Source of the DNA: Podarcis cretensis
Taxonomy: Eukaryota
Direction of reading: 5' to 3'
Assembly: GCA_951804945.1 (NCBI GenBank)
Contig: OX638151.1
Coordinates: forward strand, 89,590,001 to 89,654,000
DNA: 64,000 nt
Every line of letters begins with the position of its first letter. The stretch's first letter is position 1. Made by a program: the position numbers and the translations under genes. Under the pieces are notes generated by a model that saw only the letters and a list, made by a program, of their open reading frames with translations, made no database searches and was not told the origin of the DNA. This document shows, piece after piece, positions 1 to 64,000 of the stretch.

Positions 1-1586
1 TGATTGTGCAAGGAACTTCCTCTTGCACAATGGAACTGCCACTTCCATTCCTCCCTTTGGACACCCCCAAAATCTGCTGTGTGGTTTTCCCCAATTTCTA
101 GAATGAATGGAGAGGAGATGAAGGAGAATTTCTGTTGCACAAGTTTGGTTTTTGTGTGCAGATGGGACAGCTTTATTGGAGTTTCAAGCCTTTTCTTTCT
201 AAAACTCTAGTGTTTCTTGATGACAGAGACCATAACAAGAAGACCTGGAGGTTTAAATAAACCAATAGAATTCTGCATGTTTTGTTGATGTAATCTTTAG
301 TTCTCAAATGAACTGTGCTTTTTTCATTCTTAAACCAGAATTGAAGTATGCACCACTGTGAAAAAAAAGAGATTATTGGTTAGAAGAGGAGAAAAGCCAC
401 TTGTACTCAAAGAAGCACAGAAAGAGCTGTGAAAGAGATAATGGCAGTAGAGTCTCAATTGCCTTAGAGATATATTTTTTCCCCTGTTCTCACAGCTCCA
501 TTATAAATTTCTGTCCCACATATTCTGAAAAATAAATAAGCAGGGCTTTCAAAGCACTCCTCAAATCAATAATAACGCATCTCCACATGCGGACCACCAA
601 CCCGCTATGCCAAGACCTTCCAGCAATGTCTCCATTCCGGCACTGGCAGGAGGCTGGCCAGACAAGGGAGATGATCAGGCCAACAGAAGATAGCACAACT
701 TACAAGCTCTCTATCCACCATTAGGTCAGCTGGCACAGTGAGCAGCAATGAAGTGAAGAAGGCTGAGGTGATTGGTTGCAGTCCAGGAGCCACAGGTGAG
801 AGCTGAATGCAGGGAGGGGACCAAAGGTTAACAAACTACTCCAGAAGCAGCATGGTGGGTGCCTCCCCCACCAAAGGTACCACACCTCCAACAACACCCC
901 ATGCATCTATGAAAACCATACCAGAAATTAAAATATAATCAGCATGGGAGAACTTGAACCAATTTTCTCCATCTCTACCGAGAACTAGTAATGAGGGTAA
1001 TTGTAGAACAAGCAGAGAAAAACAGCTGTTTACCGTATTCTTCCATGGCTTCATTTTAACATTCAAAGCATCACCAAGAATTTCCTAATAGCTTTCATCA
1101 CACTACACCAGAGTACACTGGACTCAAATACACTAGTATCTTGCTTTCTACTGAGAAATAGCCCTACAGGTTCCAGACCTGAACACAAAGGGCCATGCCT
1201 AAGAAGAAAGTAATGCCCTTGTATACAGGTGCTCTATTCTCAATACCGAAACTGTCCAGCTTATTTCCATAGATATTCATTTCAGGTTAGCAGAAAACCA
1301 ATGTGAGATGACAAGGTGCTGTCATAAGCTGCATTAAAAAAAAACAAAACTACTTCAGGTTATTTCCTGTCCTTAAGATGATAGGATAGAAGACTAATCA
1401 TTCCACCCTCTTTCTTCTTCATTGTTTTTGTAAATTCTGTCTAGTTTTGCTTAATGTAGAGTGATGATAAATGAAGACCGAGCGTTTTCTTGAGAAAATA
1501 AAATGGTGGCCTTGTTAGCATTATAAGCACCCATCATGGCACCTATCTGAGATTGCAACATACACAAAGAGATGAAAGGTGTGTAT

Positions 1587-2046
1587 TGAACGTGTCCAGA
1601 GGAGGGCAACCAAAATGGTCAAAGGCCTGGAGACGATGCCTTATGAGGAACGGCTAAGGGAGCTGGGCATGTTTAGCCTGGAGAAGAGGAGGTTAAGGGG
1701 TGATATGATAGCCATGTTCAAATATATAAAAGGATGTCACATAGAGGAGGGAGAAAGGTTGTTTTCTGCTGCTCCAGAGAAGCGGACACGGAGCAATGGT
1801 TCCAAACTACAAGAAAGAAGATTCCACCTAAACATTAGGAAGAACTTCCTGACAGTAAGAGCTGTTCGACAGTGGAATTTGCTGCCAAGGAGTGTGGTGG
1901 AGTCTCCTTCTTTGGAGGTCTTTAAGCAGAGGCTTGACAACCATATGTCAGGAGTGCTCTGATGTTGTTTCCTGCTTGGCAGGGGGTTGGACTCGATGGC
2001 CCTTGTGGTCTCTTCCAACTCTATGATTCTATGATTCTATGATTTC
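1587..2046 (+). mobile_element. CR1 LINE, 5'-truncated 3' end (ORF2 C-terminus, 3'UTR and tail)
   Basis: Uninterrupted [18 protein letters not shown]...[21 protein letters not shown]...[12 protein letters not shown]...[10 protein letters not shown] is a typical CR1 ORF2 C-terminus. It ends in CTCTTCCAACTCTATGATTCTATGATTCTATGATT, the (ATTCTATG)n CR1 tail. Confidence 0.95.
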
Positions 2047-2917
2047 TTAAAGCCATAACATCACCGTGAGTTATTGCCCGGAACCATGTTGATGCTACAG
2101 GATGAGAAAGCAAGTGAAAGTGTTAAGCCAATTAGTTGGCGATTTTTGAAAGCAAGCTTAGAACTATTTCATTATTCTTTCTTCCCCTACATTTTTAACA
2201 GACCAAGCAAGAAACGATAGCATTGCGAGACTTATTCTTGCTTTATTTCTTGCTCTTCCAGATACCTTTGCTTGAAGAAGAATGCACAATCGCTGACAAT
2301 TTTAGGGTCAGGACTGAGGTGAAGGAACAGGCTGAGGACACGTTGACCGTTTTCACAAGATGAACCCAACTTAATAGGAACAGTGACCACATAATATGAT
2401 TCTTAAAGGTCACTTCAAAGTACATTGGTCTGAGATTGAGCACTTCATGCTACAGGGCAAAGTTACAAAGACCATATGAGTCACTGGGGGCGGAACTGCC
2501 AAATGTGGCCATTTGCTTTTTTGACATTAAATTGTATTATTTATTTCATAAAATTTATACGCTGCTTGATTGTAAACAACCACCACCTCAAAGCAGTTAG
2601 AAAAAGATAAATGCGTCTAAATTCTGCAAATAAGTCACACCAAAACCTTTAGATAGTTGCCTTTCTTCATGCCCCAGCAAGGGCACAAAAGGGTGAGGGA
2701 GAAGCAGGAATCTAACCTGTGACTGTAACTATTTTGGGTTTTCAGAATTTACTTATGATTTTTAACATTTGTGAAATTTCCAGTGGTGTTGTAAGCATGC
2801 TATATTAATTTAATCCTCTATTGTGGGCTTTATACTGTCTTAGTTTTTATGGTTTTAGTTTGGTGGTTTTATCTTTTATATTTAGCCAGCTTTTCATTGT
2901 TGAATAGCCTATAATAT

Positions 2918-2962
2918 GTCATTCATTCATTCATTCATTCATTCATAAATAAATAAATAAAA
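2918..2962. repeat. (TTCA)n/(TAAA)n microsatellite
   Basis: Direct reading: tcattcattcattc...ataaataaataaataaaa. Confidence 0.8.
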
Positions 2963-3894
2963 TGGTACTTTGATGTTTAATTGCATGTCACTTTGGGAAC
3001 TTTTGCCCAAAAGCAGCTGATAAATTAAAAAATGAATAAATGACATATTTAAGTAGGCTGCGTGGGTTTCTGAATCTTTCACCTGTCAGTCATTAAACAG
3101 AGCAAATAAATTTGGTCTTCAGAACAGTGAGTGGGGCAAATCATGGAGTTCAAATTGTTCTGAGTCAGCTGATAATCCGAGTCTATCCTATTAGTATAAC
3201 ATGTGATCTTAAAATATGTAATACTGATATATCAAACAGCATGGAGCAAATTAGACCATTTTCCTTACTGCGGGCCATTGCCCAATTCACTATAAATGTA
3301 CACTGCAATGAAGGCTTTCCATAGTTTAAAATAGCAATTTCATTTCCATTTTGATGGTAGATATTGCTAGGCAATATAAAGCAATTTTTCTGTCATTGGA
3401 ATTCATATTTGTTTCCTTTGTATCTTGTGGGTTTCCAATGCATAATCAAGAGGCTTGGTTATCTGAAATTCCTGGTCCGCTTATCCAAATTAATTGATAT
3501 AAAACTACACAGGAGATGTGCAAGGTGACCTTTTTTTTTTTTAGTGTTTGTGTATATTTATGAACCATGAATACAGATTATGTTGTATTTGTCACCATTG
3601 TCTTATAATATAGCACATCTTATAGGTCTCATTCTCAACTTGCAGTTGTTAAAGAAAACTTCAATGGACATGGGAACTACACCTTGATTTGCATGCTCTT
3701 CCTGTATGCATTGTGTAGTACCTCAGGTGGGTTCATTAACCTGCTTACCTCCACAACAGACAGGGAAGTCACATCAGAATCCCACTTACTGATGTCTCCA
3801 GTGTTTGAATCAATGACTAGGACAAATGAGAGGAGGTGAACCAAATCTATCAAGCTGGCACCCAACATCCTCAGATTCCATGACGACCCAATTT

Positions 3895-4520
3895 ATGCGC
3901 TGGAAACGTTTGGAAGTACAGGGTTCCATTATTCATCTGTGGTGAAATGCAAACGGCAAAAGAATTTTGGGAGATGGTGTACAATGAGTTACATAAAAAA
4001 AAAATTAAACTTACATTTCCCAAGAAACCAGAAGCATTTTTTCTAGGTTTAATTGGGAATGAATTACCGAAGAAAGCCTACAACCTATTTTTATACACAA
4101 CAGCAGCAAGGATAGTATATGCAAGATATTGGAAATTAAGAGTAATCCCAGGGAAAGAAGAATGGTTACACAAACTAATTGAATATGCAGAGCTTGCCGG
4201 TATGCCATCTAAAATAAGAAACTGAGATGATAAATTCACAAGGATTGAGTGGGAGTACCTAGGGGAATATTTACAAAAAGTGGACCTTAAATATAAATTC
4301 CAGGTAGGCGGTACTTTATGACCAACAGTTGACAATATGAAATATAAGAGAGTGTGAGAAATTGGGTGAAGGAATTAATGTATATGCAGCCAAATAAAAT
4401 GTATAAATAACTGTCATTAAATGCTGGGTGGGAAGTCAAGTAGATTCATTGTACATAGCATGGAAAAGAAGATGTAACTAAAACTGAAAAAACTCAAAAA
4501 TAAAAATAAAATAAAATAAA
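3895..4520 (+). mobile_element. L1-clade LINE, 5'-truncated 3' end
   Basis: Decayed zinc-knuckle region followed by KEFWEMVYNEL...KKPEAFFLG...YTTAARIVYARYWK...IEYAELA, homologous to the L1 pieces at 25878 and 43171. A-rich (TAAAA)n tail at ~4495-4520. Confidence 0.88.
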
Positions 4521-5252
4521 TTCCGAACAATCTAGTAGATCCCATTTACAAGAGCTTCCACATTCCACATTTCAGTGCCTGGGTCACCGACATTTCATGT
4601 GCATTTCGAAGCACGCAGTGGGCTCTGGAATTGAGAACAGGGTTGCAATCCCACACAAAAATTAAGTATATATATTAAAATCCCATGGGTCTCTGATTTA
4701 TTTTCCAGTCTGCTGTGCTTTGAAAGTCTCACAAGAGTGGAGGCTCACCACTTTCCCAGATATATCTAATATATTCCATATCCTTGAAGTGTGAACTGTA
4801 AATGTTCTGTTTTTAAAATGCATCCTGTTACTAGTTGTTCCCGCAGGTAATATGCTAAACCATTAATAATAATGAAAATATTAATAATTAATAATTGTTA
4901 ACAGCCCTTGAGTACTGGCAGGCTATTCTGACCTACTTTGTTGTCACATAGCCAAGCATTAATATCTTCTTCAGTAATTTCCTTTCTTTCTTTCTGATCA
5001 CATCAGTTTCTGTTTTCACCTGCAGCTCTTAGGCAATCACAGGAAGAATTTCATGTTCTCCTGTCACAAACAATGATCCACAATTGCTACCCCACCACTG
5101 TGTATCACTGTTCACCATTGTGCATGTATTGGGCTAATTTTATATTGCTTAGCTTTGTTTCATTTTTTTAAAAAATCAAATCCTTACATGACTATTTTAT
5201 CTATCATAGGAAATGGCTATAGGAACTGATCACATAACATGAGTCAGACCAT

Positions 5253-6060
5253 GGCTTCATTTGCACATCACTTTAAACCATAGTTATGCTTAACTATGGT
5301 TTGTAAGTGAACATGCATCATGCTGGTGTGAGGAGGAAGATTTCAGCCGCTTTACTCCTCCCACACTCTTGCTGCTGCTGCACTACTGGGAGTTAAGCTC
5401 TGGTTTGACTAAGTGTTTTGCTTGAACCAGGGGCTAATGGTTTCTTTCCACAAAACAAACCCCAAGCTGTAAGCCAAAAGCAAACCTTGCTTAAAGCTCA
5501 TGGTTTGTTTGGAGAGAGACAAACCATAAATCCCGGTTCGGATATATAAAGAAGCCAAACCATGGCTTAGGTAAAGGGACCCCTGACCATTAGGTCCAGT
5601 CGTGACCGACTCTGGGGTTGCAGCGCTCATCTCGCTTTATTGGCCGAGGGAGCCGGTGTACAGCTTCCGAGTCATGTGGCCAGCATGACTAAGCCGCTTA
5701 TGGTGAGCCAGAGCAGTGCACGGAAACGCCGTTTACCTTCCTGCTGGAGTGGTACCTATTTATCTACTTGCACTTTGACGTGCTTTCGAACTGCTAGGTT
5801 GGCAGGAGCAGGGACTGAGCAACGGGAGCTCACCCCGTCGTGGGGATTTGAACCGCTGACCTTCTGATTGGCATGTCCTAGGCTCTGTGGTTTAACCCAC
5901 AGCCCCACCCGTGTCCCTATGGCTTAGCTGCAGGTAAAAGGGAGGAATGCGGAGGGGTGAAATTACCAAAACTTTCTCCCAGTGTATCAGCATAGTACAC
6001 ATTCACCTTTAAGCCAAAGTTAAGATTAACTATGGCTTCAAGTGATATGTGAACCAGGCC
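5253..6060. mobile_element. Palindromic MITE (PIF/Harbinger-like termini), split by a Sauria SINE
   Basis: Left end ggcttcatttgcacatcactttaaaccatagttatgcttaact matches the reverse complement of the right end (ggcctggttcacatatcacttgaagccatagttaatcttaact). Internal repeated aaccatgg/ctatggt motifs. The superfamily is inferred. Confidence 0.65.
5570..5917 (-). mobile_element. Sauria SINE (POM/Squam1-type), full length
   Basis: Reverse complement starts GGGACACGGGTGGGGCTGTGGGTTAAACCACAGAGCCTAGG and ends GGACCTAATGGTCAGGGGTCCCTTTAC. TSD atggcttag on both sides. Closely similar to 40838-41197. Confidence 0.95.
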
Positions 6061-7228
6061 AATGGGTCCATTGAGTTCCAGACCTATCTGAAGATGGTGA
6101 AAAGTTGAACCAGGGATCTTCAACATGCAGAGCCAATGTTCTCCCACTGAGCTAAAGCATCCAGTCACGTTTTACTGTGACCCCAAAATGGAAGAAACTA
6201 TACAGATAAGAGGGTAGTGTAAGAAATATTTGGCACATACCAGAAATAAATGAGAAAAGGGATTCAAGGGTTGGTGTTGGGTAGAAAAGAGAAAAAGATG
6301 TGACTTTTTCAAAATGCATCCTCTCCCCCAGTTTTAATGGTGTACTTTGGCATGATCCATGTACTGTATGTCCACTTATAATTTCCAGTTTCATCCAGTT
6401 TCATTCCAGTCAGGCCTCTGATGCAGACTTTTCCCACAAATGCCTAGCTAACACTGAGTACAACTTTGATGAAACTTGAGAGATCAAGAACTTCAAAGGG
6501 AAGATTAAGGACCACAGCTGAAGGTTCTGCATTCTTGCTTCTGGCCTTGAAATCTCTCCTCCTGCCTTGTCGGTGTCTCTTTCCCAGGAGCAGTGACAGC
6601 TCCGAGGGCAGTTGTCATGCCTGAGTCAGTATGGAGAAGCTTGCCCTGGGCTACATTTTGTGATGCTCACCTTATCGCCAGCTTGAGAACTGCCACCAGT
6701 GATGGATGGCTCAGCCTATATCTGCTCTGTGTCACTTTCAAATGAGTTCACTCATAAGTCTTGTCTGTCCCATTTCTGCATTAATCTACATTCTTTAAAA
6801 GAAAAAAAATCAAATAAATTGAATTTAAATATGTCTTCAAATGAATATTTGATTTTGAATATGTTTTTCCCCCCTCCTAAAATATATGTTTCTGAACACA
6901 TTTTATCTCAAACTATGTATTTCTAAATGTGTTTTATCTCACAATATACATTTGGATACTTTCTCAAGCTGGATAGTATGTAGATCACAACATCTGGCGA
7001 TGTATGAAATCTGATGGTTCCATTCTGATCCTCCCACTAGCGTTTGGATCAGGTTAGTTCACACTGGAATTTTGCAGAAGGTTTCTGCACACTTTACACT
7101 CAACACAGGTACAAGCTGTTTCTACACATATGCAAGTGTTTTATATGAAATGGTGTATGTGTGTTGATTTGTTCGGCTCAGCCATTGTATTCACAGATTG
7201 TACACTTACTGAGCATTACATCTAAATA

Positions 7229-7411
7229 ACTTGCTCTCCTGGCTTCAGCAGAAGCAACACGAAGCCTTCTGAGCGCAGTGGGAGCACTCCTGCTGTGCTC
7301 AGGAGGCTTCGGGAGGCTATCCCTGAAGCCAGGAGAGCAAGAGGGATTGATCCTTACTTTTTAGGAGGGAAAAAGTATGTCTTATAGAGCGAAAAATATG
7401 GTAGATAAATA
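7229..7411 (+). mobile_element. Terminal fragment of a TcMar (Tc2/pogo-like) non-autonomous element inside a 21-bp direct repeat
   Basis: Ends GTCTTATAGAGCGAAAAATATGG-TA, a CCGTATTTTTC-type TIR plus TA. Flanked by actgagcattacatctaaata at 7208-7228 and 7412-7432. Contains a long hairpin at 7230-7341. Confidence 0.65.
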
Positions 7412-8205
7412 ACTGAGCATTACATCTAAATACACTATTCATTATACACTCATTGGATATAATGTGAGAAAAAAACCAAAGATTGAATTTCTCATGGATC
7501 TCTAGCTTTTCCTTGAAACAATAACAGTTATTATTTCTGAACTTTGCACAGAGCACTGTGTATGCAGTTTTCTACAACTTTCCATTCCTTCATGTCTTGG
7601 TGTTTTTGCATGAATGGCTATATTTAAAATTATTCCTGCTTCAGTTTTTAACAATGTGCAGGAGTAAAACTGCACAAAATGATTCCTGACGTAAATAAAA
7701 TATATGATTTGCAAACAGCTATATTTCTTTAGAGAAAGCATTCCCAACTGGCTTCTGCTACAGGTAATGAAGAACCTTGCACACTACATGTGTGAAATGA
7801 AAGCCATTTATGTTTCAACTTTCATGTTAAAACATTAGCAGTTAGAAGAGGATTCATTACAGAATTTCTTCTAGTCTTGTAATCCAATTACATGCAGTGG
7901 TACAAATAAAAAAAATGTATGTCTGTGTAAAACTACTATGAAACATGAATGCAATCCAAGTATAAGATAGAAGAAGCATTCAGTGTATCCATTTCTGGTG
8001 CTCCACAGACACCACCCACTGCTGCCCACAGTTTTAGGAAAACCCATTGAAGAAAACAGTATTTGCATACGATCTGAAACCCAATATGGCTGCTCCTAAA
8101 ACACTCAGATAAATTTGAAAGTGTACAGATTGGCTCAGGGGATGCAAATCTGCTTTGTTGCTCCCTCACATCATTCCCCTATCGGGTAATCAATAAATAG
8201 TGATA

Positions 8206-8586
8206 GGGATGCGGGTGGCATTGTGGTCTAAACCACTGAGCCTCTTGGACTTGCTGATTGGAAGGCCGGCGGTTCGAATCCCCATAACAGGGTGAGCTCT
8301 TGTTGCTTGGCCCCAGCTCCTGCCAACCTAGCAGTTCAAAAGCACACCAGTTCAAGTAGATAAATAGTTATTGCTGCGACGGGAAGGTAAACGGCATTTC
8401 TGCACACTCTGGCAGTTGTCATGGTCCTCTGTGCGCCAGTAGCGCTTTAGTCATGCTGGCCACATAACCCAGAAAACTGTCTGTGGACAAACACCAGCTC
8501 CCTTGGCCTGAAAGTGAGATGAGCGCCGGAACCCCATAGTCGCCTTTGACTGGACTTAATCATCCAAGGGTCCTTTACCTTTTACC
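8206..8586 (+). mobile_element. Sauria SINE, older/longer subfamily
   Basis: GGGATGCGGGTGGCATTGTGGTCTAAACCAC...GGTTCGAATCCC...AAGTAGATAAATAG...GGGTCCTTTACCTTTTACC. TSD aaatagtgat at 8195-8204 and 8587-8596. Confidence 0.93.
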
Positions 8587-8726
8587 AAATAGTGATGACC
8601 CTCCTTCCCCCTTTGACAGAAGTGGATGTAATTTTCCAGAATGGAGGAAGTCTGGCAGATACTTTTGTGTTGGACACCTTAAAAAAAAAAAGCAACTTTT
8701 TTTTTTTTGCCCAGGCAGGCACATTA

Positions 8727-9544
8727 TGTGACCCATGAGAGCAGCAAAATAACGAGACTGTACCATGGTGACGGGATAAAATCAGGCCAAATCTTTATTG
8801 ACAGCAGCAGGCAAGGCAAGTGTGGCCATGGCATTGGGTCCCAGTTATCAGTTCCTCATTCCATAAGCCCCATGTGGATGGAATGGTTCTGCTGGGTTTG
8901 GACAGCTCCAAACCTGTATGACGGGAGTGTTGAACCTTGCTGTGGTACAAGTCAAGCAAGGACGGTTCCATTGGGAGACCAGGTTGCAGATTCCAACCAG
9001 GCAGTTACCAAACCCATGCTTGGGTTTTCCGTGGTCAGTTCTCCCCTCAGGCCCCTTATCGCTCCCCCCCCATACTATGTTGATCCTGGCCAGTGCCATT
9101 TTCTGCCCTCATACAATGTTCTTTTGCCTAACAAAGGAAAGCCATAATTTCACTGAGGGAAAAGCAAAAACAAAACAAAACCAAGTGCCAATCAGGTTGA
9201 GAGGAAGAAAAAAAACCTTTATGGCCCTATCAACCAACAACCCAAAATTGCTTAGTGAAGGCTCTAACCCGAGAGTGGGCAGGCAGGAAGCAAAATGGCT
9301 GTCAGCTCCAGGGGAAGCAGCCTTATATAGGCTTTCCCCTCCCCTCTTCAGCAAAGGCCCATGGGACAGCTTTTTCCCATTAGCCCACCACACAGAGAAG
9401 ATACTGGCCAAAACCTTGCCCATTATTTTGCTGCAGTCTATAGGCCACAGCACCACCGGGCAAAGGTGTCTGGTGCACATTCAGCATGGAACGGGGCTTA
9501 AAAATATATATCATAATTTGATGAAATTGACAGACAAGGTCACA
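8727..9544 (-). mobile_element. Probable solo LTR (Gypsy/ERV-like)
   Basis: Termini TGTGACC...GGTCACA (7-bp inverted repeat, TG..CA). On the minus strand there is TATATAAGG near 9325 and AATAAA near 8797, in LTR order. TSD is degenerate. Confidence 0.6.
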
Positions 9545-10061
9545 CCTTTCAAGGAAAATGAATCCTGCCAAATTTAGGAATGATAACTGCAGTGGTTTTC
9601 TCGCAGGGATGTTCTTTCCAGCTTTGGGGTGGATGAAAAAGGGAATCATTTAATCTCCTTTAGTGTTTTGTGGGCAATTGGTCTGAAAATTGCAGACATG
9701 AGAAATCTGATGCATAGCCCCAGTAATTTTTTCTTTGTTAAACTTTAAAGTGCCCTTCCTCAAATAGACATCCAGAGATGTTTTACAATGCATTATAAGA
9801 AACAAGATCACACCCTCACAACATTAAAAGCCAGATTATAAAGCTATAATAGCAAACACTAAAATAGTAACAAAAATTCTTGAAAGACAAAAATTATTAC
9901 ATACTATATTACACCTGAACACTTAACACTAAATAAAGAGTAGGGAAAGCAGAATTTTGGACAATCTATTATCATGCAGAGATACCAGGAGAGCAGAAAT
10001 ATCATCGGCACTTACCATCTTGGCACACTCTAAGTATGTCCTGCTTTCTAATACCCATTGA

Positions 10062-10312
10062 ATTGGATCCTAAGAGTCCGTTCAGTGAACAGAAGTGCCC
10101 CTTTCATTCAGTGGAGGTTCTTGCTGGTGGGAGGGAAGGCAATTATCACTGGTTCCCCACTGATTCCTCACTCCATCTGCAGCTCACACCAATTCAAGAG
10201 GGTCCTCCAACCCTCCGGAACATATTTGGTGGGGAAGAGCACACAGGGTTACAGTGGGAAGAAGGAATTGGCCATGAGATGCTCCCGCCAATGGAAAGGA
10301 ACTCAGGATCCA
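10062..10312. mobile_element. Old palindromic MITE
   Basis: Inverted termini ttggatcctaagagtccgttc versus gaaaggaactcaggatccaa. Confidence 0.45.
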
Positions 10313-10321
10313 AAGCATTCT

Positions 10322-10493
10322 ACACACCTACACCATAGATTTAAAGCAGATTTAAAGTGCATGGCTTCCCCCAAAGAGCCCTGAGAATTGTAGATTGCTA
10401 AGAGTGCTGGGAATTGTAACTCTATGATGGGTAAACTATTTTCCAGGATTCTCGATGGACAGCCATGAACTTTAAATGTACAGTGTGGATATG
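10322..10493. mobile_element. Palindromic MITE
   Basis: tacaccatagatttaaag...catggcttcccccaaagagccctg is mirrored by ccaggattctcgatggacagccatgaactttaaatgtacagtgtgga. Confidence 0.6.
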
Positions 10494-11017
10494 TTTATTG
10501 TCTTTCTAATTTCATTACTGTTTTGCTTTGCATGTCAATGCTAAAAATGTTTAATATGCACTTTTTCCCTATGAAGTTTTATTGTGATTTCATTAGTTTT
10601 GATTTATTTAGAAAGCAAATGAATCAATCATTTAAAAGGCTGTCGCTTCTGACATTCCTGGAATGAATGAATCAATTATGTTGAAAAGATTGTTGTTTTC
10701 CTTTCTTTCCCTCTTTTATCTGCAGAATAATGAAACAGAAAATCACACTTTCCCCTTCCTTTAAGGAGAAGGCCATACAAAACAGATGTAGGACATCTTT
10801 TATAATATAAACCTCAGATAGGAAAAAGTTGATAATGCAGGAGATTATTCATATGTTTAATAATAATGTTTACATTTCACCTGTCATCTATTATTTAAAG
10901 TTATGGTCTGTGATCACCACAACACATTATGCTATACCCCATGTAATTTCAGTACAAAAGAGAATACGGCTATAAAAGCGACATAGACAAATTCTGGCAT
11001 GAAATTGGAGGTATGCA

Positions 11018-11019
<2 letters not shown>

Positions 11020-11054
<35 letters not shown>
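11020..11054. repeat. (AT)n microsatellite
   Basis: Direct reading. Confidence 0.95.
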
Positions 11055-11056
<2 letters not shown>

Positions 11057-11499
11057 TGAAAAATTCAATATCTTGACTGTTTCCCTGATAAATTTGTCAT
11101 AATTACCAGTGATTCATGGCCAGGAAGGATGATGGCTCTCTTACTAAAAGAATCAGATCCAAAGCCATATTGAAAAAGACATATTGACAACTGTTCAGTT
11201 TGATCCGATTACAGATGGCTTATTTCGTGCCATGGTTCCAGAGGACAGCAGTTGGGATTTCCAAAGCTTCCATTCAATCTTCCTCACAGGTTGTTTAGCA
11301 TTTTTCAAGCTAAAAAAGATGGGGGCGGGGGGAGAATCCCACAGACAAGGGATTAGTCAATAGCCTTGTAGCTAAATTATACAGAAAGCTGTGCATATGA
11401 AGATAGGATGCTGATCTTTTTGCTAAACATATTTATGCAGGCTTCACAGTCATTGACTACTAGTGAGATGGCCATCAAATGCTAGATCTTGTAGCATAG

Positions 11500-14400
11500 T
11501 GCAACTTGCTGCTGCTGTTACTGCCGGAGGGGCACAGAGTGTTTTTAAAATGTTTTTTAAAAAATTCTTTTGTATTTTTTGTATGTGGGGGGTGGGGGTG
11601 AGATGGATGTTTGGTTGGGCTTGGGGAATTTTTTATTATTATTATTTTGATGTTTTTGTAATTTTTACATTTTTTTGTTTGTATTGTTTTATTGGTTTTG
11701 TCTGTTTGTTTAAGGTGTTGTTTTGTTCTTAGGGGGAGGGGTCAGGGCTGCCGGGGAGTGGGCCCCAGCCCACAAAATGGCTGGGGCATGTTCCACAGGG
11801 GGGGATGCACTGGGACAACCGATCTCAGTGATCACGGGTAGGAGGAGGAGTTACGCTAAGACTAGACCATGTCATTACAGAGGGGGCAGGTTTAGTCACT
11901 GTCTGAGGACTATCCCTGCCTCTGGGTCTGGTCCTGACCAGATGGATACTAGAATCAGCAAGGGATACCCACATGACCTGAAGGTGCTGCTGTGCAATGC
12001 CAGGTCAATGATTCTTAAGACCACTGCCATCCATGACTTGATCATGGATGGAGGACTTGACCTGGCATGTGTAACAGAGACTTGGTTGGATGAAGCAGAT
12101 GGGCCTGTCCTTGCCGCTGCTTGTTCACCAGGTTTCTCTTACGCACAGCAACCCAGGTCATGTGGGCGGGGAGGGGGGGGTTTGCAGTGATTTTTAGGAA
12201 GTCATTAGTTTGCACCAGGTGTCCTATTGGGAAGACTCAGTTTTCCGAGTGCATGTTCTGGAAGTTGGGCAATAGGGGCAGTACAGGATTCCTTTTGGTG
12301 TACCGACCTCCCCGCTGCACCAAGGATTCCCTGCCTGAGCTGCTTCAGGTCATGGCGGATGTTCTCCTGGAGACACCTAGCTTGGTTGTCCTAGGGGATT
12401 TTAACATCCATGCCGACACGACCTTACAAGGGGCCAGTCGGGACTTCGTGGAAAGCATGGCCTCCATAGGGCTGTCCCTAAATAAGTCTGGCCCAACCCA
12501 TAGCCGCAGACATGCCTTGGACCTGGTGTTTACCTCTATGGATGTTGGTGATCTGACACTAAGTAAAAGTGAAATGAAAGAAGTGCCATGGTCAGATCAC
12601 TTCCTGGTGCAACTGGACTTCTCCGCGACCCATCCCCTCTGCAGGGGTCCGCCCCCGCCACTTAATGGATCCAAATGGTTTACAGAGAGTGGTAGGGGAT
12701 GCTTTATCCCATGTTGATGGCCTTTCAGCTGATTCCCTGGTGGCCTGCTGGAATGTGGAGTTAACCAGGGCTATTGACTGTTTGACTCCGAAGCGCCCTC
12801 TCCGATTGCATGGAGCCCGGACAGCCCCGTGGTTTTCCATGGATCTGAGGGCAATGAAACAATCGTTGAGACGGCTAGAGCACTGGTGGCGGATAACTCA
12901 TTCTGAATCTGACCGGACACATGTTAGAGCTCAACGTCGAGCCTACCAAGTGGCGATAGCGACGGCGAAGAAGAATTTCTTCACCGCCTCTATTGCATCT
13001 GCAGAAAACAACAGCAGGAGACTTTTTCAGGTGGTTCACAATTTAGCGGAACCACCTGCAACATCGGGGCCCAGTACCGGCCACATGTTCTCCTGCAATG
13101 ATTTTGCAAAGCTTTTTGCTGATAAAATCGCTCAGATTTGGGAAGAAGTAGACTCCACCGTGGGAGCAGGGAGAGTGCTAGAGTTTTGTCTAGTGATGTT
13201 GAGTGGGATCAATTCCAATCTGTTACCTCTGAGGATGTGGACAGGCTGCTTGGACGAGTGAAACCAACCACCTGTCTCCTGGATCCTTGCCCATCCTGGG
13301 TTATAAAAGCTAGCCGGGAAGGACTGGGCGATGGGCTTCGTGGGGTGGTGAATGCTTCCCTCCGTGAGGGAGCCTTCCCAGACCCGCTGAAAGAGGCGGT
13401 TATTAAACCGCTTCTTAAAAAACTATCTTTAGATGCGGCCACAATGGCCAACTATCGCCCAGTCTCAAATCTTCCATTCTTGGGCAAGGTGATTGAGCGA
13501 GCGGTTGCTGAACAACTCCAGGCACGCCTGGAAGAAGCGGACCATTTGGATCCCTTCCAGTCGGGATTCAGGCCTCATCATGGGACTGAAACTGCCTTGG
13601 TCGCACTGGTTGATGATCTCCGGCAGGCTAGGGACAAAGGTGAGAGCTGTTTCCTAGTTCTGCTGGATCCCTCAGCGGCGTTTGATACCATCAACCATAA
13701 CATCCTTCTGGACCGTCTTGAGGGGCTGGGAGCTGGGGGCACTGTCATACAGTGGTTCCGCTCCTTCCTCCTGGGCCGTGTTCAGAAAGTGGTGGTGGGG
13801 GATGAGTGTTCAGACCCCTGGGCTCTCACTTGTGGGGTGCCTCAGGGTTCTGTCCTCTCCCCCTTGCTTTTCATCATTTACATGCAGCTGCTGGGAGAGA
13901 TCATCAGGAGGTTTGGGCTGGGTGTTCATCAGTATGCGGATGATACCCAGCTCTACCTCTCTTTTAAATCAGAACCAGTGAAGGCGGTGAAGGTCCTGTG
14001 TGAGTGTCTGGAGGTGGTTGGAGGATGGATGGCGGCTAACAGATTGAGTGGTGCATGCTCTGGTTATCTCCCGCTTGGACTACTGCAATGCACTCTACGT
14101 GTGGCTACCTTTGAAGGTGACTCGGAAACTACAACTAATCCAGAATGCGGCAGCTAGACTGGTGACTGGGGGTGGCCGCCGAGGCCATATAACACCAGTC
14201 TTGAAAGACCTACATTGGCTCCCAGTACGTTTCCGAGCACAATTCAAAGTGCTGGTGCTGACCTTTAAAGCCCTAAACGGCCTCGGCCTAGTATACCTGA
14301 AGAAGCGTCTCCACCCCCATCGTTCTGCCCGGACGCTGAGGTCCAGCACCGAGGGCCTTCTGGCGGTTCCCTCATTGTGAGAAGCAAAGCTACAGGGAAC

Positions 14401-14628
14401 CAGGCAGAGGGCCTTTTCGGTAGTGGCGCCTGCCCTGTGGAACGCCCTTCCAGCAGATGTCAAAGCAATAAACAACTACCTGACATTCAGAAGACATCCA
14501 GAAGACATCTTAAGGCAGCCCTGTTCAGGGAAGTTTTTAACGTGTGATATTTTACTGTATTTTTGGTTTCTATGGAAGCCACCCAGAGTGGCTGGGGAGG
14601 CCCAGCCAGATGGGCGGGGTATAAATAA

Positions 14629-14669
<41 letters not shown>
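11500..14669 (+). mobile_element. L2-clade LINE, near full length, with disrupted APE endonuclease and RT
   Basis: APE motifs LLCNARS, ACVTETWL, LVYRPP, LGDFNIH, LDLVF, WSDHFLV. RT motifs NYRPVSNLPFLGK, FQSGFR, AAFDT, GVPQGSVLSP, YADDTQLY. L2 C-terminus SRLDYCNAL and HITPVLKDLHWLPV. (ATT)n tail. Candidate TSD tagcatag at 11492-11499 and 14670-14677. Confidence 0.93.
11777..14530 (+). pseudogene. Frameshifted L2 endonuclease/RT ORF
   Basis: Starts MAGACSTGG and is split across ORF-track frames 11723, 12121, 12665, 13138, 14048 and 14423. Frameshifts near 12180, 12645, 13170 and 14046; the last joins ANRL directly to VVHALVISRLD, implying an internal deletion. Confidence 0.85.
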
Positions 14670-14671
<2 letters not shown>

Positions 14672-14733
14672 GCATAGACTTTTCAAACATATAAATAACA
14701 TGGGGAAGGGCAAAAGGAAAGATTAGGTTACTG

Positions 14734-14845
14734 CTGGAGTGGAGAACCTGCAGACCTCCAGAAGTTGCTAGAATCCAGCTCCCATCATTCCTGCCTATTA
14801 GCCATGCTGGCTGGCATTGATGAGAATAATAAGTTCTGGAAGCCT
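14734..14845. mobile_element. Decayed hAT-type MITE fragment
   Basis: ggagaacctgcagacctccagaagttgct...ctcccatcattcctg...gccatgctggctgg; related to 59888-60023. Confidence 0.5.
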
Positions 14846-15024
14846 GTTCCTGGATTAATACTGTTAATGTCACAATGACCCTTCCATGTCCACAAGAGAT
14901 GATTTTGCATGTGGTTCTTTTAGGGGCAGAGGACACAATAAATGCATCACTGACTGAACTCCCAGTCGATATCCCACTGTGCTTCATTCAGGATTCTTTT
15001 AAAGGCTTATTGACCCATATCTGA

Positions 15025-15120
15025 AACAAACAAACAAAAATCCTTCCAGTGGCACCTCAGAGACTAACTAAGTTTGTTATTGGTATGAGCTTTTGTGTGC
15101 ATGCACACTTCTTCAGATAC
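15025..15120 (-). mobile_element. Penelope-like element terminal (pLTR) fragment with a hammerhead ribozyme motif
   Basis: Minus strand reads GTAT-CTGAAGA-A-GTGTGCATGCACAC-AAAA-GCTC-ATAC...TTAGTTAGTCTCTGAGGTGCCACTGGAAGGA. Flanked by acccatatctga repeats. A shorter copy lies at 32545-32597. Confidence 0.72.
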
Positions 15121-15144
15121 CATACCCATATCTGACCCATATCT

Positions 15145-15290
15145 GACAGACTTCCAAGAGATATAGACCCAGCTGGCAAAAACCAGCAATAATATTCAAA
15201 GTCTTAAAGTGGGATTGGTTGATCTGGAATACCAGATGGTGTAATACCAAGGTGGTGGTTGTCTCTTCTGGAACAGGCAGAGAGTTAATT
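15145..15290 (+). mobile_element. Ancient L1 ORF1-like remnant, copy A
   Basis: Translates as TQLAKTSNNIQSLKVGLVDLE, then after a frameshift TKVVVVSSGTGRE. Homologous to the minus-strand copy at 15620-15840. Confidence 0.5.
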
Positions 15291-15619
15291 CTTTTAAATT
15301 TGCTGCAACCAAGTTCAATTTATATATGCCATGAAAACACCTTTCTCCAATGCAGCCCCTAACTTGTTTCTATGTCTGCAGCTCTCTAGTTTTGACTGCT
15401 GCTTAATGCTGCTGCCAGCATGGATCTGAGTCATCCTTAGTATTGCCATTTTGTTTTGGTTGCCAGGTAACATCAGCCCAAGATGATCGCCACAATCTCA
15501 TGGCTGCTGTGTTCCCTGTGTCTAACCCCAAGCCTGGGGACTGGAACCAGTGTGACCATTTTGTATCCCAACAGATACCGGGCCTGCCAGAGACTAAGTC
15601 AAGAGTACTGTAACACATT

Positions 15620-15840
15620 TTAAGGGATTATCTCTTTCTGCCCCCACAGAGACATCCGTGGTCCTGATTTTACACTGCCATGTGTGGGAATCCAAATCAA
15701 TTAATTCAGCTTTAAGACTCTTAATACCATTACTGTTCTTTGCTGGTTGGGATTTAGTATCCCTATGGCTGTCTTCGAGCTCAGAAATCCTGTGTTCTGC
15801 TTCCACAACACATGCCAATAAGCCTTGTAGGATATTCCAG
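15620..15840 (-). mobile_element. Ancient L1 ORF1-like remnant, copy B
   Basis: VVEAEHRISELEDS...IKSLKAELIDLDSHTWQCKIRTTDVSVGAERDNPL resembles the L1 ORF1p coiled-coil/RRM junction (EAEqRISeLED...dLEnRSRRnNIRiiGvpEGaE). Confidence 0.6.
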
Positions 15841-16440
15841 CAATCATAAAAAGTGAACTGGAGACTAAAAGCAGGCAGGAAGGCAAGCAGGCATGTAGAA
15901 CAAGGCAGAAATAGTGGCAGGGGGAACCTACAAACCAACAGATAACCCCTAGACCCAGATTATCTCATTATCCATGTCCCAAAGGTGACCACAGGTAAGA
16001 TTCCAGAGCTTTGACTGTCAAATTTCTGAAATTCACCATGTCATGGCATACCACCAAGGATTTTTTTTCTTTCCAGGAATCTACAGCCAAAAACTGAATC
16101 ACTATGAACTGCCCCCAACCCAGGTTGCAATCCTTGCAGATCCTGGACAATGCCTAGTTTGTATGTATCTATAATGATAGCAGAAGAATTAAAAAAAAAT
16201 CAAAACCAGTAGCCAGCAAATATTTACATTTCATTAAATAATATGTGCAAGACATAAGGAGCATTTAGATTTTGTACAAGTATTTATTTTAAACTTACTT
16301 TATTCATTAATTTAATTTATTCATTTCAAAATTATTCTTCCTCTCATGTAAGGTATTTCCACTGAAGTAGATTTACATAATCTTACAGCTTCTCACAAGA
16401 GCACCTAAGGGACATACAGGGTGCTTCTCCATTGGGTGAA

Positions 16441-16473
16441 AAAAGGTAAAGGTAAAGGACCCCTGACAGTTAA
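16441..16473 (-). mobile_element. Sauria SINE 3' tail stub
   Basis: aaaggtaaaggtaaaggacccctgacagttaa is the reverse complement of the (CCTTTA)n tail. Confidence 0.65.
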
Positions 16474-16978
16474 CTCCATTTTTTCAGATATTGAAGGCAC
16501 CTGTCATATAAATCATTTATGTCTGCACGGAATTTGTCACACTCCACACCAAAACCTTCCTTACACTTTTCTTCTAGAAGGTTCTTAATGTTGAGGGACA
16601 TAAAGTTGTTGATCTTGCCTGGACAGAAAGCAGAACTTTTCAGAACCTCTGCAACTGAATAGTTTCCCCTTTCGAGTTCTGAAATATATGAGTGAAACAA
16701 ATTGATGAGAGACTGCAAGTGCAATAAATAAAGCTCACTAAACTCGTTTTCAAAAAAAATTCTTATCACTGCTGGTGGTTTGTCTTGCGAGAGAAAAAAA
16801 TGCCTTGACAGCTGGAAACATGTGAAGGAGTCTAGTGATGACTGGATATAATGACAACCACCTTGTCTTGCTATGAGACAGCATCAACTTGTATTCAATG
16901 TCCACAAACTCACAGCACTCCTTTAACTGCTCCATTCGGACAGTAAAGATATGAAAGTAATTTGTATATGCTATAAAG

Positions 16979-17283
16979 GAGGCATGTCCTACTCCCAAGA
17001 GACTGTGATCTATAAAAAACAACTGGCAGTGATGTACCCATTGTCATTGGAGGGAGGAGGAGCGTGGTTGGGGTAGGTGGGTGGAAGGTGGTGGCTAACT
17101 GGAAGTGGGGGGAGATTACCAAGAGTTCTTGAGCATTTTGGGGGGAGGATTGCCTAGGCAGGGGGTAGCGAGATTCCTAGCCCACTTCATTTAATACCAT
17201 GGTCAACCCCAATCACCCGCGGTCAACCAGGATCACCCCAGGGATCTAACTGTCAATCGGGGTCAACCGATTGAACATGTCTG
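16979..17283. mobile_element. hAT MITE inserted in the hAT transposase
   Basis: TIR gaggcatgtcc / gaacatgtctg. 8-bp TSD ctataaag (16971-16978) and ctgtaaag (17284-17291). The transposase reading resumes across it. Confidence 0.75.
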
Positions 17284-19947
17284 CTGTAAAGGATAGCCTA
17301 AACATCCATGTCTAAAATGTTTACTGCTTGAATACAGTTATTCAAAATGTACGCTGGACATCCCACAGCGACCAAAGTGTTTTGTTTTTTTTAAGCTTAT
17401 TCTTTAGCTTTGCAAACACATTTTTTCCTTCTGGATCCCATCGTATCCCTCCAGACAATGAGTTGCACTTGTCACCTGTGAATGCTATGCATTTTTCTAG
17501 TAGTATTCTACTTTCAAGGGTTTCCTTCACATATGATAAGATGGTATCTGCAGTCTAATTGGGTTGGCTTTTCAGTTCAATTAGTTTGGACTGCAAACCA
17601 CCACTTTTCCAGTCAAAATATTGAATAACTATTGGAAGCAACTTTACCGCACCATGGTTACTCCCATCAGTAGAAACACCACAACAACCTACTTCATGTT
17701 CTTCATTGCTTTTCAAAACATTTGCTACCTGGTTTTATGAAAAAGTCTGCTACTTTTGATGAGGAAGCTTCTTCTTGAACTGCTTTTTTGTGTTTTGTGG
17801 ATGCCACGTGTGTTTGCAGGTCAAATGCTCCTTCATGAGCCACATACACAAACATACCTGGTTTACATACTTCGAAATCATCTCTACCTCTTCTAAAACA
17901 GGTATACTTCTAAAACAGGTATACTTCTGCTGTAGCTCTTCAGCAAATTTACATTTTCTTTTCAGTGCTTTGTCGCTTTTTGGTGCCACAATTCTTTTCA
18001 ACTGATTGGGAGACACAATCAGATTCTGCTTCTCACACAGGCTTTCAATCAAAGCTTCTTGCTTGTCAGGTTCCAGAATATGAAGCAGTGTTCCTCACAC
18101 ATTCAACATCTATATTGAAAAACAAACACAGGCACCCAGACACCCGAAAGTCTAGCTCCCAGCATGCAATCTCAAGCTAAAAGACATTATGGAGTTGAGC
18201 AGGAGAGTTAGGGTGTTGTGAAGGAATAGTAGTGTTATTTCTTAAAACATAGAGCCATTCCTTCCCACTCATCCTGTTTTTGGACTCCGCCGAAGAAACT
18301 GAAAACCCCCCAGAAAACAAAACAAAACCCCAGGTCGCTGCACGTCCTGGAAATTCCTGACATCTCTTAAAATTCAAAAATTTTCCCCGGGTGCCATTTT
18401 AGGTGTCTGATTTCCTGGGATGTCCAGAAATTTCCGAACGTATCCTAGTTTCAACGGCTTCAACAGTTGGGTAAAAAGGTCTCTGCCTTAAATGTTCATT
18501 TTGCACTTTTAAAGAACCTCTCTTCAGTGACTTTTTAGTATTGTTTTTAAAACTATGCTTAGCTGTTTTTATGATACATTTGTTAATCAGATTGACACAT
18601 GTATAGAAGGTAATTCATAAATTATTTTATAAAAATAATCTTCTTTAGTTTTCATGAACATGTATAGTCTGTTCCCCCCCCCCCCGCCCCATTTATTTAT
18701 TTTTCCATGTCACCACTTTGTCCTATTGGAAAATTATTAAATTGTTTTGTTTCACTGAGCTGTTTCAAGAGGCCTGTGCTGGAACAGAAATTCAAATAAA
18801 GGGTTCCTAGTTGCTACCCAACAGGCATTCGTTGTGTGACAATGTGTGGCAGTAAGATCAAAATGGTTGCAGTCCAGAATGGTACCCACCAAGCATAGAA
18901 TCATAGTCCAAACCCCAGCAAAGCAGTAGAAATGCTCTTCAAATACCATACATATAAAAGAGAGTTCTGGTGATAACAACACTGAAATATTACTTCTAGG
19001 AGCATTCATTCCAAGTGCCAGAGGGACGGAAATGGATCAGTGAATGAGCCTGAATATCAAACTTCTGCTTCCTAAACCATTTAAATTAATACACAGAGGA
19101 AAAAGAAAAGCAAAATACTAAGATGATAAGCAAATAAGGACCCAATTGGGGCCCTTGCTCTCACTGAAGGGCTTTTGGTTCAGCAGGAACATCGGTTGAT
19201 TTGGGGGAAGGGATGATTTTTGTCCCTCACAGCTTCTAAGTTCTCCTGAAAATGAGCCCCAGAGACTTAATGGCCTCTCGGGACAGAGTAGAAGTTGGCT
19301 TGAAGGTCCACTTGAGCAGAAGATCACTGAATTCCACTACAGAAATGTTCAGAGTAAGAAGGGAGGTCTCTATTATAGGCACGGCAGAGAGCTGGGAATG
19401 AGGCTGAGCTATAGATGGAAGCCAGCCAGGTTAAAAGGTTTAGCTACTTATTTGAAAGTTATCTTGGGATGCAAATGGATATGTAAAGTCAGATCAAACT
19501 TACTTTGAAGTTTAGAGATGCTTAAAAAAAAATTAAAAAAACTTTTTACTTCCAACAAGACTACAAAGGCTATGAGAATAGTGTTTCTTGCAGTAATGAT
19601 AATGATCTTGCATTAATGGAAAGCCTTTCATTCCCAAAATGCTTTATACATTTATTAATTGCTACATGAACTCACTTCACCCCACAGTGAAATGCAGTCA
19701 TCAGAAAGAAGCAATATAATATAGGCTTAATGACAGTGCATTTATACCAACAGTCTTGCCTGGTTCGAAGCATAGTCACTCTGGTTAATTCAATGGAACG
19801 ATATCTTGCACATGTGAATTACAGTAAATAACAATGCACACACACATGCTTTGCATTAAACTATCAGACTTTTTTTTAAGACGATATGGCTTGAATTGTT
19901 GTAGATTATTTATTTGATCAAATGATTAAAGCACTCATTTATTTTAC

Positions 19948-20180
19948 TGTCACCCCATCAGTGGGCATGTTAAGTACAGTCCATACAATAATTATCTTAG
20001 CAAAGCCACGAGGGGCTATTTGGAGAGCAAGAGGCTCTCTATCCCCGGTGAGGATGGTGATAGGAGCATCCCTCCTGGGCCTGGAGCTTAATGGATTGAA
20101 AACTCATCATGCTGCACATCCTTTTTGTTAAACCAATAAAGTTCGTAACCCAGTTAAACTGGAGTCATCTCTCTATTACA
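19948..20180 (+). mobile_element. Possible short LTR remnant
   Basis: TGT...ACA termini, with AATAAA about 40 bp before the end. No TSD. Confidence 0.3.
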
Positions 20181-20351
20181 GAGGCTGGGCACAAATATTT
20201 GTTGTTTTTGGTTATCATTCATAATACAAAAATCAATGTGGAATCAACATTGTGGAACACATGAAAATCCAATTCCCTTTTTCCTCTTCTTGCACCGTCA
20301 TTTTTTAAAAAAACCAAAACGGTTGTTTATAAGGATTTTCTTATTCAATAT

Positions 20352-21978
20352 TGTCATCACTGCTCCTCCTCAATGGAAAGGAATGGGAAGGAATTTGTAA
20401 TAAATTTTGTGAGGTAGAAAGCATAAGGGCTTATCTGCTTGCTCTCGCAAGGTTCCAGCCAGCCTGGTCTTCCCATGGGAAGCATTAGATGCTGCAGTCA
20501 CACTACAGATTGGGAGAGTAGGTGCAACAGAAATCATCACCATTATCGAATACCTGTGTTTGAAAGAGGATGGAGGGGAGAGGAGTGATGAGGGAGGAAG
20601 AAGAGGCAAGTGAATAGGAACTTTGCCTTGTTTATATGATGGCCATTTGTAAATGGTGCTTAATATCTGGGTCTGCCATGGTTCCCTCTGGGCTTTGGAT
20701 TCAGAGCAGGAATGAAGAGCACCAGAGGATGCAGTAAGGATTCAAAAGGGGATGAGGTGGGATGAGGCTGTGCAGCAGAACCCACTTGATTTTATTTATT
20801 TCTTTTCATAAAATGTATGTGCTGCTTTATTGTAGAAACAAATCTGATGAGGTTTGATGAGAACCTCCCCTCTCTGCCCTCAGATGCACCTGATCCTGAA
20901 GAGGCTGGAGACCCAGGGGCTGGCCCTTCCCAGCCTGTGGAAGTTGAGGGAGGCTGAGATGCCCAGCCTGATGTGACAAAGCAGAAGCGTTCCGAGGAGC
21001 AGGTAAGCCCAGCAATCTCTGCCAATGAGAGGCAAGGTATCAAGAGAAGGGAGGAGATTCATCCCCTTCAAACAGTGTCATAGCATTTGTTGCCAGTGGG
21101 TGGGAGTGAGGAAAACGGGCAGGGTATGCATGTGCATTCAACTAGCTAAATGCAGTCAATCCGTTGTCATTTCCTGGTTCACATGGAGAAGCTGTTTTCA
21201 ATGGAGCCCCGTGATGGAAGTGCACAGCTGTATTGAGGCTGAACTGGGTGTTGAAATTGTGTGCCCCTAACAATTTTGTTTTTGTCCATGGAGTTTTCTT
21301 GGCAGGGATACTGGAGTGGCTTGCCAGTGCCTGCTCCAGGTGGATCACATTTAGTCAAAACTCTCCACCATGACCTGTCCATCTTGGGTGGTCCTGCATG
21401 GCATAGCTCATAACTTCTCTGAGTTATTCAAGCCCCTTCATCACGACAAGACAGGCGTGTTCTGGTCCTTGGGGTCACAAAGAGTCAGACACGACTAAAC
21501 AACAACAACAACAATTTTGTGCCCAGGGCAACTGCCCCTGTGCTCCCTCCCCTTCTAACTGCCCTCAAAGAAGCACCAGCCTCCTAGCCAGGAATGGTTG
21601 AAGGAATAGGGTTTCTCATGAGTAGTTGAGCCTTTTCCATCCCTGCTTAAGAGCCTGGTAGGGAGGCAGGAAAGCATGTTGAAACAATGCTACAGCACTC
21701 ACACACCCTTGGAACTTTTTGCTACTGATCTTGCACTCTTGAACTCTGGCCTTTGCTGTCAGACTGGATTTACTGTTGCTACTCCTTTGTCTTATAAGAA
21801 CACCCAAACTAGTACCTGCTCTTTCCTAGCTGCTAAGTCCATATCGGTTTGAAATCTGTAATAAAAGTTTACTTCTTTGCTTACACATAAAACACCTCTG
21901 CTGTCTAGTTTTGGATGGGAGTCAGAACAGGGTCTTGGGTCTTTGGTGAAAATTAATGATAGATCCCTACGGATGACA
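20352..21978 (+). mobile_element. Possible old solo LTR carrying later insertions
   Basis: Termini TGTCATC...GATGACA, purine-rich U3-like interior, AATAAA near 21860. TSD is not convincing. Confidence 0.4.
21280..21509. mobile_element. BovB-derived inverted/deleted insertion
   Basis: 21280-21450 is the BovB 5' region on the minus strand (GKPLQYPCQENSM). 21451-21509 is the BovB 3' end with (CAA)n on the plus strand. TSD aacaattttgt at 21269-21279 and 21510-21520. Confidence 0.8.
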
Positions 21979-22881
21979 TTGTAAAGATAGCCATAGGGGT
22001 ATTGAAAGCTCACTTTTTAGGGCAAATAGGGCAGTGCTCCACCAACCTCTGTTTGCCTTCATTCTATCTTCAGCCAGCCCTCACCTGCCTACTTATGACT
22101 AGTCCAGTGGTGGCTCTACCTGTCATTGACTTTCCACCTACTGCTGATCTTCTTGTCTTCCACCCCACCAGCATGTTTTCATCCTGCAAAGTCTGATCAT
22201 TCATTTAGAAGATGCCTCATCTTTAAATAAAACCTTTGAACAACTTGTGGAAACAGTCTTTTTGAATGTAGGATATTTGAACCAAATATGATGCATATGT
22301 GGTTTTTAAATCTTCATCCATAGTATTCTATTAGTTTCTTTCCAAGTTTCATAAATTCCATGGTCTTTTTACTTATACCTGTTTTGGTACAGACATTTGT
22401 TATGGTTGCTTTGCCTACAGTGAAAAGGTAAAAGAAAGCAGTTGGCATATGTGATAAGAAACTTTTAATCCAGACATTGCAAGGCTGCAGATGTCATTCG
22501 AGAGTGAAGCTAAATTATATTTTTATGAAAGGAATATCCGTTTGGCTCAATTATGTGTCATTTAACCTTCAAAGTTGTCAACTCTTCTAATGGAAATGTC
22601 AGCTGTGTTGGAAGTTCAACAGGTCTCCCAGTGCTGCCAAAGCAGCTGAAATTATACAAACATGAGGCACACAACTCATAAAGACATTTAAAATAGTTGG
22701 ACAAGATAAGGTCACTTGATCTAGCATGCCAGTATACTTGATATGTAACTGAATGCCACATTCCTTTTTTAAAAAAAGGAACAGATGATTAGTCACTAAT
22801 TGGCCATCACTCTTTCTCACAGACTTGGGTGGGGCCCAATTCATCTGGAGCATAAGAAGATATAAGAAGAACAAATAGGAG

Positions 22882-23016
22882 CAGGGCTTTTTTCAGCTGG
22901 AACTCATGGGAATTCAGTTCTGGCATTTCTCAGGTGGGCTCCACTGCCATTATAAGAGAACAAGGGAGGCATTCATGGTGAGTTCTGGCCCCTCTTTTCC
23001 TAGAAAAATAGCACTG
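22882..23016. mobile_element. hAT MITE (135 bp)
   Basis: TIR cagggcttttt / aaaatagcactg. Perfect 8-bp TSD aataggag. Confidence 0.85.
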
Positions 23017-25489
23017 AATAGGAGGCTTATGGGTTTGTGAAGGGGAAACCTCAATAGCAATAACAGCTGCCCTAATAAGCAGCTTCTTCCCCACAATAAA
23101 TAGCAAATGGGGTAGAGTCAGGGGTCAGTGGAATATGGCACAGTGGAGATGGGGTCTAACCCTTCTTTGTACACCATAATATCTATATCCTAATACTGAT
23201 CACATCTGCCTTATCTGTTATTTTAAGAACCCAACAAGAACATTAAATACAACCATTTGGCCCTTCTTAGTGTTTGTAGAAGAACTGCTTCCTCCACTGG
23301 GTTTGCACAGAACACCCCTGCCTTATCAGAAGTACATCATCTAGAGTTCAGTGTAATATTGTCATTGAATCCTGATTAATATTATCATTTGGTACAAAGT
23401 GCCATGCTGAGAATAGTTCCTTGCAATGTTCGTCATTGCAATCTTCAGCTTTCAATATGATTATGTAATTTCCCTTCTGTTCTCTAACTTTTGAATGTTA
23501 TGGACTTTTAGTAATGCTTGATTAATATCTCTAGCTATTTGCGTGTGTGCCCTTTTTTATACAGAAAAAAGACAACATTTTTTAAAAAACAATAATTAAG
23601 TCCTCCAAGAGTTGTTGCCTTTTTATTAATGTAATGGGAGACCAGATGGCTGAAAACAAGGGTCTCAATCTTGGCTGGTTTTCATTGATGCAGAAGAGAA
23701 AGGAGAAAGCAGTAAGTACTAGCAGCCGGGTCCCCTCAGGCAAAAACAACTGCGGAAAAAGGATGAGTCACAGCACTTGAGGGACATGAACAGAATGTCC
23801 ACTGTTTCCCAATCTCCTTCCTTACATGGAAGGTTGAACACAGATGGAAAGAGACTTAAGAAGAAGAAATCATGGCCCTCCTTGAGGCTAGAGTTAAAGA
23901 AATGGGATTACTTTGTGCATCACCTAACTGTATTATGGGGTCAACACAACTATTGTTTCCAGCTCCAGTCTCCTTAAGAACAAGAAGAATGAACTTTTGA
24001 ATGAAAATACTGCAGTTCAACATTTTGCCTTTTTTTTTTTTAAAAAAAAAAAGACACATTGGAAAAGTCCCTTTTATAGAAAATTACTCTCTGCTCTTGG
24101 ATGGGATTCCTGATGTAGGCATGCCAAATTGCTGGGAAGTGTTATAAAGGACATGTGCAGATTTTTTGATTTATTTATTTTTTATTTGCTTTTAAAGCCA
24201 AAAAAAGACTCACAGCACCTACAAAGATCAATAATAAGACCTGACACAAAAGGAAAGGATATTGGGGGGAAGGGGGGAGCAAATACAGACACTAGTTGGG
24301 TGGAGTGTTAAAAACCAAGTTCTTATAATGACCAGTGAAAATGGAAACAGTTTCAAGAAAAGAGAAGTCAAGAGTTGCTAGATTTTCTTAGACAGTCACA
24401 ACAATAGCATCCTTTCTTCCTCTGACAAACACAAAACAAAGCATGATGATCAAGTGTTTTTGATTAACCAGTCATTTTAATGATCACACTGTATTGCTTT
24501 TATGGTTTTAATATTTTATTGTATATGTTGGGGTTGTATCCAATTAAGATCTACTTAGAGTTTGACACATAGTAATTAATGCATCTAAGTTAGTTTAATT
24601 TCAATGCATCTGTTCTGAGTGTGGCTGACTAGATAACAATCCAGAGGCTTGAACTGGATGGGAAGATGAAGGTTCCTCCATTCAGTCACACTGGTCTTCA
24701 GCAGAATGCTGAAAGTCTTTAAGACTAAGCAGAGCAGATGAAACATCTCACTCTGCCTCCACAGCAAAAGTTGGATAGAAGGATGGGGTCCCCCCCCCAG
24801 TCACACTAAAAGGCTGAGTATGGGGGGAATCAACCTTTGCTTCTCCTAAGTGGGGAAAATTCTGCAGTCATACTAGAGTTTCAAAGTACCTCAGAAACTG
24901 GGTATGCAAAGGATGAGGTCCTGCCACCTGTCTGGGTTTGAGCTGAAGAGCAGGGCAGAGGCAAGTCCCCATTTTTTAGCCTTGCTACCAATGCCAGCCA
25001 AAATCTATAGATCCCTGCATACAATTATTTTCCTCATTTGTGATTTCCCATGCTAAGCACTCCATTTGCTAAGCTTAATATGCATTCTCTCTTGGATTTT
25101 TTGCTATAATCCCCTTTTCTGCCTTTGAGTCTCTGTCGCTTTACTCTGCTATTTACTCCAGTAGTTTGAGGATTAGAAACACTCTGGTTTCAGAAGCAGG
25201 CCAGAAGGCCTTGCAGTTAATCTAGCAAAATGGGCATATGCTGTTTGTTAGCAGACACAAATGGCTTCTTTGCTCCCATTGCTTGGACCATACAGTAAAA
25301 ACAGGACAGAACAGGGACATGTCTCGACACAGAAACCTGCAATAAATGGGTCTTTGGCCCACCAGAAATCTTCCCACAATAACTGATAATTTTATTAAAT
25401 TAAAAAATACACAATAATTCATATTCCACTCATGAAGCTACAATTTTCATGATGGTTTAACAATCAGTCCCTCTTCCCAGGGAACTCTT

Positions 25490-28170
25490 CTTCTAAATCT
25501 GGGCAATACAAAGTAATTTACAATCAGATAAACAGACAATAAAACCCACATAGATACATTAAAACCAAGATTAAAGAGAAATACATTAAAAGCATCCTGC
25601 CTACTTCAAAAGGTCACAAATAGTTAAAATGCAAAGACTTGGTTATACAGGAAAGATTTTGCTTGGCACCTAAAATATATATAATGATGGTGACAGGTAA
25701 GCATAACTGGGGTGGGCATTCCACAAATGTGGAGCCACTACAGAAAAGGGCTGTTCTTGCATTGCCACCCTCCTGATATCTCATGGAGGGGGCACACGAA
25801 GAAGGACCTCAGATGATGATCACAGGGTCTGAGTTGATTCATATGGGGATAGGCAGTCCTTGAGGTATTGTGGTCTTTTTAAAAAAATAATTTTTTATTA
25901 ATTTACAACAAAAACACACAATAATTTCACATCCAAATTTTCACAAAGTATTTCTTTTCTGGACTTCCTTCAGCTTTTCCGTAAATCATTCATAGTCATT
26001 ATTTAAGTTACGCATTCCTTAGGTTTGTATTGTCATTATTTGAGCCTTTCTTTTTCTATTCCCTTTTAACAATACTTCTCACATTTCACAGTGTTTCTTT
26101 AAATCCCTCTAGCGTTATCTGTCCCTCACTTATACTTTTCAGATATTCCACAAATTTTCCCCAGTCCTCGATGAACTTTTGGTCTCTTAGATATCTCATC
26201 TTCCCAGTCAATTTATCCAACTCAGCATAGTCTAACAGCTTCATTCTCCATTCTTCCATCGTCGGTATTTCCTGTTGTTTCCATTTCTGAGCCAGTAACA
26301 CTCTTGCAGCTGTCACTGCATATTAAAAAAAATTACTGTCCTTTCTCTTTATCTCATTTCCTAAAATTCCTAGCAGAAAGGCCTCTGGTTTCTTTATAAA
26401 TGTATATTTTAGTATCTTCTTCAATTCATTATATATCATTTCCCAGAAGCCTTTCACTTTCTTACATTCCCACCACATATGGTAAAAAGAGCCTTCTTTA
26501 TCTTTACATTTCCAACACTTATTACATGTCTTATACATTTTCGCTAATTTTACCGGTGTTATGTACCATCTATAAAACATTTTCATAACATTTTCTTTTA
26601 ATGCCATACATGCTGTAAATTTTAAATTCTCCTTCCATAATCTTTCTCAGTCTTCAAATTGTATGTTATAACCAAAATCTCTGGCCCAATGTATCATTAC
26701 CGATTTAACTTCCTCATCCTTCAAATTCCATTCTACCAACAGCTTATACATTTTGGATAAAATTTTAAAATCATTATTTATTATTTCTATCTGAAATTTT
26801 GAATCCTTGTCTGCATAACCACATTCCTTAATGTCTTTCCTAAACATTTCATTTATTTGAAAATAATGCAACCAGTCATATACATGTTCTTTAACCTGTT
26901 CATATGGTTTCATTTTCCATTTTCCTCCTTCTTTAAATAACAATTGGCCATATGTGATCCAATTACCTCTCATATTGATTTTCCTTACACTCATAACTTC
27001 TAATGGAGATAACCAGTGTGGTACTCTAGGTTCTAATAGGTTTTTATACCTGTCCCAAACTTCAATTAAAGGACCTCAGAAGATGTGGTTCTCAAAACCT
27101 TTATGGATTTTCTTCTTCTCACACCATAAGTACGCATGCCATCCAAATCTGTTATCAAACCCCTCTAAGTCTAACAATTCCTTATTTTCTAATTTTATCC
27201 ATTCTTTCAACCAGCAAAGGCACGATGCCTCATAGTATAATTTCAAGTCAGGCAGGGCAAAGCCTCCTCTTTCTCTCACATCTGTTAGTAACTTAAATTG
27301 AATTCTCGGCTTTTTGCCCTGCCAAATATATCTTGAAATCGCTCTTTGCCACTCTTTGAAAATCCTGTTTCCCTTAATTATGGGGATAGCCTGAAATAAG
27401 AATAACATCCTTGGAAGCACATTCATCTTAATTGTAGATATTCTGCCCCAAAAGGACAGTTTCATTCTTCCCTACACCTCCAAGTCCTTTCTTATTCCAT
27501 TCCATAACGGTTCATAGTTGTTCTTAAATAAGTCTATATGTTTAGAAGTTAACCATATTCCTAAATATTTCACCTTTTTAACCACCTCTATCTCTGTTTG
27601 CTGTTGCATTATTTCTATTACACTTTGGTCCATGTTCTTTGCGATCATTTTCGTTTTCTTCTTGTTTAGTCTAAAACCTGCCACTCCTCCAAACTGTTCA
27701 ATTTCCTCCAAGAGGTATTGTGGTCTTAAGCCATTTAAGCTTTATAGGTCAAAACCAGCCCTTTGAATTAGGCCCAGAATCTAATTGGGCCAGGACTGGT
27801 GTTATATGCTCAAATCATTTTGCCCCATTGAGCAACCCTGCTGCTGAATTCTGCAGTAACTGAAGTTCCTGAAACTTATTTAGAGGCAGCCCTACATATG
27901 ATGTGATACAGTGATCAAAACTAGAGGTTATCAGAGCATAGAAAACAGAAGTTAGGCTATCCTTGTCCAGATAGGGGCACAGCTGGCCCACCAGCCCAAG
28001 CTGATGGAAGGCACTCTGCAACCCCTGATACCAACAGATCTTCAAGCAAAAGCAAAGGATCCAAAAGTATCCCAAGCTGTGTACCTGTTCTTTCAGAGGG
28101 CATGTAAGGAAAGTATACAGGGAGGCGAAAGATGATAAGGTGAGAAGTTTCACTTGTGTTCTTGCCAATG
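25490..28170 (-). mobile_element. Old L2 3' fragment, split by an L1
   Basis: LGILLDP, AFHQLGLVGQLCPYLD and YVGLPL...LQLLQNSAAGLL at 27728-28170. It continues at 25877-25500 with a degenerate FSVVAPHLWNA and 3'UTR. Confidence 0.75.
25878..27711 (-). mobile_element. L1-clade LINE, 5'-truncated (1.83 kb)
   Basis: Late RT region (VKYLGIWL), LSFWGRISTIKMNVLPR, GGFALPDLKLYYEA, and a CCHC knuckle CWKCKDKEGSFYHMWWEC. AATAAA plus A-tail. Perfect 16-bp TSD gaggtattgtggtctt at 25862-25877 and 27712-27727, at a TT/AAGA site. Confidence 0.95.
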
Positions 28171-30319
28171 ATGGGTTTTTTTAACCATATTGGCAATATT
28201 GTTCATGACTGACAAAAGTGTTGGGTTGTTGCTTTTCTTATAAAAAAAACTGCTCTCAGAATAGTTTGTGAATATAGCTCAATACTTCTTTAGGGACAAA
28301 ACATTATCATTTGTAGGCTCCCGTTGTTAGTACTGAAAGTTAAAAACAATTAGGCTGAGCTGCTGAATACTTCCTCCATGCTTAATTTATACCAAGGTTA
28401 TTTTAGTAACACAATATTGGCAGATACATTTTGCTGAGGTTTCTGCAAGGTGTGTCTTATTTAAATGTTTACTTGAATAATGCCTTGAATTCTGTTTTGG
28501 GAGAAGTGATGTAAGGTGACTCAACTTCCTAGGAAGTCTCAGGACTACAATTTAAACTGTGCTGCTGATTCTTCCTTTCTTTGCATGACTCAAAGGTAAG
28601 CCACACCTACAAATCCAGATATTTCATTCATAGCCTGGCTTAACTATTTATCATAATCTTTCTTCATAGGCAGAACCTATATTCAAACTCTGGCTGCAAA
28701 AGAAGAAAGGAAGAATCATCTGGTGCCATATGACATCAGGTGACTGAGAGGTGGACAGCCCCACCTACCTTTCAAAGTCACCTCCAGAAGGTAGAAAGAT
28801 TCTCGATCTGGAAAGCAGGCCAGATCCAGGGCCCTACCCCTGTCCTGCCATGTGTAGTGATGATCTTGGCATTTTGACAAATCCGAACCATCACCATTGT
28901 TCTCACAAAAATGCACTTTTTTCCCAGGTCACTAACAAACCATGTATTTTCCCTAATAGTCACAGTTCCCAATTTTTCCTTACTCAAGACATCACAGATG
29001 TGCACATTTTTTATATATAACATTGGTGCGAAAATGCAAGCTGTATGTGACAAGAAATATATTCGTTTGAAATGGAAATATCAAAAACATTCAACATCCC
29101 TACAAAAATCAATGAATATTGTCTTGTCAAATTTCACAGAACACCTGATTTATATATTTTAATGCATTAGGAAACAGATCTCCATGCCTTTGTGCTCATG
29201 TCAGGTTTAACTCAAAGAATTGATCCAATAAAGATCCAACCAAAACAAAACACTTCACTTTTCTAGGATACAATACAGAACAAGTGAATTTTGCATTTAA
29301 ATAACTAAATATTCAAAAGTTTACTGTCTCTCTCACATAAACAAATTGCAGGCTTCATGAAAGGTAAACCAGGTTTGAGAGACACAACTACAGCATATTA
29401 GAGAGAAACATTTATGAGACAACTTTTGCACCTGGATCTGCATAGCCCTCCCCATCACCCACAAACAGTAAGACTGTGTAAAGCTTTTTGTCTGAGAAGC
29501 TCAGTCTGTTCAAATCCTTTTACAGAATTACCTGCTTCATACTTTCTGGAGTAATTCATGGATTGGAACTCAGCTATCTATGGGATTTTGTTCTTCTGCA
29601 ATTGTTTTGATGCTGTACTTGCAAGTTTTGGTGTATCAAAACGCTTGCTTAAAGGATGGGGTCAGGAGTTGAAGACCTGTGCTGGCTAAGCAGGATGTGG
29701 AAGAAGAACTGGGTCAGCCCACAAGTCTCATAGGAGGATGCTCTGAAGGGATGGCCCCAGTTGCTGACAATGGATGAAGTCTCTGACCCATGGAGGAAGA
29801 GGCTAGCCAAGGATGAGCTCAAGAGACATCAACAAGAGGCTTCTGAATGGCCTTGCTTACAGGGGAAGAGAGGCTTGCATCCTGGTACCTGCTACTTTGC
29901 CACACAAAAAGTGCATGTTGTTGTTGCCAGACCACACCAATGTGAAGCAGGTGATATCCTAGGAGCCTATGCTGATAAGGCTGGAGCAGTATAGCATGTA
30001 TACCATAGGCAGGGAATATTGTTCAGTTAAAGAGTCACAACTATTTGGGGGGACTCAAAATTCAGAAAATGGGGGGATTCCCCAAAGTTGTTGAGCTTTT
30101 TGGGGGGAGGAATGTCAAAAAATGAAAAATGCTCACCCGCCAGACTGACAATCCTGCTCACTCATGTAGCCAAAGCAACCTATCCTCTGTCCCATCTCCA
30201 AAAAAGGCAACAAATAACCCGCCCACTTGCTGTATCAACAGCTAAACAACACCAGCCCTTGCCGCAGCCACCTATAATAATCTCCAACACGCGGCAGCAA
30301 CCAGTCCCATGTCCCTACA

Positions 30320-30405
30320 ATGCACTACCCATGTATAAGATGACCCATAATTTTGAACATGATTTTTTCAATTAAAAAAACATAGTCTTATACATGGAAA
30401 AGTAT
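30320..30405 (+). mobile_element. TcMar (Tc2/pogo-like) terminal fragment
   Basis: tataagatgaccc...aaacatagtcttatacatggaaaagtata resembles the terminus at 7370-7403. Confidence 0.4.
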
Positions 30406-31872
30406 ATCAGCAACATCAATATCAGCAACAGTGTGGATATGTAATACTTAGTTACATATCATTGTTATGAGTTTGCTGCCTGAGTGCTGTGAATGATTCT
30501 GAGGTTCGGACAAAAGAGTCCAAGATGACTGGTTTAGTGAATACTCTCTTCAAGGGGTCTGCTTGTTAGAAGATGGGCTCTTTTACAGAAAGGTATCTTG
30601 AACTGCTGGAATGTAAGAACTATTGGCTTTAAGAAGCTGAGCCTCATTGATTGAGGAAGGGAGGCTGGTGATGTGTGTGTGTTCTAGACTGAATGAAGGT
30701 ACAAAAAAACCTGCAATTTACAAAAGGAAGACAGAATGAGACAGAGAGAGTGAGAGTGAGAACTGGAAACTATGCCTTTTTAAACTGAAGGCACGCACTG
30801 TGATGCAGAGACCCCCTCCATCTCTCCCTCTCCCTCAGGATCTGGTTTTGAGTTCTTGGTCCATTGTCCTGCTAAGCAAAGATTATGTTGGCTCTACCAG
30901 GGAGCCCAACTCTGGCACGCACTGCCACTGAAACTTTGCTTGCCCCTCAGGAAAATATGGTGCACATAACACTATATTTAAAATGCATTCACCATTCACA
31001 AGCAAAAAAAAGTTATCCTGATGTGAAAGGCAGAGTTCTTTAGCTTGAATATAGTTGCAGACTAATGATTGTTGTGCGACAATGAGGAGAATCACAATGC
31101 ATAAATAAATGAAGGCTAATATGCAAATCTGCAAATAGAAAAGTCTGGTGTTTTTGTCCCAGTAGGTGCACCAATACTTGGCAATGTTGCCACTTAAGTG
31201 ACTTGTTTAAATTCTCTAAGCGCTGATGCTGCTAAGGAAGTAACTAAGTCAGCATTTGCATATTATTTTAATTCAGTGCTGCCATTTCTATCCTGACTTC
31301 CAACATCTGGCTTCTTTCCCTTACTCAATACAGTCCCCCCAGGACAGACAGAATGCCACAAGTTGAAACGCTTGTGCAGAATTACGTGTTCAGCTTGGGT
31401 GACTTAATGGACAGGAACAGATAATGGATCAATTCTGCTTCAATAGTAATCATTCTTAGTTAATAACAATTAAATCGTGTACCATTTTAACCCAGCTCCA
31501 AGATTACCTCAGGCATGGCAAGAACTGTTCTAAAGTTTGCTGATGTTTCATGCATTTACCTTTAAGTGGAAGACAGTCTAGATGTCACTGTTTCTCTACC
31601 CAAGCACACTAAAGAAGGCATGCCTTGTGGAGACAAAAAAGACTCCTGTTGGTAAAATAATTTGAGGGTCAATATGCTAAAATAATAAAAATAGAAACTT
31701 CCTTCTCCAAGGAGTATGCCCAACCAACCGCAATAGAGGCTGACATTTTTTCAATTCCCCAACAATGTATTTTAGAACAACACTTGCATCGTGGGGTTCC
31801 CAAGGGCTAGAGACCCACACTTTCCATTAGAATGGAAGTAGACTGCTGAACACAGTCAAATCATCACTTGGA

Positions 31873-32165
31873 GGGACCATGACTCAGATATAGAGTATCT
31901 GATTTGCATACATAAGGTCTTAAGTTCAGTCCCCGGCATTTCTGGTTAGGGCTGGGAAAGACTCCTTGACTGGGGAGCCACTGCCAGTCCATGTATATAG
32001 CTTTCAGCTAGATCAGGGTCTCCTAAACTTGGGTCTCCAGCTGTTTTTGGACCACAACTCCCATTATCCCTGGCTAGCAGGACCCAGTGGTCAGGGATGA
32101 TGGGAGTTGTAGTTCAAAAACAGCTGGATTCAGTATAGGACAGTTTCCTATGTTCTTATGTTCCT
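31873..32165 (+). mobile_element. Squam3-like SINE with an internal truncated hAT MITE (32014-32128)
   Basis: tRNA-like head, core gagccactgccagtc and tail tttcctatgttcttatgttcct. Interrupted by cagggtctcctaaacttgg...gggagttgtagttcaaaaacagctgga. Confidence 0.7.
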
Positions 32166-32544
32166 CTGGAATGATGGCTAGCTTAAAAAGAGAAAGATAG
32201 AGAAACCCTTGTTTGTCATCACTGAAATGTAAGCATATCCTTTACCCATCTGAAAGTGCATCCCAGATGCAAATGGGAATAATTTTCTAAGGCTCCCAGC
32301 TTGTGAAGAACCCTCTGCATGTGCTGCCTGCCTAGTAAGAATTGGGATGTTCTGTGCCTCTGATTAGCTTAGGAAAAACAAGATGTGTAATTGCCTATTA
32401 TGGATCAAGTGCATGTCTAATTCCACCCCCTCCCCCTTAGTAAGAACTTGACCATGTGTCCCTATAATGAGTTCATGATGTGGGTTGGTTGGTGCTGGTT
32501 GTGATGGAGAGATTGACCTTTATGTTCACGAGTGTCCAGGATAA

Positions 32545-32597
32545 AATAAAATAAAAAAATCCTTCCAGTAGCACCTTAGAGACCAACTATGTTTGTT
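32545..32597 (-). mobile_element. Penelope-like terminal stub
   Basis: aaaatccttccagtagcaccttagagaccaactatgtttgtt matches 15037-15078. It is truncated before the hammerhead core. Confidence 0.65.
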
Positions 32598-32777
32598 AGA
32601 AAGTCATTTATTGTTTACTTTGAAAATGTCATTTATAAACCGTCCTCTATCTTCTTTCTGCGTAAGAAGCTGTGAGGAAATTTCACAAAAGAGGAAGGAG
32701 GCCGCATACAGGCTGTCACTGACCTGTCAAATGAATAATAGTCAGAAAAGAAAAGGGGGAAAAATCATTGTAGGAAG

Positions 32778-32828
32778 TTGGGCTAGATGACCTTCAGGGT
32801 CTCTTCCAACTCTACAATTCTATGATTC
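32778..32828 (+). mobile_element. CR1 3' tail stub
   Basis: ttgggctagatgaccttcagggtctcttccaactctacaattctatgattc matches 1988-2040. Confidence 0.75.
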
Positions 32829-33411
32829 ACAGCACAGCGAATTCTGCTATGGAAATTACAGTAACAGATGTGGCCTGTTTTAATCCAGTTTCATATTAGG
32901 TCTTGCCCTTCTGGTCCCCACCCTATTTCATCCCTCACTGTAGGCACTATTAGGTTTATTTAGAAGTAAGGAACACTGCAGAGTTATATTTAGCAGAATC
33001 AAGGGGCAATGCTTTTCTTGGTTTATTCCAGTGCAGGGAGTTTGTCTTCGAATGTTTCCCATGAAAAATACTCTTGCACATTGAAGATTGGTGGGGGAGG
33101 CCCATCTTCCTGACCTGGTGCTTTCAACTGGCAGGGAAGGGTTGTCCCCCCCCCCTAATGTGAGGGAGGCAATTTAGTAATGTAATTTCACTACCCGAAG
33201 CTTGAAATTGTTAAGAAATAGTAATTGCTCCTTGATCCTGCTGAATATACTGTAGAACATGCAGCCAAATCCTATAGATTTCCTTATCAATTGCCTTCAC
33301 TTAACTGGGCTTAGCCATGACACTTGAGTCCTGTTTCAAGGTCATTATGAGCTGTGCTACTCAATTGGTTTGCGGAACCTGAGTTTATTTCTACCAGTCT
33401 ATACCTTATAG

Positions 33412-33565
33412 CAGTGCTTTTTTTGCTTAAAAAATGTTTAGGGGTACTCTCATTTTCCTACTCATATTGAAATACCGGTACTGCCCCTCAATGAGGCCAG
33501 ACTTAGATGCACAAAATGTTTAAGGGTATGCGTACTCCTGGGTGCCCCCAGGGAAAAAAGCACTG
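33412..33565. mobile_element. hAT MITE (154 bp)
   Basis: TIR cagtgctttttt / aaaaaagcactg. 8-bp TSD ccttatag. Second copy at 55733-55885 in the opposite orientation. Confidence 0.92.
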
Positions 33566-33829
33566 CCTTATAGACTGGTGTGCCTTTGTCATCAGAAAGA
33601 ATTCCAGGGTGCTTAGTTTAGGAATCCTTGTTATGCAGAGCAGCACACATTTTATATAGCAAGAATGCTGTATGCAAAATGAGAAGGAAAGGAAAGGAAG
33701 GAGAATTCATCAAATACTGTAAGCACATCCAGCTAAATCACAGTATGTTGATGATAGGCATTATGTGAAAATGAAAGATGTGGCGGAAGCAACATGTGAG
33801 TGCTATTCGTTTTATCTGTTGATAACCTG

Positions 33830-34010
33830 GTGCTATTTAAGGTGCTGACATCACTGGTATACAAACGGCCTGGGACCCAACTATTTCAAGGAGCACCTGT
33901 TACCTGCTGAACTGAGCTTTTAAGATCATCTGGGGAAACCCTGCTTCTGGTTCTATCAATGACTATAACTTTCTCTGAGATAGCACTCTGGATGTGGAAC
34001 TCTCTCACAC
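33830..34010 (+). mobile_element. Old L2 3' fragment
   Basis: tttaaggtgctg...aacggcctgggaccc...tgtggaactctct aligns with 14240-14450. Confidence 0.5.
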
Positions 34011-34168
34011 TGGATACAAGTTTTATTAACAGCTTTTACATGCCTACTGTTCAGTCCTATGGGAAGGTTGGTCTAAGGACTAGTTCAATTCTGCTCTATT
34101 ATTTTTTTTTTTAAAAAAGTATTCTAATCATGTTTACTGGTTTCATGATTTTTATTTCAACTTCTGTA

Positions 34169-34876
34169 CAGTGGTAACTCAGTCTACCAACAACCTAGTT
34201 CATGAACTATTTGGAAGACTGACATTTCAAAACCAGAAGAAGGTATTCCGGTTAATGAACTTTTTTTGGAATCTGAACATACTCCGTTTAGGGGTGCACT
34301 TCCATTTTGAGTGCCACACTTCCCTTGTCCAGCAGTGAAAAGGGGGTCATCATGCCATTTCCCGCAGCAGCAAGGGAGGGAAGCTGCATGCCCACCAGCC
34401 AGGTGGTTGGCAGGCATGTAAATCTATGCCACTGTGGGAGGCGCGTGCTCTAGAGAGTATTTCCCACAGCAGTGTGGAGGGGGGATCTGTGTGGATCCCA
34501 GTTCAGCTATTGATTGATTGATTGATTGATTGATTGTGCGACTGCAGAAATGGGTAAAAGCCCCCCATCCAAACAATGACTATCATCAGTGCAGGTAAGA
34601 AAAAAAAGTATTTTTTAATTTTTATCATCTACAATAATGTTTTATTGATTTTATAGTACAGTACATTGATTATTGCTTTCATTTTATGGATCAACGGTCT
34701 TGTTAGATAGTAAAATTCTTGTTAAATTGCTGTTTTAGGGGTTGTTTCTAAAAGTCTGGAATGGATTAATCCATTTTGCATTACTTTCTATGGGAAAGCC
34801 CGTCTTGGTTTAAGAATGCTTTGGTTTAAAAACGGACTTCTGGAACAGATTAAGTTCATAAACCAGGGTACCACTG
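34169..34876. mobile_element. TcMar (Tigger/pogo-like) non-autonomous DNA transposon (708 bp)
   Basis: TA|cagtggtaactc...gggtaccactg|TA. Contains an internal (GATT)n tract. Confidence 0.85.
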
Positions 34877-36010
34877 TATTCTAATGAACAGTGTTTGATG
34901 AAATGTTGCATACCTCACAGTGAACGTTAGGGTTGAAGGGTGTGTTGCAAATACAACTAATGATTTCCTCGGATGCTGATTTTTTATTTTTATTTCTTGC
35001 AGAGGAAATTAATTCACATCCTTCAGCTCTAATAGCTGCACATCACTTTTTCTCTGTTCTCAAGTTCAAGGGTAACCATAGACGGTAAATGTGCAAATTT
35101 ATAATTCACTCATATGTCACTGAAAGCACTGTACTTTTCCTGAGAACAAGGTTTATCTGGAATTATGTGGTCTTTCATGCCACGTTACAAGCTTTATGTC
35201 TCTTTCCTCATCTGTAGTGGTGAGAAATCGTGCCATTAAAATATTTATATTTAGGATTAACAGTTGCACGCTCACTAAACAAGCACCATCAATAATTTTC
35301 ACTTTGATGCTTTTTATGATAATACACTGTAATTGGATTCAGCAGTAAATCCAAACACAGCTCTAAGAAATGAAGCAGCAGCTTGATGAGGCATATCATA
35401 AAATGATTTTAAAATATGCTTATTGAGAAGATGCCAGGAAGCTGATAGTTTTGTTCCTTAAGTCAACCTAGACAGAGAAATGCAGACAGTTTGAACCAAA
35501 CTGATGTTGTACCAGTGCTCTGGATTCTACAGCAAGTTGATAGCATACAATATACCCAGTTTTGTATGAACGGGGTATTATTTGGTTTAAATGCAACTGA
35601 AAGTTGTTTGACACATACTGTCAGCACAATCTTCTCAGCCTGCCTAGTTTTGTAACACAACTTGCTACTCATCCGATAGCTTCCATAGCCATTCAGTCTC
35701 CTTAAATTTTGTTGATATACAGTATTTATTAGCAATAATTAATAATGTTTTGTATATTTGAGGCTTCCATGCCTTTATTTTATCATTTAAAGGAAATCAG
35801 CATTTGTTTTTGATTTTGTAACCCAACCTGCGATCATTTGGTTAGGGCTGCGCTATGAGTAAGAATTAAATAAATAACCGTTCATTAGAGTTAGCAAACA
35901 ACTCATGGCACAGTTCATTCAAAGTTAAGCACCTTTAAGCTACATCTGCACCACTGCCCCCATTGAAATCAATGCACTTGGGGTGTTTTATGCTCATTCT
36001 TTGTATTTCT

Positions 36011-36012
<2 letters not shown>

Positions 36013-36053
<41 letters not shown>
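36013..36053. repeat. (TA)n microsatellite
   Basis: Direct reading. Confidence 0.95.
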
Positions 36054-36055
<2 letters not shown>

Positions 36056-38096
36056 TTAAGCTAGGGTCAAGTAAAGGCACTTTCACATAACCAGAGTTAT
36101 AACTTCAAAGTCTATCATTGTCCCTGTGACAATTGTGTACTGCATATTTTCATCAATCATAGGGTGGGGATCTATGGTCAGTGGTGAGTTGTTTTCAGTT
36201 CAGAGTTCTGTTCATCTGCTTTGATGGAAGGACTTGGAAGGCAAACATCTGAAGTAGGGAGCCTCCAGTACTCATCAAGACTTGCTTGGATGCTTTTGAA
36301 CCCTAAACACTAATGACCAATGATATAGTAGAAAAGAGCAATGTCACAATGGGAAACCAAAACAATGGAAGGAAAGAGAAGTCCATCTTCAATCCTGGGC
36401 TGACCAGTGTAAGTTTCACTTCATTCTGTGGCAACAGGGGAGCTGCTTTTCTTCAGTGATGTTGCCACTGATTTTTCCTGCTGTTCCTCTTGCAGCCGAA
36501 GAGGGTGGGCCTCCACTCCCTAGCTCAAAGGTAGTTGACAGGGCGTTGAGAGTTGGAAAGCAGTCACCCTTTGGCTCTTGGTTCTTATGCTCTCCTGGTC
36601 AAGGTTGTCAATGCAAGAGAAGACCGTCTCTGGCAATAGACCCATTTCTGACCCTTCCTTATCCTTCCTCCTTGAGTTTCATCTCCCAGAGGCTGGCTCT
36701 GCAAAGGGCAAGGCTGTCCAGTGATGCTGAGCTGCATGGGATTTACTTCAGGATATGTCATTGGGAAGAGGAGCCCAAGCTTTGCAGAGCACCCAGCCTA
36801 GCTAGATAGAAGGGCTTTATAGGGAGGCAAACAGTTCAGGGTGACCAGTGCCAACTGACTTGCACTCAGTAAACGAGGATTCAGGCAAGGCCAGCAAAGG
36901 TTTTCTCCATATGAACACCTTAATGGTACCAAAAGCAAACATTATTCCAGAAAGAATGGGCTCAGCACAGCAAGAACTCTTATAAGCAGTATAATGATAG
37001 CATATTGTGAATTACATTTTTTAAAGAAGGAGCTTCTTAGATGATTTATTCCCATGCTTCTTTGTGATTATCATTGTACTCAGATTCAGTTCAAAGAGAT
37101 CAAAAATTACATTTAATCACAGACTATATAACACTCTTAAAAAAAAAAAAGAACTCCCAGTAATCAAATTCCTTTTGCCATTCATTATATACTCTGCCCC
37201 CCCTCTCTAATATCGTCTCTCTCTCCTAATCATTTTACTTGGACATAAATTCCCTTGAACTCAGTGGGACATTCTTTCAACTAAATGTGCTTAAGATTGG
37301 GGCGCAAAAGGTTTTATTCATCCAATTAGGTTTGGGTACTTTTCCTGTAAGTCCTCTCCCCCCCCCCCGCATTTTGCTTAGTATGCAAATTGTTGATTAT
37401 GATCTATGTGCTGTTGATTTAAAGAATTTTCTTTTCTCTCTAGAAGACAGTCTCTTGAAAGTATCTCAAAGAGTTTTGTTTTCCTTGAATGAAAAGGCAC
37501 AAGAATTTATTTCCCCAAGGAAGATTCTTATCAAAACATATTGAGCTTCCTTTATAGTCTACACTCCTTGTGAATAAATCTTCCTATTTTGACTCTTACC
37601 AGTCTTTTTCAAGGATTTCATTTCTCTAGACCCGTCCCTCTTTCTGCCTCTGTTCATTGTATCCCATCACGATCTTTTAGATCTATTGAAGTTTAGGATA
37701 TCAATAATGCACAAAAACAAAATGGAAAAAGGAAAATGACATAACTGAATAAAAACTAAAATTAAACACAGAGAGACCCCAAAGTACAAATGTGGGTTTG
37801 TTTCATTCCCATTCCTGGAAAAAAACCCCACTAATTATTGTTGCAGTTATTGTTGGGGAGGGTAATAATGGCTCCTTACCCTATTCTGGTTGTGTCCCCC
37901 TGTGGGTCTGCCACCGTCCCTGGGCAGCCAGGATGCATGGAATGGAATAACCTGTCGTGTGAATGCAACCTCAATCACACGACAGAATAACAGAATGTGT
38001 GAAAACCATTTATGGTAATCAGGTTTCTGGCACAGAGGAACCATGCAGCAAATACAAGTTACAACAGAAAACCAATCTGTGATGGATCATATGAAC

Positions 38097-38903
38097 AGCA
38101 AATCTTCAAAATAAGCTGCACTGTAATTGAGAGAAAATTTAAGTATTCCATCTTGACCATCAGGCTATCTCATCCAGCTTTTCATTATTCAGCCAAAGCA
38201 TTGTCAATGAAATGAATTCATCAGTGTAACAGAGATAAATGATCTAACATGGAACAGATAGAACTATCTTCCTGTTCTTATGAGGAAAATTGTCTCCTTG
38301 TACCATTATACTAGTGACAAAGATGTCTGGACTTTATAAGCATGTCTTTCCATTTAGTGTGCCTTAAATATTAATGACACTGTAATTTAACCTCCTTCAA
38401 GAAGTTCAAAAAAGAAGAAGCTTAACAGTACTATTGACAGAGAGGACTGCTAGGAGGGGGGCGGGAATTGGATTAACTTGATGCTCTGGCCAATTCCTAT
38501 GAGCTAGAATTCATCCTTAATTTTACATTTTAAGGTGGGAAACATAGAAAGCACTGCTGATACAGTATAGTGATGTATTGCTCTATTTCTCTATGCAAAC
38601 AAATTTCTGTAGATAGTGCTTTCTAATATAATATAGCCAGAGTTCAGAAGTTTTAATGGGAAAGTCAGCTGTTCAGCATATATCTGCTGAATTTTAAAAT
38701 ACTTGATTTTCTTTGGATTGTATCTTTATAAATTAAGATTCTAATGCTACAGTCATATTTCTGCTTTCCTGGGAGTAAGCAAATCTTCAAAATAAGCTGC
38801 ACTGTAATTGGGAGAAAATTTAGGTATTCCATCTTGACCATCAGGCTATCTCATCCAGCTTTTCATTATTCAGCCAAAGCATTGTCAATGAAATGAATTC
38901 ATC
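38097..38903 (+). repeat. 126-bp dispersed direct duplication (38097-38222 and 38778-38903)
   Basis: The two copies differ at 2 positions (gagag/gggag and taagt/taggt). Confidence 0.95.
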
Positions 38904-39319
38904 TATGTTGATATGGATAGGATTACAGTGTAATATCATTTGTTCACCTACAAAAACAATTCAGTCAAATTAACAGTACAAATAGGAAATAGTTTTCCCT
39001 CAAGTATAATGAAGCTATTCATGAAGCTCTGTTTCCTGAAAAAAACACAATCAATCTTTAACCATGTTGTTAGGCAGAAACAAAATGACGTGATAATTGA
39101 TAAGATATAGCAGTGCAGAGGTGACATCTCCTCCAATCTGCAGACTCATTCAGAGATGGGAAGATTTGGGTGGTTATTTGGCAAGGCAAAATTCAATGGA
39201 GTAGCATTATACATACATGTAGCTTAAGGGAACTCAACTATATGTGCTTGGCAAAAAAAATAGCTCTCCACGGCAGGACTTCCCCATACTCTGCATGGAT
39301 TTACACACTCAAATTGTAA

Positions 39320-39911
39320 CTACTCTATTCCCAACTTAAAAATGGAAAGTGTAATGCTGGTGGTCAACAAAAGAGGTTGAAAGACTGTCTCAATGCAAAT
39401 TTTAAAAAATGTAGTATAAACACCAACAATTGGGAAACACTTGCCTGCGAGTGCTCCAATTGGAGAACAGCCTTTACCAAAAGTGTCATGGGCTTTGAAG
39501 ACACTTGAACTCAGGACGCAAGGGAGAAACATGCTGAAAGGAAGGCACGCTTTGCAAATCCACACTGTGATCAACTCCCAGCCGGAAACCAATGTCCCCA
39601 CTGTGGAAGGACGCAGTGGCGTAGCGTGGGGGGTGCAGGGGGGGCCGGCCGCACCGGGCGCAACATCTGGGGGTTAGGGAAATCCACGGGTTAGGGGGCG
39701 CAAATCCACGGGTTAGGGGGCGCAAATCCATGGGTTAGGGGGCGCAAATTACTTGCCTTGCCCCGGGTGCTGATAACCCACGCTACGCCACTGGAAGGAC
39801 GTGTGGATTGAGAACTGGCCTCCACAGTCACTTACGGGCTCATTGTTAAAACTGTGTTTATGGAAGACAATCTTACCTGGTTACGAGTGATAGCCAGATA
39901 AGAAGAAGAAA
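39320..39911 (+). mobile_element. RTE-clade LINE 3' fragment (not BovB), split by a hAT MITE
   Basis: LLYSQLKNGK..GGQQKRLKD...WETLA..SNWR...CPHCGR|TCGLRTGLHSHLRAH, a C-terminal C2H2 finger. (GAA)n tail. Confidence 0.8.
39614..39793. mobile_element. Young GC-rich hAT MITE (180 bp) with an internal 22-bp tandem repeat
   Basis: Perfect 17-bp TIR cagtggcgtagcgtggg. Perfect 8-bp TSD gaaggacg. CpGs intact. Confidence 0.95.
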
Positions 39912-40837
39912 GACACTTTGTACAGTACAAATTCCTGTACAATACAGGAAACACTGTATTTATTTTAGACATTTTTGCTTGTGTTCATTCATAAATTCTT
40001 TCTGTCCCATTTTTATGTTATCTGTGTTTATATGTAGACACAAACATGTACCGGGTATATACATAATATAGCTTTGATTACAAATTAAGTGTTTAATTAC
40101 AAATTTTATCTCATTGTGCATATTTCCAAACTATTTTTTTCTGAAATATGAAATCCCCCCCCTTTTTTTTACACATTTTGGTACCTTTTTGAGTCAATAA
40201 TTATATCACAAAATTCAAATAAGTCCTGAATACAAAGGATAATTATGTTCCGATCTGTATATTAGCCCAAGAGGTGCAAATTAGGTCACTGCACCTAAAA
40301 ATGTAGAGTGAAGAAGATCTTTCTTCATTCCCAACTTTTCTATGTGCAGTAGAGGTTCAAGAAGAAAGGGGCATTAAGAGAGACAATTCCACACTCAGCC
40401 TGATGATAACCTTTCTCTGAATACTGCATTTTAGAGTAAGCTTTTAAGTACTCCTTTGTTCTTTTAATGCTCTGTCTCCATCACAACACTAGAAGAAAAA
40501 AAGGGCAAAAGGCAAGCAGTTAGAAGTGAAAGCAATCAGACCAATTTAGCCCACAAGTTGCCAGCAAGTACCTATTTGCTATCTAACACCATTTCCAGAT
40601 TTTTTAAAAGAGAGAAATGCTTAGCAAAGAAAGTCAGTCAGTTCTTCACTCTGAGAATATTGTAAATTGTAACTCAACTGGGATATACTCTCAAAAAGCA
40701 ATCCATTCTGACCTGTCCTATAATGTGCTTAAGTTCATCCCACTTCTCTAAGCAGTAAAAAGTTCCAGGGCTGAAAGCACTTACCTGGGGAGAAATTAGA
40801 TTCAGTTTTCATTTAAAGGCGTATCTACCAAATTTTT

Positions 40838-41197
40838 GGGATGCAGGTGGCGCTGTGGGTTAAACCACAGAGCCTAGGACTTGCCGATCAGAAGGTCGGC
40901 AGTTCGAATCCCCACGACAGGGTGAGCTCCCATTGCTTGGTCCCTGCTCCTGCCAACCTAGCAGTTCGAAAGCATGTCAAAGTGCAAGTAGATAAATAGG
41001 TATCGCTCCAACAGGAAAGTAAACGGCATTTCCGTGCACTGCTCTGGTTTGCCAGAAGCGACTTAGTCATGCTGGCCACATGACCCGGAAGCTGTACGCC
41101 GGCTCCCTCGGCCAATAAAGCGAGATGAGCGCTGCAACCCCAGAGTCGGTCACGACTGGACCTAATGGTCAGGGGTCCCTTTACCTTTACCTTTACC
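40838..41197 (+). mobile_element. Sauria SINE (POM/Squam1-type), full length
   Basis: GGGATGCAGGTGGCGCTGTGGGTTAAACCACAGAGCC...GTTCGAATCCC...(CCTTTA)n. TSD taccaaatttt at 40826-40836 and 41194-41204. Confidence 0.95.
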
Positions 41198-41252
41198 AAA
41201 TTTTCACTTTCCAAAATAATGCACAAAAGTGAAATACAGAAGCCATCCTACA

Positions 41253-41255
41253 AAC

Positions 41256-41301
<46 letters not shown>
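41253..41301. repeat. (CA)n microsatellite
   Basis: Direct reading. Confidence 0.95.
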
Positions 41302-41303
<2 letters not shown>

Positions 41304-42780
41304 CTTTGATTACCATAGTAAGGTTTGCATGGAAGTACAAATATTAGTGAAAATAACTTCGACAAAATCATTACACTAGGGAAATTGCTTTGCAAAAATA
41401 TGTATGCTATAAAAAATGCATGCAAAAAAGAGGAAATATTAACACTAAAATTCTGTCAATTATTTTATTTTTTTAAAAAAAATGTTGATATATAAATGTA
41501 AGGAACTTACTATTGGAAAAATGAGAAGCTGAGTGAAACCAAAACTGACAACTTTGCCTGTCCCTAGCTATGTTTTATTTTTTTATAAAGAATAACTATT
41601 CAAAGAATTATTGTTCATTTGTAATAATTGTATTTATTTGCTAATATCTAGTTGATGACAGTTTAACCACTCTGAAAGACAAAGTCCACTGTGCGCACAT
41701 CAGATCTCTACTGAGACAGCCAGCGTCATAAGATCTTTTGGCCTCTCAGGATAGTTCAAAAGCCATTGGAATGAACTATATATTGAACTTTGATCTTTGC
41801 TCAAATGGCAGGGCAAACCACACCGATCAAGAGTACAAAGGCATCAGTCTAGAAAGGGATCTGCTATCAATAATAAGCTTTTACATGCACAAAGAAAGTA
41901 CATGATCACACATTAAGAAGTGTGCTGTGATCTATTATAATAAATACCTAAAGTGAAATTAAGTTTGTCAAATAAATTAGTAAACTGCATTCTGCAACAC
42001 AATTCCCTTGATTGCTTATCCCTGATTTGTTTGCTTATTAACTGAACAGCTATGCTAACTATTATAGATTTCCCAGTTATTAAGTGTGAATTATTGACAT
42101 TCTGTTGGAGCTTTAGAACTCAGGAATGAAAGGATAATTAAAGTTCTGTACTGAAGTGTGATTCTAAATAGTATATTGTATGCAAGAAATAAGGTATCTA
42201 GGTGAGCTTTCACTATGAAGACTTCATCAGCACAGAATGAGAACATAATTTTGTTTCCTGAGAATCTCAGATTCCTTTTCTTTTCTTTAGAAACCAGGCT
42301 TCTAGAACCTTTAAATGTACCGTATTTCTACCAAATGCCTTCTGACATCTCAGAAGCTAGAGATGTGACTGATTAGCACTTCCAGTAGCTCGGAGTCGGA
42401 TGTTAGTGTCACCCCTAGTTCCATATACCCCTCTATGCAAGCAAAACCAGAATAAATGGTTCAATATAAACCAGGTTATTCAAACTTGCTTCACAATTTA
42501 TAATTCAAATAATGCAGCTTGCCTGTGCAGAATTTGGATTCCTTGTGCACATAATGTAACCTTTATTTTTCAGCAGAGTACATAAAGCAATAGAGAAAGG
42601 TTTAAGACTAGGGATGCACTCATCAGTTTATTTCTGCTACATTATATTTCACATTTGTTCATTCATTATCTCTGATTTCCATGTTAATCTGTTTTATTTT
42701 TATTTTTTACAAAATACTATTTTGAATTTATTTTCACACAAAATATTCATTTCTAAATGTATTTTATATCAAAATAAGTA

Positions 42781-43022
42781 CAGTGGTACCTCAGGTTAAG
42801 TACTTAATTCGTTCTGGAGGTCGGTTCTTAACCTGAAACTGTTCTTAACCTGAAGCACCACTTTAGCTAATGGGGCCTCCTGCTGCCGCCGTGCCGCTGG
42901 AGCACGATTTCTGTTCTTATCCTGAAGCAAAGTTCTTAACCTGAGGTAATATTTCTGGGTTAGCGGAGTCTGTAGCCTGAAGCATATGTAACCTGAAGCG
43001 TATGTAACCCGAGGTACCACTG
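42781..43022. mobile_element. TcMar (Tigger-like) MITE (242 bp)
   Basis: TA|cagtggtacctc...gaggtaccactg|TA. Sibling copy at 48187-48412. Confidence 0.93.
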
Positions 43023-43170
43023 TATTTCAAAACACATTTCAAGGAATTCATTTGAACTGCAATGCAACTTTTGGAAAAGTGTGAAATCCGAAGGGTAACT
43101 ATGTTCCAATCCACATATTACTCCAGGAGGAGTAGATCAGCTTGGTTTGCATCAGAATTCACAAAGGTCA

Positions 43171-43791
43171 GTGGTGGAAATGTGAAGAAGTTAAAAAAAT
43201 TTGGGAATACATATACAATGAACTGAAAAAAATACTTAAATACACCTTCGTTAAAAAGCCCGAAGCCTTCCTTCTGGGAATGATCAGAGACGAGATTAAG
43301 AAAGAAGATCATATAATGTTTCAATACACAACTGTAGCTGCCAGGATTCTGTTAGCACAAAATTGGAAAACCCCAAATATCCCGACCGTTAAAGATTGGC
43401 AAATTAAATTATTTGAATATATGGATTTGGCAAAAATGACGCAGAACATCAGACAGCAAAAAGGTACAAAGCTTATTGACAATTGGACCAAATTCATAAC
43501 ATATATGGAAACAAATTCTGGAGATGTAAAAATCACAGTAGGTTTAATATGACCCTTGCGATGTGTAGACGATATAAAATGAAAAACTGCAGAATGGATT
43601 TAATATTTACATAACCCAAAAGCGAGATGGAGGGAAGTCAATTGTTATTTGTTGTTAATTAATGTTTGTCTTCTGGTTTGTTCATGTGTTTTGTACTGGT
43701 TGATTTTTTTTTCTTTGGTGTGTGTTGTTTATTTTTGCTTTTCTTTTTTGTGATTTGGTTATAGAAAATGAATAAAAAGATGAAAAAAAAA
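43171..43791 (+). mobile_element. L1-clade LINE, 5'-truncated (0.62 kb)
   Basis: Open frame WWKCEEVKKIWEYIYNELKKILKYTFVKKPEAFLLG...AARILLAQNWK. AATAAA plus poly(A). Perfect 17-bp TSD agaattcacaaaggtca at 43154-43170 and 43792-43808. Confidence 0.95.
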
Positions 43792-44819
43792 AGAATTCAC
43801 AAAGGTCAAATTCTGCAGGCATCTCTATTTAGGCCACATGCAAACACACACTGAATTATTTGTTCATGCATTAGGGAATTAATTTCAACTAGCTTGGTGA
43901 TTTAATTTTTTTAATTATTTCAGACATTCATGAAGGGTTGATCTGTAAATGGCAGGTCCTTGTATGTTAAGCCTCTTATGCACACAATGTCTGCACAGGG
44001 CAAAACCCTCTGCCTACACTACGGTAACGAAAAGAAGAGAACAAACAAAGGCCAATTGCAAAAATGTGTGTGTATGTGAGTATAGTTATGTGTATGTGGG
44101 GGTCGGGTGGGGAAGCCACAGGAATGCACAAACAGCCAGTGATTTTCCTTGCAACTAACAAATTACCAGAAGACACCATCGCTTGGCAACAGAGCAACAA
44201 GCATTTAGCTGAAAATACAGCTGATAAACTCTTGGGTGTTCCAGCAATTTTGTTTCTTCTGCCATGTGCCTCTGTTTTCCTTTTCCTTTGTGAGACTGTT
44301 ATGTTTTGATGATGCATGCATAAGTCTCAGAAGCAGTCCAATTCCACATAGTGTTTTTCTGCTGCTCATAAACTGCTGCTGTTTTGTTTTGTTTTTGCTT
44401 GAAATACCCATTGTTTAAAATTTAAGGTATTAAGGCACCCAATGCTAAAATACTGTCGGATGCCCAGGATAGAATACTTTCTGAAACCCACACCACACTG
44501 GTCTCCCTACTATCTGACTCTACTCCTTTGGTAAGCAGTAGAGACACACCTCCCCAAATACTAATATTATGGCTCTGCCCCACCCACCGAGTCTCTCAAC
44601 AATGATGTGAGCATAGTGCCTCTACCAGTTTCTTAGATTCCTCCCCACAAACCTTTTCTGAGAGGCTATGTGGAGCATCAAGGGGTACAGTAGGGAGGGG
44701 TGTGTAGCAGCTTTGTTGCGCTAGTGGCCTTTCCCTTTTTGGAACCATTAACTGCAACCCTTTATTTATTTGGAACAAAGAATGCTCTCCAGTGATGACT
44801 GTCCACCTCTAATGAACAA

Positions 44820-44947
44820 CAGAGTGCTGCTGTGCTCAAGTTCTGCTTATGGGCTTCCCATAGGCATATTGTTGGCCACTGGGAGAAGAAAGAGATGGAC
44901 TTTGTTGGCATTTGGTCTGATCCAGCAGAATTCTTCTTATGTTCTTA
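44820..44947 (+). mobile_element. Old SINE/CR1-type 3' end
   Basis: gggcttcccataggc...ggccactg...tggtctgatccagcag...tcttatgttctta tail. Confidence 0.55.
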
Positions 44948-47619
44948 ACATCATTAATGGGAAAGCAAGAGAAGAGCCTTATGTCACCACTGAAGGATTC
45001 AGTGAAGAAAATCACGGATGGCTATATTAAGGTGTTCTACAAGGATAACACCTGCTAGCCATAGATAGGCTTATTACTGAACACAAAATGCCAAGGTGAA
45101 TTTAGGGATTCCCAATCAGCTGAAAAGCTGACAAATTTCTAGTGCATCCCTCCCTCCTGACGGCACCATACTGGCTAGACCATGTCAGCTAATTATTTTT
45201 CCTAAGAATATCTCCACCGTAAATGTTTAATTGATGCTCTACAGAAACATTTTGATTTACCTTTGACGGAGACCTTCTTATTCACCCTGCACCTAATTGC
45301 ACATTACAGAGATTAAGTCAGTTCCAGAGAGTGAAGGGCTGTTTAGGAAGAGGGAATAAAGAGAGCAAAGGAAGCATGTTATCCACTTTGTGGCAGTGGT
45401 GAGGACCAAAAAGGAAGAGCTGGGAAAGCTGGCTTGCATGCTCCCTCTAACAATGCAGGCTTCAGCAGTAGTGGATGGGAGCGTGGCATGGGCAGGGAGG
45501 CATTGCTCACCTGGCTTCCCAATGGCACATGTTGCTGCTTGGAGAGGCAGTGGGGAGCTTGGTGCAGTACAGGCACAGTGATGAAGCCACTTCTGACACT
45601 TCTGCAGCTGTGCCTGCACTGAACCAAACTACCTATTGGCTCCTCCCCTCTCCCTTGTGATAACTGGTGGTGAAGGACATGGTTGGGAAGGTATATGAGC
45701 AATGGATCTGTGCTTGCACTGCACTGCCAGCTGTTACTGTGTTACAGCCTGTGTTGCCACATCCTAGTGCCTTCCTCATTTGTTTCATAAAAGAACCATG
45801 CAACACCACATCATCTGCATTAAATAATATTTATCAATTATTTATCTTCAAATTAAATAAGCAAATCATTTTAAAACAATGCTGTATCCCTCTTGCAGAT
45901 GTGTCCGCCCCTTTGGCTCATGCAACACATTATTTCCCTGCTCACCCCTAAATAAGAATAGCATCATTTTGCAATCCATCTATTTAATATAATACATAAA
46001 TAGCTAACAAGCCAATGACTGTCAGTTCTTCCAGTTTCCTTCAGTCCTCTAGACACATCTGCCTTTGCTTCCGTGATTGCCAGACCTTGGAGTATAAGAG
46101 AATTAGTTTACAACTTATCTACAACATCATGCCGCAGTACAAAAATGACAAGCTGGTGGCTTCTTGTACAGAAACCACATTTTTATTATGAAAAATACAG
46201 ATACAACAATCCCACTCAGTGCCAGAATGTGTTTTCCTCCATGATAGAAAAAATAAAATGTGAAGCACATTTGTCGAATTAGCCTCCACAAAAAGGATAT
46301 GAAATGAACGAGATCAGTTTGAGCCATATTGCTTAATAGCATGCAGAAGGCTGAACTATTATAAAAATGAAACAAATTTTAGTGGATACCAAAGGCAAAT
46401 GTACAGTGGCAGGGATGTGAAAGACAGAGTTACATTTCAGCCTAACTGAAACATGCATGCATGTATGTTGTTGTTGTTGTTGTTGTTAACTTTGATTCCT
46501 GGTCTTTGACCGCAATAAAGATTGATTGATTGCACATACTTTTTCTGGAACATGTGCATACACGTAAACCAGAAGCTTACAGCTCCTCCCCACTCCCACC
46601 CCACATTCAATCTTTGCTGAAGGGATAACATTAATTGCAATCAGGACTGTCACAAACATTCAAAGAGATGAACAGGTCTCTCAGATGCTGACAAGCAAAG
46701 CTTTGATTCTTTTAGGAGGAAACACACTGGGTCTCGGGCATCCCTAGTGGTAAGATCACAGCCTGAGGACTGATTCACATATGCAAGTGCATTGATTGAA
46801 ATCTCATTCCTTGTGAATCCTTGGTGATTCACAGTTGAATATGTGCCTAGACCCCACAGAAAAACACTGGTCTTCAAGGTAATGCAAGGTCATATGTAAG
46901 ACAAGATAATACATAATAAACAGAAACTTTAATACAATTCTCATAAATAAGAATATCATAAAATGATGCAACCCATCAGCCTTTAAAGGCCAACAACAAC
47001 AACAACAATGTGGCTTTTATCTGGCATCTTAAAGAATATAAGGTCAAGGTGAGATGCACTTCAGTGGAGAGGTTGTTCCAGTAATGCAAAGCCACCACCA
47101 AAAATGATCTTCCATGCCCTTGCTACCACACTTCGCAGTTTATTTAGTATAGCGACCCCTAGGCAATGATGTAGGTTGAGATACTCTAGGTTTCTCATGG
47201 CTCCCTTGGACCAAACCATGCTGGCTGTATTTGCTTCATTAACAAAATATACAGAACTTGGTATGGCAGTCAATGAAAATAAACAGCAAAAGGTTGTTCT
47301 AACTTCTGAACTTGCTCTGACTACTAACATAGCCAGGTGGTTTCTCTTAAGTGCTGCAGGACTAGCTGAGCCCAGACTCTGCAGTTTCTCCTTCATGTCT
47401 GGCTGATGAGCAGTGTGGACTTCATGGCACTACACCAGCTACTTTCAACACCTAGCACAGGCCTTGGCTAAGCATTCCTATATCTTTGCCAGTGATATTG
47501 ACACAGTGTCCTGTACTGTTGCAGGATGTTGGCAGAGGTGAGACAATTGTCATCTTGGATTGCTCTTCCAAGAAGTGAGGAAGAGGAAGGAAAGCAGAAA
47601 GGACATTAAGGCCTTGAAA

Positions 47620-47800
47620 AGCAGCTTAAAACCTTGAGAAGGTTGCTTAAAACATTTTAGGAATTTTCTAGAGTTTAACCCAAAACTTCCCAACTTTCTG
47701 TGACAATGCCCTCTCAGATATCTTGAATCCAAGTTGCTCAGGGTCTTAAATGTCAACATAAGCAACCCTGCATTGGGGCCGGAAGATAACCAGCAACCGA
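47620..47800 (-). mobile_element. Old L2 3' fragment
   Basis: Minus strand WLLVIF..MLTFKTLSNLDSRYLR corresponds to WLPVRFRAQFKVLVLTFKALNGLGLVYLK of the L2 at 14048. Confidence 0.5.
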
Positions 47801-48186
47801 CATGCCACTCTCATCAATAAAAAAGCTTTTCCCAGAGGGTCAATCTGTGATGGCCCATTTACACTTGCAAGTAATCCCTTGATGCTTCAGTGATCAAGTG
47901 ATGTCCATCTGTGTACCCAAAAAGCAGATGAGGCACAAGCAACAGACCCAGGTTCCCATTTTGCCTTTTCTAATTACCAATCTCCTATATACCAAACTGG
48001 AAAAAGAAAGAAGCCAAAGCGATGGAGCTTTGCATTCCTTAAGTATTGTCTTTGATCTACACAAGCATCATAATGAAGTGGATTAGTCTACTTTAGATCT
48101 TGGGGCAGGAGGGGATATTATTGTTTTTGCATGCTCTCCCACTTAAAAAAAAATTCCTGCAAGTAGAGGGGCATAGTTGCATAGTA

Positions 48187-48412
48187 CAGTGGTACCTTGG
48201 GTTAAGTACTTAATTCGTTCCGGAGGTCCGTTCTTAACCTGAAACTGTTTGTAACCTGAAGCACCACTTTAACTAATGGGGCCTCCTGTTGCTGCCACTC
48301 CGCCGGAGCACGATTTCTGTTCTCATCCTGAAGCAAAGTTCTTAACCCGAGGTACTATTTCTGGGTTAGCGGAGTCTGTAACCTGAAGTGTATGTAACCC
48401 GAGGTACCACTG
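48187..48412. mobile_element. TcMar (Tigger-like) MITE (226 bp)
   Basis: TA|cagtggtacc...gaggtaccactg|TA. Highly similar to 42781-43022 but lacks one 16-bp subterminal repeat. Confidence 0.93.
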
Positions 48413-50388
48413 TATTCTATACCTAGTGGAGAGAGAGAGAGAAAGAGAGATTCCTCCCACTTTTCGTCCAGTGTGATACGGCAGGTTCCATCACATCAGA
48501 ATTTTGTTTTCCAACTTAAACCTATATCATGTGTAAATTGGACTTGAAAACCAGGCTTTAGCACAAAAGGAAACATGAGCCCTTTTCACTTAAATCCGAC
48601 ACATGGAGGGGGCCTGCACCTGCAGTCTCTGGCATCATCTGCCCCATGAGGACCAACGCCCATCCCCTGTCCATGACCATGCTTTCCTTTTCATGCCAAA
48701 TCATGCCAAATGCATGGTTATCTGGGTGGGGGGCAAGGTCCCCATGATGCCTGACATCAGGACCAGGAAAGCAATCCTACTCCCTCTTTAAAAAGTGCAC
48801 TAAATGCCTGTGAACACCCTGATTGACCAGATTTGCACATCAGTGGGAAACCTCCGCATCACTTGTGGCCATGTTAGCATTTTGACTCCATGGTGTTAAT
48901 TCTTTCCAGAATTCAGGTGTTTTACTATGGACTCGGGAAATGAGCAAAGCATTCTAGTCCAGTTACTAAAAGTAGTCACTTGCTTTCCATGCCACCCACC
49001 TAAACTCAGCTTCCCAGTATTTACAAGTTCCTGCAGACTTTGTTCCTGCAGACTTTGTTGCCACTTGTGGAAACAGACTATCTAGAGGGCCTTCTACATG
49101 CAAGACTTAAATCTCTACTGGCTTGGTGCAGAAAGGCAATGACAGCCTGACCTCTCTTTCCACATATAAAAAGAAAAGCGGTAACAAATACAGAAAACAA
49201 CAACAGTGTTAGACTTTTAGAGAAATATCCTGTCAAGTTTTACTTCGAGGCATAATAAGTCACTGGGTCAGAAAAGCATTAGAAAAGGTCTAAGTTCCTG
49301 GTATATTTCAAGGAAGGAACATGTTATGTCATCATAGTGCTATCATGCTGCAAAAGAATCCCTTCTGGTTTTGTTTTTTAATATAAAAAGTGAACTAAAC
49401 TAACATTAATCTGTACTAGGTTGCAAAGAGTACTGTTAGGCATTCACTAGTAGAAATAATTAAAATGACTGATACAAGCTCTACAGAGAAGTGTTTAATA
49501 TTAAACGTTAAGTGAGATTGATAGACAGAATTTGGATGGCCTTGGGAATGAAAAGGTCCTTGATGGAACACCTGACATCCATCTCCAGGCAGCTTCTTTC
49601 TTGTCTCCTTTCAGAATACCTGGCACAGATATGTCTATGGGCCTAATGAATATTGCAAGTAACCCAGAACATATGGCTTTTTAACTGTGGAGGTCCCAAA
49701 TTGCTTATGGCCAGAGAGCCAGATCTTCATAGTTTCCAACTGCCTCAAAAGTCTGGGACCATCATGAAAACCCTTATGCCATCATAACTTCTCACTTTGT
49801 CATGCAGAGTCCTGAATTCCCAAATGCAAACCTTTCGTCCCACTTAGCACCATCTAAAAAAACCCTACAGTCTTTCTCCACCTTTTGATTCATTACTTCC
49901 TCCATCTCCAGGCCAGAGAAAGAGGGAAGCAGCAACCTACTTGTGCTTCTTATCTGCACACCCTTACGAGCTGCTCAGCAGCATCACACACAACAGGTCA
50001 AATGGGGAAACCATGTCTGAACTATAGGCCAGAGATTCTCCACCCCTGGTTTACGGCTTCATAGGTCAAAACAGCATCTTAAATTGTTCCCAAAAAGGTG
50101 TAGACAAACAGTGGCTCAGTTCACATAATACTAAGCGTCATCCAAATTCAGCTTTTGGTTTCTCTTCTTCAAACCATGAACTGTAAGCTAAGAACAAGCC
50201 TTGTTTACAGGCTGTGGCTTTTCTGTCATGATACAAAACATGAAGCTATATTTAGGATGAAGAGTGCATATAACTGTACGTATTAGTGAAAATCACGTAC
50301 AAAAACCATTATATTGGGGAAATTGCTTGCAAAATTTGTGCATTTGTCAAAACTGCATTCAAAAGTGTGTCTATTATAAGAAATTCAT

Positions 50389-51531
50389 TTTTTAAAAAAC
50401 ATAATTTTTATTAACATTTCAATGTTTATTTCAATTCACATTAGTTCCACATTATACTGCCAAATTTTTCAATTTTGTTGAGGGGTACCCATACATCAAG
50501 CTCCGAGCGAGGATCCAAACATCACTTCTATTACTGCTTTAATTAAACAGTTCTATCCAGTTCTATCCAGATAGTCTCTTTATTACTTTCTTCATCTTCT
50601 TATTGTTGTCATATATTCCTTTCTTTGCGATCTCTGATAATCTTCACAAGCAGGTTAGAGCAAACATCGTCTGTGTGGGTTTTACACACTCCACAAGTCA
50701 TATCTCGGGACAGCTGCCGTTCCCCTCCTCCTTCAAAGATTTATCATCGGTCTGCCCTTTAGTTTCCCCAGGCTTGTAAAATATCTCATAGAGGGCTCTG
50801 CCAGGTTAAATTCAAGTTCAGTCATCATTCACATTCCAATGAGTCCTGGTTCTCCTCCCCCCCCCCCGTCTTTCTTAAACAAGCCTGTCTTGCGAGACAC
50901 CATTTTAAACTGCGTCATAGAATTTTCCATTCTCCGATATTTACCAATCCTCTCTTCATTCATCATTAATTCATCCCACACAGTTTTTGAATTCCTGCTT
51001 ATGATAAATAAAATATGGCGGTTCTTCTTTCTTCTTTCTTTGGGGTGGAGGGTTATTATTAATGCTCACATAGGATAAAGAAACAAAAAGTTTTTCCTCC
51101 ACCCCTTCTCCAAACATACCACTCTCTTAATGGCACTCCATCACTTGATTTATTTGTCCTCTCCCACCGCTCTGATCCCAGAGATCCATTAATCAGCAGC
51201 CTTATCTCTCGAACTTTGCCTGATGTATGTGCTTCAGCTCCTTTCCAATTATATATTTCCAATTATATTTTTGAGCTGAAGCGAACCAGCCCACGCTGAT
51301 TGGAAGCAGCGTCAGGAAGAGCCGACCTCACCTAGGGCTCGTGCCAAGTGACCGGCACCCCCGTCTTTCGAATCCGGGGGTGCATTATGGACACTGTTGG
51401 CAAGGCAGCCCCCCCTCTCCTTGGGGGGGGGGGAGGCTGCATACTTCCCATAGCAGCCTCTTAATTACCTCGTGTGGGTCGGAGAGATGTTATTGTCGGC
51501 CATCTTCCAATGCACCATCTGGTGGGCCCCC
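50389..51531 (-). mobile_element. Non-coding 1.14-kb retroposon with an L1-like 5' end (non-autonomous, probably L1-mobilised)
   Basis: Perfect 18-bp TSD ctattataagaaattcat at 50371-50388 and 51532-51549. Minus strand starts GGGGGCCC...AAGATGGCCGAC. The first ~250 nt are CpG- and hairpin-rich. It ends AATAAAAATT...AAAAA. No ORF longer than 80 aa. Confidence 0.8.
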
Positions 51532-54500
51532 CTATTATAAGAAATTCATAGTAAAATGCTGAATAATTTTCATACAGGCTTCCTCCCCAAAAAAATAAAT
51601 AAATAAATCAGAAACTTCTGTAGAAATGTGGAGAACTGAATTTAGGATTGGAAAAATTAGAATTTGAGAGAACCGAAACTTGACAGTTTCATCCTCTGTA
51701 GGTACTATTGAGATTTCAGGTATTCAGTTACTCAGTTTATAAATCTTGAAGACTTACAAATAACTTGATTTGAGGAAGTGACATTCAGAATAGGAGCATC
51801 ACTCTCAGCCTTTCAGAATGGTGTTGGCAGACTCAAAAGATTAACTTGGAGTTTTAGGTACTACTTGTGCATTTTGCAATTGTGCCTTCTCAGAGATAGA
51901 AGAATGTCACTGGTTTCTGTTATGTATTCCACATTCAATCTCAATAAAATATGATCTGGGTGTTTCATTATTTCCTTGTACAATAGCAGGACTCTGCTAT
52001 GTTTTTTTTCTCCATCAAGTTTGATATAAGCTCTCTCTCCTGACTCTGAATGTGGTTGTTCTTTCACGAATTGTGCTGGTTATAGAAATGTCTATAGCTT
52101 AGTCATCTATAGTAGTAATTTATCCAGGTCAGGCCAATTTGGAATGAGATTTTTCAATTGGACTGAGTGTTCCAGGATCTATCAGTGATGCTAACCTGTA
52201 GCTTAAAAAAGCAATATATGGACTATTTTGTCTTGAGTTTTCTCTATTCTTTTTCTTTCTTTTTGATGCCTATAGTAGCCCCTACTCTGCATTCCCAATT
52301 GTTAGAGGGTGGTGAGGGCTACTGGTATTATGGCAAAAGTTGTAATGTATCTAAAACAGACAGAAGTTTGCTGCTGTAAATTGGACACATGTCAAGGAAA
52401 CATTGTATGAGGCTGAAAGAAACATCAATGCTTGTTTAGAAGAAGATGCTGGGGGAAAATGTGTCACTGTGACTGTGTGAGGACAATTACAAATAGAAAG
52501 GATGCTGGTTGCATTTTCATCTGGATAAATTACATGAAAGGTGAAAATGTCCTTTCGCCCACCCATGTCACATCATCTGGGTATGTCACATGATAGCAAA
52601 AAAACCAAAACCATCCTTTTTAAAAAAATACTTTCTGCACTATGCTTTTCTATTGGGGAGGGGACTGCACAGCCTTATTTAATCCCGTTTCAATCTCCTT
52701 TGTGCTCAGTTGTAAGTCCACTCTGTCCTGTTTTGTGTGTATTTTTTGAAAGTGCACACAAATGTATGGGAGTTATATTCTGATCCACAAGCAAGTGTGG
52801 GAGCCTTGGATGTGGGAGGTCTGCAAAAAGCAAACTGAATTAATTCCTCCTCCATCCCCATCCTCTTGATGGAGAATCCTAATGCTTAATGCATTTGAGG
52901 GGAACCTTTGCATCCTCAGATGTGGTTGAACAACAGTTCCCATTAGCCCCAGCAGGAATGGCCTGAATGATGGCAGCCGTAGTTCAAAATGCCCAAAGTA
53001 CTTCACACCTGCTTGTATGTTATGAAGCTTTCCCCATTTTGTTGTGTATGCTTTCTGAAACAGTAGGCCTTTTTTTGCTCCAAAATGCTTTTAAAATTGT
53101 TGTGTTTGCTTTTTTCTGGACTCTCTTCTGTTGTGCTTTTTGCGTTACCTTTTCAAAGTCACCCCCAAATTATTTTTGCTTCTTGTTCTGTGTTTGAACA
53201 ACTTGCTTGCCTTGCTATGATGATGGATTGCACCCCCAACCACCCCTGACCACTGGCCATGCTAGTCAGGGTGGTGGGAGCTGGAGTTCAAGAATGCCTG
53301 GACGGCACCACATTGGCCTAGGAGATTAGTGTTTAGGAGCAATCTCTTAGGTGTTCCTCTTTTTTTATTAGTAAATACACAGGATATGGTCTATTCATAC
53401 AAGGCCCTAAAAACAACTCAACAATTTTTGATGAAAGCAAAACCACATTACTTTGGACAATTAAGCATGCATCAAATCTGCCAGGGAGCTGTTGTTGTTC
53501 CTGTTGCTGCTCTGTTTTGTTGCTGATTGGACTCTCCCCTCTGCAATGCTGATTGAATTTGAGTTGGGGGGGGGGAGTTATTATTTATTGACAGTAGTCT
53601 TCGGGCAGTGGCACTCTCTTGACTGCCTTGAGAGTTGAGCTTCTGAGAGGGAAGAGTGTGGCTGGGAGATTCGCTCCATTGGGGCATTTGCCTGTGCCAG
53701 TCTGGTGGTCCTGCAAATGCATTTGCACTGTACTGACCTCCCTTCCTCCTCTCTCTCACACACCCTGCATCTTATTCTTGGTAAACAGCAGTGATTCAGC
53801 TCCCAAGAAGTCAAGTGAGGACACCACCCCACCATAATATCCTCTACTGTTTATTGATTCTAATATGTTTCAACAAACAGTGTTATTTTAAATGTGTGTG
53901 TTATCTACCAGGAGAGGACATTGGGGCTCAATGGAAGAGAAATATAATAGCACAAACAGAAAATTGCTATTGTAACCACACACCCTGGTGTAATGAAAAC
54001 TGATGATGTCATCTGGCCACACTGAAGGGTACTGTGGAGATGAAGACCTTCAAAAAGCCAGCCACGTGGCGATAAAGTCCTGGGGGAGGAATGAGCAGAG
54101 AAAGCACTCAGCTATAGATGCAAGATACATATGCCATGCTGACTAAATCGCCCAATGTGCCTTTTCAAATTAAGATATTGTGTCACAGACCAAAGAGCTG
54201 TTCTTTCCCTCTAAGGAGCATTATAAATGGTATCCCAGTGGAGTTCAGTCAGTTCAGACATTTTCTTTCATTTTCTTTCTGCTTACTACATTGAGAAGTC
54301 CAATTGACTGTAATGCATGTCATGGTAGAAGACACTACCATAAAAAAAAAAAAAAAGAATTTTCAAGAGTTAAGAAAAGCTGACCTCATGGGAAAATAGA
54401 ATACTTACCTACATTTTTTTAAAAAAAACAGAGAGAGATAGAGATGGAGAGAGTTAGAGAAGTTAAAAGATTCCTTTTCCATTTCCCCATCAAAAATAAT

Positions 54501-55732
54501 TGGTAGATCTGCTTTGCTGTGCTTGTGATGCCCATTAGCATTATACGGCTTGCTGTATCTGATGGCTCACTTGCGTTATACAATATAGGTATAAAATTAT
54601 TGCAAGATATTTTCTTTCATTATAGAAGATTATTATTATATACTCTCGTTAGTCTCCAATGATTAAGTTATACAAGATAGGTCTAAAATAAAAATAAAAA
54701 AGTTGTGTTGTTCCAGGGAACGGAATAGCAAAGCACACAGAGGACGGTACTGGAAGCAGCTTCCAGTTTGCGAAAGGTGTTTGGTGTCCCTTTTTATATT
54801 GCAATTACTTATGTGTTATAAAGGTGCTGCTGCTCTACTTATACAGCAGACTTCCACTTGTGCTACTCTCTGCCTGCAGCCCCTCACACACCTCAAAAAT
54901 CTGCTACAGAGGGTTGGGAGTCTCCCCTCCCCCCGAGCACTTGGGTGAGGGGCACACAGGGAGAAGAGAGGAAGGGGAAGCCCTACTGTGTGAGCTGAAC
55001 GCTGCTCATGTAACATTGGATGCAGTCCAGTCCGGATACCTATAATACACAAATATAGAATTCTTTGGGGAGGGATTACATGCTAGCTGGCTTCCCGCTG
55101 TCTGTTTGATCTGTGATTGTTACTGAATTCCATGACGTGGGTTGATTCCCATCCCCACCCCCTTAAATTCTGATTCTAATGTATGATTCCAATGTTATGT
55201 GTGCTGCACTGGGACTTTGGGGGGAAGGCAAAGAAACTTAAATAAATAATAAAAGTGAATCGGAGGGCAGTCACTAGGAGTGGACTTTTCCAGCCTGAAG
55301 TCCACCTTCCGTCTCCACCTGCTGTGATGTATGGCCCAGTTTCTTATTTTTGAAAATAATATATTTGTTCATCATCTCTCTTTCTCTCTTGCCTAACACC
55401 TTCCTACTTGCACAAGACAGAGAAAGCACATTTAGGACCTTCTTTCTGGTCTTTCTAACACCAGGTGAAGATTGGCGTTTATTATTCATCAAGGCTTTTA
55501 AATGGTATTTTAATCTGAATGGAAAGGAGGACTTTTTTTGGCTATCTTTTATTGTTGGTGATTTTAGTCAACTTGAGTCTTTCTAAGCAATGTTTTATTT
55601 GAAAGTCACTCAATGAATATTTACTGATTGGCGGCTATTTACATTCAGTAATCAATAACATGAAATGTGCTGAAATGTACAACTTTAAGCCTTTCATCCA
55701 CATACTCCAGGGTATTATGCAGTTAAGTTATC

Positions 55733-55885
55733 CAGTGCTTTTTTTCCTGGGGGGACGCAGGGGTACGCATACCCCTAAACATTTAGTGAATCTAAGTTTG
55801 GCCTCATTCTCATTGAGGGGCAGTATTTCAATATGAGTAGGAAAATGAGAGTACCCCTAAACATATTTTTAGGAAAAAAGCACTG
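55733..55885. mobile_element. hAT MITE (153 bp)
   Basis: TIR cagtgctttttt / aaaaaagcactg. TSD aagttatc. Reverse-orientation sibling of 33412-33565. Confidence 0.92.
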
Positions 55886-56989
55886 AAGTTATCTCTTCTG
55901 CAAGTAAAAAGATAGGGAGACTTCTACTGGCTATCAATTTCACTTGCAGAAGGAAACATGAATTTCATCATTTAGACTAGAAACATAATATGCCAATTTA
56001 TAATACCCACATTATGTTACAATATTATAAAGCCCATATTTTATGGGTAACATTTCTAATATATTTCACGTTGGTTATGCTGAGGGAATTTATTTTTCTT
56101 TTGTCTTTAGCCAGGTCAAGGCGGTTTTATGTTGATATGTTCCATTTTGCCCTAGGAAATGTAGATATCCACCATACTTTCTCTCATTTGGGCCCTTCTA
56201 CAAGTTTAATTTAACTCTTGCTCTTGTTGTCCCACCCAGGATAATGAATTTGGTTATGGTAACTGCAGGCACTGTCTTTGATTTATCTCCATCGGTCCCT
56301 TTCCTGTATTTTCTGGATGTAGAAGAGGTTAAGTTGGATAAATGCAGGCAGACCAACACAGATTTATGAAAAGGGAACATTATGTAGAAATCTTTTACTA
56401 TTAAGAAGAGATAGTTTAATGAGACAGATAAATGGAGGAGAGGAGATTAGTATGTGTCAAGGAAGATATAAATTTAGCACTAATTAAGGTTTGATGGGGT
56501 CCTGAGAGGAGCTACTTTTGCTGTTCACAGGAAACATAAGGTCAATGATGTCTTTGGTGGAGTTAAGAAGAAAAAAACAGAGGGGTAAGTGCAAGACTGA
56601 AGGCAGTATAAGCGCCTTTGCTTGATGGCACAGTAAAATGCATTCTGTTCTGAGTTGCATGGGCATGCAGGCAACTGTTAGAATAGGCAAAACTGCATCA
56701 TTATTTCTTATGAACAAAAATAACAAATGCAATAGAAATTATTTGGTGAGTGGACAAAAAATATGAAAATAATTTCCCCAATGATCATCGTTTAACTGGA
56801 CATACAGCTGTTTTTAATTTCTAATTTTCTCACCAGCTGTACAGTAAGCGCCATAGGGGAAGAATGCACAGCCAGGGGGGGAAAAGATCCCCCACCTTGT
56901 TCATCTCCAACTGCCATAGGACCATAGTACTATACTAGTTGATACACACTACTTTACAAGTTGCAACCACTCAGGATGGCTCCTCTGTG

Positions 56990-57348
56990 TGCTGTCAGGA
57001 CTCAAGATGTGGAATAATGGTGCATTTGTAAAGCAGCCCACCTAGGAGATCCTAAACCTCCACTGTGGGATATACTCGGGAGAAGAAAAGGCTAAGGAGT
57101 AAACCCGACACAAATCTGGAGTCCCTAAGGCACTTAGATGGTGACAAAAGTATTGCTCTGCTTTCCTTTGGACCACAGCAGCAAGGCCAAGAGGGAGGCC
57201 TTGTCGCCTGGGCAGCCCAGGACCTCCAGACACACTGCCCAGGCTTGCATCCCGGGGAGGTCACATCAGTGCTGCTAACACAGTGGTTTAAATTCACCCC
57301 CGCAAGCGCACTCCATTGTCTCTTGAGACAGACCGATTTCAACAGCAA
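56990..57348 (+). mobile_element. Possible RTE-derived non-autonomous (bipartite) retroposon
   Basis: ggagtaaaccc...aaatctggagtccctaaggc resembles an RTE 5'UTR. It ends ctccattgtctcttgagacagaccgat followed by a caacagcaa tail. No coding sequence between. Recognised from memory only. Confidence 0.4.
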
Positions 57349-58937
57349 TGTATATGGTTTGAATTCTATTCATGCTTAATTTTTTTTAAATCACTATTTT
57401 CTCTATTTTTTGCAGTTCTTAAGAAACAGAACAGAAAATGTACATTAATTGATGTGGTCTATGAAAAAAAGGCATTTTGGAAGCACACAAAAAACACGGC
57501 ACGATGGCCAAAATTCATCCCTTAAAAACAACAACTAAACACAATACTTTTTGCATATTTTATTTCCTTGTCTCAGTTTCCCCAACCTCTCATTGGTATT
57601 TCTACCAAGTGGCTTAATGCCAAAGAAGTCAGCTATCTGGCAAGTCTTTTAAAAAATCAGTCCAGCAAATGTATGCTAGGACATTTACACCATCTGCTGT
57701 ATAGGCCAAACTAAAGGAAAGTCCACGACTGGACGGTTGTGGACATCTGTACTGGAATGACATTCAGGGGGATGTAGTCTGTCCAGGGAGGGGGGAAGGG
57801 AGCAATAAGACCAGCAAAGACAACAGCAATAGCAAATAAAACCAAAGAGTGGAAGCTAGGAGAAGAGGCAGAGCACTTATAAGTGGCAATTATTTGATTT
57901 CCTGCAGTTTAGCAACACAATGAGATAGCGTTTGCATGCCTAGCTCTGCAAATTGGCCTCATGTAGAAGTGAGAACTTTTTTTGCGCTAAACCTTGTGGA
58001 ATTTATGGAATTTTTATCATATTTTTTAATGCAAATGTGGGTGAAAAGTCCTACGGTGCTGTTGTGAATAACAAGTAAAACATTGCGTAAGGTGATAATA
58101 GCAGTGGATGGAAATTTAAGGCATAAAGGAAATGCAGGAGAAGAAACTTGGTGTCACTAGCACTGAAAATATAACTGATGGACATAATAGGAAATTTAGA
58201 AAATATGAGTTACAAAGAAAGAGACATGATGTGTCACCTAATAGGAGAAAAATGTTTTGCTAAGAGTTTTATTTGATAGATGGATGTAGGCATTTTTTAA
58301 AAAAGAAAAGCATGTAATAAGCTTCTTTTAAAGCCATCCAAGTTGGTGGACATCACATTTTGGAAGGAACTGGAACTTCTTAATGCACAGCTAAACTATG
58401 GACTCTGCTCCTACAAAAACACTGATGGTGACACTTTGCTGTTTGTTGACAAAGAACACGGAGAGAATTTCTGGTTTTCCAACATGCCAAGCAGAGTTGG
58501 GATTTTCTCACTAGTACATTGCTGAAAGAGTTGTCCATGGTTAAATTTTCTCCAAGCCCCTGTAAATACCGTATGTTGCTGGTTTTATCAAAAACTGTCT
58601 GACCTAGGTTTTGAGCTTCTGGAAGGCATCTTCCGGTATAGATGTCTGCATTATAAATGGAACTGCAACACAGGCAGAACTGTATGCCATGCTTTGTGCT
58701 TTGGGGTAGCGTATACTGTCTTGGTGATATCTTCCTCTGAATTTCACTAATCGCTCATCAGTTGCAAAACCCTTGTATGGCACAAAGCCTCATTGGCACT
58801 TAGCTCTTAATTTCATTAATTGCCAATTGAATTTCACTAATTGCTCATCAGTTATGACATTTTCATATGCCTCTTGATAGTGGGGCAGAACATAGCCACC
58901 ATGAGTGTTAGTCATTGATAAGCCTTATCCTCAATAT

Positions 58938-59385
58938 TCTCCTCCAATGTACGTCGCTTTACACTTATTTGTACTGAATTACATTTGCCATTTTACTGAC
59001 CAGCCACTCGGTTTGGAGAGACTCTTCTGCGGCACTTCACAATCCCTTTTTGATTTAACCACCCTGAACAATTCAGTATTCATTCATTCAGCCTTCATTG
59101 GCATAAAACCTTGGTAATCCAGACATATTAAAGATATAAGGTGTATAAAAGACTCAGTAGCCACCATTAAGTAAAATTAAGTAGTTTTAAATCTGACTTT
59201 AAAAATCTCAGCTAAATATCCTGAAACAATCTCAGTAGTTTCCAGTATATCATCCCTCAACAGATATTGGATTACAAATTCTTTGCAAGTAGATAGTTTA
59301 AGCTTCAAAGGAGTCACCAGTAGGTCTCTCCAAATAATTCAGCATCATCAGAAAACGTGGCTACCTCACTGCTCACACCAACTCT
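58938..59385 (-). mobile_element. Old CR1 RT fragment interrupted by another LINE 3' end (~59078-59331)
   Basis: Minus strand VSSEVATFSDDAELF | LFRVVKSKRDCE...WQM*FSTNKCK, the CR1 FADDTKL region. The insert has a (TGAA)n tail and flanking a(c/t)aattcag repeats. Confidence 0.6.
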
Positions 59386-59739
59386 AGATGTTTTGTGAAC
59401 AAGTTAAAAAGCACAAGTTGCAATACCAAGTGGAGAAGCTCCATGTTCTACATCCCTCCATTGGGAGAACCATCTATTTATTCCTTCTCTCTGCTTCCTG
59501 TTATGTAACCAGGTCCAAATACACAAGAAATCATGTGATGACTTCTTTCATAAGGGTTGCTTTGCTGCTCAGTTCTGCTCAAAGTTTTGCTCAGACAAAG
59601 ATAGGCCTAAACATCAGGAGAAGCTTTTAGTGGGGAGGGGTATGGGAGCTGTAGCAGAAAGGATGGACTGGTAAAAATTGGATGCCCTGACTTGTACAAG
59701 TGGAAATGTTTCCTATTAGCATAAACCACCATTGGATAC

Positions 59740-59887
59740 ATTGCATGCATTATGCCCCTGTTTCAATCTCCGCTTGGGCTAAGAATCTCCTCTGTCTGAG
59801 AGCCTGGAGAGCCACTGCCCATCTGTATAGACAATACTGAGATAGATGGACCAATGAGCTGCCTTGGAATAAGGCAGCTTCCTATAC
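59740..59887 (+). mobile_element. Squam3-like SINE
   Basis: cctggagagccactgcc...gacaatactgagatagatggaccaatg...aaggcagcttcctata. The remainder ttcct lies after 60281. Confidence 0.75.
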
Positions 59888-60023
59888 CAGGCTTCCTCAA
59901 CCTCGGCCCTCCGGAGGTTTTTGGCCTACAACTCCCATGATCCCTAGCTAACAGGACCAGTGGTCAGGGATGATGGGAATTGTAGTCTCAAAACATCTGG
60001 AGGGCCGAGGTTGAGGAAGCCTG
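59888..60023. mobile_element. hAT MITE (136 bp)
   Basis: Perfect 25-bp TIR caggcttcctcaacctcggccctcc. 8-bp TSD tcctatac. Confidence 0.95.
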
Positions 60024-60030
60024 TCCTATA

Positions 60031-60279
60031 CAGTGTTACATTGGTTCCTGAATGGCTTGGCTCTCAAACAAATTGGCTCCCGAACATCTCAAACCCAGAA
60101 GTAAGTGTTCTGGATTGCAAATGTTTTGGGGGTTTTTTGGAAACCAAATGCCCATTTCAGCTGTCAGCATTGTTTCCAGGGCCAATCAGACAATCAGAAG
60201 CCATGCCTCGGTTTGCAAACATTTTGGAAGTCGAATAGACTTCCAGAACGGACTGAGTTCGGAAACCAAGGTACCATTG
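60031..60279. mobile_element. TcMar (Tigger-like) MITE (249 bp)
   Basis: TA|cagtgttacattggttcc...ggaaaccaaggtaccattg|TA. Confidence 0.85.
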
Positions 60280-61141
60280 TATTCCTGTTTGCATGAACAG
60301 TGTGGATTCTAGTTGTGTGGGAGTGGTTGACAACCACATTGCTTTGCTAGAGCAAGTATTGGTCCCTGGTGTCAGGAAATAGATCTTATAGAATGTAATC
60401 TCTTTATCGATTGACAATTCCCCCCCCCCCCTATTAAGTCAGTAATTCGTATAAACAGCAGGAATGAACTGGAGCAGAACGTGAGCCCTTCTCCTTTTCC
60501 CATCTCCTCATAAATTGATGCACATGTTTGTAACACAGAGTTAAGCAAATCTTTGGAGATCCAGTGTCTGACACACTTTGAGAACTGTTGCGCGCTCTTA
60601 GAATAAATTTTATTTAGCATTCTTTGGTACAAATGATAGGTAGTGTAGCATCCTCTCTTCCTTTCCATGTGACCACCACTATGGAAATAACTCAGGAAAG
60701 GTAGGCAAATTGAGTAAGATGTTTTCGCTAAAGGTCAACACAAACACCTGCCTGCTTGTCGTGTGTTGATCTGCCTACATTGTTAATACACAGAGCACAG
60801 TGCAGAGAAAAGCACTGGAGCTTGCAAGACATAGCAGTAAGCAGAGTTTCAGCAGGCTGGAGCCACCTGCTTCATTTGCTACAACACCTCAACAAGTTGT
60901 TTAGGCTAGAGCTAGTAATTTTATGCTTTACTGCAATTAAGAAGGACTAGGCAGTGAGTGACCTAGGAGCCCCACCCAGGCATTCAGCTCAGTTCTCACT
61001 CCAGCCCCCAGACCTGTGTATAATTAAAAGCCCTGTTAGAAATAATCTTATTTGAAAAAATCAACAAATCATCCAAATTAAAAACACAAGGTTGGAGGGA
61101 AAGGCTAAGGTAATGAATTGCTAGGAAGTAAGGAAACCATT

Positions 61142-61351
61142 CCCTGGAAAACTATTTCCATTCTCTGGAAAAGACCCTGATGTTGGGAAAGATGGAGGCC
61201 AAAGGAGAAGGGGACGACAGAGGATGAGATGGTTGGACAGTGTTCTTGAAGCTACCAGCATGAGTTTGACCAGACTGTGGGAGGCAGTGGAAGACAGGAG
61301 TGCCTGGGTGCTCTGGTCCATGGGGTCACGAAGAGTCACGACTAAACAACA
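61142..61351 (+). mobile_element. BovB LINE 3' fragment
   Basis: LEKTLMLGKM..RRRGRQRMRWLDSVLEATSMSL..LWEAVEDR. (CAA) tail. TSD aaggaaaccatt at 61130-61141 and 61352-61363. Confidence 0.92.
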
Positions 61352-61803
61352 AAGGAAACCATTTGTTTCCTTTATAGGCATCCTTACAGTCTCAATCAAG
61401 TCAGCCTTCTCCTGTCTATCCAAACCTTCAGTCCTACAACAATATTAACATGAGAAAAGAACAAGAGTGGGTTGCACTGCAACAATCATGTGTTGGTGTT
61501 TATTTTGCTGATTGGCATTTTGTACATGATTCAAACTGCATGGAATGATGCTGAATGCATTTGAATGTAGTGATAAAAAACTGATTTAAAACAGGTCTAA
61601 AATTCGAGAGACAATTTGCTTCAAAAATTGAGTGATAATCTGAGGGCTGGAGTAGCAAGCAAAGTAAAATATTAATAGTTTATATTATATTTTTCATTCA
61701 GCCCATGGTGCATGGCTATTATTCTGAAGCATTTACTGGGCACTGGGACTCCCAGTTCCTGTTCTGATTGAAGTCTGGCATAAACTATCTGCAGAAAAAT
61801 AAT

Positions 61804-64000
61804 TTGTTGCTTAGTCGTTTAGTCGTGTCCGACTCTTCGTGACCCCATGGACCAGAGACGCCAGGCACTCCTGTCTTCCACTGCATCCCACAGTTTGGTC
61901 AGATTCATGTTTGTAGCTTCGAGAACACTGTCCAAACATCTCGTCCTCTATCGTCCCCTTCTTCTTGTGCCCTCAATCTTTCCCAACATCAGGGTCTTTT
62001 CCAGGGAGTCTTCTTTTCTCATGAGGTGGCCAAAGTATTGGAGCCTCAGCTTCACGATCTGTCCTTCCAGTGAGCACTCAGGGTTGATTTCCTTAAGAAT
62101 GGATACGTTTGATCTTCTTGCAGTCCATGGGACTCTCAAGAGTCTCCTCCAGCACCATAATTCAAAAGCATCAATTCTTCAGCGATCAGCCTTCTTGATG
62201 GTCCAGCTCTCACTTCCATACATCACTACTGGGAAAACCATGGCTTTAACTATACGGACCTTTGTTGGCAAGGTGATGTCTCTGCTTTTTAAGATGCTGT
62301 CTAGGTTTGCCATCACCTTTTGCCCAAGGAGCAGGCGTCTTTTAATTTCGTGACTGCTGTCACCATCTGCAGTGATCATGGAGCCCAAGAAAGTAAAATC
62401 TCTCACTGCCTCCATTTCTTCCCCTTCTATTTGCCAGGAGGTTATGGGCCCAGTGGCCATGATCTTCGTTTTTTTGATGTTGAGTCTCAGACCATATTTT
62501 GCGCTCTCCGCTTTCACCCTCATTAAAAGGTTCTTTAATTCCTCCTCACTTTCTGCCATCAAGGTTGTGTCATCTGCATATCTGAGGTTGTTGATATTTC
62601 TCCCTGCAATCTTAATTCTGGCTTGGGATTCATCCAGCCCAGCCTTTCTCATAATGAATTCTGCATATAAGTTAAATAAGCAGGGAGACAATATACAGCC
62701 TTGCCGTACTCCTTTCCCATTTTTGAACCAATCAGTTGTTCCATATCCAGTTCTAACTGTAGCTTCTTGTCCCACATAGAGATTCTCAGGAGACAGATGA
62801 GGTGATCAGGCACTCCCATTTCTTTAAGAACTTGCCATAGTTTGCTGTGGTCGACACAGTCAAAGGCTTTTGCATAGTCAATGAAGCAGAAGTAGATGTC
62901 TTTCTGGAACTCTCTAGCTTTCTCCATAATCTAGCCCATGTTTGCAATTTGGTCTCTGGTTCCTCTGCCCCTTCGAAATCCAGCTTGCACTTCTGGGAGT
63001 TCTCGGTCCACATACTGCTTAAGCCTGCCTTGTAGAATTTTAAGCATAACCTTGCTAGCATGTGAAATGAGTGCAATTGTGCTTTAGTTGGAGCATTCTT
63101 TGGGATTGGGATGTAGACTGATCTTCTCCAATCCTCTGGCCACTGCTTAGTTTTCCAAATTTGCTGGCATATTGAGTGTAGCAGCTTAACAGCATCATCT
63201 TTTAAAATTTTAAATAGTTCAGCTGGAATATCATCACTTCCACTGGCCTTGTTATTAGCAGTGCTTTCTAAGGCCCATTTGACTTCACTCTCCAGGATAT
63301 CTGGCTCAAGGTCAGCAACCACACTACCTGGGGTATACGAGGCATCCATTTCTTTCTGGTATAGTTCCTCTGTGTATTCTTGCCACCTCTTCTTGATGTC
63401 TTCTGCTTCTGTTAGGTCCTTTCCACTTTTGTCTTTTATTATGGTAATCTTTGTATGAAATGTTCCTTTCATATCTCCAATTTTCTTGAACAGATCTCTG
63501 GTTTTTCCCATTCTATTGTTTTCCTCTATTTCTTTGCATTGCTCATTTAAGAAGGCCTTCTTGTCTCTCCTTGCTATTTTTTGGAAATCTGCATTCAATT
63601 TCCTGTATCTTTCACTATCTCCCTCGCATTTTGCTTGCCTTCTCTCCCCCGCTATTTGTAAGGCCTTGTTGGACAGCCACTTTGCTTTCTTGCATTTCCT
63701 TTTCATTGGGATGGTTTTAGTTGCTGCCTCCTGTATAATGTTGCGAGCCTCCATCCATAGTTCTTCAGGCACTCTGTCCAGCAAATCTAAATCCTTAAAC
63801 CTGTTCCTCACTTCCACTTAGATTGTATCTTACCGGCCCAGTGGTTTTTCCTACTTTCTTCAGTTTAAGCTTGAATTTTGCTATAAGAAGCTGATGATCT
63901 GAGCCACAGTCAGCTCCAGGTTTTGTTTTTGCTGACTGTATAGAGCTTCTCCATCTTTGGCTGCAGAGAATATAATCAATCTGATTTCGATGCTGCCCAT
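61804..64000 (-). mobile_element. BovB (RTE-clade) LINE, RT and 3' end; continues past the window
   Basis: HRNQIDYI, FIDYAKAFDCVDH, GVRQGCILSP, LRYADDTTL, SLEKTLMLGKIEG, and the 3' end GGGTCACGAAGAGTCGGACACGACT. Disabled by two frameshifts (~63095 and ~62785) and a TGA at 62179. Confidence 0.97.

Follow-up and report, generated by a model that had tools for sequence, protein, structure and literature searches.

The 64,000-nt stretch of Podarcis cretensis DNA analysed here (the window) contains a complete-looking retroposon without coding capacity. The questions that it raises are whether it is a one-off product or a member of a family, and which machinery mobilised it. A preliminary description had proposed a Pol II-driven, non-tRNA element mobilised in trans by L1, with an L1-type promoter end.

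Structure of the element and its insertion site

The element occupies positions 50389-51531 on the minus strand, as do all features of the element given below, and is a full-length lineage A copy (1,143 nt) of a non-coding retroposon family, with 6.8% non-CpG divergence from the lineage A consensus. It lies between the two copies of a perfect 18-bp direct repeat, as previously noted: the 5′ target-site duplication (TSD) at 51532-51549 and the 3′ TSD at 50371-50388. The insertion split an older repeat into a left half (50281-50384) and a right half (51550-51692), neither with an assigned strand, and the two flanks are contiguous in locus L139. In organisms D and E, contigs cross from the flank into the element tail, and no empty allele was seen in four DNA runs.

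Most sequence features in the preliminary description were recovered. The first 250 nt are CpG-rich (61% GC, 12 CpG, observed/expected ratio 0.52 versus 0.23 for the window), and all four claimed head hairpins (51355-51383, 51406-51440, 51434-51459, and 51292-51312) were found. The 5′ end carries a G5 run, and the motif AAGATGGCCG said to follow it lies at element nt 26-35, so that 20 nt separate the two. The AATAAA and A-tail had been likened to those of the L1 at 25878, and the final 27 nt match the L1 end at 25876-25901 with 92.6% identity. No ORF1 or ORF2 remnant was detected, consistent with the claimed lack of RT, endonuclease, and ORF1. The non-tRNA assignment also holds, with no tRNA gene in the window and no Rfam match at E ≤ 1.

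A family of roughly a thousand full-length copies

The element belongs to an ORF-less family with roughly a thousand full-length copies in this lizard genome. Exact head 16-mers occur 530 times genome-wide (1 for the control) and exact tail 17-mers 635 times (5 for the control), and an overlap estimate gives ~1,000 copies. Twenty-eight other loci align over at least 1,087 of the 1,143 nt at 84-90% identity, most with their own TSD, and the window element is therefore neither a chance product nor single-copy. We note that loci L009 and L010 have common flanks and are duplicates of one insertion.

Copies sharing both ends and differing in their TSDs, which the preliminary description had proposed to count, are frequent: 58 of 68 non-redundant copies have their own TSD of at least 10 nt (median 16 bp). 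Of 30 tail-anchored copies, 25 extend over the full length. The 30 head loci taken without selection all belonged to the family, and none ran on into an ORF. Target sites follow Y|RRRR: of 58, 48 have T or C at -1, and 50-52 have purines at +1 to +3. The five subfamily consensus sequences (lineages A-D) are 72-86% identical, and some copies are 1-2% diverged. Dispersed copies with common ends, their own TSDs and an A-tail, lacking RT and endonuclease, define a non-autonomous non-LTR retroposon, and its target site, TSD length, and tail are of L1 type. These observations support the proposed multi-copy, full-length, ORF-less, non-tRNA family with L1-type insertion hallmarks. No description of it was found in the freely accessible literature that was covered.

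Coding capacity and transcription

The consensus sequences, built and tested for ORF1 as had been suggested, contain none; the longest ATG-initiated ORF in the five A-D sequences is at most 95 aa. Pfam and L1-profile searches of the family gave no match, nor did ORF1 protein and DNA profiles, and 21 of 160 indels between lineages keep the frame. The Pol III A/B box pattern was absent from eight heads, and no Rfam family matched at the gathering score. The family has neither a head derived from tRNA, 7SL, 5S, or snRNA nor detectable A/B boxes. The proposed mode of transcription is by Pol II.

RNA reads from four runs of organism A, possibly another species, were of low depth, with no pile-up of starts at the 5′ end of the element. 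Coverage over the first ~110 nt was ~50x, and mate orientation was skewed 40:9 and 39:13 in two of three bulk runs. This coverage and skew carry no weight, because the head is the most cross-mapping part in DNA and the reads have no assigned strandedness.

Conserved motifs

The 5′ end consists of the G-run and a candidate CTCF-core-like motif (51512-51531), which reads CCACCAGATGGTGC in the window copy, CCACCAGGTGGCGC in the lineage A consensus, and canonical CCACTAGGGGGCGC in lineage C; two lineages begin with a canonical CTCF core. The YY1-like motif (51497-51506) is conserved in lineages A-D. Further downstream, at 51077-51120, a splice-donor-type hexamer GTATGT is followed by a G-run and a pyrimidine tract. 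Among A-D copies, 41 of 49 have the hexamer near +410, and 14 of 17 L1 5′UTRs have it at +436 to +452. No spliced copy was found, and no deletion starts at the donor in any copy; the deletion in locus L319 starts 9 nt downstream of the donor. The donor hexamer near +410 and the CTCF-core starts are new here.

At the 3′ end, a conserved block (50473-50492; consensus GGGTACCCCCAACAAAA) has 635 exact genomic matches. The L1-type tail (50389-50430) comprises AATAAA (50407-50412), a short T-run, and the A-tail. The window copy has a variant tail, and the consensus tail resembles the 3′UTR of the L1s at loci L165 and L169.

A predicted four-stem structure in the 5′ head

Folding of the 250-nt head gives z = -2.56, with 3 of 200 shuffles equally good. 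A four-stem structure is predicted at nt 70-200, in which 17 of 27 pairs are changed on both sides, as counted on the alignment used to derive the structure; 93% of cells are paired versus 41-56% in slid controls. Stem-loop P1 (51433-51460) keeps the loop TGGG(A)GTA from A to F, with 4 of 8 pairs changed on both sides. Stem-loop P2 (51409-51432) pairs a C-run with a G-run and has paired T-A changes in lineage B. A long stem P3 (51342-51403), with 8 of 12 pairs changed on both sides, surrounds hairpin P4 (51355-51383). The stem order is the same in local L1 heads. Structure models of L1 heads against the family gave a best E of 0.57 one way, an ambiguous cross-match, and the reverse search gave one sense match (E = 7e-5) but antisense next family matches, and is likewise ambiguous. 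This covarying head structure is, as a prediction, new here.

Links to L1

The preliminary description had taken AAGATGGCCG as a mammal-like, L1-type start. This does not hold locally, as the inspected full-length L1 5′ ends begin with (G)ACTTCCGG, and none of them matches the family head. Lizard clade-1 L1 likewise begins with (G)ACTTCCGG; the available parts of the published account give its start motif as GACTTCCGGTG-N8-ATGGCG and its 5′UTR as 1.3 kb (Boissinot and Sookdeo 2016, PMC5381506), and the supplement sequences were compared by eye over ~400 nt. Profile searches between L1 5′UTRs and the family gave nothing significant, and no autonomous element with the family head or body was found among 100 L1-related loci. 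A Pfam PF02994 search for a parent gave no match in the genome and none in the controls either, and is therefore uninformative.

The L1 link appears instead to run through a sister family, the tail, and the common architecture. Family E, which is more distant, is collinear with the family (nhmmer E = 1.6e-12, model 64-1153, with a large composition-bias term of 39.8; block-shuffle z 4.0-10.7). Its start, GACTTCCGG-CG-N8-ATGGCG, is one mismatch from the clade-1 consensus as given in the accessible text of PMC5381506. Without its poly(A) signal, the family tail scores 35-36 against the L1s L165 and L169, which 0-1 of 200 shuffles reach (no multiple-testing correction); the match covers ~50 nt, is AT-rich, and is clear for 2 of 14 L1s and marginal for 2 more. 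L169 has an intact ORF1 and an EN-RT ORF2. Full-length L1s have TSDs similar to those of the family and the same AATAAA-ATTAT-A tail.

Three candidate connections were rejected. The L1 family of 25878, whose full-length form is found in L099/L100, differs in its 5′UTR; L092, which suggested a fusion of the head with ORF2, is an L1 that integrated into a lineage B copy; and L336, where RT seemed to precede the tail, is a truncated copy nested in an RTE element.

Origin of the family

We consider it probable that the family is an ORF-less, Pol II-type non-autonomous retroposon that has persisted for a long time and is mobilised by L1, and that probably arose long ago as a bipartite L1 derivative. 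Both its use of L1 enzymes and its descent from L1's own promoter are likely. The ancestor would be a clade-1 L1 in which both ORFs disappeared and which retained a 5′UTR-sized front and the extreme 3′ tail; lineages A-D would afterwards have swapped an ETS-type first ~60 nt for the G-run/CTCF-like/YY1 start. Pol II would start at the 5′ G-run, a position set, as in L1, by the YY1-like motif, and yield a polyadenylated 1.1-1.2-kb RNA with a folded head, whose full-length transcription the donor near +410 may help. The A-tail would then be captured by L1 ORF2p for target-primed reverse transcription. A bolder version, which we regard as doubtful, is an ancient and still active superfamily of ORF-less L1 parasites arising from the L1 promoter, whose folded 5′ RNA would be selected to capture the L1 machinery and whose youngest lineages would separately have gained a true CTCF site right at their start, seeding hundreds of new insulator or loop-anchor sites genome-wide.

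An origin outside L1 is rather unlikely: a host Pol II promoter or lncRNA would have been retrocopied, would have gained its L1 tail through a template switch, and would then have propagated itself, in the manner of Sadhu or SVA. The head and body show no sequence homology to any sampled L1 5′UTR, and ETS, YY1, and CTCF motifs followed by a splice donor are general features of CpG-island promoters, both of which suit such an origin. Against it, family E carries the clade-1 motif at its very first bases with the published spacing, the donor position and stem order parallel those of local L1 5′UTRs, and the element length is like that of the clade-1 5′UTR (1.3 kb in the available text of PMC5381506).

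A decayed HAL1-type element, with a short 5′UTR and an ORF1 whose coding capacity has since been lost, would account for the ORF1-sized body of ~900 nt, whose sense strand is A-rich (35% A, 26% T), and the genome does have an L1 with a ~450-nt 5′UTR (L245). We consider it very improbable, as ORF1 protein and DNA profiles find no match, indels between lineages ignore the frame, and the young lineages have spread with no ORF at all. A long Pol III SINE whose small-RNA head has gone unrecognised is hardly credible. The structured, covarying head and the high full-length fraction are SINE-like, but there is no tRNA, Rfam, or A/B-box match, the length is 1.1-1.2 kb, and T-runs, which stop Pol III, lie inside the element near +440.

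If the family is indeed of L1 type, it would represent a third mode of L1 parasitism, beside Pol III SINEs and ORF1-retaining HAL1. The first 100 nt, the four stems, the donor site, and the 3′ block are conserved across lineages that are 63-86% identical. Because the element holds cis-acting sequence only, this set would be a natural map of the requirements of a non-mammalian L1-type RNA, and every conserved part could be mutated in a reporter. The candidate CTCF-type start would provide a reptile test case for the spread of insulator sites by retroposons.

Comparison with known systems

The rodent B2 SINE is a retroposon with a CTCF site that has spread CTCF sites, and SVA, considered here together with LAVA, is long, non-coding, and L1-mobilised, as proposed for the lizard family. 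Unlike these, the lizard family has no VNTR, Alu, ERV, or tRNA part, and its CTCF motif is a candidate only. Arabidopsis Sadhu is similarly non-coding, with poly(A), TSDs, divergent subfamilies, and LINE-type target sites, and without a small-RNA head or Pol III boxes; it is a plant element with 39 related sequences versus ~1,000 in the lizard, and the accessible text describes no LINE-derived end (PMC2848041). The clade-1 L1 5′UTR, as far as the available parts of PMC5381506 show, shares the family E start motif, a similar length, and a GC-rich front, whereas lineages A-D start differently and no ORFs follow. The family has no alignable sequence with local L1 5′UTRs. It resembles HAL1 in being non-autonomous and probably L1-dependent with L1-type ends, but HAL1 encodes ORF1p (PMC5786205, in the text available), and the family, which lacks ORF1 and encodes nothing, is not HAL1-like.

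An ORF-less bipartite design has so far been described mainly in retrotransposon groups other than L1. One CR1 case is also reportedly known. RIME, NARTc, Bov-A, and derivatives of Vingi and R2 are of this kind, and the accessible text of the survey names only RTE, Ingi, Vingi, and R2 as sources, with L1 absent (Kojima 2018, PMC5786205). Like these elements, as described there, the lizard family has no ORF and a LINE-type 3′ tail, and it would also share with them a LINE-type 5′ end, transcription by Pol II, and mobilisation in trans; unlike them, it has no parent found, is 1.1-1.2 kb long, and is of L1 type. If this last assignment is right, a multi-lineage family of ~1,000 copies would fill the L1 gap in that part of the survey.

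The window element and its family

The non-coding retroposon copy on the minus strand of the window (51531 to 50389, 1,143 nt) is bounded by direct repeats of 18 bp without a mismatch, as claimed in the preliminary description. Its last 27 nt share 92.6% identity with the end of the truncated L1 at 25876, which bears out the claimed L1-like tail. The head, described as CpG-rich with short hairpins, has a GC content of 61% and a CpG O/E of 0.52, and all four hairpins were found. The YY1-like motif AAGATGGCCG occupies nt 26-35. The insertion split an older repeat, whose two halves are contiguous at locus L139. The window also holds a 5'-truncated clade-1 (lizard) L1 of ~1.83 kb at 25862-27727 (minus strand; TSD of 16 bp at 25862 and 27712), with full-length relatives at loci L099 and L100, and two RT-like ORF fragments. 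Judging from their translations, we take the one at 62786-63817 (minus) to be RTE/BovB-like and the one at 11714-14157 (plus) to be L2/CR1-like.

The retroposon family is real. A search of the 1.5-Gb genome with the element, suspected to be multi-copy, gave at least 28 further near-full-length loci with 84-90% identity to it (40 of 2,159 candidates scored). The ends are fixed: the exact head pattern has 530 genomic matches versus 1 for the reversed control, and the exact tail pattern 635 versus 5. Contig 1 carries 55 heads and 65 tails, and 34 of the heads pair with a tail; scaling from this pairing gives a family of about 1,000 copies, probably an underestimate since a young copy tends to match head and tail patterns alike. 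All 30 head-anchored loci belong to the family. Among 30 tail-anchored loci, taken by genome order, 25 extend to the 5' end; of the others, 2 are 5'-truncated, 2 are split by large insertions and 1 begins at nt 46. The full-length fraction is high, probably because the element is short.

Copies sharing both ends mostly have their own TSDs: in 58 of 68 non-redundant copies the duplication is exact and 10 nt or longer (median 16). These integration marks are of L1 type: the base just 5' of the insertion is T or C in 48 of the 58 and the first positions are purines, and the full-length L1s of the genome have similar TSDs and tails. At L092:5453-8001 and L101, an L1, itself interrupted, has inserted into a lineage B copy within its head, and this B copy in turn lies in an RTE element. 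A degenerate telomere-like TAACCC array is found at L336:2310-2850, ~216 kb from the start of contig C1 (G000:C1).

The family is old and diverse. A tree of 49 copies resolves lineages A/A2, B, C and D; the subfamilies branch in a ladder-like manner, the shortest terminal branches are 1-2%, and the lineage consensus sequences share 72-86% identity. It has no coding capacity, in line with the claimed absence of RT and ORF1: no ATG-started ORF is longer than 95 aa, just 21 of the 160 indels that separate lineages preserve the frame, protein profiles for 18 ORF1s and 9 ORF2s of this genome's L1s match nothing in the family, and a young copy translated in its three sense frames contains no Pfam domain. 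Conservation peaks at the two ends, over 100 nt at each; in the 5' block, 74 of the 100 positions do not vary among A-D.

A covarying head structure

An alignment of 31 heads from lineages A-D and the more distant ORF-less families E and F folds as stems P1, P2 and a long P3 with P4 inside. Of the 36 predicted pairs, the 27 in the four local helices were scored and 9 that are long-range or at the 5' end set aside; in these 27, 93% of cells are able to pair versus 41-56% with partners slid. Two-sided changes occur at 17 of the 27, across several separate lineages. These counts overstate independence, since the prediction came from this very alignment, whose rows are related. One-sided changes mostly lead to G-U pairs, which fits a sense-strand RNA. 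Autonomous L1 heads have an equal order, two hairpins followed by a long stem enclosing a hairpin. Full-length clade-1 L1s (L132-L181) have a conserved multi-stem structure in their first ~260 nt, with compensatory changes at 9 of 32 pairs, and an invariant CAGGTA motif in their 5'UTRs.

Relationship to L1

None of 100 L1-related loci is an autonomous element sharing the family's head. L1 5' ends inspected in the genome start with (G)ACTTCCGG, the same type as the clade-1 start in the consulted part of PMC5381506, and this agreement suggests that the genome is that of a lizard, probably a lacertid. A search with this published motif found families E (~1.2 kb, dispersed, own TSDs, 193 candidates; L298-L321, L328-L335) and F (~1.5 kb; L261/L272-L296; duplicated copies clustered at G000:C2:127.7-128.1 Mb), both carrying the canonical lizard L1 start. 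The E consensus (5 copies) starts with GACTTC(C/T)GG-CG-N8-ATGGCG. Lineages A-D and family E are collinear: nhmmer gives E=1.6e-12 (model 64-1153; the bias term is large), the reciprocal comparison gives E=5e-8 for the B head, and block-shuffle z is 4.0-10.7. In addition, an abundant repeat whose starts resemble GACTTCCGGCGAGGCAAAATGGCG has no ORF1 within the next 1.5 kb (L242-L271), and the autonomous L1 at L245 has a short 5'UTR of ~450 nt.

The family consensus tail without the poly(A) signal matches the 3'UTRs of L165 and L169, scoring above 199-200 of 200 shuffles; 10 of 14 L1s have no such match. L169 is an intact L1 in the same genome (ORF1 of 347 aa, EN-RT ORF2 of 1,264 aa). A donor-type hexamer with a pyrimidine tract behind it occurs in 41 of 49 copies (+384-425), in E (+405) and in 14 of 17 L1 5'UTRs (+436-452); no spliced copies were found. 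Two results speak against descent from L1: sequence profiles gave no link between L1 5'UTRs and the family, and structure-model cross-searches with L1 heads were ambiguous in both directions. On inspection by eye alone, the 5' ends of Anolis L1_AC12 and AC14, in the part of the PMC5381506 supplement consulted, resemble the family in stem order and in having a linker like GCCCATAA.

A putative CTCF-type start

Lineage C starts with CCACTAGGGGGCGC, given as the first 14 nt of the canonical CTCF site in an excerpt of PMC5694663, while lineage A opens with CCACCAGGTGGCGC, which forms the core of one predicted CTCF site in a passage of PMC3314240; the window copy has CCACCAGATGGTGC. A degenerate CTCF pattern fits 13 of 30 unselected heads, and lineages B and D are one G short. 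With E as outgroup, B is basal. Since the full core sits on separate branches, this putative CTCF core arose on two or more occasions, or has come and gone several times, changes made easy by G-run slippage.

Proposed mechanism and comparison with known elements

By analogy with established L1 biology, an internal Pol II promoter, its start positioned by YY1, would produce an RNA polyadenylated at the terminal AATAAA, whose A-tail would capture L1 ORF2p for target-primed reverse transcription. RNA reads for the family are sparse and ambiguous. The links to L1 suggest as ancestor a clade-1 L1 that lost both ORFs; long independent evolution may have followed, in which A-D changed the start motif.

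No description of the family was found in a literature search, and an automated Repbase/Dfam-type library entry may well exist. Having no ORF1, the family does not belong with HAL1. It is not a Pol III SINE either: it matched no tRNA, no Rfam family and none of the Pol III box patterns, which upholds the proposed non-tRNA nature. The part of Kojima 2018 (PMC5786205) consulted reports ORF-absent bipartite LINE derivatives solely from RTE, Ingi, Vingi and R2. The 3' end of the family agrees with this bipartite class, and its 5' end has start-motif, donor and stem-order parallels to L1 with no sequence-profile link to L1 5'UTRs. As far as the consulted portions of PMC5786205 and PMC2848041 describe them, the family works like these bipartite derivatives and like Sadhu.
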